Below, in pieces: positions 1-56,571 of a stretch of 56,571 nucleotides of DNA (positions are counted from its first letter, which is position 1; each line of letters starts with the position of its first letter). The stretch spans positions 1 to 56,571 of IMG/VR virus record IMGVR_UViG_3300020352_000005. The stretch is one strand, 5' to 3'. The stretch is from a virus (taxonomy: Duplodnaviria > Caudoviricetes). The position numbers and the translations under genes were made by a program. The notes under the pieces are model-generated. The model was not told where the DNA came from. It saw nothing but the letters and a program-made list of their open reading frames with translations, and searched no databases.

Positions 1-47
1 CACAGAGTATGTATTCATTGGGTGGGCAGCCTGCTAAACTAAACATT

Positions 48-320
48 ATGGCAAGAATAGAAAAATGGTCAGCATCAAGTATCAAACAATACTTGATTGA
101 CAACTACGGACAACCTCGACACAATTGCAGATCCATAAAGAAGGCATGCGAAATCGTAGCAAAAAGACACGGACTATGCCCTGAAGACCTGTTTCATTTT
201 CTTATAGAGAACGAACCAGTGCAAGGCATGTATCTACACAGCTACGGTTTTCACACAAGAGCAGGGAGGGAGATAACAAGACAATTAGAAGAAGAGTATA
301 ATGAAGCTCTTGATAATTAG
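48..320 (+). CDS. hypothetical phage early protein
   Basis: ORF 9..320 in track; ATG at 48 (MARIEK) has an A-rich upstream context. Confidence 0.6.
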   Translation: MARIEKWSASSIKQYLIDNYGQPRHNCRSIKKACEIVAKRHGLCPEDLFHFLIENEPVQGMYLHSYGFHTRAGREITRQLEEEYNEALDN

Positions 321-322
321 TT

Positions 323-336
323 TGTTCACACTCATC
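323..336 (+). repeat. 14-bp dispersed repeat TGTTCACACTCATC, copy 1
   Basis: Exact copies at 323-336, 5121-5134 and 17246-17259 (+), and 8651-8664 (-). Confidence 0.9.
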
Positions 337-349
337 TTAAAATTATTCA

Positions 350-507
350 TGTGAGTTATTAAAATCCTTAGTTGTCGCTAATGTAGGCCGTTGTAATGCT
401 TAACTGTTAAGTTGGTAACTCACGCCTTGAAAACGCTACGCTTCAAGGTAATAAAGCCATTAATTACAACAAGACTGACAGGACGGAAAGACGCCCCTCT
501 AAGGAGG
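350..507 (+). ncRNA. candidate structured intergenic RNA or leader
   Basis: Stems 351-362/412-423 and 425-431/442-448, crossing pairing 390-397/463-470, hairpins 481-496 and 496-507; no ORF. Confidence 0.45.
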
Positions 508-527
508 TAACTTTAAATTAATATATT

Positions 528-1178
528 ATGCCTAATCATTGTTACGCACAAATAGCTGTGCAAAAAAAGTACGAGAAAAAGTTAGAAGAGATAGCCAAAG
601 TAGGGCTATGTAGATACTACAGGCCAATGCCTGAAGAACTAGAACAGACCACTAGTCCGACCAGAGTAGTGAGCGAGAAGGAATACGCAAAGCAAATGAA
701 AGAAAACGAGACTGCAAAGTATAAGTCTTATCCAATCACAAAAGACAGACAACGATACCTACTAGATAGATATGGGTATGACAATTGGTACGATTGGGCT
801 TATAAGAATTGGGGTACAAAGTGGGGTTGTTATGACAACGAGTACCACGAGGGGCAGTACAGTTTTACCTCAGCATGGGGGCCGATTGATGATAGTATCA
901 TCTTAGAGTTTTTAGTCAAAGACATACCAGACTTCAGCTATTCTTTTGAAGAGGAACAGGGTTGGGGTGCAGAGTTTGAATTTGAAGACGGAGAAGAAAC
1001 TCATGGACTTGAATGGGACTTACCTGATTGGGAAGACACAGATAATAATGAGATATATTATCTTGCACATAAATATGAAAATGGTGAGGGTATACATCTC
1101 AAAGGATATTATCTAGATGGAAACCTTCAAGAGTATTTAGGAAGCAACTTTGAAGAAGCAGTTGCAGAGATTAATTAA
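528..1178 (+). CDS. DUF1281/YubB (Api92-like) ferredoxin-like domain protein
   Basis: Motifs MPNHC, WYDWAYKNWGTKW and FTSAWGP are typical of this family. Confidence 0.7.
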   Translation: MPNHCYAQIAVQKKYEKKLEEIAKVGLCRYYRPMPEELEQTTSPTRVVSEKEYAKQMKENETAKYKSYPITKDRQRYLLDRYGYDNWYDWAYKNWGTKWGCYDNEYHEGQYSFTSAWGPIDDSIILEFLVKDIPDFSYSFEEEQGWGAEFEFEDGEETHGLEWDLPDWEDTDNNEIYYLAHKYENGEGIHLKGYYLDGNLQEYLGSNFEEAVAEIN

Positions 1179-1191
1179 ACCAAATAAATAT

Positions 1192-2193
1192 ATGAATGTA
1201 CTATCATTATTCGATGGCATGTCCTGTGGACAGATAGCCCTCAAGAATCTTGGTGTAAAAGTAGACAACTACTATGCATCAGAGATTGACAAGTATGCTA
1301 TAAAGATAGCAAAGAAAAACTTCCCTGACATGATTCATGTTGGGGACGTTACTCAGGTAGAATCCAAACACTTTGGTGCTGACGGATTCAATACAAAGAT
1401 AGACCTTATCATGGGTGGTAGCCCATGTCAAGGGTTTAGTAGAGCAGGTAAGAACCTCAACTTTGATGACCCTAGGAGCAAGTTGTTCTTTGAGTTTGTC
1501 AGGTTATTAAAGGAACTCAAACCAAAGTATTTTCTACTAGAGAATGTAAAGATGACAAAAGAACACAGAGATACTATATCAAATGTGTTGGGTGTTGAGC
1601 CAATATACATAGACTCAGCACTTGTATCTGCACAAACCAGGAAGAGATACTATTGGACAAACATACCCTATATCTTTGGGCCTATCAATCAACACATAGT
1701 ATTGAAAGATATTATTCAAACAGAAGGAGAGCTTGAAGGTTCTGCTGTTGATGAGAGAATGGTAACCAATAAAGGTAAAGCGTATTGTCTTACAGCACGA
1801 TACGATGGTGCTGTATGGTGGAACAGCATAGAGAGAAGCCAACGCACTATGATTAGGATAGAAGACAAGGTGTGTTTTCCTGAAGCCACAAAGAAAGGGT
1901 ACGCTGCCGTAGGTATTGGAGAAGGTCTAGACCTATCTTATCCTAGCAGCACAACTAGAAGAGGTAGAGCGTTGACAGACAAGGCACATTGCCTGACTAC
2001 TATCTCACCTAATCAAGGCATCATTAATGAGAAATACAATTGGAGAAAGCTCACACCTGTAGAATGTGAGAGGCTTCAAACTGTGCCTGATAATTACACA
2101 GAAGGTGTGTCTAACTCTCAACGTTACAAGATGTTGGGTAATGGTTGGACAGTTAAAGTAATTGAACATATATTAAAAAACATGGAGATATGA
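1192..2193 (+). CDS. DNA (cytosine-5) methyltransferase
   Basis: Motif I SLFDGMSCG, catalytic GSPCQGFS, ENV, QTRKRYYW and C-terminal KMLGNGW; ATG at 1192. Confidence 0.92.
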   Translation: MNVLSLFDGMSCGQIALKNLGVKVDNYYASEIDKYAIKIAKKNFPDMIHVGDVTQVESKHFGADGFNTKIDLIMGGSPCQGFSRAGKNLNFDDPRSKLFFEFVRLLKELKPKYFLLENVKMTKEHRDTISNVLGVEPIYIDSALVSAQTRKRYYWTNIPYIFGPINQHIVLKDIIQTEGELEGSAVDERMVTNKGKAYCLTARYDGAVWWNSIERSQRTMIRIEDKVCFPEATKKGYAAVGIGEGLDLSYPSSTTRRGRALTDKAHCLTTISPNQGIINEKYNWRKLTPVECERLQTVPDNYTEGVSNSQRYKMLGNGWTVKVIEHILKNMEI

Positions 2194-2795
2194 ATTTATT
2201 AACACAAAACAGTAAGTTAAAGAAGACAAGTAAAGCCCTCGATTTGAGGGTTTTTAATTTTGGAATACCTGCATACAAGTCTGCATCAGGCAAACTAACC
2301 TGCCCTATGGCTGACGAGTGTGTCAAGTTCTGCTATGCAAAGAAAGGTGCGTACGTTTGGAGTAACGTTCAGCCTGCATTTGAGAAGAGGTATCAACTAA
2401 GTAAGACGTTAGAGTTTATTGATGCTATGAATGCCGAGATAAAAAAGAAACGTCCTGACTATGTAAGAGTACACGATAGTGGTGACTACTATTCTAGGAG
2501 TTATCTAGCCAAGTGGATATCGATAGCAAGAGCAAATCCAAGTGTGCGATTTTATAGCTACACAAATATGGTGGACATGATGCACAAAGCTGATCTTCCT
2601 GAAAACTATGATATTATATTTAGTGATTCAGGTAAGCAAAAACATATGATAAATAAAGACGTGGATAGACACACTAAAATATTTGACAGTAAGCAGAGCT
2701 TAAAAGATGCAGGATATGTAGACGCCTCAGACACAGACCTTTACGCAACCAAGTGGTTCAACCAAACAAACAAGGTTGGATTAGTTTTTCATTAA
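2190..2795 (+). CDS. GP88-like protein (Cys cluster, radical-SAM-like)
   Basis: NSKLKK N-terminus, TCPMADECVKFCYA, RVHDSGD and FYSYT motifs. Confidence 0.7.
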   Translation: MNLLTQNSKLKKTSKALDLRVFNFGIPAYKSASGKLTCPMADECVKFCYAKKGAYVWSNVQPAFEKRYQLSKTLEFIDAMNAEIKKKRPDYVRVHDSGDYYSRSYLAKWISIARANPSVRFYSYTNMVDMMHKADLPENYDIIFSDSGKQKHMINKDVDRHTKIFDSKQSLKDAGYVDASDTDLYATKWFNQTNKVGLVFH

Positions 2796-2866
2796 AAAAA
2801 ACAAATAAAAGTTGCATAATAAATAAATTATTATTATTTTTACAAACACAATTTAATTTAATCATC

Positions 2867-3118
2867 ATGGGAAAATCAAAAGAAATGTTCAACAGAGAAC
2901 GTGAACAACAATCAGAAACATTAGCATCATTTATTGACGATGAATACCAGATTGCTGAGTATCATCACAACCAACAACGCTTAGTATTGAATGAGATATT
3001 CACAGCGTGGGGTGAGATATTTGGAGGCACTAAAGAGAGTGCGTTCAATCTATCAAAATCCAAAAAAACTAAGTTTAACCTAAGTAAAAACAAATCAAAT
3101 GAAGAGAGGAATATTTAA
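2867..3118 (+). CDS. hypothetical protein
   Basis: ATG at 2867 (MGKSKE) after an AT-rich intergenic stretch. Confidence 0.6.
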   Translation: MGKSKEMFNREREQQSETLASFIDDEYQIAEYHHNQQRLVLNEIFTAWGEIFGGTKESAFNLSKSKKTKFNLSKNKSNEERNI

Positions 3119-3407
3119 TAAATATGTTAACTATGTCTGTTCAGAGATAGGCGTATCAAAGAAAGAGTTATTCTCAAAGACTAGGGCGGAAAGGTTGTCT
3201 ACAGCAAGATTTTTATTGTATGCTGTATGTTATCAAAGACCTATGAGTATAATTCAAATAGTAGACCTTATGTCTGAGAATGGCTACAATATAACTAGAC
3301 AAAATGTAGAGTATGGGATATCTAAAATAAATCAATCAGAAGACATTGATGTCCTTAACTTTATAAACTCGGCAGTAGATTATTGTAAAGAAGAAACTAT
3401 AGCATAA
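3099..3407 (+). CDS. DnaA C-terminal (domain IV)-like HTH DNA-binding protein
   Basis: ELFSKTRAERLSTARFLLYAVC...ITRQNVEYGISKI resembles the DnaA domain IV pattern. Confidence 0.55.
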   Translation: MKRGIFNKYVNYVCSEIGVSKKELFSKTRAERLSTARFLLYAVCYQRPMSIIQIVDLMSENGYNITRQNVEYGISKINQSEDIDVLNFINSAVDYCKEETIA

Positions 3408-3790
3408 TGAAGTACAGTTTGAATCAAGTATGGGAACAGGCCAAGTCTTTTAAGAAAAGTGCTTGCTTAGATTTTCGTAGAGAGGAGGCATACATATATA
3501 AAGGTATTAAAATTACTAAAAACAATGACAATATTAATATATATAGCACAAACAACGCACAGTTCCAGTATCATGAAATGAAGGAAGATCAATATGATTT
3601 GTTCATGGAGTTGGGATTTGTTGATGCCACTCATGAAATAGTAAAGACAATCTATCAGAGTAAAATCAATAAGATTAATGATAAGATAAAAAACGAAATC
3701 AATACGAGAAACAATAAGAAACATTATGATTCATTAAAATTTAAGAGAGATAATTTAATTAATAAATACAGTAACATAACTAAAAAGTAA
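3407..3790 (+). CDS. hypothetical protein
   Basis: 127-aa ORF coupled by a TAATG overlap. Confidence 0.7.
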   Translation: MKYSLNQVWEQAKSFKKSACLDFRREEAYIYKGIKITKNNDNINIYSTNNAQFQYHEMKEDQYDLFMELGFVDATHEIVKTIYQSKINKINDKIKNEINTRNNKKHYDSLKFKRDNLINKYSNITKK

Positions 3791-3793
3791 ATT

Positions 3794-4390
3794 ATGGGAA
3801 ACACAAAGTCAACATTCAAAGAGCTTACATCAATCAATGTAAAGGACAAAGTAGAAAAGAAAGGGAGGTTTGATTACTTATCTTGGGCATACGCCTGGGC
3901 TATAGTAAAAGACAAGTACCCTGATTCAAACAGGACTGTATATGAATCAGAACACACAGGTCTTAATTACTTTAGTGATGGCTCTACGGCCTATGTAAAG
4001 GTAGGTATAACTATTAATGAGATAGAGCATATAGACTATCTTCCAATAATGGGCCACAACAACCAATCATTATCTATTGATAAGATTACTTCATTTGCAG
4101 TAAATAAAACTATTCAACGTAGTACAGTTAAAGCTATTGCTATGCACGGACTAGGTCTTTCTTTGTGGGCAGGCGAAGACCTCGCTGATATAAGTGAGAC
4201 TGCACCAAAGAAGACTACAGCTGCAGCTAAAAAGCCAACGCTAAAAAAGACACACGAGAAGTGGAATGATGTAGTAAGCTTTGTAAAGTCCAATAAGAAT
4301 GAACCGTTTGCTTCTACAATAGCTAAGGTAGAGCAGAAGTTTTCGTTATCAGTAGCAATCAAAAAAGAACTTTCGAATTATGCAAAGTAA
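3794..4390 (+). CDS. Sak3/DUF1071-like single-strand annealing protein
   Basis: VEKKGRFDYLSWAYAW and KAIAMHGLGLSLWAGEDL motifs; next to an exonuclease and SSB. Confidence 0.8.
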   Translation: MGNTKSTFKELTSINVKDKVEKKGRFDYLSWAYAWAIVKDKYPDSNRTVYESEHTGLNYFSDGSTAYVKVGITINEIEHIDYLPIMGHNNQSLSIDKITSFAVNKTIQRSTVKAIAMHGLGLSLWAGEDLADISETAPKKTTAAAKKPTLKKTHEKWNDVVSFVKSNKNEPFASTIAKVEQKFSLSVAIKKELSNYAK

Positions 4391-5117
4391 TATTATAGAA
4401 CAACTCAGAGACGATAGTAATTACTACGGTACTGTTGGTCAGCAATACTTATCTAACTCAGATATTTATAGCTTACTTAAAAACCCTAGAAAATTCAGAC
4501 ACAAAGAAAAAAGCCTACCCTTGTTAGAGGGTAGCTATTTTCATACGGCTATGTTAGAGCCAGAGAAGATAGATACATACAACGTAATGGATGTATCTAG
4601 TAGAGCCACTAAAGGTTTTAAAGAATATATCAAGGAAAACAGTCTTGATCCATACGATGTGCTACTTACAAAAGAAGTAGATAAGATAAACACATGGGTT
4701 GATGCTATGAAGTCTAACTTTGAAATGTTTACAGATATATACGCAGATGGTAATCAATATGAGCAACCTGCAATAGCTACCATATTTGGTATGGAGTGGA
4801 AAGGTAAGGCAGATATAATTACAGACACCAAAGTAATTGACATCAAAACTTCAGGAAATTCAGATAAATTTAAGTGGAGTGCTAACGATTACAATTATGA
4901 CAGCCAAGCATATTTATATGAGCAGCTGTTCGGTAAGCCTGTAGAGTTTTACATTATAGATAAAACTACACTAAAGCTCAAGATAGCTACACCTTCTGCA
5001 GAAACCATTTTAAGAGGTAGAGAGAAGGTTTTAAAAGCTATAGAGGTATACAAGACGTTCTTTGCTGAAGATTCAGCAGAAGACATTACACAATACATAG
5101 AGCGTGAAGAGTTTTAA
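4380..5117 (+). CDS. PD-(D/E)XK exonuclease (RecE/DUF3799-like)
   Basis: LSNSDI, GSYFHTAMLEP, KGKADI..IDIKT and YNYDSQAYLY motifs. Confidence 0.8.
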   Translation: MQSNIIEQLRDDSNYYGTVGQQYLSNSDIYSLLKNPRKFRHKEKSLPLLEGSYFHTAMLEPEKIDTYNVMDVSSRATKGFKEYIKENSLDPYDVLLTKEVDKINTWVDAMKSNFEMFTDIYADGNQYEQPAIATIFGMEWKGKADIITDTKVIDIKTSGNSDKFKWSANDYNYDSQAYLYEQLFGKPVEFYIIDKTTLKLKIATPSAETILRGREKVLKAIEVYKTFFAEDSAEDITQYIEREEF

Positions 5118-5120
5118 AAC

Positions 5121-5134
5121 TGTTCACACTCATC
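5121..5134 (+). repeat. 14-bp dispersed repeat, copy 2
   Basis: TGTTCACACTCATC immediately after the exonuclease stop codon. Confidence 0.9.
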
Positions 5135-5191
5135 ATCTTACGGAGTCAGATGTGCTGCTCCAACTCAGCACTCAACCTTAATACTATAATT

Positions 5192-5467
5192 ATGTCACAA
5201 GACAAAGTATTTGCAGACGGATTTCTCTTCAAACGTAGAGAAAACGCACCAGAGTTCGTAATTGGTAACATCAGCGTAAAAGTTGACGATGCGATTACGT
5301 TTTTAAACAACAATCAAAAAAATGGATGGGTAAACCTAAATGTGCTTAATAGCAAGGGAGGTAAACCTTACATTGAACTTGATACTTTTGTACCAAAGAA
5401 AAGGGTGAACGGAACAGATACTGCTCCTAACCAAGCGCCTGTACAAGAGGCAGACTTGCCATTCTAA
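5192..5467 (+). CDS. single-stranded DNA-binding protein (putative)
   Basis: Small beta-rich protein with an acidic EADLPF C-terminal tail, in the recombination module. Confidence 0.65.
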   Translation: MSQDKVFADGFLFKRRENAPEFVIGNISVKVDDAITFLNNNQKNGWVNLNVLNSKGGKPYIELDTFVPKKRVNGTDTAPNQAPVQEADLPF

Positions 5468-5478
5468 CCAATCATGAA

Positions 5479-5520
5479 GATAGGGGGGGTTCGTGGTTGA
5501 CTCCCCCCTTATTTTCTCTT
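5479..5520 (+). terminator. intrinsic terminator-like hairpin
   Basis: GGGGGGGT-loop-ACTCCCCCC followed by TTATTTT, after the SSB gene. Confidence 0.7.
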
Positions 5521-5524
5521 ATCT

Positions 5525-5620
5525 ATGTTGAAAATGTCAATTATTTTCCTTAGATATGGCAAAAAAAAATAAATTTAATATAATTATATAAAAGAGTATA
5601 TAGTAAAAAAAAATCGACAT
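5525..5620. promoter_or_regulatory. origin-like element A (ATGTYRA pair, AT-rich core, TCGACAT)
   Basis: ATGTTGA 5525, ATGTCAA 5534, ~75 nt AT-rich core, and TCGACAT 5614-5620 overlapping the primase ATG; mirrors 55811-55909. Confidence 0.5.
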
Positions 5621-8045
5621 GGAACAAAATCAAGTTACTATATTTAGAAACATAAAAGACACCTCTACTCCTTTCTTTAGGGATATAGAATCTATCCTAG
5701 TAAGGATTAAAGAGGGAACTTCTAAAGACTTAATAAAACAAATACGTTCTGAGAAGAACAAAGAAGTGAGGCAAGAGCTTAAGAAAAATCTACCTGCAAT
5801 ATGTTTCTCTGGAATGTTTAACAAGAGAAACGATGACAGTATAACTCAGCATAGTGGGTTTATATGCTTAGACTTTGATGGTTATAAGACTAAAAAAGAC
5901 ATGATGTCTGAAAAAGAAAGGCTATCAAAAGACAGATACACTTATTCGGTATTTATATCTCCAAGTGGAAACGGACTCAAGGCTTTAGTTAAGATACCTA
6001 AAGAACCAAATAATCATAAGAATTATTTTATGTCTTTAGAAAGGTATTTCAATTCACAATATTTTGATAAGACAAGCAAGAATGTATCAAGAGTTTGTTA
6101 TGAGTCTTACGATCCCTTGATATATGTAAATGAGAATTCTAACTTATGGGATAAGATAGAGGAACAAGAATACAAGGTGGTTGATAAGTATTCGTCTAGA
6201 CCAACAATACCTGTTACTGATGAAAACAAGATTGTAGATATCTTAATGAAGTGGTGGACAAAGAAATATGGGATGGTTGATGGCGAAAGAAACAATAACA
6301 TATACATACTTGCGGCAGCCTTTAATGATTATGGAGTCAGTAGGTCTTTGGCTGAATATATTATGTCTCAGTTTCAATCTAATGATTTTAGCTTATCAGA
6401 AATTAAAACAACTATTAACTCAGCTTACTCTCAAACTCAAAACTTCGGTTCAAAGTATTATGAAGATGAAGACAGAGTAAACCAGGTTAGGATGAAATTA
6501 AAACGTGGAGTATCAAAAAAGGAGATACGTCTTCAGTTAGCGGAATCCCAAATTGAAGACGCAGTAATTGACTCAGTCATTACTTCGATTGAAGAAGATG
6601 AAAGCGAAAAAAGATTTTGGAGTAAGAGCGAGAAAGGGGTTATAACAATAATACATTATTTGTTTAGACAGTTTTTAGAAGACCATGGGTTCTTTAAGTT
6701 TTGCCCAGAAGGAAGCAAGCACTTTATATTTGTGCGTGTTACAAATAATTTAATCGACCACACAACTGAAGAAGAGATAAAAGACTTTGTTCTTGGTTAT
6801 TTAGAAGACCTAGATGATATGTCTGTATACAACTACTTTGCAGATAAGACTAGGTTTTTTAGGGAAGAGTTTTTATCACTACTTGGAACTGTTGATGTTT
6901 ATTTTATTGAAGACGACAAAGACACGGCCTACCTTTACTACAGAAACTGTGCTGTTAAAGTAACAAAGGATAAGAAGACAACAATTGATTATCTTGATTT
7001 AGGTGGCTATGTTTGGAAGGATCAAGTTATTGATCGTGACTTTGATATGTGTGACTCATTTGACTGTGATTACAAATCATTTATAAAAAATATTTCAGGA
7101 GGCGACAAACAAACTATACTATCTATGAGAAGCACGATAGGGTATATGTTACATGCATATAAAAATCTTTCTTATTGTCCTGCAATAATATTAAATGATG
7201 AGGTCATATCAGAAAATCCTGAGGGGGGTACAGGTAAAGGCCTGTTTATTAACGCACTATCTCAAATGAAAAAGCTAGTTGTTATTGATGGTAAGGCATT
7301 TAATTTTGAGAAGAGCTTCGCATATCAATTAGTAAGTGCAGACACACAGATACTTTGTTTTGATGATGTTAAAAAACATTTTGATTTTGAAAGATTGTTT
7401 AGTGTTGTTACTGAGGGACTTACGCTTGAAAAGAAAAACAAGGATGCAATTAAGATACCATTTAGTAAATCACCAAAGGTTGCAATCACCACAAACTACG
7501 CTATAAAGGGTAGAGGTAATTCTTTTGAGAGAAGAAAATGGGAGTTAGAATTTTCTCAGTTTTACACAAAAGATTTTACACCATTAGTTGAGTTTGGAAA
7601 GCTTTTATTTTCTGAGTGGAACGAAGATGAGTGGTGTGCTTTTGATAATTATATGGTTGAAAATCTAATGTTCTATCTAACAAAAGGCCTTATAAAAGGT
7701 AACTTTAAAAATCAAACTGTAAGACATTTGTCAGCTGATACTTGTCACGAGTTTGTAGAGTGGTGTGGATTGTTTGATAATGATTACGTTAACGAGGCAA
7801 TAAGGTACGATGAGAAAATTTATAAGAATGATTTGTACTTAGAGTTCATTGCAGATAATCCTGACTTTGCTCCTAAAGCTAAAAGAACCATATCTAGAAC
7901 TGAGTTTTATAGATGGCTGAATTCTTTTGCTTTATTCAAGACAGGTCAAAAGCCAGATGATGGTAGAGACTTAAACGGAAGATGGATTGTATTTCTAACC
8001 GACAAAACAAAAAAGAAAAAAGATGAAGGAAAGTTTATATTCTGA
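5619..8045 (+). CDS. primase-helicase (BT4734/VirE-N-like primase, PriCT-like domain, SF3-like P-loop helicase)
   Basis: KKNLPAICFSG, HSGFICLDFD, FISPSGNGLK, GERNNN, Walker A EGGTGKG and Walker B CFDD. Confidence 0.85.
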   Translation: MEQNQVTIFRNIKDTSTPFFRDIESILVRIKEGTSKDLIKQIRSEKNKEVRQELKKNLPAICFSGMFNKRNDDSITQHSGFICLDFDGYKTKKDMMSEKERLSKDRYTYSVFISPSGNGLKALVKIPKEPNNHKNYFMSLERYFNSQYFDKTSKNVSRVCYESYDPLIYVNENSNLWDKIEEQEYKVVDKYSSRPTIPVTDENKIVDILMKWWTKKYGMVDGERNNNIYILAAAFNDYGVSRSLAEYIMSQFQSNDFSLSEIKTTINSAYSQTQNFGSKYYEDEDRVNQVRMKLKRGVSKKEIRLQLAESQIEDAVIDSVITSIEEDESEKRFWSKSEKGVITIIHYLFRQFLEDHGFFKFCPEGSKHFIFVRVTNNLIDHTTEEEIKDFVLGYLEDLDDMSVYNYFADKTRFFREEFLSLLGTVDVYFIEDDKDTAYLYYRNCAVKVTKDKKTTIDYLDLGGYVWKDQVIDRDFDMCDSFDCDYKSFIKNISGGDKQTILSMRSTIGYMLHAYKNLSYCPAIILNDEVISENPEGGTGKGLFINALSQMKKLVVIDGKAFNFEKSFAYQLVSADTQILCFDDVKKHFDFERLFSVVTEGLTLEKKNKDAIKIPFSKSPKVAITTNYAIKGRGNSFERRKWELEFSQFYTKDFTPLVEFGKLLFSEWNEDEWCAFDNYMVENLMFYLTKGLIKGNFKNQTVRHLSADTCHEFVEWCGLFDNDYVNEAIRYDEKIYKNDLYLEFIADNPDFAPKAKRTISRTEFYRWLNSFALFKTGQKPDDGRDLNGRWIVFLTDKTKKKKDEGKFIF

Positions 8046-8298
8046 TTTTAAGTGGTGTATTGAAAACGATTTTCAAGTTTACATACAACCATTGAATAAT
8101 AGCGGTGAATGCAAGATAGCAATACGAAAAGGAGGCATCTCTACAGAGGGGAAGCCTTCAAAGTATTGTAAAGAAAAAGGTTTAACTTTATACAGTAAAG
8201 AAACTCTTGGTACTGTAACGTATAAAACACAAAAAAAAGCGTCAGAACAATTACCAAAAGTTTATCGATACTTAAAAAAAACTTATGGAGATATTTGA
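8023..8298 (+). CDS. hypothetical protein
   Basis: 91-aa ORF overlapping its neighbours in the operon. Confidence 0.6.
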   Translation: MKESLYSDFKWCIENDFQVYIQPLNNSGECKIAIRKGGISTEGKPSKYCKEKGLTLYSKETLGTVTYKTQKKASEQLPKVYRYLKKTYGDI

Positions 8299-8527
8299 TC
8301 AACAAGATGAAATACATTGGGGAATGTTAAATTCCTACGACATAGTGGTTTATAAAGTGCCTTTTTCTGAATTGTCATTCACGGACTTCAGCTTCTTCAT
8401 TCATGACATTACAAAGCCTATAACAACAAAAGTTGTAGATGATTTAATGTATTACTTTGAAGAGGTTGAAGACTACGAAAAATGTCAAGTACTTAAAGAA
8501 ATAAGACACGAATATGATTCAATTTAG
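8285..8527 (+). CDS. hypothetical protein with a UVR-like C-terminal motif
   Basis: YFEEVEDYEKCQVLKEI resembles the UvrB/UvrC coiled-coil motif. Confidence 0.55.
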   Translation: MEIFDQQDEIHWGMLNSYDIVVYKVPFSELSFTDFSFFIHDITKPITTKVVDDLMYYFEEVEDYEKCQVLKEIRHEYDSI

Positions 8528-9749
8528 AGATTACCAACAAAACATAATAGACAAGGGAACACAAGTGCTACTGTCTAAAAAGTTTTTATACTTGTCTATG
8601 GAAGTTAGGACAGGTAAAACACTTACCTCATTAGGAATAATAAATAAAGTGATGAGTGTGAACAATGTGTTGTTCATCACGAAGAAGAAGGCGATAAGTA
8701 GTATTGAAAAAGACTACGAGCTTTTAAATCCAAGCTACAGTATTCAAGTAATTAATTATGAATCTCTGCATAAGGTAGAGCCAAAAGGTTGGGATGCTAT
8801 TGTATGTGACGAAGCTCACGGCATGGGTGCGTTTCCAAAACCTAGCAAACGAGCAAAGCAAGTTCGTGATTTAATACGCAAAAATAATTGTTACGTTATT
8901 TTGCTATCAGGTACACCAACACCTGAGAGTTACAGTCAAATGTATCACCAGGTGTATGGTATACCAAACAATCCTTTCAATAAGTATTCAAACTTTTATA
9001 AGTTCGCTAGAGATTATGTTAGAATAACCACTAAAAGAATTGGTGGTTTTATGGTTAATGATTATTCAAATGCGAAGGATATTATAATAGATGAGATGAA
9101 ACCTTATACAATTTCATACACACAAAAAGAAGCAGGCTTTGAGTCTTCTATTAAAGAAAAAGTTTTGTTTGTAGATGCGCCAGATAAGATACACTCACTA
9201 TGTTCTAAGCTAAAAAAAGATTTAGTAGTTGAAGGTTCTGATGAGGTTATACTTGCAGACACAAGTGTAAAGCTTATGCAGAAGTTACACCAAATGTATA
9301 GTGGTACTGTTAAGTTTGAAAGTGGTAACTCTATGGTGTTAGACTTGTTTAAAGCTCAATACATATACGATAATTTTTGTTGCAATAAAATAGGGATATT
9401 CTACAAGTTTAAAGAAGAGCTTAATGCCATTAAAGAAGTTTATGGAGACCAAGTATGTACAGATCTTGAAGAGTTTAATGAAACAGATAAATCTATAGCC
9501 TTACAAATTGTATCAGGGCGTGAAGGTATATCCTTACGAGAAGCTAAGTATTTAATATATTATAATATAGACTTTAGCGCTACAAGTTATTGGCAGTCTA
9601 GAGATAGAATGACTACAAAAGAAAGACTTGAGAATGAAGTGTTCTGGATTTTTACTGAAGGTGGTATAGAAAGTAAAATATACAAATCAGTAAGTAAGAA
9701 AAAAGATTATACTTTAAATCATTTCAGACGAGATTTATTAACTTTATAA
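8514..9749 (+). CDS. SF2 (SNF2-like) DNA helicase
   Basis: FRDYQ, RTGKT, DEAH, SGTP and QSRDR motifs. Confidence 0.85.
   Translation: MIQFRDYQQNIIDKGTQVLLSKKFLYLSMEVRTGKTLTSLGIINKVMSVNNVLFITKKKAISSIEKDYELLNPSYSIQVINYESLHKVEPKGWDAIVCDEAHGMGAFPKPSKRAKQVRDLIRKNNCYVILLSGTPTPESYSQMYHQVYGIPNNPFNKYSNFYKFARDYVRITTKRIGGFMVNDYSNAKDIIIDEMKPYTISYTQKEAGFESSIKEKVLFVDAPDKIHSLCSKLKKDLVVEGSDEVILADTSVKLMQKLHQMYSGTVKFESGNSMVLDLFKAQYIYDNFCCNKIGIFYKFKEELNAIKEVYGDQVCTDLEEFNETDKSIALQIVSGREGISLREAKYLIYYNIDFSATSYWQSRDRMTTKERLENEVFWIFTEGGIESKIYKSVSKKKDYTLNHFRRDLLTL
8651..8664 (-). repeat. 14-bp dispersed repeat, copy 3 (inverted, inside the helicase CDS)
   Basis: GATGAGTGTGAACA on the + strand; encodes part of VMSVNN. 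Confidence 0.9.
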
Positions 9750-9757
9750 TTAATTAA

Positions 9758-10219
9758 ATGATAGTTAAATTAGACGATTTAGAGGTAGAGCTGTGCGAAT
9801 ATATAGGCAAATTAAGATCTAAAACAGCAAGGTCAAACAACGTAATTGATGCTAAAATGGGAAAACAAAGTGGAGAGCAGGGCGATATTCAAGGGTTCAA
9901 AGCTGAGTACGCTTTTGCTAAAGCTAATAATTTATTTCCAGATTTTGGATTATCACCAAGAAGTGGTAGCGCTGATGGAGTAACGAGAAACAATAATCGT
10001 TATGACATAAAATCTACTCACTACAAAAATGGAAACCTACTGTCTACATTAAAAGTAAATCAAGATATAGATATTTATGTTTTGGCGTATGTAAACAAAA
10101 ACATTGTGGATTTTGTGGGCTGGGCTACCAAAGATGAGTTAATAAAAGAAGAAAACATAAAAAATTTAGGCCATGGTGATGGTTATTTTTTAAGTAGAAA
10201 TAAACTAAATAAAATATGA
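9758..10219 (+). CDS. putative PD-(D/E)XK restriction-like nuclease
   Basis: GFKAEYAF...ADG...YDIKST spacing. Confidence 0.5.
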   Translation: MIVKLDDLEVELCEYIGKLRSKTARSNNVIDAKMGKQSGEQGDIQGFKAEYAFAKANNLFPDFGLSPRSGSADGVTRNNNRYDIKSTHYKNGNLLSTLKVNQDIDIYVLAYVNKNIVDFVGWATKDELIKEENIKNLGHGDGYFLSRNKLNKI

Positions 10220-10401
10220 GATTTATAAAATTTTTATTAATTTGGATTAGCCAAAACCTGGCAGTACCTTTTTGGGTAGTCGGCCATATTCATTTATCAA
10301 TACACGATTTTCATGATGTTATTGAAATATGGTCATCAATAAGCATGAACCTAATAGTTTTTGTAGGTTTCATGTATGATTATGAAAGCCGAGATGACTG
10401 A
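10216..10401 (+). CDS. small membrane protein
   Basis: Two hydrophobic segments; ATGA overlap. Confidence 0.6.
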   Translation: MRFIKFLLIWISQNLAVPFWVVGHIHLSIHDFHDVIEIWSSISMNLIVFVGFMYDYESRDD

Positions 10402-10639
10402 ACAACAAATACAAGCTAAAAGAATTAAGGAGTTAGAAGCCGAAGGCTACTATGTAATCAAGTTAGTTAAAACTAATAAGAATGGAATTCCTGATCTTAT
10501 AGCTATACCACCTAATTGTGGTGTATTATTTTCAGAAGTAAAAAAGCCAAAGGGCAGGGTGTCTGCTCTACAAGAATATAGACTTAAAGAATTAGAAAAA
10601 CATGGATGTAAAACAGAAGTATACAGAGGAGGAATTTGA
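10394..10639 (+). CDS. VRR-NUC domain nuclease
   Basis: MTEQQIQ, GIPDL, EVKKPKG and SALQ motifs. Confidence 0.85.
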   Translation: MTEQQIQAKRIKELEAEGYYVIKLVKTNKNGIPDLIAIPPNCGVLFSEVKKPKGRVSALQEYRLKELEKHGCKTEVYRGGI

Positions 10640-10913
10640 AATAGATGAGCATTTTATTCAGCAGATGCAAGAATTTAAAGGAGGCGCATCAATAAAAATT
10701 GCAAGCCTAGTTGATAAGATGTATGGGATTGAATCAACCAAAGGACAGATTAAAAACAAAACAGGACATGTAAACATGGATAACAATGAGCCTGTGTTTT
10801 TTGCTATAGATTATTATAGAGATGATGAAGGGCCTATTGTTCTTGTTGATGTATACAATATAGAAGTAGACCAATATCTAGATTCAATTAACGCTAATAT
10901 AAATATAAAATGA
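10602..10913 (+). CDS. hypothetical protein
   Basis: 103-aa ORF in the operon. Confidence 0.65.
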   Translation: MDVKQKYTEEEFEIDEHFIQQMQEFKGGASIKIASLVDKMYGIESTKGQIKNKTGHVNMDNNEPVFFAIDYYRDDEGPIVLVDVYNIEVDQYLDSINANINIK

Positions 10914-11266
10914 AAAGAGGAGAACTGTTTGACTACGTTATAGATGCTGTTGAATATTCTTCAGGCATTAGAAACATAAAAGAAAAGACCAGACAAAGAG
11001 AGTTCGTTGATGCAAGGCGAATTGCTTATCATATTTTAAGAACCCTGCATGGATTGCCGCTGCAGGCAATAGCAACTGAGTTTAATAAAAACCATGCGTC
11101 AGTTATAAATGGACTAAGAGATGTAGAGTTTTTAATTAAAACAGATTCTTATTTTAAAGAAACATATGATAGAACTTTAAAGCAGCTTGCTAGGGGAAAT
11201 TTTAGAAAAGAACAAATATTAAAGGAAATAAAAGAACTACAAGAAGAGTTTTTAACAATAAATTAA
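10910..11266 (+). CDS. DnaA C-terminal (domain IV)-like HTH protein
   Basis: KTRQREFVDARRIAYHILR...LQAIATEFNKNHASVINGL matches the DnaA domain IV signature (RDHTTV-like). Confidence 0.75.
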   Translation: MKRGELFDYVIDAVEYSSGIRNIKEKTRQREFVDARRIAYHILRTLHGLPLQAIATEFNKNHASVINGLRDVEFLIKTDSYFKETYDRTLKQLARGNFRKEQILKEIKELQEEFLTIN

Positions 11267-11272
11267 GACAAT

Positions 11273-11503
11273 ATGGAGTATAAATATAGTGATATCGAAA
11301 AAGTATTAGAATTTAAAACTTGGTCAAACAAAAGAAAAATAGACGAGTTATTTAGAATTGATTGCGAAATGTATACAAATCTAGGGACTGATTCCACTAA
11401 AACAGAACGAGAAAAGGTAAAAGCGAAGTCTAAAGCTATTTATAAGACTGTAGCAAAAATAGATGCTTCTGTAGGAAAACACTTATTGCTTAGCATGGAC
11501 TGA
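11273..11503 (+). CDS. hypothetical protein
   Basis: 76-aa ORF. Confidence 0.65.
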   Translation: MEYKYSDIEKVLEFKTWSNKRKIDELFRIDCEMYTNLGTDSTKTEREKVKAKSKAIYKTVAKIDASVGKHLLLSMD

Positions 11504-11571
11504 TTTTTTTGTGTATAACTTTTAGTATTTTTTTAAAGAAATATTTGTAATTTTAGGAAACACCATTACAA

Positions 11572-11760
11572 ATGTCAATACACAAAAACAGTAGGAACTC
11601 AATTAACTTTATCAATCTGTTGATGAAAAACATCAACAACCTAACCGATGACATATACGAATCATTGATGGATGAGGACTATATTTCTTTGAATGCCTCA
11701 ATCAGGGAGCTTCAGTCTGTTTTGCGTGAGACGCAAAAATTAACAGAAGATGAAATATAG
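11572..11760 (+). CDS. hypothetical protein
   Basis: 62-aa ORF. Confidence 0.55.
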   Translation: MSIHKNSRNSINFINLLMKNINNLTDDIYESLMDEDYISLNASIRELQSVLRETQKLTEDEI

Positions 11761-12766
11761 ACCAAGGTTAAGTGATGTAGAGTATGAGTTAATTAAGAAA
11801 CACAGGGCTTTACAAAAAGAATGCGAACTAACAGGCATTCCAATGAAAGATGTCGATCATTATTGGCATAAAGGAAAACACTTCTCATTACATGTAAAAA
11901 ACAAAGGAGTATCTCCAGAAGAGCTTAGAGATGATATTATAGCAGCGATGGATAAGCATTCTCCTAGCTATAAAAAAATCAAAAGAAAAAAATGCGAGAA
12001 TGGACACCTGCTAGTTATAGATCCTGCAGATATACATATAGGAAAGCTTTCTTCTAGTTTTGAGACAGGTGAAGATTATGACTCGCAAATTGCAGTCAAA
12101 AGAGTTAAGAAAGGCGTAAAAGGAATACTAGAAAAATCAAACGGATTTAATATAGATAAAATACTTTTTGTGGGAGGAAACGACATACTTCATATCGATA
12201 CTCCTAAAAGAGTTACTACAGCAGGAACTCCACAAGATACACACGGAATGTGGTATGACAATTTTCTTACGGCTAAAAAACTTTATGTAGATATACTAGA
12301 AACATTAATAGGTGTAGCAGATGTACACTTCGTATACAATCCAAGTAACCACGATTACATGTCTGGTTTTATGTTGTCAGACTCAATACAGTCTTGGTTT
12401 AGAAAGTCCAAGAACATTACATTTGATTGCAGCATAGCTCATAGAAAAGGTTTTGTTTATGGAAAAAACCTAATAGGAACTACTCATGGAGATGGAGCTA
12501 AACTAGCTGACCTTCCATTAATAATGGCTAATGAGTTTTCTCAGGAGTGGGCTGAAACAAAACATAGATATGTATACACGCATCACGTTCATCACAAACA
12601 AAGTAAAGACTATCACGGAATCACAGTAGAGTCTCTTCGTTCTCCAAGTGGAACAGATTCTTGGCATCATAGAAACGGATATGGTGTAGGAGGTGTTAAG
12701 GCTGTAGAAGGTTTTGTACACTCTAAACAACATGGACAAGTAGCAAGATTAACACATATATTTTAA
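11750..12766 (+). CDS. calcineurin-like metallophosphoesterase
   Basis: DIH, GNDILH, SNHD, HGD and HHVHH metal-binding motifs. Confidence 0.8.
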   Translation: MKYRPRLSDVEYELIKKHRALQKECELTGIPMKDVDHYWHKGKHFSLHVKNKGVSPEELRDDIIAAMDKHSPSYKKIKRKKCENGHLLVIDPADIHIGKLSSSFETGEDYDSQIAVKRVKKGVKGILEKSNGFNIDKILFVGGNDILHIDTPKRVTTAGTPQDTHGMWYDNFLTAKKLYVDILETLIGVADVHFVYNPSNHDYMSGFMLSDSIQSWFRKSKNITFDCSIAHRKGFVYGKNLIGTTHGDGAKLADLPLIMANEFSQEWAETKHRYVYTHHVHHKQSKDYHGITVESLRSPSGTDSWHHRNGYGVGGVKAVEGFVHSKQHGQVARLTHIF

Positions 12767-12768
12767 TT

Positions 12769-12864
12769 ATGAAAAAAGAAAAATGCACTAAAATATCCGC
12801 ATGGATAATTGTACTTATGGCGACATATTTTATTTGGTCTAATATTTATAGACTCATATTTTAA
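12769..12864 (+). CDS. 31-aa membrane peptide
   Basis: MKKEKCTKISAWIIVLMATYFIWSNIYRLIF; ATG 2 nt after the previous stop (read by hand). Confidence 0.45.
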   Translation: MKKEKCTKISAWIIVLMATYFIWSNIYRLIF

Positions 12865-12887
12865 ATTAAATTAAAATAAAGAAACAA

Positions 12888-13205
12888 ATGATTAAACCAG
12901 AATGGCTCTTTATGGATAAGGCTAAACAAAGAAAAAAAACTCCAGTTTATACAGGAGTATTAATGTATTTTCCAGACGCTATAAAAGAAATAGCTAAATG
13001 TAGTTATGCAGGACAACAACAACACAATCCTGACCTTCCATTACATTGGGACAGAGATAAGTCAGGAGACGAATTAGACGCCCTTACAAGGCACTTAATG
13101 GAATGTGGTACTGTAGATACAGATGGAATAAGACACTCGGCTAAAGTAGCTTGGAGAGCCTTAGCTAACCTACAAAAAGAAATAGAAAATGAAAGATCAT
13201 ATTAA
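12888..13205 (+). CDS. dATP/dGTP diphosphohydrolase-like protein (DUF5664)
   Basis: YFPDAIKEIAKCS..G..QH, DALTRHL and HSAKVAWRALA motifs. Confidence 0.7.
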   Translation: MIKPEWLFMDKAKQRKKTPVYTGVLMYFPDAIKEIAKCSYAGQQQHNPDLPLHWDRDKSGDELDALTRHLMECGTVDTDGIRHSAKVAWRALANLQKEIENERSY

Positions 13206-13296
13206 AGAACAAATACTAAAAGAAAAATACAAGCCAAAGCCTAATTATAATTTGATAAGAAAGCTTCAACAGCTTCTAGATAAGAAAAAAACCTAA
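13189..13296 (+). CDS. 35-aa basic peptide
   Basis: MKDHIKEQILKEKYKPKPNYNLIRKLQQLLDKKKT; last gene of the + arm, stop overlaps the convergent gene stop. Confidence 0.4.
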   Translation: MKDHIKEQILKEKYKPKPNYNLIRKLQQLLDKKKT

Positions 13297-16200
13297 AGGT
13301 TCTCTAGCTCTTTTTCTAGAGCCTTTAATTCTTTTTCTATATTTATCTCGTCATAACTCTTAGGCGCTTTGTTTCTTTTTTGAAACTCTTTTTGCTTCAT
13401 AAATCTGTTGTATTCTTTAATATCGTAAAACTTTAATTCTTCTAAAGTAAAAGGTTTAACCTTGTCGCCTTCTTTAAATTCTTCTTCTAAAAACCCTTTT
13501 CTTATATCTCTATAGAAAGGAACCCCTCCAAAGATGTTGGCCATTTCAATAGCTGTTCTGCTTGAAAATAATTTATCTAAATTTTCTTGTCTACTTTCCT
13601 CTGTTGCATTATTAGCGTATCTAAGGCCTAGTTTAGCAACTCTTAGCGCTGATTTTGCGTAAGGATTAAAAGGACCAGACAACTGAAGCAATGTAGCTTC
13701 TTCTAAATTTCTAGCAGCATTCGATGGGTTTATAGTGGCGTACACAAGACCATGTTGCAAGCCATTATATTCTTCTTCTGACCTTAGCCCAACTTCGTAT
13801 CCATACTCTTTGTTTAAAGACTCTATAGCAAAGTTTAATGGAATCATCGGTATGTTTCCAGTTACACCTCTTGAAATTAATGATGTAGCAGCTCCCACGA
13901 CCTGTCGAAAACCTAGTTCTTCATAATCTGTATCGTCTTCATCTCCAATACCTAGCATTCCAAACATTGCTCCGTTTAGATATCTTAATAGCATTACATA
14001 CATAGACATTCTAACTCCAACTCCTGCTAATGTTGATGCGCCCCTAACTACTCCTAACTGACCTTGTCCTGCCATTGAGGCTACCGCTTGTCTAGCCGTT
14101 GCATATTCATTAAGACTAAATCTAGACATATATCCATTTACCATTCTGTAAAAGTTCATCATGCCTTCACTATCTTGAGCTTGATTTTTTAGCACCGAAG
14201 AAAATGGGTCATTGGATGTTGCAGCCATAGTCACGTTTTGATCTGCCTTGTTCGTTGCTTTTTGAATTGCGTCTTTATACTTGTTTATGTAGTCTGAATC
14301 GTTTTCAGCTATTTTGTCGAAGTCTACTTTTGAACCTGTTTCAGCTTTAAATGTTTTTGCAAAAGTACCAAACCATAAAGGCCTAGATATGTATTGGTCA
14401 GGTTTTGTTACTAATGTCTCCCCTATTTTTGATACAGCTTTTGGAACGTGCTTTATTCCTGTGTTTCTTACAACATATTCTACTGTTTGACCTACGCCAC
14501 CTTTAGCTCTAGGTGACGATTTCTTTTTCGTAATTCCTTGAGAATCTGCTTTTGAACCACCTAATTGCTCGTCTGAATATAATTTTGTGTTTTGCGTGGA
14601 TGATACATTCTCGACAACAGCCCTTCCTTTATTAGTCATAGAAAGCTTTCCATATGTCGTAGACCCTATAGCAAATTCTCCAGGCGCTGCTAATGCTGCG
14701 AAAGCAAGGTTAGAAGCATATTCAGCTCCTGCCCTTGGAACAGACGCTAATGTTGAATAGTAGCCAAGCGTTCTAGCATTGTTGAGTAGCTTGCCACCTA
14801 ACACCGTGCTACTCATGTTGTTTGTAACCACGTTGTTTAGGGCCTCGCTATAAATTTTGTTTAAATCTAATACAGCCTCATTAAGTTGGTCTTGCTGTTC
14901 GTCTGTTTTAGACTCATCATTTTTTGTCATATTCTTTAAAGCAGCCATTGATTGTCTAGTGGTAGATATCTCATTACTCATAAAATAATCCATACCTGTA
15001 TTTCTAGTTGCTCTTAAAGCAGTTGTTATAGGATCAAAGTCTATGGCTGTTGCTCCTGACCTTGCAAAAGACGTGCTTGATTTTGTCCCTGGTTTTAAGC
15101 TTAAAAAATTTATTGCATTTTGAAAATTAGCATCGTCTCTTTCCTCACCTTTATAATCCGCCTTGTGGTGGACATAATTATTTACCAAGTCAAGCTCATT
15201 ACCTCTAACAATTCTAGTTGCATAAGATTGAAGCTCTCCTAGTCCTGAATAAACCCCTTGTAGCAAACCTAATGCTTTTTTGGTTTTTGTAGACATAGCA
15301 TCCTCCATCTTTTTGAGGGATATCTGCCCATCTTCACTATATTCTTGTGCTATTTTATTAAGTATAGCTATACTATTTTCATTATACTTGCTAGCTTTTT
15401 TATCAGAATTATATCTAGCTATAGTGTCTTCTATAAACTTTATTGCTGGGTTTGTACCTTTTTTGTTTGGATTAGACTCGTATTCTAGCTGAAGCAAGTA
15501 TGTTGTTAATTCAAATCTTCTTTTTACCGATTGATTTATACCTTCTTTTCTACTAGGTGCTATTAAAGACTCTATTGCGTCAATAATGTCAGTCTGTCCG
15601 TTAATCCAATTTTTAAATCTAGCGTGCGCTTGTGCAGTAGGTCGTATAGCATTTTCATATATAGTATTGTTTTTATAGTTCCCAAACATTTGATCCATCA
15701 CACTTAGTGGGTTTGACCTAATCATTTGACCTCTAATACCCACTTGTTTAGCAGCTCTTGAAGAACCAAATCCAACCTTTCCTAATCCATTTTTTACACT
15801 AGCAGCTGCATACTGTCTCATTGTAGAAAGCTTTCCTTTTACTGTAAACATTTTATCTAAAATAGGCTTCATATTGGTAGACCTATCATTAGCAGCTACC
15901 TTTTGTGCTATGTTGTTTGTGAAGTGCGTGTAAAACCCTTCGGACATGTTGTCTAAATATACATCCAACTGAGACAGTTCTTTCCCTGTAAGCATAGCTA
16001 ACTGACCTTTGTTTAATCCTCTTAAAGTTCTAGGGCCTACACTTTGTTCTAAAGAAATTTTGCTTAGATTATTTAAGTTTACGTTTCTAGATTTTTTAGC
16101 AGTATTGTTTATAAGCTTTTGTCTATTCTCTGCATAATCATTTAACTCTTGAACAAGCTCTGAGTTGTTCTCGTTTTCTGCTGAGTTTACTTTGTCAACA

Positions 16201-19200
16201 AGAATCTCCAATGTCCCTGAGTCTAATGAGTCTAATTTATTTTGTATAAAATCAGAGTTTTCTTCTATAATAGTTTCACCGCTTACCTCTGGATTTAGTA
16301 TGTTATCTACTGCCTGTTTATCTTTTGCCGTTGATACTTTTTCAACTATATTTTGCTCTGTTTTTATTTTTGGAGCTAACGAATTAAGCAGGTCATTTGC
16401 TTCTTTAACCAACTCATTGTCTAGCTTTCTTTTTGGGTCTCTTTTAGTTACTTTTTGCAAAAACTCATTATATGCTTTTATTTCAGCTGAACTTAAGTCA
16501 GTTGTAGGAGTTAAAATTATTTGAGATATAGCTCCGCTTAAGTTTCCATTATCTCCATACTCACCTTTATTTACTTTTTTTGTAGCTCTCGTTTTTAGCT
16601 TATTTGCTATATCTACATCATTTGCAAAATCTGCATCAGAAAATACCTTCTCTACATATTGCTCAACCTTTTTAACAGCAGCAGGATTGTCTAAATTTAA
16701 GTTAGGGTTGTTAACTTTATTTAAAACAGCTCTAAGTTGAGCGGCAGTAATTTTACCCTTTCTTTTTTTAGCATAAGCTTTTATTCCATCATTAAGACTT
16801 TTTCTTTTCTGCTTCAAATCCATTTTCTTTTCTCGAGCAGATTGATTCCATGCTTTCCAAAATCTTTTTCTTTGTGCATTTTCTTTTTCAGGCTTGGCCA
16901 TGTCTTGATTGGTAGTGCTTTTGGTGGAAGCTAATATGGCCTTATATGTATCGGCTGTAACAGTTTGACTATTTGTTTTAGCAATGGCCTCTACTTCAGC
17001 TTGAACATCAGCCTGAGAGCCTGCGTATAAATCTATATCTGCATTGCTGAACTCTTTATCTCCTCTAGCAATTTTGATAGCTAAAGCTCTTTCTCGTGAC
17101 TTATCTTTAGGAATGTTCTTTTTCTTTTGTGCAATTGCTTTGTCAATAGCTTCTTGATTTTCAGCATAAAATTGAAGGGCATCATCAGAAAACTGAGTAG
17201 TTCCATCTTGCTCAATAATTCTATTAGCAAAAGACTCAACCTTGTTGTTCACACTCATCACCTCTTTTTCGCTAGAGGTTTCAGCTATCTGTTCAGTATC
17301 TGTCTGCGTAGTCGTGTTGCTAGTTTGGTCGGTTTCCGTTTCCGTTTCGGTGTCACCCTCTGGGGTAACGCTTGATTCAACGTCTCCTTCTCCCACTTGT
17401 CGCAGTCCCACTTCGGACTCTGCCCCATCTTTTTTGCTTGCTGCATCATCTGGTAACACTTGCTTCTCTGTGCTTGGCTCTTGAATGGCATCTTCTTGTT
17501 TTTTATCGGTTTTTAAATCTTTTTTAGTTAGGTCTGTATATTCTAACTTTTCGTCTACATCCATTATGCTAAAGTTATCTATAGCTCTTTGAGTTATAGC
17601 TCCATCATCTATGGTGTAGTTTTTTTCTCCCCTATCTTCTGCCTCTTTTTTAAGTTCTTTTGCAGCTTCGTCTTTTAATTTTAGCTTACCTTTTGCATTG
17701 ACATAATCAAATTGAGTTCGTGTTGTTATTTCATTTCTCAGTTCTTGTATTTTTTCATCTATCTCTGGATGAAATGATTTATCTCTTTTCTTTTTTAACT
17801 GCTCTTGTTTTTGAATTTCGTTAATTGACTGCATTACAACCAATGAAGTTTCAGGACTCAGGTTTGTGGGTATGCTGTTTATGGTATTTACATAGATATC
17901 AATGTCTGACAACAAGTTAGAAACCTGCTCTTCGGAATATACGCCTTGAGTTACCATACTGTTCAAAAACTCTTTTGTCTTATCTACATCTTGAGACAAA
18001 CCATGTAGAGCTTCCAATCTGTCAATTGCGGCTGCACCTGGATTAAAATTAGCTTTAATAGATTTAGATGTGGATGATGCAAGATCACCGCCAAAAGGCA
18101 TTATAAGCCCTGCAAGCCCTGCTAATATTGTGGTATTAGTGTATTCAGCACCTGTTATGGTGTTGTTCATTATTTCTTTCCTAGCAACTTCATTTACATT
18201 TTCTGCAATTACAAAAGCTTGACCTGCCTGTTGCACGTTTTCTTGAAATATTTCTTTAACACTTTCTTTTACATATACAGGATAATTTTGAACTACTTTT
18301 TGTTGTATTCTTTTGAAGTAAGCGTTAAGGCCTTTCTCTCCTCCTTTTTCATAAGCATCTACAAGTCCTCTTGTTAACTTTTCAGTTCCTTTTTTACCAA
18401 AAATTTTATTCATAGCTACTGTCTGTGTAGATATTGGTGCTGTTAATGAACCTAAAGCAAACCCCTGCGCACCTGCTTTTTGTCTTAGCTCTACTGCTGT
18501 AGCCTGATCAATTCCGTTTGCAATAGCTTGGTCATATGTACTACTAGCTAAATTTGTAGAAAACAATGTTCCCTGAGCAATCATAGCAGATGCTGTAGTG
18601 CCTTTCATTGGTATACTAGATAATCCACTTACAACTTTTCTACCTTTATCAAAATTACCTAGAAGAGCAGCTCCACCTCTACCTACGTTTCCAACACCAC
18701 GAGTAAGAGCTATTTGTAATAGCATGTCACTTGCTATTCCTGTAGTCGCTATTACTGTACCTGAACCACTAAAGCTTTTAAATTCTTTATCGCTTTGAGC
18801 AACTTCTCTTCTTATGGAGTCAGCCATTGCTTCAGTCAAAACGTTTGTAACATTTTTCTTTATACCTAAATCATATATCTGACCTCTTTCATCAATACCA
18901 TATTCTCGACCATTGTAAAAGGCTTTTTTTCCAGAAGCATAAGCATACCTCATAAAATCATCTCTCTCTAAATCATCTTGAGCATCTCGCATTCGTATTT
19001 CATCAGCCACACTATTCATTCCAATAAGTCCATAAGTGCCTTTTGAAAAGCTATGTATTCTATCTTCTACAGAACGCCAACCTTGTTTTACCGATTGTGT
19101 AAACCAAGGGTTCTCTCCATCTAAATATCTCTGATAGTTTTCTTGATTTTCAATATCTTGGTTTTTTAGTTTAGCAGTTAATGATGGAAACTGTTTTTCA

Positions 19201-20489
19201 ATATAATCAGCCATAGCTATATCATCAACTCCTGTACTGAAGTTTAGCTGAACACCATCTAAAGAAGGGTGTCTACCATTGTTATTTGATTGATAATCTA
19301 AAATTTGAAACTCTACATTTCTTTCTACTTGCTTGTTTATGTAATTTGTTAAATACTGAGCTTTTAATCTTTCAGCTGCAAGTGTTGGATTGTAGTTTCC
19401 TGAATAGTCATGAAACCGACCATCTTCAGCTATGGTTTCGTCATCAAGAAGCTCCATATACCTGTCCATGTATCCTTGTTCTTTCAAATACCCATCGAAA
19501 TCTTTTATATTAAATCCTTTAATTGATTTTAAATTTTGAGTATCATACATCATATGTATGTCAGAGTCCTCAAACCCTGTTGGCGTAAAATCATCTTCCA
19601 CAAGCTCATACTCTTCATCTGTTACAAAGTTAGGGTCATCAGGTCTATTTAGTATAGCGCTTAATTCTTCGGCTGTTGCATTTGGATTTTCATCTTGTAG
19701 TCTTTTACTCTCTGCATCATAAGCTATAATTTTTTTTCTTATAGACTCTTTTTTTTCAAAATCTCCTTCTGGAGCAACAAATTCCACCAAATCAGAAGAC
19801 TCTTCAAAAGCGTGCGTCTTGTCTAGTCTTTGGTCTGTTATTTTTTGTTTATAAGACTCAGGAGATTCGACTGCTAAAGACTGAAGTTTTTTAATGGCAT
19901 TTTTATTTCCACGAAGAGCATCGTCAATAAGTTTTTCACTTATAAACCCTTGCTCTAAAGCCTTTGAAATATTAAAGTCGGAAAGAAATTTTGATTTCAA
20001 TAAAGGGTCAACTTCTCTTGATTGCTCTCGCATCATTCTAGCCCTTGCAGAAGCACCTGGGTTTAAACTAGACTCTGTAGCTGTGTCAACCTGCATTAAA
20101 GAGTTTAAGTCATCTTGTAGGTACTCAACCTCTTCAGGTAACTCAACGTCTTCAGGAACGCCTGTATCTTCTTGGTTAGGCGTTTGTGTTTTTTCTTCCA
20201 CGGAAGAATCCAAGGAGCCAGGTTGACTTTCCGTTTCGATAGTGGATTCCGTAACTTCCGTTTCCAAATTTGAATCTGAAGTGTCGTTTGAATTTTTTTT
20301 TTCACCGAATCCTACTAATATAGAAAAATCAGATATATCTTTTGTATATCCTTTTGATTTGACATACTCAAAATTATCATTTAAAACTTCATCATCCGAA
20401 GATATCAGCTGCTGAAATTCCTGTATAGATTTGCTATACCCCTTTGATTTGGCTCTTTCGTATAAATCTTGTAATACCTCTTGATCCAT
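13293..20489 (-). CDS. giant internal virion / DNA ejection protein (putative)
   Basis: 2398 aa, helical and charged; last of three successive large ORFs after the tail genes, as for podovirus ejection proteins. Confidence 0.6.
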   Translation of the reverse strand: MDQEVLQDLYERAKSKGYSKSIQEFQQLISSDDEVLNDNFEYVKSKGYTKDISDFSILVGFGEKKNSNDTSDSNLETEVTESTIETESQPGSLDSSVEEKTQTPNQEDTGVPEDVELPEEVEYLQDDLNSLMQVDTATESSLNPGASARARMMREQSREVDPLLKSKFLSDFNISKALEQGFISEKLIDDALRGNKNAIKKLQSLAVESPESYKQKITDQRLDKTHAFEESSDLVEFVAPEGDFEKKESIRKKIIAYDAESKRLQDENPNATAEELSAILNRPDDPNFVTDEEYELVEDDFTPTGFEDSDIHMMYDTQNLKSIKGFNIKDFDGYLKEQGYMDRYMELLDDETIAEDGRFHDYSGNYNPTLAAERLKAQYLTNYINKQVERNVEFQILDYQSNNNGRHPSLDGVQLNFSTGVDDIAMADYIEKQFPSLTAKLKNQDIENQENYQRYLDGENPWFTQSVKQGWRSVEDRIHSFSKGTYGLIGMNSVADEIRMRDAQDDLERDDFMRYAYASGKKAFYNGREYGIDERGQIYDLGIKKNVTNVLTEAMADSIRREVAQSDKEFKSFSGSGTVIATTGIASDMLLQIALTRGVGNVGRGGAALLGNFDKGRKVVSGLSSIPMKGTTASAMIAQGTLFSTNLASSTYDQAIANGIDQATAVELRQKAGAQGFALGSLTAPISTQTVAMNKIFGKKGTEKLTRGLVDAYEKGGEKGLNAYFKRIQQKVVQNYPVYVKESVKEIFQENVQQAGQAFVIAENVNEVARKEIMNNTITGAEYTNTTILAGLAGLIMPFGGDLASSTSKSIKANFNPGAAAIDRLEALHGLSQDVDKTKEFLNSMVTQGVYSEEQVSNLLSDIDIYVNTINSIPTNLSPETSLVVMQSINEIQKQEQLKKKRDKSFHPEIDEKIQELRNEITTRTQFDYVNAKGKLKLKDEAAKELKKEAEDRGEKNYTIDDGAITQRAIDNFSIMDVDEKLEYTDLTKKDLKTDKKQEDAIQEPSTEKQVLPDDAASKKDGAESEVGLRQVGEGDVESSVTPEGDTETETETDQTSNTTTQTDTEQIAETSSEKEVMSVNNKVESFANRIIEQDGTTQFSDDALQFYAENQEAIDKAIAQKKKNIPKDKSRERALAIKIARGDKEFSNADIDLYAGSQADVQAEVEAIAKTNSQTVTADTYKAILASTKSTTNQDMAKPEKENAQRKRFWKAWNQSAREKKMDLKQKRKSLNDGIKAYAKKRKGKITAAQLRAVLNKVNNPNLNLDNPAAVKKVEQYVEKVFSDADFANDVDIANKLKTRATKKVNKGEYGDNGNLSGAISQIILTPTTDLSSAEIKAYNEFLQKVTKRDPKRKLDNELVKEANDLLNSLAPKIKTEQNIVEKVSTAKDKQAVDNILNPEVSGETIIEENSDFIQNKLDSLDSGTLEILVDKVNSAENENNSELVQELNDYAENRQKLINNTAKKSRNVNLNNLSKISLEQSVGPRTLRGLNKGQLAMLTGKELSQLDVYLDNMSEGFYTHFTNNIAQKVAANDRSTNMKPILDKMFTVKGKLSTMRQYAAASVKNGLGKVGFGSSRAAKQVGIRGQMIRSNPLSVMDQMFGNYKNNTIYENAIRPTAQAHARFKNWINGQTDIIDAIESLIAPSRKEGINQSVKRRFELTTYLLQLEYESNPNKKGTNPAIKFIEDTIARYNSDKKASKYNENSIAILNKIAQEYSEDGQISLKKMEDAMSTKTKKALGLLQGVYSGLGELQSYATRIVRGNELDLVNNYVHHKADYKGEERDDANFQNAINFLSLKPGTKSSTSFARSGATAIDFDPITTALRATRNTGMDYFMSNEISTTRQSMAALKNMTKNDESKTDEQQDQLNEAVLDLNKIYSEALNNVVTNNMSSTVLGGKLLNNARTLGYYSTLASVPRAGAEYASNLAFAALAAPGEFAIGSTTYGKLSMTNKGRAVVENVSSTQNTKLYSDEQLGGSKADSQGITKKKSSPRAKGGVGQTVEYVVRNTGIKHVPKAVSKIGETLVTKPDQYISRPLWFGTFAKTFKAETGSKVDFDKIAENDSDYINKYKDAIQKATNKADQNVTMAATSNDPFSSVLKNQAQDSEGMMNFYRMVNGYMSRFSLNEYATARQAVASMAGQGQLGVVRGASTLAGVGVRMSMYVMLLRYLNGAMFGMLGIGDEDDTDYEELGFRQVVGAATSLISRGVTGNIPMIPLNFAIESLNKEYGYEVGLRSEEEYNGLQHGLVYATINPSNAARNLEEATLLQLSGPFNPYAKSALRVAKLGLRYANNATEESRQENLDKLFSSRTAIEMANIFGGVPFYRDIRKGFLEEEFKEGDKVKPFTLEELKFYDIKEYNRFMKQKEFQKRNKAPKSYDEINIEKELKALEKELENL
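17246..17259 (+). repeat. 14-bp dispersed repeat, copy 4 (inside the giant CDS)
   Basis: TGTTCACACTCATC; the coding strand reads VMSVNN as in copy 3. Confidence 0.9.
17285..17491 (-). CDS. nested +1-frame small basic protein (MPFKSQAQR...)
   Basis: ATG in an A-rich context (AAAAAACAAGAAG-ATG), local GC ~50%, composition like the small basic late proteins. Confidence 0.55.
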   Translation of the reverse strand: MPFKSQAQRSKCYQMMQQAKKMGQSPKWDCDKWEKETLNQALPQRVTPKRKRKPTKLATRLRRQILNR

Positions 20490-20495
20490 TTAGTT

Positions 20496-22457
20496 TTATT
20501 TATCTTTGTAAATTACGCCTGATGATGATGTTCCTTGTATTTGTTCTCCAGATAAAGCTCTATCTAGATTCTCCATTAACCATTTATGATTATCTGATGT
20601 ATAACCTACGTTTTTGTATTTTACTCCATCTATAGTTATGCTTATCTCATCTGTTCCATCCATATTAGATAAGTCATCAAAACTTACTTTTATATTAGGT
20701 ATATCCCCATACCTTGCACGAGCCTTATCAACTACAACCTGAGCTTTAGCTGCCATCTCACCTTCATCATCTTTTTCAATATATTGAGAAGCGTATGTAA
20801 TATCATTTCCATCTTTTCCAATAGCTAATTTACCCAAACCTCCGTAACTTTCTTTAGGAGTTTCAAAGTTTTCAAAATCTTTTATATCCTGACTTAGTGG
20901 GTCTCCAGCTTTATAATCAGATTTATTAGCATATGCTTCTGCAGGGTAACCAAGTTCAGCAGCAAATAACTTACCGACATCAACAGCATCTCTATCCTTA
21001 CCAAGAGGAATAGGCGCTGTTTTTGTTCCGTCTGCTTTAGTGAATATCACTTCGTCAACTGATCCTTCATCAGCAGGGTCGGCTTTATTTATCTCAAAAT
21101 TAACTACATTAGGGTTTTCCCTGACTATAGCTTCTAAGCTATCTCTATTACCTGTTCCAACTACTTGGTCAATTAACTTAAAGGTACTATCCTTTTTGTC
21201 ATCTCCTGGCTTGGGGTCTTTTTTCTGGAATTCACTTCTCTTAGTTCCTTTGTCGGTAATGTCTTTCTTTAGTGCTGCGTATACACTTGTTCTAGCTATA
21301 TTTTCAGCCGCTTCTCTATCTTTTGGTTCAAGTTCAGGAACTATTTGTCCATTTGCTGATGTCACTAGTTTTATATATTTACTTTTAGTACCTGTTTGTT
21401 GATTTCCAGAAGCATCTGTCCATGTATATGTAACCGTTTCCTTTTTTTGAGCATCTGTCAATCCATCCCATTGAGCCACATTAAGAGGTATAGATTGTTG
21501 CGACTGAGGCCCATTATCAGAAAGTATACTCACTATCCTGTCTGGAGTTGAAGTTAAGGTAGACACACCATCGTCAATCATAGCTTTTAATTGTGGGTTT
21601 GCTCTTTGATTGTCCTCTATAGTACCAAGCAATAAACCGTTTTTTGACATTGTGTCAAAAGTTTGCCCCAACGCAGTATTAGGCCCAACAACGTTCATTA
21701 CATTTGTTTGCAAATCAAGTCTATCAGCCCTTTGATTTCGACCTCTGTCAAAACTAAGAACACTCATGTCTTTCAGTCCGTCAATAGGAATTGGATTTCC
21801 GTCTGCGTCTTTTATTAAAACTCTAGTCCCTGTAAGCTCATCAATTTCTGTTTTATAAAAAGTTACTTTAGCCATTCCGTTCTCTCCAAAAGTAACATTG
21901 GTGAACTCAGGATTACCCATTCTGCTCTGAAGGTCTTGAAGCGAAGCCTCATAAGCCCCTGATGCAGGTGGAACATATATTGGTTTACCTTGTGCGTCTA
22001 ACTTTTGAGAACCATCTTCGTTTGTTTCGTAATAACCTTTTGACCTTTTTAGTGTTTCTTCTCTTCTTTTTGCATAGTCATTTATTTGATTAGCTAAAAT
22101 TTCAAAAGATTGTTTTCCGTTTTCTTGAAATATTAAGTTGTCTTCAGGCTTTATCATTCCTGCTTGGACTAAACCCATGTTTCCATAAAGCTGATCTTTA
22201 TAGCTAGCGAGAGCTTTTAAAGCTAGGTCTCTGTCTGTCTTGTCTGATGGTAGGTTTTCGTATACTTCTTTTTCGGCTTCTCTGTACTTTGAAGCGGTAT
22301 CTGTTTTTAGTTTTAAACGAGCCGCATCTATATTATCTTTCCAGGTTTTTACATCACCTGCAAAATCATCTATACCTTTTATTAGTGTGCTTTTATCGTC
22401 AACTCCTGTGTTTCCTTGAAGTATTGAAAACTTTGCTGCTTCTAATGCGTTACCCAT
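20496..22457 (-). CDS. internal virion / ejection protein (putative)
   Basis: 653 aa, between the Ala-rich and giant internal proteins. Confidence 0.55.
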   Translation of the reverse strand: MGNALEAAKFSILQGNTGVDDKSTLIKGIDDFAGDVKTWKDNIDAARLKLKTDTASKYREAEKEVYENLPSDKTDRDLALKALASYKDQLYGNMGLVQAGMIKPEDNLIFQENGKQSFEILANQINDYAKRREETLKRSKGYYETNEDGSQKLDAQGKPIYVPPASGAYEASLQDLQSRMGNPEFTNVTFGENGMAKVTFYKTEIDELTGTRVLIKDADGNPIPIDGLKDMSVLSFDRGRNQRADRLDLQTNVMNVVGPNTALGQTFDTMSKNGLLLGTIEDNQRANPQLKAMIDDGVSTLTSTPDRIVSILSDNGPQSQQSIPLNVAQWDGLTDAQKKETVTYTWTDASGNQQTGTKSKYIKLVTSANGQIVPELEPKDREAAENIARTSVYAALKKDITDKGTKRSEFQKKDPKPGDDKKDSTFKLIDQVVGTGNRDSLEAIVRENPNVVNFEINKADPADEGSVDEVIFTKADGTKTAPIPLGKDRDAVDVGKLFAAELGYPAEAYANKSDYKAGDPLSQDIKDFENFETPKESYGGLGKLAIGKDGNDITYASQYIEKDDEGEMAAKAQVVVDKARARYGDIPNIKVSFDDLSNMDGTDEISITIDGVKYKNVGYTSDNHKWLMENLDRALSGEQIQGTSSSGVIYKDK

Positions 22458-22463
22458 ATCTTA

Positions 22464-23426
22464 TTAGTTTGTAAATTGACTTAATAAATTACCGAAAGAG
22501 TTGAAATCTCCGTATCCACCTAATATCTTATTAAAGTCAGCAATCGCTCCTGACTCTTTTTGTTGTTGCTCTTGCAAATACGCTTTGCCCTCTGGAGTTT
22601 GAAGGTATTGCTGCATAAGTGAATTCATATCAAGATTTGGTATACCTCCCACCGAAGGAAGCGATGTTGCTGAAGTCGTAGTCGGTGCTGCAGATGTGGT
22701 TGGCGCTAAAGTCGGCATTGCCCCTGTTTTTCTTATACTTCTAAGCTCGTTTCTTGACAGCCCCTTTACTTGGTCTAATGCAGCAGTTCTCGATAAAGCA
22801 CCGCCTGATTTATCAACTAAAGCATCTGCCGCCTTACCTTGTGCGTTTTTTCCACCTGCCATTCCTCCAAAAGCTCCTATACCTATTTGTAAAGCGCTTA
22901 CTCCTGCGTCTAAAAACGAACTTGTTGCTTGACCTTTTAAATCGTCTGCTTGTTTATTCAAAGCGTCTGCCTTAACTCCTGCTGCAGCTGCTCTATCATC
23001 CATAAGTGCCGCTATTTCTTCCGAAGACTTTTCATCTGCTGAAGCTCTAGCTAAATCTATATTTAGTTTTTGGTCAGCAAACTTTTCAGCAGTTTTATCG
23101 GTTTGCAAGTCTGTTGCTGCTTTAACTTTACCTGCTGTTGCAGCCACACCTCTTTGGTCGCCTTCTTGAGCTGCTTCAATAATAGTAGCTCCTGTTACGT
23201 TATCTTGTTGTAGTTTTCTGTCGTAAATATCTGTAGCTACTCTAACCTCATCTAAAAAGTTTTGTTCTAGCCTTGCTATAGATTCTTCTTCAAGTTGTTT
23301 CTTTTCTAACTCAAATCTTCCTGCCTGTCTTGCTGCTGTTTTAGCAGCGTCCCCTGCAAAAATACCTTTTGCTACTGAACTACCTACTGCTACTGTTGCC
23401 GCTGCTATTGTTGTAAATGCTGCCAT
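22464..23426 (-). CDS. Ala/Gly-rich ejection (pilot-type) protein
   Basis: Hydrophobic Ala/Gly N-terminus, coiled coil and a second Gly-rich hydrophobic patch, as in T7 gp14/P22 gp7-type proteins. Confidence 0.6.
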   Translation of the reverse strand: MAAFTTIAAATVAVGSSVAKGIFAGDAAKTAARQAGRFELEKKQLEEESIARLEQNFLDEVRVATDIYDRKLQQDNVTGATIIEAAQEGDQRGVAATAGKVKAATDLQTDKTAEKFADQKLNIDLARASADEKSSEEIAALMDDRAAAAGVKADALNKQADDLKGQATSSFLDAGVSALQIGIGAFGGMAGGKNAQGKAADALVDKSGGALSRTAALDQVKGLSRNELRSIRKTGAMPTLAPTTSAAPTTTSATSLPSVGGIPNLDMNSLMQQYLQTPEGKAYLQEQQQKESGAIADFNKILGGYGDFNSFGNLLSQFTN

Positions 23427-23427
23427 A

Positions 23428-23838
23428 TTATAATAATTTCATCATTTCTGCGTTATAAGTATCCGCCTTTATATATCCGTTTTCTTCATACGTTTTGATT
23501 AAAGAGTCATGCTTTAAAAGTGCATATCCGTATTTACATCCACTTAGCTTTAACGTATGACTTAACATGTTAACCAAAAAAGACAACGCTTTTTTTCTTT
23601 TTTTTCTGTCTTTGTACTCAATATTTGATATAATCCAATCACACCAACCTACTTTTGAGTTTGTAACATATATATATCCTGCACACACAGGTATGTCTTT
23701 ATCGTACACTATAAAACCACCTTTAGCATTATCTGGAAGAAAATCTTTTGGAGGGGGTGTCCATCTCCAATCCTTCCACCATTTTACTAAAATGGATTCA
23801 TAATCAGTTTCATTTAATTCTCTTACAGTAAATTCCAT
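23428..23838 (-). CDS. GNAT-fold acetyltransferase-like protein
   Basis: VRELNETDY start, IPVCAGYIY, WIISN.EY and YEENGY pattern. Confidence 0.55.
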   Translation of the reverse strand: MEFTVRELNETDYESILVKWWKDWRWTPPPKDFLPDNAKGGFIVYDKDIPVCAGYIYVTNSKVGWCDWIISNIEYKDRKKRKKALSFLVNMLSHTLKLSGCKYGYALLKHDSLIKTYEENGYIKADTYNAEMMKLL

Positions 23839-23843
23839 TTACG

Positions 23844-23851
23844 CAAAGATA
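23844..23851 (-). promoter_or_regulatory. Bacteroidota -7 promoter element TATCTTTG
   Basis: Matches TAnnTTTG, 5 nt upstream of ATG 23838. Confidence 0.6.
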
Positions 23852-23857
23852 CAAATT

Positions 23858-24628
23858 CTAAGGAAAACTTTTGAAGACGTCTGAATCAACAGTAAAAAGC
23901 TCTACTGCAGAAGTGCTGTTGTTTGTTAGCTTAAACTGCATAAAATAACCAGTTGCTCCATATGACTCTGCCACGCTATTCTTTGTGGTAAATATTAAAG
24001 AACCCACAGGTATTGCTGAACCTAGTGGAGTAAAATCAACAGCATCTACAGAAACACTTCTTCTGTCAGGGCTAATGACTGTTATAGGGCCAACTCGCTC
24101 TATGTTGCCTCCATCTTTAAAATACAACAAATCTCCATAGTTTATGATATTACTGATAGATACTGAAAACTCTAAATCTATAATACCAGGTGACACACCT
24201 GATGTAGATACAAAAGCTCCTATTCCTTGTGTAGATCTTAAAGCAAAGTCTGTGCTATTTGGAACTCTTCTTATGAAAGCAAACCAAGCTCCTTCTTTTT
24301 GTTCAAAATATGTGTCATCTATCAGCCCTGTGCTTAAGTCTGTAATTAAACTGCAATCCCAAGAATCATCACTTTCAAGCTCAATAGTCTTAAATACTTT
24401 AACAGTTGTGGGTTCTTGATTGAACACACCTGTAAGTGTTGATGAATAATCTACGCCATAATATCTGTTTCTAATATTATTGGTATTATGTCTATATAAA
24501 TTACCACCACTAAACGTATATAAAAATTGATTCATTCCTAATATAAAATCAGGCATGTAACTATAAAAAGAAGGCCATCCTTTTACTGATTCGCTAAATG
24601 TTAAAGTATAATTAAGTTCTGCTTCCAT
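23858..24628 (-). CDS. tail protein resembling the C-terminal part of tail nozzle/stabilization proteins
   Basis: TLTFSESVKGWPSFYSY, KVFKTIELES and FEQKEGAWFAFI motifs. Confidence 0.55.
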   Translation of the reverse strand: MEAELNYTLTFSESVKGWPSFYSYMPDFILGMNQFLYTFSGGNLYRHNTNNIRNRYYGVDYSSTLTGVFNQEPTTVKVFKTIELESDDSWDCSLITDLSTGLIDDTYFEQKEGAWFAFIRRVPNSTDFALRSTQGIGAFVSTSGVSPGIIDLEFSVSISNIINYGDLLYFKDGGNIERVGPITVISPDRRSVSVDAVDFTPLGSAIPVGSLIFTTKNSVAESYGATGYFMQFKLTNNSTSAVELFTVDSDVFKSFP

Positions 24629-24638
24629 ATGTTTTTTT

Positions 24639-25565
24639 TTAAGGGCCTACACAATTTTGTATACTGCTCACAACCCCTTGTGTTACTGTAATTACTTGAT
24701 TATTATCCATCATATAGTTTTGGTCTGTAGCTCTATTTACCCCATCGTGGTCTAAAAACACAGGATTATTTACTACAGGATAAGCATTTGAATCTCCTTG
24801 AAATCTAGCAAAAAATAAGGTAGTATCTGTAGCCTGACAAAAATTACCTGCACCTATTGCTTTTCCTTGAAATGAAGGCAATGCCGCAGGGCATTCTACA
24901 GACAAGTTCCACCCTGTTCCTCCACAAGGCCCTAGTACTTGTATTGTTACATTTCCTGGCAATGCATTTGGTTTTGGCACTACCAATACACTAAATTCAT
25001 TCATTCCACCTCTTACATCGTCTCCTGTATTTATAGTTATGCTTTGTGGTGATGGTGTGCCACCTATCCAACCTGTATTGTCATAACCATCAAAAAAGTT
25101 GTAATTAGCTGTGTTTGGTGAATTAGGAACACAATTGTCATTAGGATTTCCTAGTATTGTAAATGAATCTGCAACACCACTTGTTGATTGCCTGTTTCCG
25201 TCTGTAGGGCTAGACAGTCTATTATAATACACCCCATCATACAAAACTCTTATTCCGTCAGGAACACTTTGAGGACTGAAGTAAACGAGAATAGCACCTG
25301 TATCGTTGGAGGTACTTCCAACAGATATGTCTAATTGATATAAACCTGTTGCTCCAGCAGGGGGAGTTAAAGTTCCACCGCAAGGTATTCCACATATTTC
25401 GCATTCAAATAAAGGCCCTAAAAGTCCGTTGAGTTGAGTCCTATATTGTTCATTGTATTGATATACTCCGTCTGATGCTTTTATTGTTAAATGAATATCA
25501 TCATATACAGCTGTTGCTGTGGAAAAACTTGACGAGTCTATGTATTTATTTTCTATACTTGGCAT
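24639..25565 (-). CDS. virion structural protein (beta-rich, Cys/Gly/Pro-rich)
   Basis: 308 aa in the tail module; SVPDGIRVLYDG motif. Confidence 0.55.
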   Translation of the reverse strand: MPSIENKYIDSSSFSTATAVYDDIHLTIKASDGVYQYNEQYRTQLNGLLGPLFECEICGIPCGGTLTPPAGATGLYQLDISVGSTSNDTGAILVYFSPQSVPDGIRVLYDGVYYNRLSSPTDGNRQSTSGVADSFTILGNPNDNCVPNSPNTANYNFFDGYDNTGWIGGTPSPQSITINTGDDVRGGMNEFSVLVVPKPNALPGNVTIQVLGPCGGTGWNLSVECPAALPSFQGKAIGAGNFCQATDTTLFFARFQGDSNAYPVVNNPVFLDHDGVNRATDQNYMMDNNQVITVTQGVVSSIQNCVGP

Positions 25566-25575
25566 AATTTAATTT

Positions 25576-28500
25576 TTAAAATGGAGGTGGAGGTGGTTCT
25601 TCACATTCGCAGCACGCTTCCGATGGGCTTGCCACATCATAACAAAACTGCAATAGTGTTGGTTCTCTTAAATCCCAAACTAAATACAAATAATCCACTT
25701 GATTGCTATATGTAAAACTAGCTTGATATTCAGGAGCTGTACCTGTAATTGGTGTAGCTGTATTTAGTAAAGGTATTAATGTATTCAAGTCCGCTTCATC
25801 ATAATTAACATTACTTAATAAATACTTAAACTTATCAGATGCAGGGTCAAACTCAAAAGTTTCACCTGGATTTTGCCTATTCCTCATTATTACTGTAGCA
25901 CCTAAAGCAGGTAAAGCTCCAAATGAAGATGGCCCTGTAGTCTCGTTAAATAACGAAACTCCGTCTGCATCTAAGGTTAATATATTTGTACTATAAGGAC
26001 TTAAGTCTGTACCTAAAGACCATCTATATCTACAAGTTGTTGTTAGGTTTACATCTCCTGCGGAGTTTATAACTATTTCTTTTACAGTAAGCTCTTGCGT
26101 TGCAGGACACTTAAATTCTATTTGAAATGAAGCAACACCATTAACAGGTGTAATGGTTATGTTTGCGTCCGAAGGATTGTTTAGTGTTTTATTGAAAGAT
26201 ACAGTACCATTCCCTGTAACGTTTTGACTTATTGCTATAGACCCATTCCATTCTACCGCAATATTAACATCTCCTGTGACATCATAAACTAAATCACATT
26301 GACCTATAATAGTGCTATAATTAACTACTAATTCATATTCTGTATTAGAATTAGATATATTTAACACATATCCACAGTCTCTGACGTTAGGTGGTTGAGG
26401 AAGTTTCTTCATATTAGAACTTAAAACAAACTCATTCATGTAGGGATCAAACCCTCCTAATTTTTGAGTCTCAAAAGAATCTAGAAATAAATCCCTAAAC
26501 CAAGACCTCATACCTACTTCAGATATAACGCTTAATCGGTCTGCCTGAGCTGAACCTCCTTTTAGTTGTAAAACAGAATTTCTTTTTGCATCTGTAAAAA
26601 ATACATCATAGCCATAAGAAGCAAAGCTTTCAGGGTTATTACTTATTCCATACTCTTCAATTCTTGCAATTTGAGTACCTAAAACCTCAGGCACAGATGT
26701 AATTGCCCCACCTGCAGCTGCATCCGAAAGTAAGTTTTTTCCTACAAGAACATAAGATATCTTATCTTCCTGCAAGGTAAGTATATCTGTTTGTCTTGCA
26801 TGCATTTTTCTAATAGGCCCATATGATGTCTCTAATGTTTTAAAGTTACTTAGAGCCAAATTAAATTGATTTAACTTATTTAAGTTTGTTTCTTGATTAA
26901 AGACACCGCTATAAGTTATATCTGAAAATCTATGACTCTCCTTGTATTGTTCTTCAGATACTGAAGTAACCTTTTCTCCTAGCTCCACCATTGGCTTTAT
27001 TAAGCCGTCTAAAACATGACTACTCTCTACTCCATTACCAAACGTATAACAATTAAAGAAACTTAAATCTATAATTGCAGGTTGACCTGCTGTTTGGTTT
27101 TGGTCTGCGTCAGCCGTTCCTGACATATGAAAGCCATTTACAATATCAAACGACTGTTCGTTTTCATAATACAATTCGTCATTTGTTTCTAGTGGCTCTG
27201 TTTCAAATACAGTTAATGTAGCCGCTCTTTCTATATCAACTATAACTCTATTATACGAGCCTCTTTTGTTGGGGCTACCACACTTCGGTGTTCCACTTTG
27301 GTAAACTAAATATAAATCGTTAGCGCCCCAAGCCCCAGGCGTTCCATTTGACTGAAAGCCCATATAGCTTTGACCACCTGATGCAAGATATGTACGGTAT
27401 GGCTTTATATCATCGTATTGATTTTGTTGATTAATAGTGTCATCATTTCCTGTTGAAACTCCATTCGTTAAATTAATATTATCGCCTATATACCAATCAT
27501 ACAAGCTGTCAAAATCTTGTGAAGATGTAAATTTCTTTTTGTACACATAATATCTACTACCGCACTTACTTCCTCTACTTCTTCTGTTTGCTGCAATTTC
27601 TATATTTATTATTGACCCTGCAGGAATATCAAAAGGAATTCTATCTCCTGGATTAGCTTCATCATCAATCGAACATGAAACCGCAGAAAATGGATAATTA
27701 TCTCCATCACTATCACCTAATTCTATTCTAGCATTTGGTGGCTTATTGGCTGCAAAGTTTGTAGCTTTTAATTTCATGTACACACCTGAGGGTTGTCCAC
27801 AAATTCCTGAAATTACATCTCCATTAGCATCTTTTTCGCATAAAAAATCTTTAGCTTCTGAACCATATCCTAAAACTTTTGTAGAGGCACAATTTACAAC
27901 AGGCCCATTTGTGTCTGCTTTTACATATAAAACCCCATTATCTTTAACCTTGTCGGAATTGTCTCCTTCAAGTAAATAGTATACATCCCCTGTTTCTTCC
28001 TCTTGAAAAAATATGTTAGAATATATAGTCCTGTACAATCCTTTTGATTCTTTAATTACAAACTTGTATTTAGTTGCCCAATAAGGAGGGTAGCTATTTA
28101 ATTGAACTCTTATGTTATTTTGGTCTACAGACCTATCACATGGAATAAATACAGTATTGTCTGTGTCAACCAAAGCTGTTGACGCTCTTCCGTATTCGTC
28201 CATGTATACAATAGCTACTTCGTAATCTCTATTACTATGTAAACTTCCCTTTGAACTATCTTCAGCATAAAGACCTTCTGCATTAGTTGCAGTTAAGTAT
28301 TCATATGCTATAGTTCCTGTTGGTGTGGGTGGGGTTACTGTTTGGTCGTATTCCTCAAATTTTAAAGCAGGTATAATAAAACTAATTTCATCACTACCCT
28401 GTGATGTTTCAATACCAAATCCTTGAGTAGTTCCGCTAATTCCAAAATCAATAAGCTCCCAACCTGTCTTGGTTTGAACGCCACAAATATAATTATCTGT

Positions 28501-29970
28501 TAAACTAGAGCCTATTTGAGTTCCTCCGTAAATTGCTAAACATTGATTATCTACCAAAGGAATAAATGAACTAACCGATTCTATAAACTCAGGGCTTGTC
28601 GCCATATCATAAACACTAGAAAAATCTTGCTGTAGTTGAAAAATCCATGTATACACAAATTCATTCTCAGGCGCAGTTCCGTCATCATAACTAGCATCCC
28701 CACCATAAGCTGAATGCCTATAATTAAATGACACACCAATTTGTGCGCCTTCATTTAGATTTAACCCTCCATAATCAATAGTTACTTTTGCAGCATTAAT
28801 ATTTACAGAACCACTTATAGAGTATGTGTAGTCATTTAATATTCCTGTAATCTCATCATTGTCTAGCCTTTCACTAATTAATTCTAAGTCGTAATCTATA
28901 TATATAGGAGCGCCTTCAGCGGTTTCTATATTGTATCCGTCTATGTAGTTTCCATACATAAGCCTGTTACCCATTACTGTTTGAGCTTGAGCTACTCTAG
29001 GTACATTGTCAAATAACCTTAACAGCTGTTCTTCAGGTAAAGCTGTATATACCTTTTTGTTTGTAAACGTAAGAGTTTGTTCGGTATCATCTAACCAACC
29101 TTCATTAACTTTGTTAAATCTTTCTATTACATTTACAGAAGTGCTAGTGCTAAATTTAAACACTACATCTACATCTAATACGTTTCTACCTCCTGTATCA
29201 AAGGTTATATTTACGCTATTAAAGACATTTCGCATTCCCTCTTGAAAATAATTTGAGTAATTAAAATTATAAGGGCCTGCTGTAAATGCATATTCACTAA
29301 AGGGGGAAAGCGCAGAATATTCTCCATCTTCGTATTGCCATCTATATGCAAAACTTAATAAAAGTTCTTCCATATAGTTTTCTCCACCACCCTGCTCAAA
29401 TTGCTCTATTTTAGGGGCGTTTAAAGGTGGCTTAACTATTACACCTATATCTTGCTCAGTTATTTGATCAACAGTAGCTCCATCAGGTTGCAAATACGTT
29501 CTAGTTATATTTATTTTTCTAGGCGCATTTAAGTTGTCAGTAAAAAACAAAAGTTCTCCAATAAGATTTATACCATTCATTAGGTATTTATCATCAAAGT
29601 TTAATATAGAGGTTGAAATGACGTGATAAAACAATACAAAAGTCCTAGTGTTAAAGGAGACTATCATGTCTACTTTTCCTGTAGATGACAATAAGTTTGT
29701 AGGGTCATTTACAAACCAATATATGGTTTCGTTTGCACCATCCTCAAATGCTCCAATACACTTAGCTTGATTACTTAATGGTGAGTTTAAAAACTCTAAC
29801 TGAACTACAAGCTCATTACCTTTTGAGTTTTCTACAGCGCCAATTTCAGTTCCTTCTGTTGAACCTAAACGTACATTTAAGGCATCTATATATTCTCCTT
29901 GAGGAACTAAGCGTTCATCAACGCTTTTGTTCATACGTCCTTTTATAAAGTTTTTTTGAATCTTAGGCAT
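25576..29970 (-). CDS. tail nozzle / stabilization (muzzle) protein
   Basis: N-terminus KNFIKGRMNKSVDERLVPQGEYIDALN; FAYRWQYEDGEYS and GISNNPESFA motifs. Confidence 0.7.
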   Translation of the reverse strand: MPKIQKNFIKGRMNKSVDERLVPQGEYIDALNVRLGSTEGTEIGAVENSKGNELVVQLEFLNSPLSNQAKCIGAFEDGANETIYWFVNDPTNLLSSTGKVDMIVSFNTRTFVLFYHVISTSILNFDDKYLMNGINLIGELLFFTDNLNAPRKINITRTYLQPDGATVDQITEQDIGVIVKPPLNAPKIEQFEQGGGENYMEELLLSFAYRWQYEDGEYSALSPFSEYAFTAGPYNFNYSNYFQEGMRNVFNSVNITFDTGGRNVLDVDVVFKFSTSTSVNVIERFNKVNEGWLDDTEQTLTFTNKKVYTALPEEQLLRLFDNVPRVAQAQTVMGNRLMYGNYIDGYNIETAEGAPIYIDYDLELISERLDNDEITGILNDYTYSISGSVNINAAKVTIDYGGLNLNEGAQIGVSFNYRHSAYGGDASYDDGTAPENEFVYTWIFQLQQDFSSVYDMATSPEFIESVSSFIPLVDNQCLAIYGGTQIGSSLTDNYICGVQTKTGWELIDFGISGTTQGFGIETSQGSDEISFIIPALKFEEYDQTVTPPTPTGTIAYEYLTATNAEGLYAEDSSKGSLHSNRDYEVAIVYMDEYGRASTALVDTDNTVFIPCDRSVDQNNIRVQLNSYPPYWATKYKFVIKESKGLYRTIYSNIFFQEEETGDVYYLLEGDNSDKVKDNGVLYVKADTNGPVVNCASTKVLGYGSEAKDFLCEKDANGDVISGICGQPSGVYMKLKATNFAANKPPNARIELGDSDGDNYPFSAVSCSIDDEANPGDRIPFDIPAGSIINIEIAANRRSRGSKCGSRYYVYKKKFTSSQDFDSLYDWYIGDNINLTNGVSTGNDDTINQQNQYDDIKPYRTYLASGGQSYMGFQSNGTPGAWGANDLYLVYQSGTPKCGSPNKRGSYNRVIVDIERAATLTVFETEPLETNDELYYENEQSFDIVNGFHMSGTADADQNQTAGQPAIIDLSFFNCYTFGNGVESSHVLDGLIKPMVELGEKVTSVSEEQYKESHRFSDITYSGVFNQETNLNKLNQFNLALSNFKTLETSYGPIRKMHARQTDILTLQEDKISYVLVGKNLLSDAAAGGAITSVPEVLGTQIARIEEYGISNNPESFASYGYDVFFTDAKRNSVLQLKGGSAQADRLSVISEVGMRSWFRDLFLDSFETQKLGGFDPYMNEFVLSSNMKKLPQPPNVRDCGYVLNISNSNTEYELVVNYSTIIGQCDLVYDVTGDVNIAVEWNGSIAISQNVTGNGTVSFNKTLNNPSDANITITPVNGVASFQIEFKCPATQELTVKEIVINSAGDVNLTTTCRYRWSLGTDLSPYSTNILTLDADGVSLFNETTGPSSFGALPALGATVIMRNRQNPGETFEFDPASDKFKYLLSNVNYDEADLNTLIPLLNTATPITGTAPEYQASFTYSNQVDYLYLVWDLREPTLLQFCYDVASPSEACCECEEPPPPPF

Positions 29971-29971
29971 A

Positions 29972-30898
29972 TTACTTTATCCATTTGTTTTGTCCTCTTA
30001 GATTCATTAATAATCGTCCAGGATGTATATTACTCAATCTTAATTTTGCATTCCTTAGAAGCGCTGATTTTTCTTTTCTAGCTCTATTTATAATAAACTC
30101 TTGAACGCCAAACTTGCTAGATAAGATAACAAACTTCATATATGCATATATAAACTCTTCAAACAATTTGTTTACGCTAATTTCAGAATCATTTCCATTT
30201 TCCATGCCATCTGAAACATATTCTAAAACACAAAGCTCACCTGCCATATCTGAACTAAAGTTAATTACTCCTGACTTTTTATTTATTTTAAATGTAGGAT
30301 TTTGGTTTGCTGTCTCTGTGTTTAATCCATATCTACCTCCAATAGGATATTCGAAATACCAAAGGCCGTTATAAAAATAACCTTCCTGTCCATCGTAAGG
30401 ACTTTGATTGTTTAAATAAATACTTTTTTTACCTCCTGTAATTCTCTGCAAATCAACTGTAGATGTAGATGGTTTTAGTATATTACCATCATGGTCAAAT
30501 AAAATCCTACAGTTATTGTCTTGAAGATAAGCATCACTCCAATTGGTTTGAATGTTTTCTGTAAGCGGCATAAGCGTGCCATTTTTATACAATGACAACC
30601 TCACCCAATTAACATAATCATGCGGAAGGACGTATCTTAATGTATCACAAACCTCTAACTCTAAAACCTTTATTTCTTTCATTGAATCATAATTCAACTC
30701 TTGAATAGCTCGTTTAGCGTGAAAGACTATATTGTATCTTTCAATGTTATTTATTAATTTGTCATTTCCGACATACATTAAAATAAAATTTCTAACAATG
30801 TCATTTAAGGAAACGTACTGATAAGAACCCCAATTTTCATCTTCTGTATTTGGATTCCCTGTATTTTCGTAATACTGATATTCTGTTATATATGCCAT
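29972..30898 (-). CDS. head-tail adaptor / ring protein (putative)
   Basis: LPHDYVNWVRL and LEYVSDG motifs; lies between the capsid and nozzle genes. Confidence 0.6.
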   Translation of the reverse strand: MAYITEYQYYENTGNPNTEDENWGSYQYVSLNDIVRNFILMYVGNDKLINNIERYNIVFHAKRAIQELNYDSMKEIKVLELEVCDTLRYVLPHDYVNWVRLSLYKNGTLMPLTENIQTNWSDAYLQDNNCRILFDHDGNILKPSTSTVDLQRITGGKKSIYLNNQSPYDGQEGYFYNGLWYFEYPIGGRYGLNTETANQNPTFKINKKSGVINFSSDMAGELCVLEYVSDGMENGNDSEISVNKLFEEFIYAYMKFVILSSKFGVQEFIINRARKEKSALLRNAKLRLSNIHPGRLLMNLRGQNKWIK

Positions 30899-30901
30899 AA
30901 T

Positions 30902-31879
30902 TTATCCTTCTTGTTGGTCTGCTTCCTTTTCTTCTGATTTTCCAAATTGCGCTAACTGTATTTCTCTAATAGACATTCCTGCGTATTGTAAAATTTTATT
31001 TACCAAATTAGTTTGGTCAGAATCTGGCAGTTCAAAATCTTGATAGTCAGGAGCTGTCTCGTCAAAACTAGGCTCTCCTCCTGTAATAACATTAAAGTAA
31101 GTCCAATTAGGGTCTCTAGGGTATCTAATATACTGACCTATAACCGTTCCCTCTGTAGTTATGGTGTTTGGATAAACAGTAATTGTATTTCCAAATACCG
31201 CAGTTGTTGCACCCCCCAAAACATATGCAGGAAATGTTGCATTAGGTTGAGTTAAATGTGATGAGTTTAAGTAAAATATTTTATTCTGAGAAACTCTTTC
31301 AACTTCCGTTATGTTTGATGTGCTTACTACCGCATAGCCCTGGGAGTTTGTGTCAATTACATTGGCAGACAACTCTAGCTGACTGGAACTAGACACATTA
31401 ACAACAAAAGCACTAGCCCCTGTAGTCGGAATAGTTGGATCAGTAGGGTTAATAACATTTGTAACTAACATCCCTGGTTGAACTCCAGCTAATATAAAAT
31501 CTGCATTCTGATCAATTAGTCGATTTGTAGCAACTATAGTTGAAGCACCACTAGTTATGAAGTTAGGATAATAATTTATCTTATTCATAAGATAGTAGTC
31601 TTCAGGTAATTGGTAATTACTTAAGCCACTATTCAATAAGGCTCTTGTAGACGAAAAACTATCTACTACTTCTTCTATTCCTTTTAATATATCTGCATAA
31701 CCTGAACCTGACACTCTCGCATTTTGTTTTACTGTTTGCGAGTTATATTGATAAAAATAATCTTCAAAAATATCTAACTGAGCCTGCTTTGCGTATAAGT
31801 TAAAATCAGCAGGTGTTATGTAACCAAAATTGTTTTTATTTGCGATAGAAAGGACGGTAGCTCTTACTGTATTTATCAT
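30902..31879 (-). CDS. head-tail connector / ring protein (putative)
   Basis: GYITPADFNLYAKQAQLDIF, YIRYPRDPNW and DFELP motifs. Confidence 0.6.
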   Translation of the reverse strand: MINTVRATVLSIANKNNFGYITPADFNLYAKQAQLDIFEDYFYQYNSQTVKQNARVSGSGYADILKGIEEVVDSFSSTRALLNSGLSNYQLPEDYYLMNKINYYPNFITSGASTIVATNRLIDQNADFILAGVQPGMLVTNVINPTDPTIPTTGASAFVVNVSSSSQLELSANVIDTNSQGYAVVSTSNITEVERVSQNKIFYLNSSHLTQPNATFPAYVLGGATTAVFGNTITVYPNTITTEGTVIGQYIRYPRDPNWTYFNVITGGEPSFDETAPDYQDFELPDSDQTNLVNKILQYAGMSIREIQLAQFGKSEEKEADQQEG

Positions 31880-31897
31880 GCCTAATTAATCTTTTTA

Positions 31898-31905
31898 CAA
31901 AGATA
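31898..31905 (-). promoter_or_regulatory. Bacteroidota -7 promoter element TATCTTTG
   Basis: TAnnTTTG 18 nt upstream of ATG 31879, directly after a terminator. Confidence 0.6.
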
Positions 31906-31906
31906 C

Positions 31907-31941
31907 AAAAAAAGGGGCTTCAAATTTTTGAAACCCCCTTT
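31907..31941 (-). terminator. intrinsic terminator
   Basis: AAAGGGGG..TTCAAA-loop-TTTGAA..CCCC followed by T7 on the - strand. Confidence 0.7.
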
Positions 31942-31962
31942 GGTTGGTTAGTCGTTTATATG

Positions 31963-32706
31963 CTATAGTTTATCCTCTAATATTCTCATAACTTCTAAAC
32001 CTTCATCACTTTGAAGAAATGAAGCTAATATAAATAATGGGTCTTCACCATAAGGTACTGTAAGAAGTTTTTTCTTATTTCCTTTTATATTAAAGTAAAC
32101 GTCTTTTTTGTTTTTAAGAACCAATAATCCTTCATTAAAAAACTTAGCACACTTGTTTTGTAATGTTAATAATGGGTCATTTAATGATTCCATAAAATCT
32201 GCAGGATATCTTCCTGCGAATAATCTAACATCTCTTTTTAATTCTGCTGTAGTTAAATTGTCAACTCGAAGTCCTATTACAACTCTAGCGACTGTCTCAA
32301 GCATTTCAATATCTAAATCTTTTGCCATTACTTGAGCTTCTAAAGCCAAATCTAATTGATCAACATCTACAGATGCATCTTTTTCTCTATCTACTTCAGT
32401 AAAAGACTTTCCGTTTTGAGGATGATGAGCTAAAAATTTTTGTAATACTTGGTTTTCTTTTGGAACTCTTAAAAAGCCATCTTCAAAAATAATTGGTTCT
32501 AAAATAGCTGTTCCATCTTGTTCATCTTCAAAAATACTTCTTTGGTTTTTAGCGTATCTTAAAGAGCGATTTACACCTGTCTCTTCATCAAAGTAAAGCA
32601 AGCTGCTTCTTTTAGTATTTCTTGAAGGAATTGTAAAGCTTAATGGGGCTTTATCTCTGGTAAGTTTATAGCTTTTATCTACAAAAGCTTTTTTTGTTTT
32701 TTTCAT
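31963..32706 (-). CDS. conserved-type protein downstream of the major capsid gene
   Basis: 247 aa; LRYAKNQRSIFEDEQ and IIFEDGFLRVP motifs. Confidence 0.65.
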   Translation of the reverse strand: MKKTKKAFVDKSYKLTRDKAPLSFTIPSRNTKRSSLLYFDEETGVNRSLRYAKNQRSIFEDEQDGTAILEPIIFEDGFLRVPKENQVLQKFLAHHPQNGKSFTEVDREKDASVDVDQLDLALEAQVMAKDLDIEMLETVARVVIGLRVDNLTTAELKRDVRLFAGRYPADFMESLNDPLLTLQNKCAKFFNEGLLVLKNKKDVYFNIKGNKKKLLTVPYGEDPLFILASFLQSDEGLEVMRILEDKL

Positions 32707-32727
32707 TTGATTTTAATTTAATTTTAA

Positions 32728-32771
32728 TAAAAGTAATAATTACCCTCGTCAGTTCAACGAGGGCAACTACT
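32728..32771 (-). terminator. intrinsic terminator after the major capsid gene
   Basis: Stem TTGCCCTCGT-loop-ACGAGGGTAA followed by a T-rich tract on the - strand. Confidence 0.7.
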
Positions 32772-32790
32772 ACATAATTATACTCTTATC

Positions 32791-34221
32791 TTATTTAAAG
32801 ATAAAGAAGTTGTTAGCACCTAAAGTACATAAAGCTCTTTCAGATAAGAAGTTTACTTCCATAGCATCTAAGCTAGAAGTAGAAGCTCCACCTGCTGAAC
32901 CTGTAATCCAAGTTTTGTAACGTCTGTCTTCAGTTTCTGAAGCTCTGTAACGAACGTGTAAGAAAGGACGCTTAGCATTCTTTCCTAATACTTGGTCGTA
33001 TACAGTTGTAGAACCTGCAGGTACTAGTACCCCATTGATAGCTCCACCAACGATATCACCACGCATTGTTGGGTCGTTAAGATATTTCCAGTCTGTTTTG
33101 TAGAAATCATATCCTCTACGGAATCCTGAGAATCCTAAATTTAGAGCCATTTCCTCGTCATTGTCAAAAAGACCATATGAAGTACCACCTGGGTTTCCAT
33201 AAGAGTTTTGTTCTGATAACATATCGTCAATGTCAAATCCAAACTCACGATTTAAGAAAATTACGTTTTCTTCAATAGAACCTTGCTTGTCTAGTCTCTG
33301 AATGATACCGTCAAAGTCTGCAAGAGCTGTTGGGTTACCACCGCTCCATACATTTCCACGGTCTTCGATAACATAGAAAAGTCCTTCTGAACCTTTGTTA
33401 CCTACACCAGCTGCATAACCTTGTACACCTGATTGGATAGCCGCTACACCAGACCCTGCTTCTGCAGGTACTGCCTCAACCATAGCTGTCTCTAGATAAT
33501 CTTCAAAACGAAGTCTAGTTTCATGCTCTGATTTTAAATACCATAAGTATCCTGTAGCTCCGTTTTCAGTTGTAACTTCAATCCATCCAATCTGAGCCAT
33601 GTCAGATCCGCTAACTGCATAGTGGTCTTTAATGATAATTGGTGAATTTTCAAAAATGAAGTCATCAGCTTCTAATTGTCCTTGCATTCCGCTAGTTCCT
33701 TTTTGGAACTCTGAACCATAAATAAACAAAGAACATTTTACACCTAAGCCCATTGCTTGACCTGCTGCTTCATAAAAAGCTACGTCAATTGTACCGTTAG
33801 CTGTATCAACATCAGTAACGATTGCTTTGTTACTAAGAGTTGAATTTGCTGTACTATCAGAAATCATAACTGTTTGTCCTATACGAATTGCAATAGCTCC
33901 TGCTCCAGGAACTAAAACATCGTTAATATCAAAAGTAGCAACTAATTGACCTGCTGCCGCTTGAGAAGTAACGTCTGAGTACTTCGTGTGTAATCTTCCT
34001 TGCTCTGCCCATTTGATAAGGTCAGAGTTAGAAGGCATTTCAGCGCCTACCATTCTTAAGAATGATGCTACTGTACGATTACCATAACGCTCGAATTCTT
34101 TCTCGTAAGTATCAGGAAGATACTGATTTAAGAAATCAAAGTTGGTAATGTAGTTTGTCTGTAATAAAACCTGTTCTGAACTTGGTTGTAAGTCAAACCC
34201 AGGTACTGCATCTACTGCCAT
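32791..34221 (-). CDS. major capsid protein
   Basis: 476 aa after portal and scaffold, followed by a terminator; QYLPDTYEKEFERYGNR and WAEQGRLH motifs. Confidence 0.8.
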   Translation of the reverse strand: MAVDAVPGFDLQPSSEQVLLQTNYITNFDFLNQYLPDTYEKEFERYGNRTVASFLRMVGAEMPSNSDLIKWAEQGRLHTKYSDVTSQAAAGQLVATFDINDVLVPGAGAIAIRIGQTVMISDSTANSTLSNKAIVTDVDTANGTIDVAFYEAAGQAMGLGVKCSLFIYGSEFQKGTSGMQGQLEADDFIFENSPIIIKDHYAVSGSDMAQIGWIEVTTENGATGYLWYLKSEHETRLRFEDYLETAMVEAVPAEAGSGVAAIQSGVQGYAAGVGNKGSEGLFYVIEDRGNVWSGGNPTALADFDGIIQRLDKQGSIEENVIFLNREFGFDIDDMLSEQNSYGNPGGTSYGLFDNDEEMALNLGFSGFRRGYDFYKTDWKYLNDPTMRGDIVGGAINGVLVPAGSTTVYDQVLGKNAKRPFLHVRYRASETEDRRYKTWITGSAGGASTSSLDAMEVNFLSERALCTLGANNFFIFK

Positions 34222-34241
34222 AATTTTTAATTTTTAAGTTT

Positions 34242-35360
34242 TTACTTTTTTTTACTTTTAATCCTTAATCCTCGTCCGCTAGAGTCCGAAACTTGTCTTG
34301 CTTTGAAACCTGTATCTCCAATTGATTGAGGTGTTTGCCTAATGTTCATGTTGACGTTTTTACTTTTTTTAGTAACATCTCCAATTGCATCTGCTTTACC
34401 CTGCTCGTAGAAATAATTTGCAAATCTTTGAGGGTTCATAGCTGCACTTAATGCAGTATGCCATCCCTTAGCATCACTTATCAAACCATCTTCGCCTACA
34501 TATTTTTTGACGAAATTGTTTAAGTCGCTTTGCTTAGATTTCATTTCATTAACATCACCATAAGAATACTTTACTTTTTTGTCTCCTACTTCGAACTCAA
34601 AACCTTTGAACTCAGGATTAAAAACTTCATTTGTCTTCTTTAAGAAAAACTCATTTTTCCTTTGGTTAGCCTCTAATGCAGATTTAGATTCTTCTATATA
34701 ACTTCTATAAGCTTCGATTTCTTTATTTTGTTTTTCAGAAATAGCGCTCCCACTTGACTCAAGAGGAACTCTGTATTTTTCCTTAAACTCATTAAGATAT
34801 TTCTTAGCTTTTGAAAGCTCTCGTTTTTTAGCTATATTTTTCTTTTTAATATCTTTCTCATCATCAAGTTCTTGATCGTAAGAAAATTTTTCATCCATTA
34901 AATAATGAATATCTTCACTATCTAAATCAGTTTCTGTTAAAGAGTAATATTCTGCTAATACTTGGTCGTCATTTAATTCATCGTAATTTTTATTTGCTTT
35001 TACGAAATCTTCAAATCCACGTCCAGTTTCTTTTTTAAAATCTAAATACTTAGACACATCTTCAGGTAATTCACCTGCCTGCTCTTTTTCAGCAAACAAA
35101 TCATCAACAGATGATATGTCTTTATCATATCTGTTTTTAATATATGAAAGAACGTCTTCGTCTTTTATAGTTGGACTTTCAACTTCCGAGCTATTCTCGG
35201 TATTTTGTTCTACAGGTTGATTTTCAACAACTTCTGCAGCGGTATTTTCATCAGCAGTATTTACTGCTGTTTCTTTTTCGTGTTTTTGTAGTAGAGTTTC
35301 TTCTACTTCCTGAACAGATTTTTCTGGAACAGGATCTAATGATTTTACTTTAATTTCCAT
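34242..35360 (-). CDS. scaffolding protein (putative)
   Basis: Acidic disordered N-terminus, ANYFYEQGKADA motif and basic C-terminus; between portal and capsid genes. Confidence 0.65.
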   Translation of the reverse strand: MEIKVKSLDPVPEKSVQEVEETLLQKHEKETAVNTADENTAAEVVENQPVEQNTENSSEVESPTIKDEDVLSYIKNRYDKDISSVDDLFAEKEQAGELPEDVSKYLDFKKETGRGFEDFVKANKNYDELNDDQVLAEYYSLTETDLDSEDIHYLMDEKFSYDQELDDEKDIKKKNIAKKRELSKAKKYLNEFKEKYRVPLESSGSAISEKQNKEIEAYRSYIEESKSALEANQRKNEFFLKKTNEVFNPEFKGFEFEVGDKKVKYSYGDVNEMKSKQSDLNNFVKKYVGEDGLISDAKGWHTALSAAMNPQRFANYFYEQGKADAIGDVTKKSKNVNMNIRQTPQSIGDTGFKARQVSDSSGRGLRIKSKKK

Positions 35361-35376
35361 TTGATTTAATTTTTTA

Positions 35377-35384
35377 CAAAGTTA
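35377..35384 (-). promoter_or_regulatory. Bacteroidota -7 promoter element TAACTTTG
   Basis: TAnnTTTG 16 nt upstream of the scaffold ATG. Confidence 0.6.
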
Positions 35385-35411
35385 ATATATAATTATAATT
35401 GATTTTCAAGC

Positions 35412-37868
35412 TTATCTTGGCTCAAACTCTGCTAGGTCAAAGCCATCTAAACTGTCTTCATTTGATTCAAAACTCACCGATGGAAGGTTGTTTTTTCTTT
35501 GCTCTATAAGCTTTGATTGTTCAGTATTTGCTTGAGATATTCTATCAGATTTAGCATTCTCTCTTTCAGTCTCTCTTTTTTGTAATCCATCTTGCTCCAT
35601 CTTCTTCATGTTAAGGTCTACACCTTTGAGTTTCATTTGAAGGTTAAATTCTAACTGCATAAGTTCTGCTTTTATCGAAGCTTCACCTTTCATTTTTTGA
35701 ACAGAGAATTCAGCTTTAGCTTGTTCTAACTGTACAGCTGCCTGATTTTCCATTTGGAATTGCTGCATCTTAGCTTGTGCTGCCATTTGTTGTGACTGCT
35801 GATTTATCTGAGCTTGCTGCTGAGCTGCTTGTGCTTTTTGCTGCTGCTCCATATCCTGTTTAGCTTTACGCTTTAACTTTAATACTTGATTGGCTAATTT
35901 TAAATTTCTTATTTCTCTAATATCTATAGCATCTTCTAAATTTATAGAATCTCTTTGAAGTGCCATTTGTATATTTTGCTCAAGCATTTTTCTCTCCTCT
36001 TCATCTGGCTCTATTTCAATGAATATGCCAAAATCACTAAGATATAGTTTGCTTATTTCATCTAGTATTCCAACGTTAAATTTTCCAATTTGATTAACAA
36101 ATTCTTCTCTAAATTCTGAATACTCTAAAACATCAGCAATTCTACTAGATAAAGCAGTACAAAGTCTTTGACTCATTTGAAGTCCTGCATCTAAAATATG
36201 TCTTGTCGCTGTATTACTACTTAAGGCAGCTAGTTTTTGAAGTCCCACTAAAGAATAAGAATCAGGGGTTGAACCATCTCTAGCTTCATTAAGACCTGTT
36301 ACATCTCTCATCATTTGAAGATAATGATTGTACGATCCTACCAAACTTTGAATTTTTCCTTGACCTGAATTGCTATTTAACTGCTGTATTGGAACTTTTG
36401 CTTGATTGAAGTCTCCATCTTGAGTATAACTCCTACCAATAACACTACCTGTTTGAAAAAACATCCTTAATGCGTCTTCAGGGTTATATGCTTGTCCAGT
36501 ACCTAAATCAACTTCATTTAATCCATCTGCGTCTATAAATACTCCATCAGGAACTACTCTAGATATTACTTGTTGTAGTTTTAAGTGAGTTATTTGTATC
36601 AAATCAGCAAAGGTAATCATTCGTCTCACTAAAGACTCGTAAACCCCTTTGTACATTCGAGGCGCACACGCCACATATTCAGGATAAACTTCTTGAGAAG
36701 CGGATTGAGGTCTAGCCATGTTTTCGGCCATTTGCCATTTTAAAAGAATGTTAGTACCCATTACCATAACTCCTTCATACCAAACGTCAATTGTTTTAGA
36801 CACTTTTTCAAACTTACCCTCTTCCTGCATTTCAGGAGTAGGATTAAATGTGTCGTCTTTTTCTATTACTTTTTCAGCTCCTGCTGCATTTACTTTTTTC
36901 TTATATGTAAATGTGTGGGTTGTTTTGTAATTGAAAAACAATAAGGTAGCACTATCTCTACTAAATAAACTATTATTGTAATATTGAGCTGTATTGTTGT
37001 AATCGTACCAACTTTGACTATATTTAGATATCTCCTCCATGTCTTGCCTAGTTAGACTTGTGTCTATTTTTTTAAGCTCGACAATAGGCATAGTTTTTAT
37101 TTCGCCCCAATAAAAGCAATCTTCAAAGTGAGGGTCTTCTGTGTAACTATGAACAACATTTGCAGGGTCTACATATTCCACAGATACACCTGAACCTGGC
37201 TTAAATGTATTCTTACACATTGCAACACCTAATACTGTTTGATCATAGTATAGTTGTTTTTGTATTTCGTAATATCTGTTTTCTGCTAAAACTGTATTAA
37301 TCGCTTCTTCTTCAGCAATTTCTATAGATGGTTTATACTTTAATTGCATATGCAATGCCAACTCCTCTGAAGTGTTTGGCACATCTTCTTCTGAAGTTGC
37401 AAATGTATTTATACCTAGTGACTGTTGAACCTGTTTCATCACAGGTTTTGCTAGCATATCTTTTTCTAGCTGAACTTGATATTCGCTTCTTTTTTCTAAA
37501 GACATTCCGTCTTGAGCAAAAGCATTTATCTTAAATACTCTATCAGCCATTCCATTAACAACAATATCTACAAATTTTGGAATGATAGGCACAGGAGTCC
37601 AGTCTAAGTTTAAATAACTTAAATCTCCATCAATAGCCATTTCGTTTTTATATTTTTGAATTGACTGCTCTCCACGAGCGTACAATCTTAATCTATGGAA
37701 ATCTGCCCATTGATTATAGAACCTACTTTGGCCTCCATCTTTTCTGAACCATTCATACTGAATAGCCTGCCCTATTTGTAACCCAAACTCAAAAGATTCC
37801 TTTTGTTTGTCTGAAACAAATTGACTAGGAAATCCTGTTGGGTTTATCGTGATTTTTACATCCTCCAT
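35412..37868 (-). CDS. portal protein
   Basis: 818 aa right after the terminase; RLYARGEQ and IIPKFVDIVVNG motifs; Gln-rich C-terminal barrel coil. Confidence 0.8.
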   Translation of the reverse strand: MEDVKITINPTGFPSQFVSDKQKESFEFGLQIGQAIQYEWFRKDGGQSRFYNQWADFHRLRLYARGEQSIQKYKNEMAIDGDLSYLNLDWTPVPIIPKFVDIVVNGMADRVFKINAFAQDGMSLEKRSEYQVQLEKDMLAKPVMKQVQQSLGINTFATSEEDVPNTSEELALHMQLKYKPSIEIAEEEAINTVLAENRYYEIQKQLYYDQTVLGVAMCKNTFKPGSGVSVEYVDPANVVHSYTEDPHFEDCFYWGEIKTMPIVELKKIDTSLTRQDMEEISKYSQSWYDYNNTAQYYNNSLFSRDSATLLFFNYKTTHTFTYKKKVNAAGAEKVIEKDDTFNPTPEMQEEGKFEKVSKTIDVWYEGVMVMGTNILLKWQMAENMARPQSASQEVYPEYVACAPRMYKGVYESLVRRMITFADLIQITHLKLQQVISRVVPDGVFIDADGLNEVDLGTGQAYNPEDALRMFFQTGSVIGRSYTQDGDFNQAKVPIQQLNSNSGQGKIQSLVGSYNHYLQMMRDVTGLNEARDGSTPDSYSLVGLQKLAALSSNTATRHILDAGLQMSQRLCTALSSRIADVLEYSEFREEFVNQIGKFNVGILDEISKLYLSDFGIFIEIEPDEEERKMLEQNIQMALQRDSINLEDAIDIREIRNLKLANQVLKLKRKAKQDMEQQQKAQAAQQQAQINQQSQQMAAQAKMQQFQMENQAAVQLEQAKAEFSVQKMKGEASIKAELMQLEFNLQMKLKGVDLNMKKMEQDGLQKRETERENAKSDRISQANTEQSKLIEQRKNNLPSVSFESNEDSLDGFDLAEFEPR

Positions 37869-40094
37869 TTATTGTATAATTTGGCTATAACTTCCCTTAT
37901 TGTCGTATCTTGCAAAGTTAAGTTTTATTTTTGATTTCTTTTTAATGGGTTGGTAAAGTCCCTTTTGTGTCGCCATAATAGCTAAACCTGAGCTAATAGA
38001 TGCATCAAACTTGGTTCTATTGTTAATATTAAACCTAGCCCAATCTTCAAGAGTTCTGCTAAAATACATAGAACCCATTGAGTCAGAATCTCTAAATACA
38101 CTATCTAAATCTAATCCAACGTGCTTTTCTATATAAGATTCTATTGCTGCTGCATGAGCTTGTTTTATGTCTTCAGAACTATTGGGAATACCTCCTAACT
38201 CTCTTTCGGTTTTAGATAATTTAGTATATATTTTATCTGGTCTGTTCATAGAAAATCCTCTGTACCCTCTGTTTTTAAAATGATACAAAAGACGAGGTTT
38301 ATTATTTTCTATTAATATTGGCATTCCATAAAACACACAAGCCATTAAAACATCTTCAAAAAATATTTCAGCTGTTTGAGGTCTTGCTATGTACTCTAAA
38401 AAAAACTCATTAGTAGGCCCTTCATCCATATGAAATTTAGTCATTCCGTGCAACGCTCCATTTGAACCTCCTCCACCAACTGTTCCTGATATATCGTAAC
38501 TATCACAACCAAATGCCCCCATGTGTTCGTTCTTTGGATATTTTATCCCTCCCTTTATATAATATTTGTTTTGCAAATGTTTGTTTGGAGTCCAAGAAAC
38601 ATAAAACCTGCCCCTATCGTTTGGAGAAAAAATAACTTCTGTATCTTTTATTCCATTTTTCCAAGAAAAAGACCCCCTAGTAATAAATCTATCTTTTATT
38701 AAGGAATCGTTATAATCTATTTGCTGATAAATTTTTTGTAGATTAAACAAAGATTGCTTGCTCTCATCTCTAAAAGCATGAGACTCAGTTCTTGGAAATT
38801 GTCTATAATATTCGTTCAATCCGTCAGGATCTGATTTCAACCCTTCTACTTCGTTATTCCAATGGTCTATAACTCCTGTATCAATAACTTCTGCGTAAGG
38901 GCCAATGCAATCTTCCTGTGGGGTTTCGAATACAGGCATTCCATAAGAATCAATGAATCCCTCGTAATTCCATTCCATAGGAATGAACAAAGAATATAAT
39001 CCTGACTTAGTTTGTCCATTCTTATTTCGCTTTCTAACATCTGAATCGTTGTAAAGTTTTTTAAAATTTCCACCTCCTTTTTCTAAAGAATTAGATGTTG
39101 AACCCATCATGCATTTTCCTATAACTCTAGCACCCAATCTTAAACAGGTTTTTGTAACTCTCCAGTTGTTTAATATGTTATCAGGCTTTTCCCACTTGCC
39201 ACTTTCATCGTGAGCTAGTAGTTTTAATTTTTCCCCATCGTATGAGTTGTCCCCTGTGTTCTTCCAGTCGATTGTGGTATCGAGACCTTCAAGCTCCTTG
39301 ACTGCTTCGTTCGCATCCAATTTTTTTCTTGTAAGTTTGGAGGCAGGTACTCTATAGGCAAGTTCTGTCTTGGGCCTGTCCATACCGTCCTGGATGGGTT
39401 TGAAAAAGAAGGGGTAGTTGAGTGATATCGGTACGACTTTGTCGGTAAACATCTTTTTAGCATCCGACCCAGTCTTTGACAATATACCATAACGTGAATC
39501 TCGTGAGGTTGTTGCCAAATGCACGAGTTCCGATGAGGACATGAAGCTAAACCCAGAGCGCCTGTTTTTAAGATAGCACATTCCGTACGATCTTGAGTCT
39601 GATTTACAAGCCTCCCAGAATATAAAGAATAATCGGTTTGATTCCCTAAAGTTTGGCTGCCCAACGTCAATTTTGGTCCAGCGCAAGTACATGTAATGAG
39701 AGCCAGTAATATAAGAAGGCTTGTCTTTATTAAAAAACCAAAAACCTTGTTCTCTTCTTTCAAACTCTTTGTCAATATAGTCATACCATTTTTCTTTAAA
39801 ATTATCAGGATATTTATCCCAATCAAATACACTTTTTATTTTGCTTAACTCTTTTGGGTATTCTATTTCCTCCCAATAATTTTTTTTAAAACGATATACA
39901 TCTTTTTCTTTAGGTAAAGCAATTTTTAAATTTTGTATTTCATATATCTCACCAATTGTGCCATCTTTAGATATAATAACTATGTCATATTCTGCATTAT
40001 ATCCGTAGTTCCATAACCTTTTTTTGTTATTAGAACTTATCACCTTTTCAGGCACAACGTCTTCTAGTATTTTATATAAACTCTGCTCGTACAT
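37869..40094 (-). CDS. terL: terminase large subunit
   Basis: Walker A KNRRSGFS, Walker B AHDESGKW, coupling motif GST, nuclease GCDSYD, ENNK and FDASISSG. Confidence 0.9.
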   Translation of the reverse strand: MYEQSLYKILEDVVPEKVISSNNKKRLWNYGYNAEYDIVIISKDGTIGEIYEIQNLKIALPKEKDVYRFKKNYWEEIEYPKELSKIKSVFDWDKYPDNFKEKWYDYIDKEFERREQGFWFFNKDKPSYITGSHYMYLRWTKIDVGQPNFRESNRLFFIFWEACKSDSRSYGMCYLKNRRSGFSFMSSSELVHLATTSRDSRYGILSKTGSDAKKMFTDKVVPISLNYPFFFKPIQDGMDRPKTELAYRVPASKLTRKKLDANEAVKELEGLDTTIDWKNTGDNSYDGEKLKLLAHDESGKWEKPDNILNNWRVTKTCLRLGARVIGKCMMGSTSNSLEKGGGNFKKLYNDSDVRKRNKNGQTKSGLYSLFIPMEWNYEGFIDSYGMPVFETPQEDCIGPYAEVIDTGVIDHWNNEVEGLKSDPDGLNEYYRQFPRTESHAFRDESKQSLFNLQKIYQQIDYNDSLIKDRFITRGSFSWKNGIKDTEVIFSPNDRGRFYVSWTPNKHLQNKYYIKGGIKYPKNEHMGAFGCDSYDISGTVGGGGSNGALHGMTKFHMDEGPTNEFFLEYIARPQTAEIFFEDVLMACVFYGMPILIENNKPRLLYHFKNRGYRGFSMNRPDKIYTKLSKTERELGGIPNSSEDIKQAHAAAIESYIEKHVGLDLDSVFRDSDSMGSMYFSRTLEDWARFNINNRTKFDASISSGLAIMATQKGLYQPIKKKSKIKLNFARYDNKGSYSQIIQ
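37913..37920 (-). promoter_or_regulatory. possible -7 promoter element TAACTTTG inside the terL 3' end
   Basis: TAnnTTTG 44 nt upstream of the portal ATG. Confidence 0.4.
39224..39784 (-). CDS. candidate overprinted +1-frame gene within terL (lipoprotein-like signal)
   Basis: 202-codon open frame (ATG at 39784 gives 186 aa), GC raised to ~48-50%, KTSLLILLALITC segment. Confidence 0.55.
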   Translation of the reverse strand: MTILTKSLKEENKVFGFLIKTSLLILLALITCTCAGPKLTLGSQTLGNQTDYSLYSGRLVNQTQDRTECAILKTGALGLASCPHRNSCIWQQPHEIHVMVYCQRLGRMLKRCLPTKSYRYHSTTPSFSNPSRTVWTGPRQNLPIEYLPPNLQEKNWMRTKQSRSLKVSIPQSTGRTQGTTHTMGKN

Positions 40095-40381
40095 TATTTT
40101 GACCTACCTTCAGCAAACCCCTTAAAGGAAGAGGCTTTACTTTCATTTTTATTACTTGCAATCATATTGTTTTCTTCTTCAATCTTAGATAAGATTTCAA
40201 AAGCATCGAATATAGCTAGCTTTTTTGAAGCTGCCGCATTTTTTAGTCTATCTGCTGCAATGTCAGGGGCTAGTCCATCTAGGTCTTTTTTTAATATACC
40301 CTCATTTGCAACTTTAATTAATTCTTTAACAGCTTTTTTTCCTGCTTTTATAATTTCTAACTTTAATTCAGTATTATTCAT
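40094..40381 (-). CDS. terminase small subunit (putative)
   Basis: 95-aa helical protein coupled (TAATG) to terL; ADRLKNAAASKKLAIFDAFEIL. Confidence 0.55.
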   Translation of the reverse strand: MNNTELKLEIIKAGKKAVKELIKVANEGILKKDLDGLAPDIAADRLKNAAASKKLAIFDAFEILSKIEEENNMIASNKNESKASSFKGFAEGRSK

Positions 40382-40941
40382 AGCATTAAAGTTATATTAC
40401 TAGTAAACATTCTATATAATTTTTCTCCATCAACAGTAAATTCATATTCACTATCTGGTTGAAAAGAAACTTTTGTTCCTTCAATAATACCGTTTTGTAT
40501 TAGATTTTTATTCGAGTACTTAACCACACCTACTAATGGTTCTTCATCTTGATGTGTTTTTAAATATTTTTCCTTTTTAGGTATAGGCTTTATCATGCAA
40601 TATTTAGAATGACATGACCATTTAGTACCGTTGTGATACATAAAAAACTGATCATAATCAATAAAAAATAAATTGTCTTTAAAAAAACTTTTACCACTTC
40701 TTTCTTTTCCTTTCATATCATTATAATATTTAAAAACATTATGATGAACTAAAAGCGTGTCTCCTGGAGAAACTTCTCCTGAATAGTTTATAGGTACAGA
40801 AATAACTTCTGCATATCGATTTGATGAGGTATGATCTTCTTTAGATGTACTTGTTATAAAATCAACGTTTCCAATCTTTTTAGTGTTGTCATACCTTTTG
40901 TCATTGCATGGTTTTACAATGAAGTAAAAAGGTGATTTCAT
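40378..40941 (-). CDS. GroES-like fold protein, apparently two tandem domains
   Basis: FIVKP...AEVISVP...VSPGDTLLV and CMIKPI...GVVKYS...IIEGTKVSF repeat a GroES-like pattern. Confidence 0.45.
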   Translation of the reverse strand: MKSPFYFIVKPCNDKRYDNTKKIGNVDFITSTSKEDHTSSNRYAEVISVPINYSGEVSPGDTLLVHHNVFKYYNDMKGKERSGKSFFKDNLFFIDYDQFFMYHNGTKWSCHSKYCMIKPIPKKEKYLKTHQDEEPLVGVVKYSNKNLIQNGIIEGTKVSFQPDSEYEFTVDGEKLYRMFTSNITLML

Positions 40942-41168
40942 TCAAAATTAATATTATATTCAATTGATACTGGCATATTTGAATTAAACTCTTTCCAAAG
41001 AAATATTTCTCCTTTGTCATTTTCAATCCATATTTTTATAGAGTCGTTCTCTAACACATGCTTTATTAAGTGAATATAATAATTTCCATTTAAAATCGCT
41101 TGATTGACTATGTAGTGCATAGCACTAGACTTATAGTCTGCTCCTATTGATATTTTTCTTATATCCAT
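40938..41168 (-). CDS. hypothetical protein
   Basis: 76 aa; IRKISIGADYK..AMHY; ATGA overlap. Confidence 0.7.
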   Translation of the reverse strand: MDIRKISIGADYKSSAMHYIVNQAILNGNYYIHLIKHVLENDSIKIWIENDKGEIFLWKEFNSNMPVSIEYNINFE

Positions 41169-41180
41169 TATATTTAATTT

Positions 41181-41519
41181 TTATTCCACAACAACAGACA
41201 CTACCTCTGGTGTTATTATTTTATCTAATTCATTTTTTGCGCTTTCTTCTATTTCTTTTACAAGCTCTTCTCCTAAAAAGTCTTTAGTCCAAACCGTCAA
41301 AACTTGATTATTTAGTTCAGTCAATTCTATAAAATCATCTATATCCTCTAAACTTAACAAAATATCTCCTGTAACGGTAGCATTATAAAAAGTACCCTTA
41401 AAGTCTTTTAGAGTTGACAAAGCTGTTAGTCTCCAATTTATTCTGTAGATTACATTTTCTTTTTCTGAAAATTTTTTATAAACATCTACATTTCTACAAT
41501 CCCAATTATATTCTATCAT
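41181..41519 (-). CDS. tail-fibre-associated small protein
   Basis: YNW..NVIYRINWRLTA..FIELTEL..VWTKD pattern; follows the fibre genes. Confidence 0.55.
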   Translation of the reverse strand: MIEYNWDCRNVDVYKKFSEKENVIYRINWRLTALSTLKDFKGTFYNATVTGDILLSLEDIDDFIELTELNNQVLTVWTKDFLGEELVKEIEESAKNELDKIITPEVVSVVVE

Positions 41520-41531
41520 AATATTTTATTT

Positions 41532-41981
41532 TTAAGGTGGTGTACAAAATCCTCTATCTTTTACAAAAAAACTAGATATTGAACTATCATAATCTACTAG
41601 AATCCACTCTCCATAACAAATAGGAGTATAATAATACCCTTTTCCTATTCTACAACGAGTCCCTGTGTTGTTGCTGCAAATTAAATCACCAATATTAATA
41701 CAAGTACTATTTACCCCAAACCAATATATCGTTGTATTAGGTGTTTGATTACAAAACTTGAAGCTTGGGGTGCTTACAACTCCATAAGCATTAGCTAGCC
41801 TCCACACTCGTTGATTTCCATAATTTCTAAAATTTAATAAATTATCTTTATTTCCTGCATATGCAGGATCAAACTGAGCTGAGTCCGCAAATTTAAAAAG
41901 ATCGTATAGATTGTTGTAGTTGCCTACAGCAGTCTTTACATCATCCATATTAAATGTAGTTGTATCAGGTACACTTGGCAT
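41532..41981 (-). CDS. tail tip / receptor-binding accessory protein (putative)
   Basis: VPDTTTF..NLLNFRNY N-terminal module and Cys-rich C-terminus; coupled to the fibre gene. Confidence 0.5.
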   Translation of the reverse strand: MPSVPDTTTFNMDDVKTAVGNYNNLYDLFKFADSAQFDPAYAGNKDNLLNFRNYGNQRVWRLANAYGVVSTPSFKFCNQTPNTTIYWFGVNSTCINIGDLICSNNTGTRCRIGKGYYYTPICYGEWILVDYDSSISSFFVKDRGFCTPP

Positions 41982-43018
41982 TATTTTTCAAGTTTAGCTA
42001 ATCGAGCCTCTAGTTCTGCAACTTTAGCTATTAATAAATCTACATAAGCAACAGATTTATATCCATCACTATCTGTTCTTACAAATTCAGGATGCTGCTT
42101 TTCTAATTCTTGAGCGACAACACCTGTTCTATATTGATTAGGAAATGTTTTTAGTTTAAACGACTTCCAATTTGCATTTATAGCCAATGGCTCTAAATCT
42201 TTAATATCTTTTTTCTTTCTTTCGTCTGAAGATAATATAAAGTTAGTTGCAGTTACAGTTGAAGTATACCTACCATTTCCTGTTACATCTAAGTTATACC
42301 CTGGGTTTGTATTGTTTATACCTATTCTGTTTGCATATGTAACACATAAAGCCGTTGACCTACTTGTATCTGAAGTTCCTGTTCCAACAGCAAATGCGTG
42401 TCCTATTGCTAAAGCGTATTCATTATACTTACCTACAGCAGTCTGACCCTGTCCGTTAGCTCCAAAACCAGCGGTAACAGAAGTTGTTGTTCCTAGTCCT
42501 AAAGATATATTAGCAATACCGTTACTTGCTGTAGCTCCTTGACCAAAAGCTAAAGCAGCTCGACCAAATGAGTTTGAGTTTTCTCCTCCTGAAAAAGAAT
42601 TATCATTCCAAGCGGTAGATTGAAATCCCATCGCCATTGCTTGATTGGCAGTAGTTATTCCTCCACCTGTAGCGGTTGCTCTTCCAAAAGCTTGAGAGTA
42701 ATTAGAATTTGTTATACATGTTTGTCCAAATGCTAAGGACGCTTCTCCTTTTGCTTCAGTAAAAATTGTTGGTGTTGCAGCATCCGTGTTTCCTCCTGCC
42801 AAAGAAGCTACCCCTGTTGCCTTACATTGATAGCCCATTGAAGTCGATAGATTTCCATCGGCTAAAGTACTCTGACCTGTAGCTAATGCTGCAAATCCAT
42901 TATTGTAGTTTTGAAAACCTATATTACAGTTAAAAGACGCACCTGGGTAATTTGTATGTAAATCTCCCAGGCTAGACGCACCAATAACTATTAAGTCGTT
43001 TAAATTCCTTATTGCCAT
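41981..43018 (-). CDS. tail fibre with YadA-like repeats and C-terminal intramolecular chaperone (peptidase S74-like)
   Basis: A(F/M)G repeats; SSDERKKKDI, GVVAQELE and YKSVAY motifs; terminal coiled coil. Confidence 0.8.
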   Translation of the reverse strand: MAIRNLNDLIVIGASSLGDLHTNYPGASFNCNIGFQNYNNGFAALATGQSTLADGNLSTSMGYQCKATGVASLAGGNTDAATPTIFTEAKGEASLAFGQTCITNSNYSQAFGRATATGGGITTANQAMAMGFQSTAWNDNSFSGGENSNSFGRAALAFGQGATASNGIANISLGLGTTTSVTAGFGANGQGQTAVGKYNEYALAIGHAFAVGTGTSDTSRSTALCVTYANRIGINNTNPGYNLDVTGNGRYTSTVTATNFILSSDERKKKDIKDLEPLAINANWKSFKLKTFPNQYRTGVVAQELEKQHPEFVRTDSDGYKSVAYVDLLIAKVAELEARLAKLEK

Positions 43019-43035
43019 TTAATTATTTTTATTTA

Positions 43036-45174
43036 TTACCCTACATAGGTAAGCAACACTTGGTAAGCGTTGTTTGCAACTGTTCCTTTGAACTTAACTA
43101 CAAGATTTGCACTACTTCTAGTTACTTCAGCATAAACAGTTTCTCCTGCAGCGCTTATAATTTCACATTTTACGTCTAAAGCAACTGCTCCACTAAATGA
43201 ATTAGTTACATTGTATGTAAAAGTAGTTATACCTCCTGATGTGCTACCGCCTGTCAAGGATACTCTATCTCCTAAGGCTCCTGTATCTACAGGGGTTGCC
43301 CATGTACCATCACCTCTTAAGAACGTGCTTGAAGAACCTCCTGAAGGCACATGACCTACATCACTACCTCCATCATAAGCCATTGATTGAACTTTAACGG
43401 CTCCTGTAGTTGGATTAACTACAATTGGCGTTCCTGTTGAAGTACCAGGAGAAACTTCATCTACACTTGTTACTAAATTTGTATTAGTATCTGACCAAGG
43501 CACGTTAACTACTAAGTTATCTCCTGAATCAACTTGAACCTTATATGTTCTATTTGGATTTGATGATGAACTATTAGCTGCTACTGATTGAGTTCCATCT
43601 ACGTTAGCATTTATAGTGTTACCTGATAAACTTAAACCTGTCCCTGCTGCTCTCTGTGTGTTATTGTCCGTTGGAGTAACCCAAGAACCGTCACCTCGTA
43701 AAAAAGTAGTACTTCCACCTCCTGAAGGCACAATACCTAGTGTAGAGCCTCCTCCATATATGTCAGAAGAAACCCATCCATTTGATGTTACATTAAAATG
43801 CGCAGAGTTAAATCCTGCAATACCTTTAGTAGTATTACCATCTGTACTTCCTGCTGTAGCAACTCCAATGTTATCTTGAACAACTGTCCAATCAGATAGT
43901 GCTGTTGGAGCATCTGATTCTGCAATAAGTAAATCACCATCTTCTACTGCCTCTCCAAAGAAATTACCTGCATTTGTTACTGCATATGTCCAACCTTGTT
44001 TTATTGAAGCACTTGGACTTGAATCTAAGTCAGGTACATTGGTTGCTGCGTTATATCCTCCTTGGAATATTAAAGCTCCTGAGCCTGCCAACGTAGAGTC
44101 TACATAACTTTTAGAAGCTGCCGAAGCTGCCGCAGTTGGAGTCACAGGAATTGTTACTTGCCCTGTAAAAGAACCTGCGCCTAAAACATTTAAGTCATTG
44201 TTTACTTGAGCATCTTGTGTAACAGTTAAGCTGTCTGCTATAGTAACACTATCTGGTAATCCAATAAATATTGTTCCTCCTGTTCCTGCAGTTTCCGTAA
44301 CCTGTATTTCATTGCTTGTACCACTAACAGTAATGCTTGAATCAGTTCCTGAACTAGCATCTAATTCTATTTTAGAAGTATTTGCGCCACCTGATCCAAC
44401 TAATACTTCATAAGTTGTATTTGTATTTGGATTTGAAGGTAACGTAAAGGTTGTTACTTCATGGCCTGTAACGTGTCCTGTTGCGTTAGTAGTTACGTCT
44501 GTATACGCATCAAAAGTTCCTCCAAATGATAAAGTGGCAGTATCTGTAGTCTCTGTGTCAGCTTGAGTGGCGTGACCAATATTTACACTACCTGATGTTC
44601 CTCCTCCTGTAATTGGAGATGAAACGGTAACTGCTGTAATATCTCCTTGAGGAATAGATGGGAATGTTACTAAATTACCTAAACCATTAATATATTGAGC
44701 AGATGTTCCATTCATTGTTATATCAACAGATGGGTTAATTGAAGCAGTTCCTCCGATTGCAGCTGTAAATGCACTACCTGCGTGTGTAGCTCCAACAGAT
44801 GTTACTGTTCCATCAAATTGATCATTTGAAGTAATAGTAATAGTAGAACCTGAACGAGTAACAGAGGTTGTTCCTCCTCCTGTAAACAAAATACTATCTG
44901 TACTAGATGGGTTTGATGCTACAAGATTAACTGTTGCAGTTCCATTACCTGTACCTGTTGCTGTTAAGTCATATGTTGTGTTTGTGTCTGTTGCTGTTGA
45001 AAGAGCTACCCAAACTCCTCCTTCTCCATATTTTACAACATTGTCGGTGGTGTTGTAATATAACTGACCATCTACAGGAGTTCCTGCAGCCGCATCATTT
45101 ATTTCATTTTGAAGTTGAGGGTTGAAGATTTCATTCTTGTTGAAATCAACGCTGTTTAAAAAATTAATTGCCAT
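43036..45174 (-). CDS. tail fibre protein
   Basis: Thr/Gly/Ser-rich; GQLYYNTT, ASKSYVD and two FLRGDG(S/T)W repeats. Confidence 0.75.
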   Translation of the reverse strand: MAINFLNSVDFNKNEIFNPQLQNEINDAAAGTPVDGQLYYNTTDNVVKYGEGGVWVALSTATDTNTTYDLTATGTGNGTATVNLVASNPSSTDSILFTGGGTTSVTRSGSTITITSNDQFDGTVTSVGATHAGSAFTAAIGGTASINPSVDITMNGTSAQYINGLGNLVTFPSIPQGDITAVTVSSPITGGGTSGSVNIGHATQADTETTDTATLSFGGTFDAYTDVTTNATGHVTGHEVTTFTLPSNPNTNTTYEVLVGSGGANTSKIELDASSGTDSSITVSGTSNEIQVTETAGTGGTIFIGLPDSVTIADSLTVTQDAQVNNDLNVLGAGSFTGQVTIPVTPTAAASAASKSYVDSTLAGSGALIFQGGYNAATNVPDLDSSPSASIKQGWTYAVTNAGNFFGEAVEDGDLLIAESDAPTALSDWTVVQDNIGVATAGSTDGNTTKGIAGFNSAHFNVTSNGWVSSDIYGGGSTLGIVPSGGGSTTFLRGDGSWVTPTDNNTQRAAGTGLSLSGNTINANVDGTQSVAANSSSSNPNRTYKVQVDSGDNLVVNVPWSDTNTNLVTSVDEVSPGTSTGTPIVVNPTTGAVKVQSMAYDGGSDVGHVPSGGSSSTFLRGDGTWATPVDTGALGDRVSLTGGSTSGGITTFTYNVTNSFSGAVALDVKCEIISAAGETVYAEVTRSSANLVVKFKGTVANNAYQVLLTYVG

Positions 45175-45179
45175 GTTTT

Positions 45180-45815
45180 TTAGTTTAAAAATGCTTTTCC
45201 TGTAAATCCTGCGGAAAATGTTAATGTTACGTTATTGCTATCTATATATTCAACTTCGCCATGTATGACAAAATCGTTTGTATTTACAACTGAAACAGAC
45301 GGAAATTTTCCTAAATTATGTTGTATGTTCCAGGTTGTTGATGACACTCCTTGTGTAAAAACAAAAGTAGAATCAGTATTATCTTGCCAAGACGTTGTTA
45401 ATGTTCCACCGTCTTGCTGTGTTAATGTTAGTATTTTAGTAGTTGTACCTGCTACAGCTGCTGATACTACAGTATCGTTGTAAGCTGTATTCCATTCAGT
45501 AGAATTTCCTCCTGAAGCATATACATCACCACTAGTTTCAATATCAGACGTAAACTTTACACGTCCTGTTATGTTTTCAATATATGCATCTGTTCCATCA
45601 TGAAAAATACTAAGCTCGTTTCCTGACCCCCACAATGACTTTACATTATTGCCATGATAAGTAGGGCCATTCATTATTCCACCTGCAACAGGTAAATAAG
45701 GGCCTCCTGTAACATAGATGCTATTATCTAACGATCCATCGGCTTTTAAAAACTGAGATGCATTACCACCTATAATTACAAACTCATTTGAAATGTACTT
45801 TTTAATTACAGCCAT
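45180..45815 (-). CDS. tail fibre-related protein
   Basis: SQFLKADGS, GNSTEWNTAY and WNIQHNLGKFPSVSVV motifs. Confidence 0.7.
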   Translation of the reverse strand: MAVIKKYISNEFVIIGGNASQFLKADGSLDNSIYVTGGPYLPVAGGIMNGPTYHGNNVKSLWGSGNELSIFHDGTDAYIENITGRVKFTSDIETSGDVYASGGNSTEWNTAYNDTVVSAAVAGTTTKILTLTQQDGGTLTTSWQDNTDSTFVFTQGVSSTTWNIQHNLGKFPSVSVVNTNDFVIHGEVEYIDSNNVTLTFSAGFTGKAFLN

Positions 45816-45818
45816 TTA

Positions 45819-48800
45819 TTACCAGTTCTTTTGTACTATATTTACCCATGTATATGAAGTAGGGCCATCTTGCATAACCATATCTACATAACTATTATTA
45901 CCACTTACTCTATATCTCATTGTACCGACATTCGAAGCGCTTGGGACTACACTAGTGTCTCCCATTTTAATACCGCCATCTACATCTAGTTTAGCTTGAG
46001 GATTTGCAACCCCCACACCCATAACTGAATTTGAATCTGTCGAAATAACTGAATTAGCATCTTGAATTAAAATATGAGTGGCACTTACAGTATTACCTCC
46101 TGCCGATAAAAACAATGCATCATTAGTAGTATAAACATCGTCTTGATTACCACTTCCACTTAATACTATATTTCCTTCTACTTGTAGTTTTTCAACTGCT
46201 GCTCCACCTGAACCTATTCTTACTGCTCCGCCTTTTACAATAACTGTTCGAGAAGAAGTATCGTCATAAAGACCTAGTGCCGCTCCATTACCATCTACAT
46301 CTCCAATATTGATTATACCGTTAGCTGGTACTGCTTCAGCAAATGCAACACCAAATGAAGCATACCTTCCTGAACCATAGAAAGTATCAAAAGAGTATGA
46401 TGGAGTAACTGTTCCAAGACCAATTCCTTGACCTCCTTCAAACATTATGCTATCTCCAACAGCCGTATTACTATTCCATTTTGTTATGTAATCTTGAGTT
46501 CCAGTACCTGTGACTGTTCCTCCACCTCCACCTCCTGTGGCTACTTCAATTACATTACCGTTTGCATCAACACCTAAGTTATATGTGGCAGTTCCTGTTA
46601 TTGTTCCTGTTCCATATTGTTCTAATTGTAATTCACCATTTTTATATATAATAAAAGCATTACTTCTATTATTAATGTCTTGTCCGTTACCAACAGTAAG
46701 TATAGCGTCAGTAGCAACCCAAGTATCTACACTTGGACTATTTGGTGGATTATTGTATGAACCTAATATTGTTTCTCTATAAGAACCTCCCTCTAATCCA
46801 TTTCCAATTACTATTTGAGAATCTCCCTTAGCTAATAAGTTGTTTCCTATAGCAACAGTTCTTTTTAAATCAACTACTATATCAGAACCAATTGCTACAG
46901 TATTATTATTATCTGCTTTTGCGTTGTCACCCATTGCAATAGCTGAATCTCCATTTGTATTAGATAAATAACCTGATGCAAAAGCATAATTTCCTAATGC
47001 AGAAGTTCTATATCCCATTGCTGTTCCTGCAGATCCTGTTGCAGTTGATTCAAATCCTGAAGCAAATGAATCACCTCCTGAAGCAACTGTTGAATTGTTT
47101 AATGCTACCGAAGCACTACCTGAAGCTGTAGTTTCTAAACCTAAAGCTACAGCAGCTCCTGAAGATGCTGTGTTTGATTTACCAATTGCAGTACCATTTA
47201 ATCCTGATACTACATTTTCTTGTCCTAATCCAACACCGTAATTGGCTGTAATAATATTATTATAACCTAATGCCATTGAAAAAGCTCCTACAGCATCATT
47301 ATCTTCACCTATTGCAGCTGCACTTTGTGCTTCAACATTATTATCATATCCTAAAGCAACTCCATTTGTTGCAGTTTGTTTCACTACATTATCACGACCT
47401 ATTGCTGTACCGCTATTACCATCATTGTTATTACCTTTACCTGCAGAAAAAGAAAATTCTCCAATTGCAGTATTTCCACCACCTAATGTAACTGAGTTAT
47501 TTGCAGTTACAGCTATAGAATTTGATTCACCTATAGCTACTGATTTAGCTCCTAATGCATTATTATTTTCACCTATTGCAACTCCTCCTCCATTACCTAC
47601 TGAACCTGCAACATTAGTTGCACCTATTACTATAGAGAAATCTGATGCTGCATCACTGTCTTTACCTAGAGCTATAGAACCATTACCTTTTGCTCTAACA
47701 TCTGTACCTATAGCTGTTGAAGATTGTGCATCAGCAAGTGCATTTTCTCCAAATGCTAAAGAAGCTATACCTGAAGCTATAGAATCTTTACCTGCTGCAA
47801 AAGAATGTTGTCCTAATGATTCAGATGAATCACCTAAAGCAATAGAGTAATCTCCGTCTGCTCTTGTTGTTTTACCAAATGCAAATGACGTAGTACCTAT
47901 TGAATTACTTTGTTCCCCAAATGCAACAGAGTAATCTCCGTCTGCAATAGAACTATCTCCCATTGAAAAAGAAGCTTTTCCTTTTGCTTGTGTTTCAAAA
48001 CCTGCAGCTAATGCAAAATCATTACTTGCTGTACTTTCTTTTCCAAAAGCTTGTGAAGCTCCTCCTTGAGCTGATGTTGCATAACCTGCACTAAAAGATT
48101 GTGGGCCTGTTGCGTCCGAACCATCTCCAAAAGAATTAGCACTATCTCCATCTGAAGAAAATGCTTTATTAAAGATTAGAGATGAATTTCCTGCTCCAAG
48201 TTTTATTGGCGCATCACCAAGCTCTCTTGGCGCTGTCCATATTGCTATATTTCCTGTTGTACCTTGTCCTGTTAATACAGAAGAGTTATCAATTTTATCC
48301 CAAAACACATTTCCTGCAATATCTTCAGAGATAATTGCCCAATCACCTGGCTCCCAATCTGTAATTGTTCCACCTGCTGCATCTGTTAAAGGAGTTGTTC
48401 CTGCAACTGACACTACCCAATACTTACCTGTATTATCAGCAGTTAATGGATAAGCCTGTAAATCAGGTACATTTGTTGAAGCATCCCAAGCTGATTGATA
48501 TTCCAATCCTGAACCTTGGAAGTTTTGCCAAGTTACTTTTCCGCTTCCATCTGAAACTAAAACTTGTTCTTGATTACCTTGAGTGTTTGTAGAATCGTAA
48601 ACATCTCCAATTAATCTTATTTCTTGATTCATTGTAACTGAATCATCAAATACTGAATCTCCTGCTACATAAAAATCATTTAATATGTTTGCGTTATTGT
48701 TTACTGTAAGATTAGCTCCAACTAAAACATTTTGAGCAACCTCTAATGACCCAACGCCTGAGCCATTATTAATATATACGGTTGAACCAAGAACTTCTCC

Positions 48801-49073
48801 AGGTTTACCACCTAGAGAAGCTGTATCTTGATATAATAATGAATCAACTAATAAAAATGATTCTTGTCCTGCCGTTGCAGCTGTAAAGACAGGTAGTCTG
48901 TATGATACTCCACTAAATGCCGCATCAATAACGAAATCAGCAATACCTTGTATTGTAAATGTTTTGGTTTGTTTATTAATTGGATTTGAGTTTGCTGCTG
49001 TTCCAATTAAATAATCCGCACCTTCAATCGGTGATTGATTTGGATACGATGTAGTATTGCTAATTTTTGCCAT
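45819..49073 (-). CDS. long tail fibre / adhesin with YadA-head-like 14-residue repeats
   Basis: Dozens of S.A.G..S.A.G repeats; WDASTNVPDL module; GIGTxTP-type repeats. Confidence 0.8.
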   Translation of the reverse strand: MAKISNTTSYPNQSPIEGADYLIGTAANSNPINKQTKTFTIQGIADFVIDAAFSGVSYRLPVFTAATAGQESFLLVDSLLYQDTASLGGKPGEVLGSTVYINNGSGVGSLEVAQNVLVGANLTVNNNANILNDFYVAGDSVFDDSVTMNQEIRLIGDVYDSTNTQGNQEQVLVSDGSGKVTWQNFQGSGLEYQSAWDASTNVPDLQAYPLTADNTGKYWVVSVAGTTPLTDAAGGTITDWEPGDWAIISEDIAGNVFWDKIDNSSVLTGQGTTGNIAIWTAPRELGDAPIKLGAGNSSLIFNKAFSSDGDSANSFGDGSDATGPQSFSAGYATSAQGGASQAFGKESTASNDFALAAGFETQAKGKASFSMGDSSIADGDYSVAFGEQSNSIGTTSFAFGKTTRADGDYSIALGDSSESLGQHSFAAGKDSIASGIASLAFGENALADAQSSTAIGTDVRAKGNGSIALGKDSDAASDFSIVIGATNVAGSVGNGGGVAIGENNNALGAKSVAIGESNSIAVTANNSVTLGGGNTAIGEFSFSAGKGNNNDGNSGTAIGRDNVVKQTATNGVALGYDNNVEAQSAAAIGEDNDAVGAFSMALGYNNIITANYGVGLGQENVVSGLNGTAIGKSNTASSGAAVALGLETTASGSASVALNNSTVASGGDSFASGFESTATGSAGTAMGYRTSALGNYAFASGYLSNTNGDSAIAMGDNAKADNNNTVAIGSDIVVDLKRTVAIGNNLLAKGDSQIVIGNGLEGGSYRETILGSYNNPPNSPSVDTWVATDAILTVGNGQDINNRSNAFIIYKNGELQLEQYGTGTITGTATYNLGVDANGNVIEVATGGGGGGTVTGTGTQDYITKWNSNTAVGDSIMFEGGQGIGLGTVTPSYSFDTFYGSGRYASFGVAFAEAVPANGIINIGDVDGNGAALGLYDDTSSRTVIVKGGAVRIGSGGAAVEKLQVEGNIVLSGSGNQDDVYTTNDALFLSAGGNTVSATHILIQDANSVISTDSNSVMGVGVANPQAKLDVDGGIKMGDTSVVPSASNVGTMRYRVSGNNSYVDMVMQDGPTSYTWVNIVQKNW

Positions 49074-49074
49074 G

Positions 49075-49308
49075 TTATTCTTTTTCTTTTTCTTTTAGTT
49101 CTCCAGTTTGTAAATTAATAACTGTGTTTTCGCCATACTTATCAACTAATTGTTTTTCGATAGTTGCGAATTCCGCTCTAACACTTTGGACTTGCTCAAT
49201 TACTAAGTGTTTTTGTAATTCTAAATCACCTAACTGAGTTTTAAAGTTTACAAAATCTGAATTCAAAGTTTGTAATTTTTCCAATTCTTGTTTTTCTAAA
49301 TTTTTCAT
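49075..49308 (-). CDS. small coiled-coil protein
   Basis: 77 aa; KYGENTVINLQTGE motif. Confidence 0.7.
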   Translation of the reverse strand: MKNLEKQELEKLQTLNSDFVNFKTQLGDLELQKHLVIEQVQSVRAEFATIEKQLVDKYGENTVINLQTGELKEKEKE

Positions 49309-49332
49309 TTTATTTAATTAAGGTTTATAATG

Positions 49333-49340
49333 CAAAGGTA
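49333..49340 (-). promoter_or_regulatory. Bacteroidota -7 promoter element TACCTTTG
   Basis: TAnnTTTG upstream of the tail fibre operon. Confidence 0.55.
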
Positions 49341-49345
49341 AAGAA

Positions 49346-49741
49346 TTATTCTTTATTTTTTTTTGATGCTTTCTCCCAACTTCTACCAACAAAATAAGCG
49401 CCATAAACAGTCACCAGTAGGGTTTGAAATATAGGGATGTAAGCTTCAGCTATTTTAAACTGACCAATGTTACCGTCAGTAAAACATAAAGCAGTAAATA
49501 TAATAGTAAGATATATTAAAACAAATGGACGTATATTTTTAGATAAAAAGCTATCGCTTTGCATATCGTACTTCCAACGCTCACTAACTTGCTCTTGAGC
49601 TTCTTTATCTGCTTGTTCAAGTATTTTTTGAATTTTTTCCTTTGCGGCCAATCTTTCTTCGTCTGTTGTAACCAAGTCATCAATAACTTTTCCGACTTCT
49701 TTTACAATTCCTCCTGTTAGCCATTGTATAATTTTTTTCAT
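49346..49741 (-). CDS. holin (GTA-type 3TM holin-like)
   Basis: RWKYDMQSDSFLSKNIRP, hydrophobic helices and GAYFVGRSWEK; coupled to the amidase gene. Confidence 0.75.
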   Translation of the reverse strand: MKKIIQWLTGGIVKEVGKVIDDLVTTDEERLAAKEKIQKILEQADKEAQEQVSERWKYDMQSDSFLSKNIRPFVLIYLTIIFTALCFTDGNIGQFKIAEAYIPIFQTLLVTVYGAYFVGRSWEKASKKNKE

Positions 49742-50166
49742 AAGTGACAGTATTCGTTATAAGCATCAAAACACGGACAACTTTTTCTTGCGAATTCGTT
49801 ATGTCCATGTATTGTTGCCTCTGGAAACATATTTTTAAGTAATTTTAATAAAGATAAAAGACTATCTTTTTGTTGATTTGTTCTGTTGTCATCGGCTTCC
49901 CACTTTCCGTCTTCTCCTCTTTCTTCTTTAACTCCTCCTGCGTAACAAATTCCTATTGAATTTTTATTCAAACCTTTTGTATGGGCGCCTGATTTTTCTA
50001 AAGGCCTACCTAATTGTATTTGACCTTCTCTTTTAATAAAAAAATGGTAGCCAATTCCTGACCACCCTCTTTTTTTGTGCCATCTGTCTACTTCTTCCGC
50101 ATCTATATCGTGAGAAGGTCTGGTAGCAGAGCAATGAACTATAATTTTATTTATTTTTCTTTTCAT
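49738..50166 (-). CDS. N-acetylmuramoyl-L-alanine amidase endolysin (T7 lysozyme-like)
   Basis: IIVHCSAT, IGYHF, GAHTKG.N..SIGICY.GG and GHNEF..KSCPCF motifs. Confidence 0.9.
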   Translation of the reverse strand: MKRKINKIIVHCSATRPSHDIDAEEVDRWHKKRGWSGIGYHFFIKREGQIQLGRPLEKSGAHTKGLNKNSIGICYAGGVKEERGEDGKWEADDNRTNQQKDSLLSLLKLLKNMFPEATIHGHNEFARKSCPCFDAYNEYCHL

Positions 50167-50308
50167 TGTAATTAATCCATATTCTTTGAGCCGTATATAT
50201 TATAGACGCTGATAATAGAATTAATTTTAAGACCATTTCGATATGGGTAAATGAAATAGCAAGGCTAAGTGAATTGAATGCATATATTTTAAAGTCTTGC
50301 ACAGTCAT
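50147..50308 (-). CDS. 53-aa membrane protein (holin/antiholin-like)
   Basis: MTVQDFKIYAFNSLSLAISFTHIEMVLKLILLSASIIYTAQRIWINYNEKKNK read by hand; overlaps the amidase start. Confidence 0.6.
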   Translation of the reverse strand: MTVQDFKIYAFNSLSLAISFTHIEMVLKLILLSASIIYTAQRIWINYNEKKNK

Positions 50309-50372
50309 TATTCTTTTATAAGTGTATATTCTATCTCAAGGTCTAATAGCCAACTGTTATTTTGTGTATACT

Positions 50373-50630
50373 CTACCATAGCGCTATAATTTCTCCTGCT
50401 GTAGTCCCTGTGTCATAAACTTGCAAAACATTAACAGGAAAAAATTGACCTGCATAACATCCTACAAAAATAACATCATCACCTCCAACTGTTTTAACCC
50501 TAACGTTTCCTGGTAATCCAATATAAAGGGCGCAGCCATTGTTTGTACCCCCTGTTACGCTAGGAATTTGATCAGTATCGCTAGGCGTTACTAAATCTGC
50601 TCTTCTTGCTTGTAATTTTTGATAAGCCAT
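50373..50630 (-). CDS. small virion protein (putative)
   Basis: 85 aa; ALYIG..GNVRV..G.FFPV.V..V..TGTTA..IIALW pattern. Confidence 0.65.
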   Translation of the reverse strand: MAYQKLQARRADLVTPSDTDQIPSVTGGTNNGCALYIGLPGNVRVKTVGGDDVIFVGCYAGQFFPVNVLQVYDTGTTAGEIIALW

Positions 50631-50633
50631 ATC

Positions 50634-50789
50634 TTATTTATTATAAGGGAACATTCTATTTAAACTATCACGTCTTTGACTGCATCCGCAAGGCTTCCCT
50701 GTTGCCTTACTAACCGTATCTACAACTTTCTTTATTCCTGTTGCTTTTGTAAATTTTTCAACGCTATCTCCTAATCCCTTTGATTTCAT
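50634..50789 (-). CDS. 51-aa basic protein (GLGD...CGC..R...LN)
   Basis: MKSKGLGDSVEKFTKATGIKKVVDTVSKATGKPCGCSQRRDSLNRMFPYNK read by hand; fills the gap between neighbouring genes. Confidence 0.7.
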   Translation of the reverse strand: MKSKGLGDSVEKFTKATGIKKVVDTVSKATGKPCGCSQRRDSLNRMFPYNK

Positions 50790-50794
50790 CTTAA

Positions 50795-50938
50795 TTATTT
50801 TTTACAAGTACAAAGTTTATATGGACACTTGTCAATGTTTTTAAAACTAATTGCCATCATCCAAGAATTCCACTTGCATTGAAACTTACACCATAAGCCT
50901 TGAATCCAAAGTCCTAATTTAACTAAAGCTTTTCCCAT
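50795..50938 (-). CDS. 47-aa Trp/Cys/Lys-rich peptide
   Basis: ATG at 50938 in a TAATG overlap. Confidence 0.55.
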   Translation of the reverse strand: MGKALVKLGLWIQGLWCKFQCKWNSWMMAISFKNIDKCPYKLCTCKK

Positions 50939-51156
50939 TATTTTTTGATTAATCCTCCTAAATGTTTTTTTACATAATGAACGCAATCTTTATGAGCATG
51001 TCTGTAAGACATTCCTTTATCAGCTCCATAAGAGTGTCCATAGTCTTTTTTAGACATTGCTTTAGACTCATCTCTTCGGTCTTTTAAAGATTGTTTCTTT
51101 TTTCCGTTTCTAGCTCCGATTGATTCATCTAATCGAGCGTTATACCCTTGTGCCAT
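50938..51156 (-). CDS. small basic protein
   Basis: 72 aa; QGYNARLDESIG..QSLKDRRDESKAM. Confidence 0.7.
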   Translation of the reverse strand: MAQGYNARLDESIGARNGKKKQSLKDRRDESKAMSKKDYGHSYGADKGMSYRHAHKDCVHYVKKHLGGLIKK

Positions 51157-51177
51157 AATTTATTTTTTTGTATTCTA

Positions 51178-51185
51178 CAAATATA
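51178..51185 (-). promoter_or_regulatory. Bacteroidota -7 promoter element TATATTTG
   Basis: TAnnTTTG upstream of ATG 51156. Confidence 0.5.
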
Positions 51186-51476
51186 CTAATATTTTCCTCT
51201 TCTATTTGAAGGACTTGACTTTGTTGAACCGCCTTTTCCTGCCCATAAATTTTTACATGCCCAATAACGTGCGGTTAGTTTTGATTTAGCTGTTCCACAT
51301 TTGTGACGTGCCTTGAAGCTCTTTCTTGCAGCTGCTGAATAATTATGTCCATATCCTTTTGCTCCAAAGTGAATAAGTTTTTCTTTTCCTCCCTCACAGG
51401 CTTTAACCATTTTCTTTTTACCTGCTCTGTCAGAGCGAGTAGGCTTGTTGCAAGACATTTTACTTTTATCGGCCAT
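51186..51476 (-). CDS. small basic protein
   Basis: 96 aa; KLIHFGAKGY, RKSFKARHKC and TARYWACK.LW motifs. Confidence 0.75.
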   Translation of the reverse strand: MADKSKMSCNKPTRSDRAGKKKMVKACEGGKEKLIHFGAKGYGHNYSAAARKSFKARHKCGTAKSKLTARYWACKNLWAGKGGSTKSSPSNRRGKY

Positions 51477-51477
51477 A

Positions 51478-51729
51478 TCATTTAGTGTATTTTTTAGTTA
51501 CTTTAGCGGCTTTAGTATTTGCTACAACGGTTTTTCCTTTTCTACCTGCTGCTTTTTTCTTTCGTGCAGTTTTTGCTCGTGCTGCTTTACTCATACTTTT
51601 TGCTTTTGCTAAGGGTAAACATCTATCTGGATTTTTTTTGTTTTTACTAGTGCCGCACTCTCCTTTAATAGAACCATCAGTTCCAATGCGTACCCACTTT
51701 TCTGCTCTCCATTTAGCTAATTCACCCAT
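51478..51729 (-). CDS. small basic protein
   Basis: 83 aa; LAKWRAEKWVRI..CG..CLP.AKA. Confidence 0.75.
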   Translation of the reverse strand: MGELAKWRAEKWVRIGTDGSIKGECGTSKNKKNPDRCLPLAKAKSMSKAARAKTARKKKAAGRKGKTVVANTKAAKVTKKYTK

Positions 51730-51875
51730 TATTTACCATATTTAGGGTCTTTACAATACTTGCTTGCTGCCATATTTGCATATGCAGAAGGGTATGTATC
51801 AAATTTTTTTTTCGCCCATGCAATTCCTGCAGCGCAAATTTTATTTCCTTTTTTCTTTGTTTTTAGTTTTGCCAT
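51729..51875 (-). CDS. 48-aa basic protein (YPSAYAN motif)
   Basis: MAKLKTKKKGNKICAAGIAWAKKKFDTYPSAYANMAASKYCKDPKYGK read by hand; TAATG coupling. Confidence 0.7.
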   Translation of the reverse strand: MAKLKTKKKGNKICAAGIAWAKKKFDTYPSAYANMAASKYCKDPKYGK

Positions 51876-51877
51876 AA

Positions 51878-52633
51878 TTAAAATGTTGTTGTTTCGAAAA
51901 CTAAAGTTACTTCTATTTCTGAATTTGAAGTAGGGATTGTTGTCCCTGCTGTCTGTACTCCTGATACATTAAGAATAGTTCCTGCTGTATAACTAACATT
52001 TGTTACTGTGCTTTTAAATGGATAAGTTCCATTATCAGCGTCTGTTAAATCAAGTGTGTTTACAGTTTGAGGCGCTGTATAATTAGCGGCATCTGTAGTT
52101 GCTCCACTTGTATTTGACATTGTTCTTATTTGAATATCATAAACTCCACCAACTGGAATACCTGTTACGGAATCATCTGATATCCATTTATAACTTACAC
52201 CGATTAACTTTGCATCTATAGGAATAACTAATACTGAAGAATGGTCTGCTGCAGGAACTGAACTAATTCCAAACTCTAGTGTGTCTCCAAAAATACCAGG
52301 GTCACCACCAAAAACATTTTGGAATGTTCCTGTAACCATATACACAGAACCTCTTTTTGTATCAATTTGAACTGCGTTAGGTGTTCCAGGTGATAAGTCT
52401 GTTAAAACAATATTGTCTCCTGCAATAAGTGTTACTTTATTTGCACCACCATCATTATCTATTAATGAAAGTGCATAATCAGATGTGGCACTTACGCCTC
52501 CTATTAAATCGTATCGTAATCCTACTTTTTCAGATGCTATCTGAACATTTTCTGTTCCTGTGTATCCTACCAAGTAGTCTACATCTGCTTGATCTGTTTT
52601 TAATTCAAATTGTGAAAATTTCTTATTTGCCAT
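51878..52633 (-). CDS. virion fibre / decoration protein (putative)
   Basis: MANKKFSQF N-terminus and Thr/Gly-rich beta content. Confidence 0.6.
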   Translation of the reverse strand: MANKKFSQFELKTDQADVDYLVGYTGTENVQIASEKVGLRYDLIGGVSATSDYALSLIDNDGGANKVTLIAGDNIVLTDLSPGTPNAVQIDTKRGSVYMVTGTFQNVFGGDPGIFGDTLEFGISSVPAADHSSVLVIPIDAKLIGVSYKWISDDSVTGIPVGGVYDIQIRTMSNTSGATTDAANYTAPQTVNTLDLTDADNGTYPFKSTVTNVSYTAGTILNVSGVQTAGTTIPTSNSEIEVTLVFETTTF

Positions 52634-52644
52634 TTTTAATTATT

Positions 52645-52809
52645 TTAAGGAGTTACGCATAGTTCTGGAATCATTCTGCTATCTCCAATTACTGTTTCTT
52701 GCTCACAAAAATCATCTAACTCTGTTATAATAAAACAGATTTCAGGAATGTTTTCGTTTCTTTTATCTTGAAAAGGTATTCCGTTTCCTATAGCTGCCCC
52801 CAATCCCAT
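52645..52809 (-). CDS. 54-aa acidic protein
   Basis: MGLGAAIGNGIPF...ITELDDFCEQE read by hand; TAATG coupling. Confidence 0.6.
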   Translation of the reverse strand: MGLGAAIGNGIPFQDKRNENIPEICFIITELDDFCEQETVIGDSRMIPELCVTP

Positions 52810-53009
52810 TATTTATTGTATTTTGGTTTCATTGCTCCTTTAGCTTGTCTAACCATTTTATCAGCAATAGTTTCAATTGCTCTATTCTTCATCGGTGTAG
52901 ATTCATTTGCTTTGCTCGCTGATTGTGTTTTTTGAAAGCGTGCTAGTTGTTTGTTGGCTTCTTCACATTGCTTTCTTTTCTTTGGATCCTTTACTGATTC
53001 ACATCCCAT
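52809..53009 (-). CDS. 66-aa basic protein
   Basis: ATG at 53009 (MGCESVKDPKKRKQC). Confidence 0.6.
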   Translation of the reverse strand: MGCESVKDPKKRKQCEEANKQLARFQKTQSASKANESTPMKNRAIETIADKMVRQAKGAMKPKYNK

Positions 53010-53016
53010 AATATTA

Positions 53017-53328
53017 TTATTTTTTAGTGTTACCTTTATTTTTTCTACCTTTTCCTTTTTTGCCTCTAGCTCTTTTGTCTCCAGGTGTATTAGTTTTACT
53101 ACCTCTGTTCTTTTTTGCAGACTCCAAGACGTATTTTCCACCTTTTCTACGAGAAACATCAAGGCCATCATAATTACCATATGTACCAAATCTTCTATTT
53201 TCACGATTATCTGCTACCCTTTGTCGAATCGATGACTTCTTTTTATTATACTTTTTTTGATAATCTCTGTGCTTTTTCCTAGCTTCAGGGTTATCTCTAT
53301 AATATTTTGCTGTTCTTCCGAGGGCCAT
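53017..53328 (-). CDS. basic protein with a degenerate HNH-like motif
   Basis: DGLDVSRRKGG..LESAKKNRG resembles DGKDVSH..NR mini-HNH proteins; ATG at 53328. Confidence 0.55.
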   Translation of the reverse strand: MALGRTAKYYRDNPEARKKHRDYQKKYNKKKSSIRQRVADNRENRRFGTYGNYDGLDVSRRKGGKYVLESAKKNRGSKTNTPGDKRARGKKGKGRKNKGNTKK

Positions 53329-53339
53329 AATAAAAAAGT

Positions 53340-53355
53340 TATCTTTGCAAAGATA
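53340..53355. promoter_or_regulatory. palindromic pair of -7 promoter elements (TATCTTTGCAAAGATA)
   Basis: Perfect 16-bp palindrome with TAnnTTTG on each strand, between divergent genes. Confidence 0.7.
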
Positions 53356-53368
53356 CAAATTTAATTAA

Positions 53369-53836
53369 ATGAAAATTCGAAGAAAGATTCGCAGAGTATA
53401 CGAACGATACCAACCAAAAAATGATTATTTAAAATATTGGAAAGTCGTTAAGCAATGGGCTAAAATTAAGTACGATGTAGGCACGGCTGATATTGAAATG
53501 ATGTTGTTCCTATATAGCGAAGGATTGTTTACTCAAAAACAATTTGAAGAATATAATGAAATAATGTCTTGGGATAAAAACCGATTTCATAATTTATTAA
53601 AAGATAAATGGATTATAGTATGGCGTAAAAGAAAAGGCCGTGAGGGTACGTTGTACGAACTAGGCTTTAGAGGTAAGCGCTTATGCGCTTCGATTTATAA
53701 AAAATTAAACATGGAGGAAACTGTCTCAGAAGATAGAAGACGAAATCCCATATTCGATCCAAACGCAACTTACTCTCACAAAGTATATCGTAAGATAATT
53801 AAGAAAATGAATCAAGAGATAAAAAAAAATATGTAA
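53369..53836 (+). CDS. putative winged-helix DNA-binding protein
   Basis: Only + strand gene in the late arm; DIEMMLFLY..F...RFHNLLKDKWI..LYELGFRGK is MarR-like. Confidence 0.55.
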   Translation: MKIRRKIRRVYERYQPKNDYLKYWKVVKQWAKIKYDVGTADIEMMLFLYSEGLFTQKQFEEYNEIMSWDKNRFHNLLKDKWIIVWRKRKGREGTLYELGFRGKRLCASIYKKLNMEETVSEDRRRNPIFDPNATYSHKVYRKIIKKMNQEIKKNM

Positions 53837-53858
53837 AGATTTTTTAATTTTCTTTACA
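53832..53858. terminator. possible bidirectional terminator
   Basis: Inverted repeat TGTAAAGA...TCTTTACA between convergent genes. Confidence 0.4.
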
Positions 53859-53883
53859 CATTAATTAGTTTATGTATAGAATA

Positions 53884-54189
53884 TTAAAGAACTACTACAA
53901 TATCTCTTTCTGAAATAATTGTAACTACATCTTCTTCTAGCATCATTCTATGTCCTGAATTTTTATCGTAATAAATTATATCTCCTTCTTTCACAACGCT
54001 AACTTCAGTCCCTGGAATTTTTATCAAACCTTTTTTGTATCTTAGTAGATTGCTATCGTCTGACGTTAGTAAAATACCTGACTCAGTTTTCTGCTGTTCT
54101 TTAATTTCTGTAATTACAATGTACTTACCTACTGCTTTCATTCTTCTTTTTTTTAAAATTTCTAGACCTTCTGCTAACCAATGATTCAT
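53884..54189 (-). CDS. groES: co-chaperonin GroES
   Basis: MKAVGKYIVI..KTESGILL..VKEGDIIYY..ISERDIV; start at 54189 (ATGA overlap) or 54141. Confidence 0.85.
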   Translation of the reverse strand: MNHWLAEGLEILKKRRMKAVGKYIVITEIKEQQKTESGILLTSDDSNLLRYKKGLIKIPGTEVSVVKEGDIIYYDKNSGHRMMLEEDVVTIISERDIVVVL

Positions 54190-55757
54190 TTTCTTTTCAT
54201 TGTTACGATTGCATTGGTACTTAAGATTGTTGTTGCTACACTTACTGCATTCTTTAATGCATTTTTCGTAACCTTCGCAGGGTCAATTACACCCATTTTA
54301 TACATATTGCCAAATTTTTTGTTCTTAACATCATATCCTTCTGTGTAAGGAACATTTGCACATTGACATATTTTATCTCTGATCTCTTTTATGTTATCGC
54401 CTGCGTTGGTTAGTATTTGTTCTAGTGGCGCACATAAAGCTCCATACAATATATCGGCTGCATCTCCATCGTCAAGTTGCTCACCGCATCTAAGTAGCGC
54501 TACACCTCCGCCTGGAAGTATGCCTTCTTCAATTGCTGACTTTACTGCACACACCGCATCTTCTACACGGTCATACTTTTCTTTCTGCTCAATATCTGAG
54601 TTAGCCCCAACATAAATTACACCTACAGCTCCAGATAGCAAGGCAATTCTTTCTGAAATAAAATCTCTATCCTTTTTATCTTTATTGTTTTCCTTCTGAA
54701 CTTTAAGTTCTTCTATTCTAGCTTTAGCGTCCTTACTGCTTTGCTCATTATTCATAATTACAGTAGTATCTCTTCCTACTATAATTTTTTCAGCATGCCC
54801 TAAATCTTCCATTTTCAATATCCCTATGTTGTCGCCTTGCGACTCGCTGAAATATTTAGCACCTATAGCTAATGCTATATCAGACATTAGCTCGTTAGTC
54901 TTATATCCAAAAGATGGTGGTATAATATTACAAAGCTTTAAATTATTCTGCACAACATTTGCTGCCAAAGTATTTGTTACATTGTTAGAGCAGTTACCAA
55001 TAATCAAAAGTTTTTTGTTTTGATTAATAATTGGTTTTAAAATATTTTCAATCTGCAGAATATTTGTAATCTCCATGTCTGTCATCAAAACATACACGTC
55101 ATCTAAAATACATTCGTCATTTCTATGGTTATTAATAAACAACTTAGAACTGTACCCTCTATCAATCTTAATTCCTTTAGTTACCTCGTAGTATGTCTTT
55201 TCTGTTTTACTATTCTCTACTGTGAGTATTCCATCATTACCAAGCTCTTTGTAAGCATTGGCAATCATTCTACCTAACACAGGATCGTTGTTGGCAGATA
55301 TAGTCGCTACATCACGCAATGTTTTACCTGTAACCTTTTTAGAAGACTTGCTTAAACTTTTAATTACATCATTAGCTAGACTATTAATGTCACGAACTAA
55401 TTGTGTGGTATTAACCTCAGGATTTCTTTGAATCAATCGCATACCCTCCTTAACAATAGCTTCGGTAAGTACAATAGCTGTAGTTGTTCCGTCACCTGCT
55501 GAAGTTGCTGTCCTATCAGCAGCTTCTTTCATCATACGAATAGCTAGGTTCTCTACTGAGTCCTCAAGGTCAATAGATTTTGCAACTGTAACTCCGTCTT
55601 TCGTTACTGTAATTCCTGATGTATGGTTTTGTGATTCAATAAGTACTGTTTTACCGAGTGGCCCTAATGTACTTTTAACTGCTTTGGATATTTTAGTTAT
55701 ACCGCTTAATAACTTATCTCTTCCTTCCTGGTCGAAAGACAACTCTTTTGGATTCAT
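54186..55757 (-). CDS. groEL: chaperonin GroEL
   Basis: TLGPLG, TKDGVTVAK, AGDGTTTA, GILPGGG and GVIDPAKVT motifs. Confidence 0.95.
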   Translation of the reverse strand: MNPKELSFDQEGRDKLLSGITKISKAVKSTLGPLGKTVLIESQNHTSGITVTKDGVTVAKSIDLEDSVENLAIRMMKEAADRTATSAGDGTTTAIVLTEAIVKEGMRLIQRNPEVNTTQLVRDINSLANDVIKSLSKSSKKVTGKTLRDVATISANNDPVLGRMIANAYKELGNDGILTVENSKTEKTYYEVTKGIKIDRGYSSKLFINNHRNDECILDDVYVLMTDMEITNILQIENILKPIINQNKKLLIIGNCSNNVTNTLAANVVQNNLKLCNIIPPSFGYKTNELMSDIALAIGAKYFSESQGDNIGILKMEDLGHAEKIIVGRDTTVIMNNEQSSKDAKARIEELKVQKENNKDKKDRDFISERIALLSGAVGVIYVGANSDIEQKEKYDRVEDAVCAVKSAIEEGILPGGGVALLRCGEQLDDGDAADILYGALCAPLEQILTNAGDNIKEIRDKICQCANVPYTEGYDVKNKKFGNMYKMGVIDPAKVTKNALKNAVSVATTILSTNAIVTMKRK

Positions 55758-55780
55758 ATTTTAATTAATTAGATTTAATG

Positions 55781-55788
55781 CAAATATA
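55781..55788 (-). promoter_or_regulatory. Bacteroidota -7 promoter element TATATTTG
   Basis: TAnnTTTG 23 nt upstream of groEL. Confidence 0.6.
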
Positions 55789-55803
55789 CAAAAAAAATAA
55801 GAC

Positions 55804-55993
55804 ATGTCGAATGTCGATTTCTTGTTTCTCTATATATATATATACTTTTATAGTACTATACTTTTTTATTTCCCTATATAATTAGAATAAAAACTAACAT
55901 AATCGACATAAAATATAGATTTAAACTGAAAATCAGTAAGTTATACAAAAATAAACCGACACCAACTCGACATAGCTCGACATATTGCGACAT
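55804..55993. repeat. iteron-like TCGACAT array with AT-rich core and IHF-like site (origin-like element B)
   Basis: ATGTCGA at 55804 and 55811; TCGACAT-like copies at 55894, 55903, 55956, 55967, 55977 and 55987; AATCAGTAAGTTA at 55931. Confidence 0.7.
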
Positions 55994-56028
55994 AAAAAAA
56001 GGGGCTGATGTATATCAAACCCCCTTTT
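55994..56028 (-). terminator. intrinsic terminator (possibly bidirectional)
   Basis: AAAAAAAGGGG..TGAT-loop-ATCA..CCCCTTTT. Confidence 0.7.
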
Positions 56029-56061
56029 CTGAGAAACACAATCTAATTGTTGGGAAGAAAG

Positions 56062-56268
56062 TTACTTATAAATACTGAAGAAATCTTTTTTAGCTTCTGC
56101 TAATTCTATTCCTTCTGCAACCATGCTAATTTTTTTAGCACGATCCTTAGCTTTTTTAAAGCTAGCTAATTTTTTAATGCCCATTTCATAATACTGACCA
56201 TGACCGTCTAGCTCATGTTTGTTTCTTGAGGACATATACTCTTTCATTATTGGTTTTTTACTAATCAT
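56062..56268 (-). CDS. small basic hypothetical protein
   Basis: 68-aa ORF followed by a terminator. Confidence 0.6.
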   Translation of the reverse strand: MISKKPIMKEYMSSRNKHELDGHGQYYEMGIKKLASFKKAKDRAKKISMVAEGIELAEAKKDFFSIYK

Positions 56269-56269
56269 A

Positions 56270-56416
56270 TTATTGCCATTTAAAATTTAAACTAATTAAG
56301 CCTAAATAAATTTTTAATTCACCATGATCGTATTCATCATCTATACCAAAGTAACTCCAGCCAAATGCAATACCAACAGGTATCCTGTTTTCTACTTCTA
56401 ATTCCCATGCTTCCAT
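56270..56416 (-). CDS. 48-aa hypothetical protein
   Basis: MEAWELEVENRIPVGIAFGWSYFGIDDEYDHGELKIYLGLISLNFKWQ read by hand; TATATTTG element at 56421-56428 just upstream. Confidence 0.55.
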   Translation of the reverse strand: MEAWELEVENRIPVGIAFGWSYFGIDDEYDHGELKIYLGLISLNFKWQ

Positions 56417-56571
56417 TTACCAAATATACAAAATATTTATTAGATATACATAGGCTCTGGGTAATAATATAATATACACTGATCACCGCTCGTGGGAAGT
56501 CGATCATTTTTTTATAGGGGGGGTACTTTAAAATCTCGTTTTTTTTCTTTGATTTTTTTAGCTTTTTGCTA

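What the first reader, a model, noticed from the sequence alone, without database searches (positions are those of the whole stretch)
17285..17491. Small basic gene (MPFKSQAQR...) nested in the +1 frame of the giant ejection protein
Seen: a 68-codon same-strand ORF with a true ATG preceded by AAAAAACAAGAAG, like other starts in this genome. The host frame here is a low-complexity acidic linker (DAIQEPSTEK...), and GC rises to ~53% in 17341-17400 with CG-containing codons rare elsewhere. The product has a CY...WDC..W..ET...LP.RV pattern and a basic tail, resembling the Lys/Cys/Trp-rich mini-proteins at 50.6-53.3 kb. From memory, not from a search, free-standing phage proteins beginning MPFKS.AQR exist. 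Inference: a real gene captured inside, or overprinted on, the ejection-protein linker, which standard annotation would miss. Repeat copy 4 lies 26 nt past its stop.
Basis: partly seen in the sequence, partly recalled or inferred. Interest (0 to 1): 0.78.

Follow-up and report, generated by a model that had tools for sequence, protein, structure and literature searches.

The report
Hidden small gene inside giant phage gene
A 68-codon gene for a tiny, very basic protein lies one base out of frame inside a 2,398-codon phage virion gene; comparison with related phages shows that selection preserves the small gene, which annotation misses.

Summary
On the minus strand, 17491-17285 holds a 68-codon ATG ORF in the +1 frame of the 2398-aa virion gene (20489-13293).

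ORF length alone is not significant (P=0.098). The comparative evidence is strong:
- The ORF is intact in 11 of 13 loci found through the giant protein alone.
- A profile of the nested peptides finds 132 database proteins (best E 8e-11). Some carry the domain fused in frame to Pfam domains.
- A profile built only from database proteins hits this ORF at E 3e-22, starting at its ATG.
- Host third-codon-position diversity falls from 0.393 to 0.127 over the ORF.
- In 35 independent pairs, 130 changes are silent in the small frame only and 29 are silent in the host frame only (p=3e-23).
- 73 of 80 further viral loci carry the same cassette in the +1 frame of unrelated host genes: scaffold-position genes and giant genes.

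No Pfam, PHROG or NCBIfam model covers the family. Its function is unknown; I infer a capsid-interior, DNA-associated role. Translation has not been shown. This scan has already noted the same layout in other genomes.

The parts
17285..17491 (-). Nested +1-frame gene: 68 codons plus TAG. Product is 8.2 kDa, pI 11.1 (protein P0001).
   Evidence: ORF and translation. Family profile built from database proteins: E 3.3e-22, aligned from the ATG. Purifying selection on this frame. Composition.
17378..17491 (-). Core domain, residues 1-38: MPFKS.AQR..CY...(8-aa optional insert)...PKWDC.KWEKET.
   Evidence: Conserved in 77 unique nested copies and in database proteins. AlphaFold2 predicts helices 6-22 and 30-36, mean pLDDT 86.7. 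Cys12 and the W-x-C cysteine co-occur: both present in 176, both absent in 20, one only in 2, of 198.
17288..17377 (-). Basic tail, residues 39-68 (..LPQRVTPKRKRKPTKLATRLRRQILNR). Specific to the window's own clade.
   Evidence: Conserved in the 10 long copies of the clade. Codon-phase diversity in the tail is 0.223/0.151/0.285 for small-frame positions 1/2/3, the pattern expected for coding in the small frame. Predicted helix 56-67.
17492..17521 (-). A-rich leader of the nested start (AAGATTTAAAAACCGATAAAAAACAAGAAG). It includes the TAA (17515-17513) that closes the +1 frame 7 codons upstream.
   Evidence: Sequence. Across 77 nested starts, A is 61% in -20..-1 against 41% in the host ORFs, and A at -3 occurs in 75%. 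In the window, this start ranks 2nd of 170 ATG triplets of the giant mRNA for both predicted openness (0.779 against a mean of 0.471) and A-richness.
17283..17492 (-). Host-frame 'shadow': the acidic, low-complexity residues 1000-1069 of the giant protein (DAIQEPSTEK...TDTEQIA), which share DNA with the nested gene.
   Evidence: pI 4.05. Host third-position diversity is 0.127 here against 0.393 elsewhere. Rough omega is 0.3-0.55 for the host frame and 0.05-0.09 for the nested frame.
13293..20489 (-). Host gene: 2398-aa protein, the last gene of the minus-strand structural block. The C-terminal ~800 aa match phrog_32588 (function unknown).
   Evidence: Neighbouring genes.
34242..35360 (-). Context: 372-aa gene in the scaffold position (between portal and phrog_13704). 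It is a homologue of the ~400-aa genes that carry the nested cassette in other phages, but here it lacks the cassette.
   Evidence: 43% identity over 281 aa, from residue ~91 onward, E 9e-77. Gene order. The window holds only one family hit.

Best explanation
17491-17285 (minus strand) is a real protein-coding gene nested in the +1 frame of the giant virion-protein gene.

It encodes an 8-kDa, strongly basic protein. Its first ~38 residues form a small helical domain (MPFKS.AQR..C[YW]...P.W[DN]C..WEKET) that belongs to a widespread but uncurated viral family. The family occurs in three layouts:
- free-standing;
- as the N-terminal domain of longer viral proteins;
- most often in marine phages, nested in the +1 frame of head-assembly or virion genes.

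What is shown and what is inferred:
- Shown: the nested frame carries the stronger selection, and the host frame reads the same DNA as a weakly constrained acidic linker.
- Inferred: the protein is made by independent internal initiation at its own ATG on the late structural mRNA. The inference rests on an unstructured A-rich leader with A at -3, the Shine-Dalgarno-independent context of Bacteroidia.
- Inferred with low confidence: the product acts in the capsid interior, for example by binding or condensing DNA, or as an adaptor linked to the scaffold or internal proteins. This rests on its charge, its constant placement in or beside scaffold-position and giant virion genes, its single copy per record, and its fusion to other viral adaptor-type domains.
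For: Conservation:
- Among 14 loci retrieved with the giant protein alone, 13 cover the region and 11 of those keep ATG-CCN-TTY and an open +1 frame: 9 of the Cys type and 2 of a shorter non-Cys type. The giant proteins are only ~46% identical and carry different insertions.

Homology:
- A profile of 9 nested peptides, searched against 1.84 billion proteins, finds 132 hits at E<=1e-3 (best 8.2e-11). 113 of the 132 begin MPF/MPY at residue 1.
- In-frame fusions score above the Pfam cut-offs: PBCV_basic_adap, DUF5661 (3 proteins), L544_NTransf and DUF5771.
- The reverse profile, built from 113 database proteins only, hits this ORF alone among 974 six-frame segments of the window. E is 3.3e-22, and the alignment runs from profile position 1 to the ATG.
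- Free-standing copies are found in L016, L017, L018, L037, L041, L069 and L076. The nested L071 copy is 72% identical to the free-standing L037 copy.

Selection:
- In 77 unique nested copies, diversity at small-frame positions 1/2/3 is 0.258/0.263/0.402. Host wobble is therefore not the most variable position (Wilcoxon p=0.008).
- In 42 scaffold-position hosts, host wobble diversity is 0.41-0.60 everywhere except over the cassette, where it is 0.275-0.356.
- In the window's own gene family (7 sequences), it is 0.127 inside against 0.393 outside.
- In 35 disjoint nearest-neighbour pairs, 130 changes are silent in the small frame only and 29 silent in the host frame only. The mutational expectation is 43:57; binomial p=2.6e-23.
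- Cys12 and Cys30 co-occur or are co-absent in 196 of 198 members.

Fold:
- AlphaFold2 with 93 sequences gives mean pLDDT 86.7.
- The best BFVD matches are uncharacterised giant-virus proteins at 34-39% identity.

Initiation context:
-. The abstract of PMC6847099 says that Bacteroidetes lack SD sequences, and that initiation is tuned by mRNA structure and by A at -3.
Against: - There is no direct evidence of translation. I found no proteomics or ribosome profiling.
- The metatranscriptome contigs that cover 17095-17450 (run X12) come from RNA libraries that may contain DNA. At best they would show the host mRNA.
- ORF length alone is unremarkable (P=0.098).
- Two related loci (L009 and L011, near-identical) have lost the start and carry a +1 stop, so the gene is dispensable in at least one lineage.
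- No curated family, solved structure or experimental datum bears on function.
- The substitution test does not correct for transition bias or multiple hits.
- A Bacteroidia host for this phage is inferred, not shown.
Confidence: 0.88

Rival explanations
1. Chance ORF. The acidic Thr/Glu/Asp-rich host linker has few codon pairs that make +1-frame stops, so a 68-codon open frame with an ATG is a compositional by-product without function.
For: Codon shuffling of the host gene gives a +1-frame ATG ORF of 68 codons or more in 9.8% of 2000 trials. A second +1-frame open stretch of 68 codons exists at 20311-20105.
Against: Chance does not explain these results:
- retention of the ATG and the open frame in 11 of 13 homologues;
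- the E 3.3e-22 match to a profile built only from database proteins;
- the in-frame fusions to Pfam domains;
- the 130:29 excess of changes silent in the small frame only.
Confidence: 0.02
2. The host-frame peptide ([DN]A[IV]Q[EK].S...VL....E[VM]GLQEVGEG) is the selected element, for example a protease site or a capsid-targeting signal shared by capsid-interior proteins. On this view the +1 ORF is only its shadow.
For: - The host-frame motif recurs in unrelated host proteins.
- From recall only, L-x-E resembles T4-type prohead-protease sites.
- The host frame shows some constraint, with rough omega 0.3-0.55.
Against: - If the host frame were dominant, its wobble position would vary most. It varies least or equal-least.
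- Changes silent in the host frame only are 4.5 times rarer than changes silent in the small frame only.
- The small-frame sequence exists without any host frame, both free-standing and fused.
- Amino-acid identity is higher in the small frame: 79% against 69% in the clade, and 64% against 53% overall.
Confidence: 0.04
3. The +1 frame is read, but through programmed ribosomal frameshifting from the host frame, giving a truncated giant protein with a basic C-terminus. Alternatively, initiation at the ATG is followed by a shift back into the host frame. Either way it is not a separate small protein.
For: - Some database proteins carry the domain at the N-terminus of long proteins (P0064, P0105, P0121).
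- The ORF contains an A AAA AAG run (read directly).
Against: - The +1 frame is closed a median of 6 codons upstream of the ATG (range 0-28) in 77 nested copies.
- The ATG coincides with residue 1 of the family in free-standing genes.
- ORF ends and lengths vary from 37 to 68 codons, with no conserved 3' site.
- The A-run falls inside the optional 8-residue insert that many copies lack.
Confidence: 0.03
4. The conserved, GC-rich segment is mainly a nucleic-acid element, such as a recombination anchor between modules of virion genes or an RNA structure, and its coding capacity is secondary.
For: - The cassette is a GC island in 77 of 77 copies (48.1% against 32.6%).
- It sits at junctions of variable inserts, and decayed second copies flank inserted domains in L006/L007 and L015.
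- Contigs of a DNA run match the cassette and diverge at its 5' edge (table 7).
Against: A nucleic-acid element would not produce a three-base periodicity of variation tied to the small frame, nor a 130:29 excess of changes silent in the small frame only. A role as a recombination hotspot could coexist with coding.
Confidence: 0.03

Closest known systems
Lambda Rz/Rz1 spanin genes (Rz1 embedded in the +1 frame of Rz). Cited from my own knowledge, not from a call.
   Same: A small gene wholly nested on the same strand in the +1 frame of a larger phage gene, with its own start codon. Both products are presumably made from one late mRNA.
   Different: - No homology.
- Rz1 is an outer-membrane lipoprotein with a signal peptide and lipobox. 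This product has no hydrophobic N-terminus, and its two cysteines sit in a polar helical domain.
- The hosts here are head-assembly or virion genes, not lysis genes.
- The nested family also occurs free-standing, fused, and inside non-homologous hosts.
phiX174-type overprinted genes (B within A, E within D). From my own knowledge; reviews PMC8227390 and PMC7017920 seen only in a search listing.
   Same: Same-strand nested coding, with suppressed synonymous variation in the host frame.
   Different: Those nested genes are thought to have arisen de novo within their hosts. Here the nested gene belongs to a family far wider than any host: phages of several kinds and giant viruses of eukaryotes. 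The host's linker therefore appears to be the derived reading.
Free-standing small phage proteins of the same family: URG13095.1 (39 aa, phage 023Pt_psg01); gp48 of Streptomyces phage Vorvolakos (72 aa); unannotated ORFs in Phage C75C1, L037 and L041.
   Same: N-terminal MP[FY]KS..Q, a W..[KE][ET] motif and a basic tail. The nested non-Cys copies are 70-72% identical to free-standing ones.
   Different: They are not nested; the host-equivalent frame is closed within 3-30 codons. Most belong to the non-Cys subtype, whereas the window's copy is the Cys subtype with an 8-residue insert and a clade-specific tail.
Giant-virus proteins with this domain at the N-terminus: fusions to the PBCV basic adaptor domain, DUF5771 and the L544 nucleotidyltransferase, plus uncharacterised Harvfovirus and Terrestrivirus proteins.
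   Same: The same core motif with both Cys and both Trp. BFVD structural matches show 34-39% identity.
   Different: They are encoded in an ordinary single frame and joined to further domains. Their function is also unknown.
Pfam DUF3008 (PF11450)
   Same: Small basic viral and bacterial proteins. It is the nearest Pfam-bearing cluster in the language-model search, at a score of 0.84, which that tool rates as a lead only.
   Different: No HMMER match to DUF3008 at E<=10 for any of the 31 family members I scanned against Pfam.

Membership tests
MPFKS small-domain family (uncurated; defined here by profiles A1, A2 and the database-only profile) | Significant match to a profile built without any nested sequence | tested here: met
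   E 3.3e-22, 73.8 bits, profile positions 1-49 aligned to residues 1-49 of the ORF.
MPFKS small-domain family | Invariant N-terminal M-P-F and Q8, with the domain at the extreme N-terminus | tested here: met
   M1, P2, F3 and Q8 are invariant in 93 aligned members, and the window's copy has them. 113 of 132 database hits start MPF/MPY at residue 1.
MPFKS small-domain family | Paired cysteines (Cys12 and W-x-C) and the aromatic W..ET motif of the Cys subtype | tested here: met
   The window has C12, W28-D-C30 and W33-E-K-E-T. The pair is co-present in 176 and co-absent in 20 of 198 members.
Functional nested (overlapping) protein-coding gene | Start codon and open frame retained across diverged relatives of the host gene | tested here: met
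   11 of 13 covering loci retain them; 2 have lost them.
Functional nested (overlapping) protein-coding gene | Purifying selection acting on the nested frame (suppressed host synonymous variation; excess of changes silent in the nested frame) | tested here: met
   Host wobble diversity 0.127 against 0.393. 130 changes silent in the small frame only against 29 silent in the host frame only, p=2.6e-23.
Functional nested (overlapping) protein-coding gene | Direct evidence of translation (peptides, ribosome footprints) | not testable with these tools
   Only contigs from metatranscriptome libraries cover part of the ORF. These say nothing about translation.
Rz1-type embedded spanin | N-terminal signal peptide with a lipobox cysteine | tested here: not met
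   The N-terminus MPFKSQAQRSK is polar and basic. The cysteines lie at positions 12 and 30, inside predicted helices.
Programmed-frameshift product | Alternative frame open from a conserved slippery site in the host frame | tested here: not met
   The +1 frame is closed a median of 6 codons before the ATG in 77 copies. I did not run a systematic scan for slippery heptamers.
Pfam DUF3008 | Match to PF11450 above its cut-off | tested here: not met
   No hit at E<=10.

The most novel reading that the evidence does not exclude
The MPFKS gene and its acidic host-frame shadow form a portable dual-coding cassette. The cassette moves by recombination between linkers of capsid-interior proteins (scaffold-position proteins, giant internal or ejected proteins) and can also escape to a free-standing position.

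Nesting would then be the usual way marine phages carry this gene. It would tie production of a small basic capsid-interior or DNA-associated protein to the mRNA of the protein it works with. It might also pair the basic product with the acidic stretch encoded by the same DNA.

If so, hundreds of phage genomes hold an unannotated core gene of head assembly or genome delivery.
Probability: 0.25. Interest if true: 0.85.

Novelty: new variant of a known kind. Interest (0 to 1): 0.74.

Why it matters
- Gene callers treat these giant and scaffold-position genes as single genes. The 68 GenBank 'elemo' phage records list only the large 'structural protein' over the match. No protein sharing words with this product was found among proteins of near length (37-119 aa) in the 5.8-billion-cluster collection. 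A conserved virion-module gene is therefore missing from annotations and from Pfam, PHROGs and NCBIfam.
- The case is unusual among overlapping genes. The nested gene is the older and more constrained partner, and the same cassette sits in one fixed relative frame inside non-homologous hosts. That makes it a good system for studying how overlaps arise by capture rather than by de novo overprinting.
- It also bears on how Shine-Dalgarno-independent ribosomes pick internal starts.
- For phage biology, it points to an untested small basic component of head assembly or genome delivery.

Tried and rejected
- A single-sequence word search of the 5.8-billion-cluster protein collection found nothing for proteins of near length. 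I did not repeat it with 'longer' or 'shorter'.
- Pfam, PHROGs and NCBIfam gave no credible family for the window's peptide or for 30 other family members scanned. Weak hits were ignored as chance: Choline_sulf_C (E 0.013), phrog_1375 (E 0.005) and phrog_385 (E 0.027).
- blastn and tblastn of parts of the giant gene against the phage collection found nothing.
- PDB searches by fold and by profile found nothing.
- The resemblance to the 50.6-53.3 kb mini-proteins is rejected.
That ATG is unremarkable in predicted openness (0.49) and A-richness (35%). In relatives it lies 100-600 codons further from the cassette. I do not adopt the idea.
- A T4-type protease-site reading of the host-frame LQE motif rests on recall only and was not tested.
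- Literature searches found no description of this family or layout. The one paper containing the letters MPFKS holds them at the end of an unrelated E. coli phage peptide. These searches cover only the held open-access library.
- Metatranscriptome contigs: parts without cover, and depth, are not evidence either way.
- I did not use complex prediction, because the report makes no binding claim that a pass would settle.
- Supplementary files of papers were not opened. Virion proteomes in the supplements of phage papers could bear on expression.

Rows dropped:
- One spurious pattern match in the window (an ORF beginning MPFNFML, minus-strand offset 39390) was removed from the nested set.
- For one search, 7 of 15 aligned giant sequences were used. 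L002 was misaligned there. L003 and L007 duplicate L001 and L006. L008-L012 lack the cassette or carry the other subtype. Because L014 is truncated, only the first ~1300 host codons were compared.
Full report
**1. The observation**

The ORF is real and lies at the stated coordinates, on the minus strand. It runs 17491..17285: 68 codons plus TAG, starting with ATG. Its host is the 2398-codon ORF 20489..13293 on the same strand.

The nested ATG starts 2998 nt into the host, which places it in the +1 frame. It is formed by GAT GCC of host residues D1000-A1001. AAAAAACAAGAAG precedes it, and a TAA at 17515-17513 closes the +1 frame seven codons upstream.

The DNA is a GC island: 53.3% in 17341-17400 and 50.2% over the ORF, against 35.7% for the gene. 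The two products mirror each other in charge: pI 11.1 for the nested product and 4.05 for the host segment.

Length alone is not evidence. In 2000 codon shuffles of the host gene, a +1-frame ATG ORF of 68 codons or more arose in 9.8%.

**2. Conservation in relatives chosen without reference to the ORF**

A search of IMG/VR with the giant protein gave 14 loci. Thirteen of them cover the region.
- Nine keep a 67-68-codon ORF, MPFKS[QN]AQR.KCY...PKW[DN]C..[WF]EKETL...LATRLRR..LN*, with ATG and stop in place (L001-L007, L013, L014). In L002 it lies at 13836-14042.
- Two (L010, L012) keep ATG-CCN-TTC but encode a shorter variant, MPFKS.KQE.YL.IN.PK..KKW..KYGS... Their host-frame text there is quite different.
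- Two near-identical loci (L009, L011) have a deletion that removes the start, plus a +1 stop.

The giant proteins are only about 46% identical outside this segment and carry different inserted domains around it.

**3. Homology**

Single-sequence searches and curated libraries found nothing.

tblastn against GenBank phages found the peptide in 68 Flavobacterium 'elemo' podophages. In MT497067 the match is a 42-codon ORF, MPFKSKAQMKACYSQDNPKWDCKKWSKETPNKKSLPNKVKKK. It again lies in the +1 frame of an annotated 3694-aa 'structural protein' and is itself unannotated.

The short variant matches free-standing genes:
- an annotated 39-aa CDS of phage 023Pt_psg01 (70% identity over 23 residues);
- an unannotated ORF in Phage C75C1;
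- gp48 of Streptomyces phage Vorvolakos.

A profile of nine nested peptides, run against 1.84 billion representative proteins, gave 132 hits at E<=1e-3 (best 8.2e-11). Nearly all align from residue 1.

Several hits carry the domain in frame ahead of Pfam domains, each scoring above its cut-off:
- PBCV_basic_adap (P0016);
- DUF5661 (P0064, P0105, P0121);
- L544_NTransf (P0098);
- DUF5771 (P0020).

So this reading frame is translated as protein elsewhere.

As a control against circularity, I built a profile from the first 50 residues of 113 database proteins only. Against all 974 six-frame segments of the window it hit one segment, 17512-17288(-), at E 3.3e-22, with profile position 1 on the ATG. 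The next best hit had E 1.2.

**4. Selection**

In 77 unique nested copies, nucleotide diversity over 31 well-aligned codons is 0.258/0.263/0.402 at small-frame positions 1/2/3. These correspond to host positions 2/3/1. The host's wobble position is therefore not its most variable one (Wilcoxon p=0.008).

Along 42 scaffold-position host genes, host wobble diversity is 0.41-0.60 in every 15-codon window except the three over the cassette, where it is 0.275-0.356.

In the window's own gene family (7 sequences, 1257 ungapped codons), it is 0.127 over the 67 cassette codons and 0.393 elsewhere. No 30-codon window outside the cassette falls below 0.289.

In the window's clade of 10 long copies, amino-acid identity is 79.4% in the small frame and 68.9% in the host frame. 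The phase pattern holds in both core and tail.

In 35 disjoint nearest-neighbour pairs (0.7-28% divergent), isolated single-base differences were classed by whether they are silent in the small frame (listed first) and in the host frame:

| Class (small frame / host frame) | Observed | Share of possible mutations |
|---|---|---|
| silent / changing | 130 | 16.9% |
| changing / silent | 29 | 22.0% |
| changing / changing | 44 | 60.4% |
| silent / silent | 16 | 0.7% |

Comparing the first two classes gives binomial p=2.6e-23.

Ratios of these classes give rough omega values of 0.05-0.09 for the nested frame and 0.3-0.55 for the host frame. This follows the logic of PMC4316641, which I saw only in a search listing. 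The estimate is uncorrected for transition bias and multiple hits.

**5. The cassette is widespread and sits in unrelated hosts**

A second IMG/VR scan, using the peptide alignment, confirmed 123 loci, of which 80 were kept. In 73 of the 80, a longer open frame on the same strand spans the small ORF. In every such case the small ORF is +1 relative to that frame. Seven are not nested.

Among the 77 unique nested copies, the host open frames are 300-450 aa in 45, over 1500 aa in 21, 451-1500 aa in 4, and under 300 aa (mostly cut by contig ends) in 7.

The ~400-aa hosts lie between the portal gene and a phrog_13704 virion protein, downstream of the large terminase. That is the scaffold position. 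Other hosts differ: one matches the N-terminal part of an N4-type virion RNA polymerase family (L035).

The window has the same head module: terminase, portal, a 372-aa gene and phrog_13704. Its 372-aa protein is 43% identical to the ~400-aa hosts from residue ~91 on, but it lacks the cassette. In this lineage the gene sits in the giant gene instead.

In L037, a giant gene with the same C-terminal family (27% identity over ~846 aligned positions, E 1.7e-78) ends 2 nt before a free-standing copy. That copy is 72% identical to a copy nested at residue 674 of a homologous giant gene in L071.

Each of six records searched whole holds exactly one copy.

The cassette core is a GC island in 77 of 77 copies.

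**6. Expression mechanism (inferred)**

Upstream of 77 nested starts, A makes up 61% of positions -20..-1, against 41% in the hosts. A reaches 80-90% at -13 to -11, -8, -6, -5, -3 and -2, and A at -3 occurs in 75%.

In the window, the nested start ranks 2nd of 170 ATG triplets in the giant mRNA for predicted unpaired probability (0.779; mean 0.471, sd 0.114) and also for A-richness. It resembles the giant gene's own start (0.62; 70% A).

This matches the Shine-Dalgarno-independent initiation described for Bacteroidetes. I read the abstract of PMC6847099: initiation is tuned by mRNA structure and by upstream nucleotides, including A at -3. A Bacteroidia host is inferred only from the Flavobacterium phages that share the layout.

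Frameshifting from the host frame is unlikely, because the +1 frame is closed a median of 6 codons before the ATG.

**7. Structure and function**

AlphaFold2 with 93 family sequences gives mean pLDDT 86.7, with helices 6-22, 30-36 and 56-67. No PDB fold or sequence relative was found. The best BFVD matches are uncharacterised proteins of Harvfovirus and Terrestrivirus.

The two cysteines co-occur or are co-absent in 196 of 198 members, which suggests that they are in contact.

Function is unknown. The following features make a capsid-interior, DNA-associated or adaptor role the most likely guess; I hold it with low confidence:
- the strong positive charge;
- the invariant N-terminus;
- the single copy per record;
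- the constant association with scaffold-position or giant virion genes;
- the fusion to a domain that Pfam names the 'PBCV-specific basic adaptor domain'.

**8. Environmental reads**

Contigs identical to the window occur in marine DNA runs and in metatranscriptome libraries of two studies. One covers 17095-17450. This does not show transcription with certainty and says nothing about translation.

**9. Comparison, novelty and earlier notes**

Nested +1-frame genes are known in phages (lambda Rz/Rz1; phiX174 B and E; from my own knowledge). This case differs in three ways:
- The nested gene belongs to an older and broader family.
- It is the more constrained partner.
- It recurs in one fixed relative frame inside non-homologous virion genes, with free and fused forms alongside.

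I found no description of it in four literature searches of the held library.

This scan's notebook shows the same layout noted on other genomes. Two follow-up reports reached similar conclusions. My tests here are my own.

**Verdict:** a real and conserved nested gene, missed by annotation; function open.

Noticed in passing
window 39227-39832 (-), inside the large-terminase gene 37869-40094: A 202-codon GTG ORF is open in the +1 frame of the terminase gene. That is long for a 35% GC genome. The related locus L054 has a 181-codon ATG ORF at the equivalent place and frame (1523-2068, inside 1201-3411). The two translations are 47% identical, but this may only be the shadow of a conserved terminase. 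No phase or substitution test was run.
   Followed up: partly
window 17246-17259, also 323-336, 5121-5134 and 8651-8664: The exact 14-mer TGTTCACACTCATC occurs four times. In the giant mRNA it reads ..GATGAGTGTGAACA.. and encodes the M-S-V-N of a 'MSVNN' motif. Every giant-gene homologue keeps this motif just after the variable inserts, with V (GTG) in place of M in L012 and L013. The ATG itself is not unusually open or A-rich. This is the subject of another note (e1-6329193).
   Followed up: partly
L006 8161 / L007 6173; L015 8605-8637: Decayed second copies of the cassette start lie upstream of the intact copy, and a globular inserted domain lies between the two. In L006/L007 it is a weak profile hit (E 0.004). 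In the elemo phage it is a 10-codon MPFKSKKLMK stub about 400 nt upstream. This suggests duplication or recombination at the cassette start.
   Followed up: partly
L009 and L011 (giant gene, around 12720): The nested gene has decayed here. A deletion removes the first ~25 codons, and a stop interrupts the rest (KPKWD*LKWEKETL...). The host frame stays open. The held parts of these loci show no second copy.
   Followed up: partly
window 20105-20311 (-): A second 68-codon stop-to-stop open stretch lies in the +1 frame near the 5' end of the giant gene, over another acidic low-complexity region. It gave no family hit. Its conservation was not examined.
   Followed up: no
database proteins P0064, P0105, P0121, P0127: Long proteins (441-677 aa) carry the MPFKS domain at the N-terminus, followed by DUF5661 (in three of the four), Gly/Ala/Gln-rich stretches and a hydrophobic C-terminal segment. 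They look like virion-internal proteins.
   Followed up: no

What the first reader, a model, noticed from the sequence alone, without database searches (positions are those of the whole stretch)
39224..39832. ~200-codon overprinted ORF with a lipoprotein-like signal inside the terminase ATPase domain
Seen: the same-strand +1 frame of terL is open for 202 codons (ATG at 39784 gives 186 aa), while other fully nested same-strand ORFs in the track are at most ~70 aa. It coincides with a sharp composition shift: ~48-50% GC in lines 39241 and 39361 versus ~27% in lines 38641 and 39841 of the same gene, with GC-ending codons and a retained GGWCC site (39675) that the genome otherwise avoids. The product has K-T-S-LLILLALIT-C (basic residue, hydrophobic core, Cys; a non-canonical lipobox) followed by a Cys-containing and then Ser/Thr/Pro-rich region. 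Established: o-spanin lipoproteins such as lambda Rz1 are +1-frame embedded genes, but inside Rz. Inference: a hidden envelope lipoprotein (spanin-like or superinfection exclusion) encoded across the most conserved part of the packaging motor; I see no spanin elsewhere in this window.
Basis: partly seen in the sequence, partly recalled or inferred. Interest (0 to 1): 0.87.

Follow-up and report, generated by a model that had tools for sequence, protein, structure and literature searches.

The report
Hidden gene inside phage terminase gene
A second, out-of-frame gene for a small exported membrane-type protein appears to be written inside the DNA-packaging motor gene of a widespread group of uncultured marine flavobacterial phages, and it has been kept in many lineages and lost in others.

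Summary
The +1 frame of terL (37869-40094, minus strand) is open for 203 codons, with an ATG at 39784 that gives 186 aa, inside a patch of raised GC.

It looks like a real overlapping gene rather than chance:
- Synonymous shuffles never reach this length (0 of 20,000).
- 48 of 81 terL homologues (70-94% aa identity) keep the same frame open for at least 150 codons. These lineages are scattered over the tree.
- The GC rise is confined to terL third positions and to the ORF-bearing lineages. Homologues with 7-13 stops sit at baseline.
- In 29 dereplicated lineages, terL-silent sites over about 60 codons are nearly fixed. They spell a start, a basic n-region, LL[IT]LL[VA]L[IT][TI]-CTCSG, and a conserved 25-30 aa segment.
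- The remaining 110-190 aa vary freely but stay open, and are richer in Pro/Ser/Thr and less hydrophobic than the decayed frame.

The product has no known family and no free-standing copy, and no sequenced phage record holds it. Export to the envelope is likely. Lipidation is plausible, but the lipobox is non-canonical. The spanin and exclusion roles remain untested, and no i-spanin partner was found in the window.

The parts
37869..40094 (-). terL (terminase large subunit, 741 aa), the host frame
   Evidence: ORF. (PHROG 6681, E 1.3e-169). (80 homologous loci, 70-94% aa identity).
39224..39784 (-). Overlapping +1-frame gene from the conserved ATG: 186 aa plus stop at 39224-39226
   Evidence: Open in 48 of 81 homologues. 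With synonymous codons resampled from each gene's own usage, ORF-bearing lineages have 0.03 stops against 7.14 expected.
39785..39832 (-). Upstream open part of the frame back to the GTG. Probably not translated; an A-rich leader before the ATG
   Evidence: 22 of 29 lineages have the ATG at alignment column 138 (= 39784) and 4 at column 142. In 7 of 29 the nearest upstream stop is at column 141; third bases of columns 134-136 are A in 97/90/83% of ORF+ lineages against 83/61/52% of ORF-.
39725..39784 (-). n-region, residues 1-20 (MTILTKSLKEENKVFGFLIK), net basic
   Evidence: the n-region has 4 K+R and 2 D+E in the window, and 3-5 K+R in most of the 27 sequences.
39692..39724 (-). Hydrophobic core, residues 21-31 (TSLLILLALIT)
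   Evidence: terL third bases at columns 160-168 are T or C in 86-100% of 29 ORF+ lineages. A is 4% over columns 160-179, against 30% in ORF-. AlphaFold models a helix at residues 2-34.
39677..39691 (-). CTC(S/A)G motif, residues 32-36; Cys34 is the candidate lipidation or cleavage-site Cys
   Evidence: Column 170 is C in 100% of ORF+ (Thr rather than Ile) against 39% of ORF-. Column 171 is G in 100% (Cys rather than Tyr) against 22%. Column 172 is G in 90% (Ser rather than Asn) against 22%. Cys32 is forced by terL Met-Tyr; Cys34 is not.
39599..39676 (-). Conserved segment after the motif, residues 37-62 (PKLTLGSQTLGNQTDYSLYSGRLVNQ)
   Evidence: excess codon identity at identical terL residues is +0.30 (columns 160-180) and +0.20 (180-200) in ORF+, against -0.01 and +0.07 in ORF-; columns 190 and 193 are C in 93% and 86%, against 39% and 22%.
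39227..39598 (-). Variable tail, residues 63-186: hydrophilic, Pro/Ser/Thr/Arg-rich, predicted disordered
   Evidence: hydrophobic residues 0.31 against 0.48, Pro 7.1% against 1.5%, relative to the decayed frame of ORF- lineages; pLDDT below 50; no site-specific constraint; 0 stops in 29 of 29 lineages against 0.9-5.8 expected from local shuffles.
39675..39679 (.). One of only two GGWCC sites in the window, spanning ORF codons Gly36-Pro37
   Evidence: 2 sites against 28.8 +/- 5.2 expected.

Best explanation
Window 39224-39784 (minus strand) is a genuine protein-coding gene overprinted in the +1 frame on the ATPase domain of terL.

Proposed mechanism:
- It is probably translated from the late terL message by internal initiation at the ATG at 39784. 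The leader is A/T-rich, which fits Shine-Dalgarno-poor Bacteroidota.
- The 186-aa product has a basic n-region, an 11-residue hydrophobic core and a CTC(S/A)G motif, which reads as a Sec signal.
- It should therefore be exported. It then either stays lipid-anchored at Cys34 (my odds about 0.45) or is held or released as a signal-anchored or signal-peptidase-I product.
- After the motif comes a conserved 25-30-aa segment, then a 108-187-aa basic, Pro/Ser/Thr-rich disordered tail. In the tail only openness, composition and approximate length are maintained.

Origin: the gene arose once, de novo, within this terL lineage. No copy is found outside terL. It has been lost many times.

Role: it is an accessory factor acting at the host envelope late in infection. 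My best single guess is help with the outer-membrane step of lysis (about 0.25-0.3). Masking of receptors or superinfection exclusion is about equally likely.

Shown here: the open frame, its conservation, the selection on terL-silent sites, the compositional selection, and the absence of relatives.

Inferred only: translation, export, lipidation, timing and role.
For: 1. Length against chance. 0 of 20,000 synonymous shuffles reach 203 codons. A shuffle confined to the region expects 6.2 stops against 1.

2. Calibrated null on 52 dereplicated genes. Over columns 145-292, ORF+ lineages have 0.03 stops against 7.14 expected, and ORF- have 6.00 against 7.09. Three control segments match their expectation in both groups.

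3. Conservation. 48 of 81 homologues at roughly 71-94% terL identity keep at least 150 codons open, 30 have fewer than 80, and 3 are intermediate. ORF+ lineages lie on both sides of the midpoint root, next to ORF- sisters. There are 15 state changes on the tree, against a shuffled-label mean of 25.5 and minimum of 19.

4. GC alone does not open the frame. L052 and L058 have segment GC of 0.42-0.43 but 9-10 stops.

5. GC3 is raised only in ORF+ lineages and only over columns 160-360: 0.37-0.59 against 0.15-0.29. It is identical elsewhere.

6. Site-specific selection on terL-silent sites gives the hydrophobic core, Thr-Cys-Ser and a conserved segment. In 20 independent closer pairs, silent differences are 0.159 in the N-part against 0.199 outside. 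In 8 ORF- pairs the figures are 0.240 and 0.215.

7. Start codon. 26 of 29 lineages have an ATG at column 138 or 142.

8. The tail is selected to be polar: hydrophobic 0.31 against 0.48, Pro 7.1% against 1.5%.

9. A profile of 27 products finds 147 representative proteins in a 1.84-billion-protein library, 79 of them at E <= 1e-30. None of the 8 clusters looked up carries a name. All 31 MAG loci carry it in the +1 frame of terL.

10. The window has a holin and an amidase but no canonical lipoprotein and no N-terminal-TMD coiled-coil protein.
Against: - There is no evidence of translation. The RNA-library contigs that cover the region would be present for terL anyway and may be DNA carry-over.
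- Over about two thirds of the ORF, terL-silent sites vary as fast as or faster than outside it. Silent differences are 0.271 against 0.199. Codon identity is 0.505 inside against 0.586 outside. Fifteen listed differences in one 95%-similar contig give 14 ORF changes and no terL change. Selection on residue identity is therefore limited to the first ~60 codons.
- The lineage-by-lineage match between the GC3 drop and the ORF end would also arise if a GC3 patch merely caused the openness, so it does not discriminate.
- ORF+ lineages were defined by openness, which makes the per-lineage shuffle P values partly circular.
- The lipobox is non-canonical. Thr is at -1, and only L071 (ICSC) fits the strict rule among the 29 sequences printed.
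- Several conserved residues are forced by terL: Cys32, Cys69, Cys112, Gly36, Gly57 and Trp135.
- AlphaFold gives mean pLDDT 41.9, and the ESM Atlas gave no usable hit with low recognition.
- 30 of 81 homologues lack the gene, so it is not needed for growth.
- The Mann-Whitney P values ignore shared ancestry.
Confidence: 0.78

Rival explanations
1. Not a gene. The open frame is a by-product of a patch of G/C-ending terL codons that is maintained for another reason, such as translation speed through the ATPase domain, an mRNA or DNA structure, or a packaging signal. The +1 frame would never be translated.
For: The GC3 rise and the open frame are coextensive, and this model predicts that too. 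Most of the ORF shows no constraint on residue identity. There is no translation evidence. The predicted product is unstructured.
Against: Shuffling synonymous codons within the patch, which keeps its composition, still expects 6.2 stops in the window and 0.9-5.8 in the tails of the 29 lineages, against 0 observed. Genes with the same GC but no patch (L052, L058) carry 9-10 stops. The distribution is bimodal, with no GC3-rich but stop-rich class. The near-fixed silent sites of columns 160-193 make sense as a hydrophobic core plus Thr-Cys-Ser: A at ORF second positions is 4% against 30%. An ATG is kept in 26 of 29 lineages. There is no Rfam match.
Confidence: 0.07
2. The product is an outer-membrane lipoprotein that works as an o-spanin, or as a single-component substitute, and completes lysis by breaching the outer membrane after holin and endolysin act.
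For: - A late gene context is inferred.
- The signal-like N-terminus has a selected Cys.
- The tail is Pro/Ser/Thr-rich and unstructured, with no second TMD.
- Four ORF+ genomes that are 75-100% complete (G000, G006, G007, G008) have no convincing canonical lipoprotein ORF. The few strict-pattern hits in G006, G007 and G008 are short ORFs (35-56 aa) lacking a lipoprotein-like MKK-type N-terminus, which I judged spurious.
- Two ORF- genomes (G001, G002) carry a canonical lipoprotein gene beside the endolysin. One follows a TMD plus coiled-coil gene; the other has a C-terminal TMD, as in a u-spanin.
- ORF- MW202828 has a 207-aa N-anchored Cys protein beside its M15 endolysin.
- Overprinted lysis genes are a known theme: T7 18.7 lies inside 18.5.
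Against: - It is not in or beside an i-spanin gene, and no i-spanin-like protein is found in the window.
- The lipobox is non-canonical.
- The mature part (108-187 aa) is long for an o-spanin.
- G001 and G002 belong to one clade, so the complementary pattern rests on one or two independent contrasts.
- The other ORF- contigs examined (G003, G004, G005, G012, G019; 26-59% complete) show no convincing lipoprotein either (one 33-aa strict-pattern hit in G012, judged spurious).
- PHROGs does not name the G001 or G002 proteins as spanins.
- Lysis genes are scattered in these phages.
Confidence: 0.25
3. A superinfection-exclusion or receptor-masking envelope protein, like the Llp or Cor lipoproteins (recalled, not tested here). 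It would block the phage's own receptor on the infected cell and on lysis debris.
For: Accessory behaviour with about 15 inferred state changes, probably mostly losses. A fast-evolving exposed tail with a conserved membrane-proximal part. Signal-like N-terminus with a selected Cys.
Against: No sequence relation to any Sie family: Pfam, PHROGs and NCBIfam give no match. A disordered tail is an unusual receptor ligand. There is no test of timing or target.
Confidence: 0.22
4. The frame is reached by programmed +1 ribosomal frameshifting from terL. This would give an N-terminal TerL fragment fused to the ORF product rather than an independent protein.
For: Some database proteins join the terL frame and the ORF frame (P0003, P0083, P0141).
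Against: Those chimeras run in both directions. P0009 and P0024 go from the ORF frame into terL, and P0003 lacks about 13 codons at the joint, so they look like indels in assemblies. A +1-frame stop lies at column 120 in 72% of ORF+ lineages, and in 7 of 29 the nearest upstream stop is at column 141. An ATG follows in nearly all. I looked for no slippery site.
Confidence: 0.03

Closest known systems
Embedded o-spanin genes: lambda Rz1 inside Rz (recalled) and T7 18.7 inside 18.5 (annotation seen)
   Same: A same-strand, out-of-frame gene wholly nested in a longer late gene of a tailed phage. The product has an N-terminal signal with a Cys and an unstructured, Pro-containing periplasmic part.
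   Different: The host gene here is terL, not the functional partner. No i-spanin is present in the window. The lipobox is non-canonical, the product is 2-4 times longer, and there is no sequence relation.
T7 genes 19.2 and 19.3, nested in gene 19 (terL)
   Same: The RefSeq record annotates two +1-frame ORFs inside a terminase large-subunit gene (the frames follow from the coordinates).
   Different: They are 85 and 57 aa, called 'hypothetical protein', and show no signal-like N-terminus. BLASTP against 19.2 gives E = 34. They sit in a different terL family. To my recollection no conservation or function has been shown for them.
Overprinted lysis proteins of small phages: phiX174 E inside D, MS2 L (recalled, not tested here)
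   Same: De novo proteins in an alternative frame of an essential structural gene. They have one hydrophobic segment plus a basic, poorly ordered part, and they act on the envelope.
   Different: Those are the sole lysis genes of tiny genomes. This phage already has a holin and an amidase, and the ORF is dispensable in many relatives.
Phage exclusion lipoproteins: T5 Llp, Cor of phi80/T1 (recalled). PHROG 1119 'Cor' was a weak hit (E 3e-4) of the G002 lipoprotein, not of this ORF
   Same: Small accessory envelope lipoproteins of virulent or temperate phages that are often lost or swapped.
   Different: Those are free-standing genes with canonical lipoboxes and folded domains. This ORF shows no similarity to them.
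Long overlapping genes described in bacteria and viruses (review PMC8227390 and PMC6195259; search listings and abstract openings only)
   Same: Origin by overprinting and a young frame that evolves faster than the old one. The composition is rich in Ser, Leu, Arg and Thr.
   Different: I found no report of one in a terminase gene of Bacteroidota phages.

Membership tests
Same-strand overprinted protein-coding gene | Frame open far beyond what the host gene's protein sequence and codon usage predict | tested here: met
   0 of 20,000 shuffles; local shuffle P = 0.0004; 0.03 stops observed against 7.14 expected, and the control segments match expectation.
Same-strand overprinted protein-coding gene | Frame kept open in diverged homologues | tested here: met
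   48 of 81 homologues are open for at least 150 codons. 31 of 31 MAG loci are in the +1 frame of terL, though they were found with ORF motifs and so are biased.
Same-strand overprinted protein-coding gene | Reduced variation at sites that are silent in the host gene | tested here: inconclusive
   Met over columns 140-200 (excess +0.12 to +0.30; 0.159 against 0.199). Not met over columns 200-292 (0.271 against 0.199; the ORF- control is 0.270).
Same-strand overprinted protein-coding gene | Conserved start codon | tested here: met
   ATG at column 138 in 22 lineages and at column 142 in 4 of the 29. Two have an ATG at column 157, and one has only a TTG.
Same-strand overprinted protein-coding gene | Translation shown | not testable with these tools
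   Only contigs of RNA libraries are available. No cultured phage carries the ORF.
Bacterial lipoprotein (signal peptidase II substrate) | Basic n-region and a hydrophobic core of 7-22 residues | tested here: met
   3-5 K+R before an 11-residue core in most of the 27 sequences; the core is selected.
Bacterial lipoprotein (signal peptidase II substrate) | Canonical lipobox [LVI][ASTVI][GAS]C (rule recalled from PROSITE and DOLOP) | tested here: not met
   The window has LITC-TC, with Thr at -1 of either Cys. It is found only when Thr is allowed at -1. terL Tyr at column 170 allows only Thr or Ile there, and Thr is chosen in 97%.
Bacterial lipoprotein (signal peptidase II substrate) | Invariant Cys directly after the core | tested here: met
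   Column 171 is Cys in 100% of 29 ORF+ lineages. This needs Leu = TTG, which 22% of ORF- lineages use.
Bacterial lipoprotein (signal peptidase II substrate) | Lipid modification and globomycin-sensitive cleavage | not testable with these tools
   This needs expression in a host.
o-spanin (Rz1-like) | Gene embedded in, overlapping or adjacent to an i-spanin gene in the lysis cassette | tested here: not met
   It is embedded in terL, about 9.5 kb from the holin and amidase genes at 49346-50308.
o-spanin (Rz1-like) | An i-spanin partner (N-terminal TMD plus periplasmic coiled coil) in the genome | tested here: not met
   none among the window's ORFs. The genome is estimated to be 94% complete.
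o-spanin (Rz1-like) | Short, Pro-rich periplasmic domain without a TMD | tested here: inconclusive
   There is no second TMD and Pro is 7.4%, but the mature part is 108-187 aa.
T7 19.2/19.3-type nested ORFs | Sequence similarity | tested here: not met
   BLASTP against 19.2 gives E = 34.

The most novel reading that the evidence does not exclude
A protein born de novo inside the terminase ATPase domain has become the outer-membrane-acting lysis factor of a widespread clade of marine Bacteroidota phages. It would be a lipid-anchored, disordered, basic protein that replaces the canonical spanin carried by sister lineages. That would make it a new class of lysis protein, and a case where the most conserved gene of tailed phages serves as a nursery for new genes.
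Probability: 0.2. Interest if true: 0.88.

Novelty: new variant of a known kind. Interest (0 to 1): 0.8.

Why it matters
terL is the hallmark gene of tailed phages. It is used for phylogeny and for dN/dS baselines, and it is assumed to carry a single message.

A ~190-codon second gene across its ATPase domain, kept for a long time in many lineages and lost in others, has several consequences:
- Silent sites in this marker are not neutral in a whole clade.
- Standard gene callers hide a protein family that occurs in many marine metagenomes.
- De novo gene birth can succeed even on a highly constrained template.

The interspersed ORF+ and ORF- sister lineages form a natural experiment on what happens to a host gene when an overprinted frame dies: GC3 relaxes and stops accumulate.

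If the product acts on the envelope, it may also bear on how flavobacterial phages cross the outer membrane. Spanins were recognised in only a few of the flavobacterial phages described in PMC8776804 (passages read).

Tried and rejected
Recombination from a higher-GC phage: rejected. GC1 and GC2 are unchanged and only GC3 rises. The rise recurs in 29 diverged lineages.

An association between the ORF and the 131-aa PHROG-3427 'holin': first seen in 4 of 4 ORF+ against 0 of 3 ORF- genomes. It was rejected when homologues turned up in ORF- G004 and G019.

Complementary distribution with canonical lipoproteins: kept only as an anecdote. G001 and G002 are one clade and the other ORF- contigs are fragments.

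Family searches of the product: Pfam, PHROGs and NCBIfam (one chance-level hit at E = 0.07) gave nothing.

Other searches that gave nothing:
- ESM Atlas: no usable hit.
- tblastn of the product against 50,697 phage records: no match.
- Rfam over 38900-40200: only a chance-level miRNA hit, E = 0.17.

AlphaFold with a 27-row alignment gave a helix at residues 2-34 and nothing else. I did no fold search because the model is too poor.

The amidase of the window as a handle on lysis cassettes in ten related records found nothing. The M15 endolysin of G001 worked better.

A Bacteroidota -7-like string (TGTATTTG, about 40 nt before the ATG) arises from terL Val-Phe-Asp and is as common in ORF- as in ORF+ lineages. 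It therefore gives no evidence for an internal promoter.

RNA-library contigs cover parts of terL, including the ORF. They cannot show strand, ends or translation. Parts without cover mean nothing.

I did not run complex prediction, because I claim no binding partner.

SI file 7 of PMC8776804 (lysis-gene annotation of flavobacterial phages) may bear on the spanin question, and I did not see it.


Full report
What is there. terL lies at 37869-40094 on the minus strand (741 aa; PHROG 6681, E 1e-169). Its +1 frame is open from 39832 to 39224. That is 202 aa from a GTG, or 186 aa from the ATG at 39784. Elsewhere in terL the +1 frame has 40 stops and no other open run longer than 71 codons. The +2 frame has 82 stops and a longest run of 36. 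GC is 0.44-0.46 over 39180-39599, against 0.24-0.25 on either side. The rise is confined to terL third positions: GC3 is 0.44-0.49 against 0.25, with GC1 and GC2 unchanged. The window is a whole virus record, 56,571 bases, estimated 94% complete.

Is it chance? Shuffling synonymous codons over the whole gene never gave 203 open codons in 20,000 trials (maximum 167; P for at least 150 codons = 0.00015). Shuffling only within the region keeps the local codon composition, yet still gave 6.2 +/- 1.5 stops against the single boundary stop observed (P = 0.0004).

Relatives. A scan of viral contigs returned 80 terL homologues at 70-94% amino-acid identity. I codon-aligned them. With the window that makes 81 genes:
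- 48 keep the homologous +1 frame open for at least 150 codons.
- 30 have it open for fewer than 80 codons, with 6-13 stops in the segment.
- 3 are intermediate.

The open ones have segment GC of 0.36-0.46, against 0.32-0.38 for the whole gene. The closed ones have segment GC equal to gene GC. L052 and L058 are a useful control. Their whole gene has GC of 0.41 and their segment 0.42-0.43, yet they carry 9-10 stops. GC alone therefore does not open the frame.

On a terL protein tree the open state lies on both sides of the midpoint root. It is interleaved with closed sisters: L054/L015, L047/L030, L076/L070 and L059/L032. Parsimony gives 15 state changes, against a mean of 25.5 and a minimum of 19 for shuffled labels. 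A tree of the segment alone does not gather the open sequences into one clade; it gives 12 changes. The simplest reading is one origin followed by many losses. I did not exclude some recombination.

A calibrated null. After dereplication at 90% there are 29 ORF+ and 23 ORF- lineages. I resampled each gene's synonymous codons from its own usage outside the region.
- Over columns 145-292, ORF+ lineages have 0.03 stops against 7.14 expected.
- Over the same columns, ORF- lineages have 6.00 against 7.09.
- Three control segments elsewhere in terL match expectation in both groups: 4.21/4.26, 3.41/3.66 and 5.21/5.49 for ORF+, and similar for ORF-.

Where selection acts. GC3 of ORF+ lineages exceeds that of ORF- only over columns 160-360 (0.37-0.59 against 0.15-0.29). 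The two groups are the same everywhere else.

Columns 160-193 show near-fixed silent sites in ORF+ lineages, where ORF- lineages show the usual A/T mix:

| Column | ORF+ | ORF- |
|---|---|---|
| 164 | T 100% | T 35% |
| 166 | T 100% | T 52% |
| 170 | C 100% | C 39% |
| 171 | G 100% | G 22% |
| 172 | G 90% | G 22% |
| 190 | C 93% | C 39% |
| 193 | C 86% | C 22% |

terL third positions are ORF second positions. These choices therefore spell LL[IT]LL[VA]L[IT][TI]-C-T-C-S-G, followed by x-[KR]-L-x-L-G-x-Q-T...D-Y-S-L-Y-S-G.

A at the ORF second position would give polar or charged residues. It is 4% over columns 160-179 in ORF+, against 30% in ORF-. Excess codon identity at identical terL residues is +0.12, +0.30 and +0.20 over columns 140-200 in ORF+, against +0.01, -0.01 and +0.07 in ORF-.

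In 20 independent closer ORF+ pairs, silent third-position differences are 0.159 over columns 145-200 against 0.199 outside. In 8 ORF- pairs they are 0.240 against 0.215.

Some conserved residues are forced by terL and carry no weight: Cys32, Cys69 and Cys112 (Met followed by a T-initial codon), the Gly residues forced by terL Trp codons (Gly36, Gly57), and Trp135 (forced by terL Met followed by a G-initial codon). Cys34, Thr33 and Ser35 are not forced. Given terL's invariant Tyr at column 170, only Thr or Ile is possible before Cys34, and Thr is chosen in 97%.

The tail. From column 200 to the stop there is no site-specific constraint. The excess is +0.05 to +0.13, as elsewhere in terL. Silent differences are 0.271 against 0.199 outside, with the ORF- control at 0.270. 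One 95%-similar contig from an RNA library differs at 30 places. The 15 that were listed change 14 ORF residues and no terL residue, without creating a stop.

Yet the tail has no stop in any of the 29 lineages, where local shuffles expect 0.9-5.8. This is partly circular, because the lineages were chosen for openness.

The tail's composition also differs from the decayed frame of ORF- lineages over the same columns:
- hydrophobic residues 0.31 against 0.48;
- S+T+P+G+Q 0.39 against 0.21;
- Pro 7.1% against 1.5%;
- D+E 5.6% against 7.6%;
- a shift from K to R.
These P values ignore ancestry.

ORF ends fall at columns 279, 293, 310, 317, 332 (the window) and 360-362, giving products of 141-235 aa. 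GC3 drops to baseline just after each lineage's own stop. That fits coding, but it would also follow if a GC3 patch merely caused the openness, so I give it no weight by itself.

Start. 22 of 29 lineages have the ATG at column 138 (= 39784) and 4 have one at column 142. L019 and L026 have an ATG three residues before the core and a TTG at column 145. L074 has only that TTG. In 7 of 29 lineages the nearest upstream stop is at column 141, which rules out the upstream GTG as the general start. Third positions just before the ATG are more uniformly A in ORF+ (97/90/83%) than in ORF- (83/61/52%).

The product. It has these features:
- a net-basic n-region;
- an 11-residue hydrophobic core;
- Cys at position 30-34 (15 in the two short-start sequences);
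- a mature part of 108-187 aa with pI 8.4-11.6;
- no second hydrophobic stretch.

AlphaFold with 27 rows models a helix at residues 2-34 (pLDDT 50-72), and everything else is below 50 (mean 41.9). Pfam, PHROGs, NCBIfam and the ESM Atlas give nothing.

A profile of 27 products found 147 representative proteins in a library of 1.84 billion, 79 of them at E <= 1e-30. Gene callers have therefore predicted this frame many times, on contigs up to 50 kb. None of the 8 clusters I looked up has a name. The 15 hits I read are either the same ORF or chimeras that join the terL frame and the ORF frame.

A motif scan of 185,579 species-representative genomes gave 31 loci. All are in MAG contigs, mostly labelled Bacteroidota, and all 31 are in the +1 frame of a terL homologue. 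No free-standing copy was seen anywhere.

No sequenced phage record holds the ORF (tblastn against 50,697 records). The nearest named phages lack it: Elemovirus at 44.7% terL identity and MW202828 at 69% have longest +1 runs of 54 and 46 codons.

How it probably works. The shown facts support a translated frame whose first ~60 residues matter residue by residue. That stretch reads as a Sec signal followed by a short conserved segment. For the remainder, only openness, polarity and approximate length matter, so it would be a disordered tether or spacer.

Export is my inference from the n-h-c layout and from the selection for small residues (Thr, Cys, Ser, Gly) after the core. Lipidation at Cys34 would explain why that Cys is invariant, but the canonical lipobox rule is not met, so I do not file the product as a lipoprotein.

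The role is open. The window has a 131-aa PHROG-3427 holin, a PHROG-822 amidase and a 53-aa one-TMD protein at 49346-50308. It has no canonical lipoprotein ORF and no protein with an N-terminal TMD plus coiled coil. So an outer-membrane lysis function is unaccounted for, but the defining spanin linkage is absent.

Among whole or partial relatives, two ORF- genomes of one clade carry canonical lipoprotein genes beside the endolysin:
- G001 has an 86-aa TMD plus coiled-coil gene, a 120-aa LLVSC lipoprotein and an M15 endolysin.
- G002 has a 162-aa LLTSC lipoprotein with a C-terminal TMD.

ORF- MW202828 has a 207-aa N-anchored protein beside its endolysin. None of the ORF+ records G000, G006-G011 and G015 has a convincing canonical lipoprotein ORF; the few strict-pattern hits in G006, G007 and G008 are short ORFs (35-56 aa) lacking a lipoprotein-like MKK-type N-terminus, which I judged spurious. 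This is suggestive, but it amounts to one or two independent contrasts. PHROGs does not name those proteins as spanins.

Frequent loss and a fast-evolving tail would equally suit an exclusion or receptor-masking protein.

Known things. The phenomenon, overprinting in phages, is well known, including embedded o-spanins (T7 18.7 in 18.5). T7's record even annotates two +1-frame ORFs inside its terL, genes 19.2 and 19.3. These are short and unrelated, and are called 'hypothetical'.

Five full-text searches found no report of an overlapping gene in a terminase of Bacteroidota phages. In PMC8776804 I read only the passages around 'spanin'. They say spanins were annotated in only a few of the flavobacterial phages described.

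Verdict. I put the reality of the gene at about 0.9. Gene plus export, as stated in the best explanation, is at about 0.78. Lipidation is at about 0.45. A lysis role and an exclusion role are each at about a quarter. It is a new, unnamed, de novo gene family in an unexpected host gene, so I class it as a new variant of a known kind.

Noticed in passing
window 38867-39073 (-), terL codons ~340-405: A second +1-frame open patch, 68 aa from a GTG in the window, sits in a second GC bump. Over alignment columns 380-445 the +1 frame has 0.41 (ORF+) and 0.91 (ORF-) stops against 2.0 expected. It has no stop in 22 of 29 ORF+ and 10 of 23 ORF- lineages. Several third positions are strongly biased (for example column 411 G 90%, column 419 C 85%), and ORF+ lineages show excess silent-site identity (+0.20, +0.16). 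It may be a second overlapping ORF or a nucleic-acid element.
   Followed up: partly
whole window; sites at 13672 and 39675: GGWCC is strongly avoided: 2 sites against 28.8 +/- 5.2 expected. This suggests pressure from a host restriction system of that specificity.
   Followed up: partly
proteins P0003, P0009, P0014, P0024, P0048, P0062, P0083, P0141: Many database proteins that hit the ORF profile are chimeras. They switch between the terL frame and the ORF frame, in either direction. P0062 has an unrelated 118-aa N-terminus joined to the ORF tail. They could be indels in assemblies, defective genomes or an insertion in terL.
   Followed up: no
L084 (G001) 17438-19463; L094 (G002 45818-47471): ORF-lacking relatives have compact lysis cassettes. 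One holds a two-gene spanin-like pair (an 86-aa TMD plus coiled-coil protein and a 120-aa lipoprotein). The other holds a 162-aa lipoprotein with a C-terminal TMD, which is a u-spanin-like layout. PHROGs names neither as a spanin.
   Followed up: partly
window 49075-50308 (-): Lysis cassette of the window: a 53-aa one-TMD protein, an amidase (PHROG 822), a 131-aa 'holin' (PHROG 3427) with its TMD at residues 69-92, and a 77-aa coiled-coil protein. In G006 and G008 the last two are found as a pair just upstream of the GroES-like gene and terL instead.
   Followed up: partly
L141 and L142 (one 117,301-base MAG contig): Two different ORF-bearing terL copies (44% and 41% identity to the window's ORF product) lie about 63 kb apart on one long contig. 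This could be two related phage genomes joined in one assembly.
   Followed up: no
L038, L046, L051: Three homologues are intermediate, with the frame open for 97-112 codons and segment GC of 0.37-0.38. They may be recent losses caught in decay.
   Followed up: no
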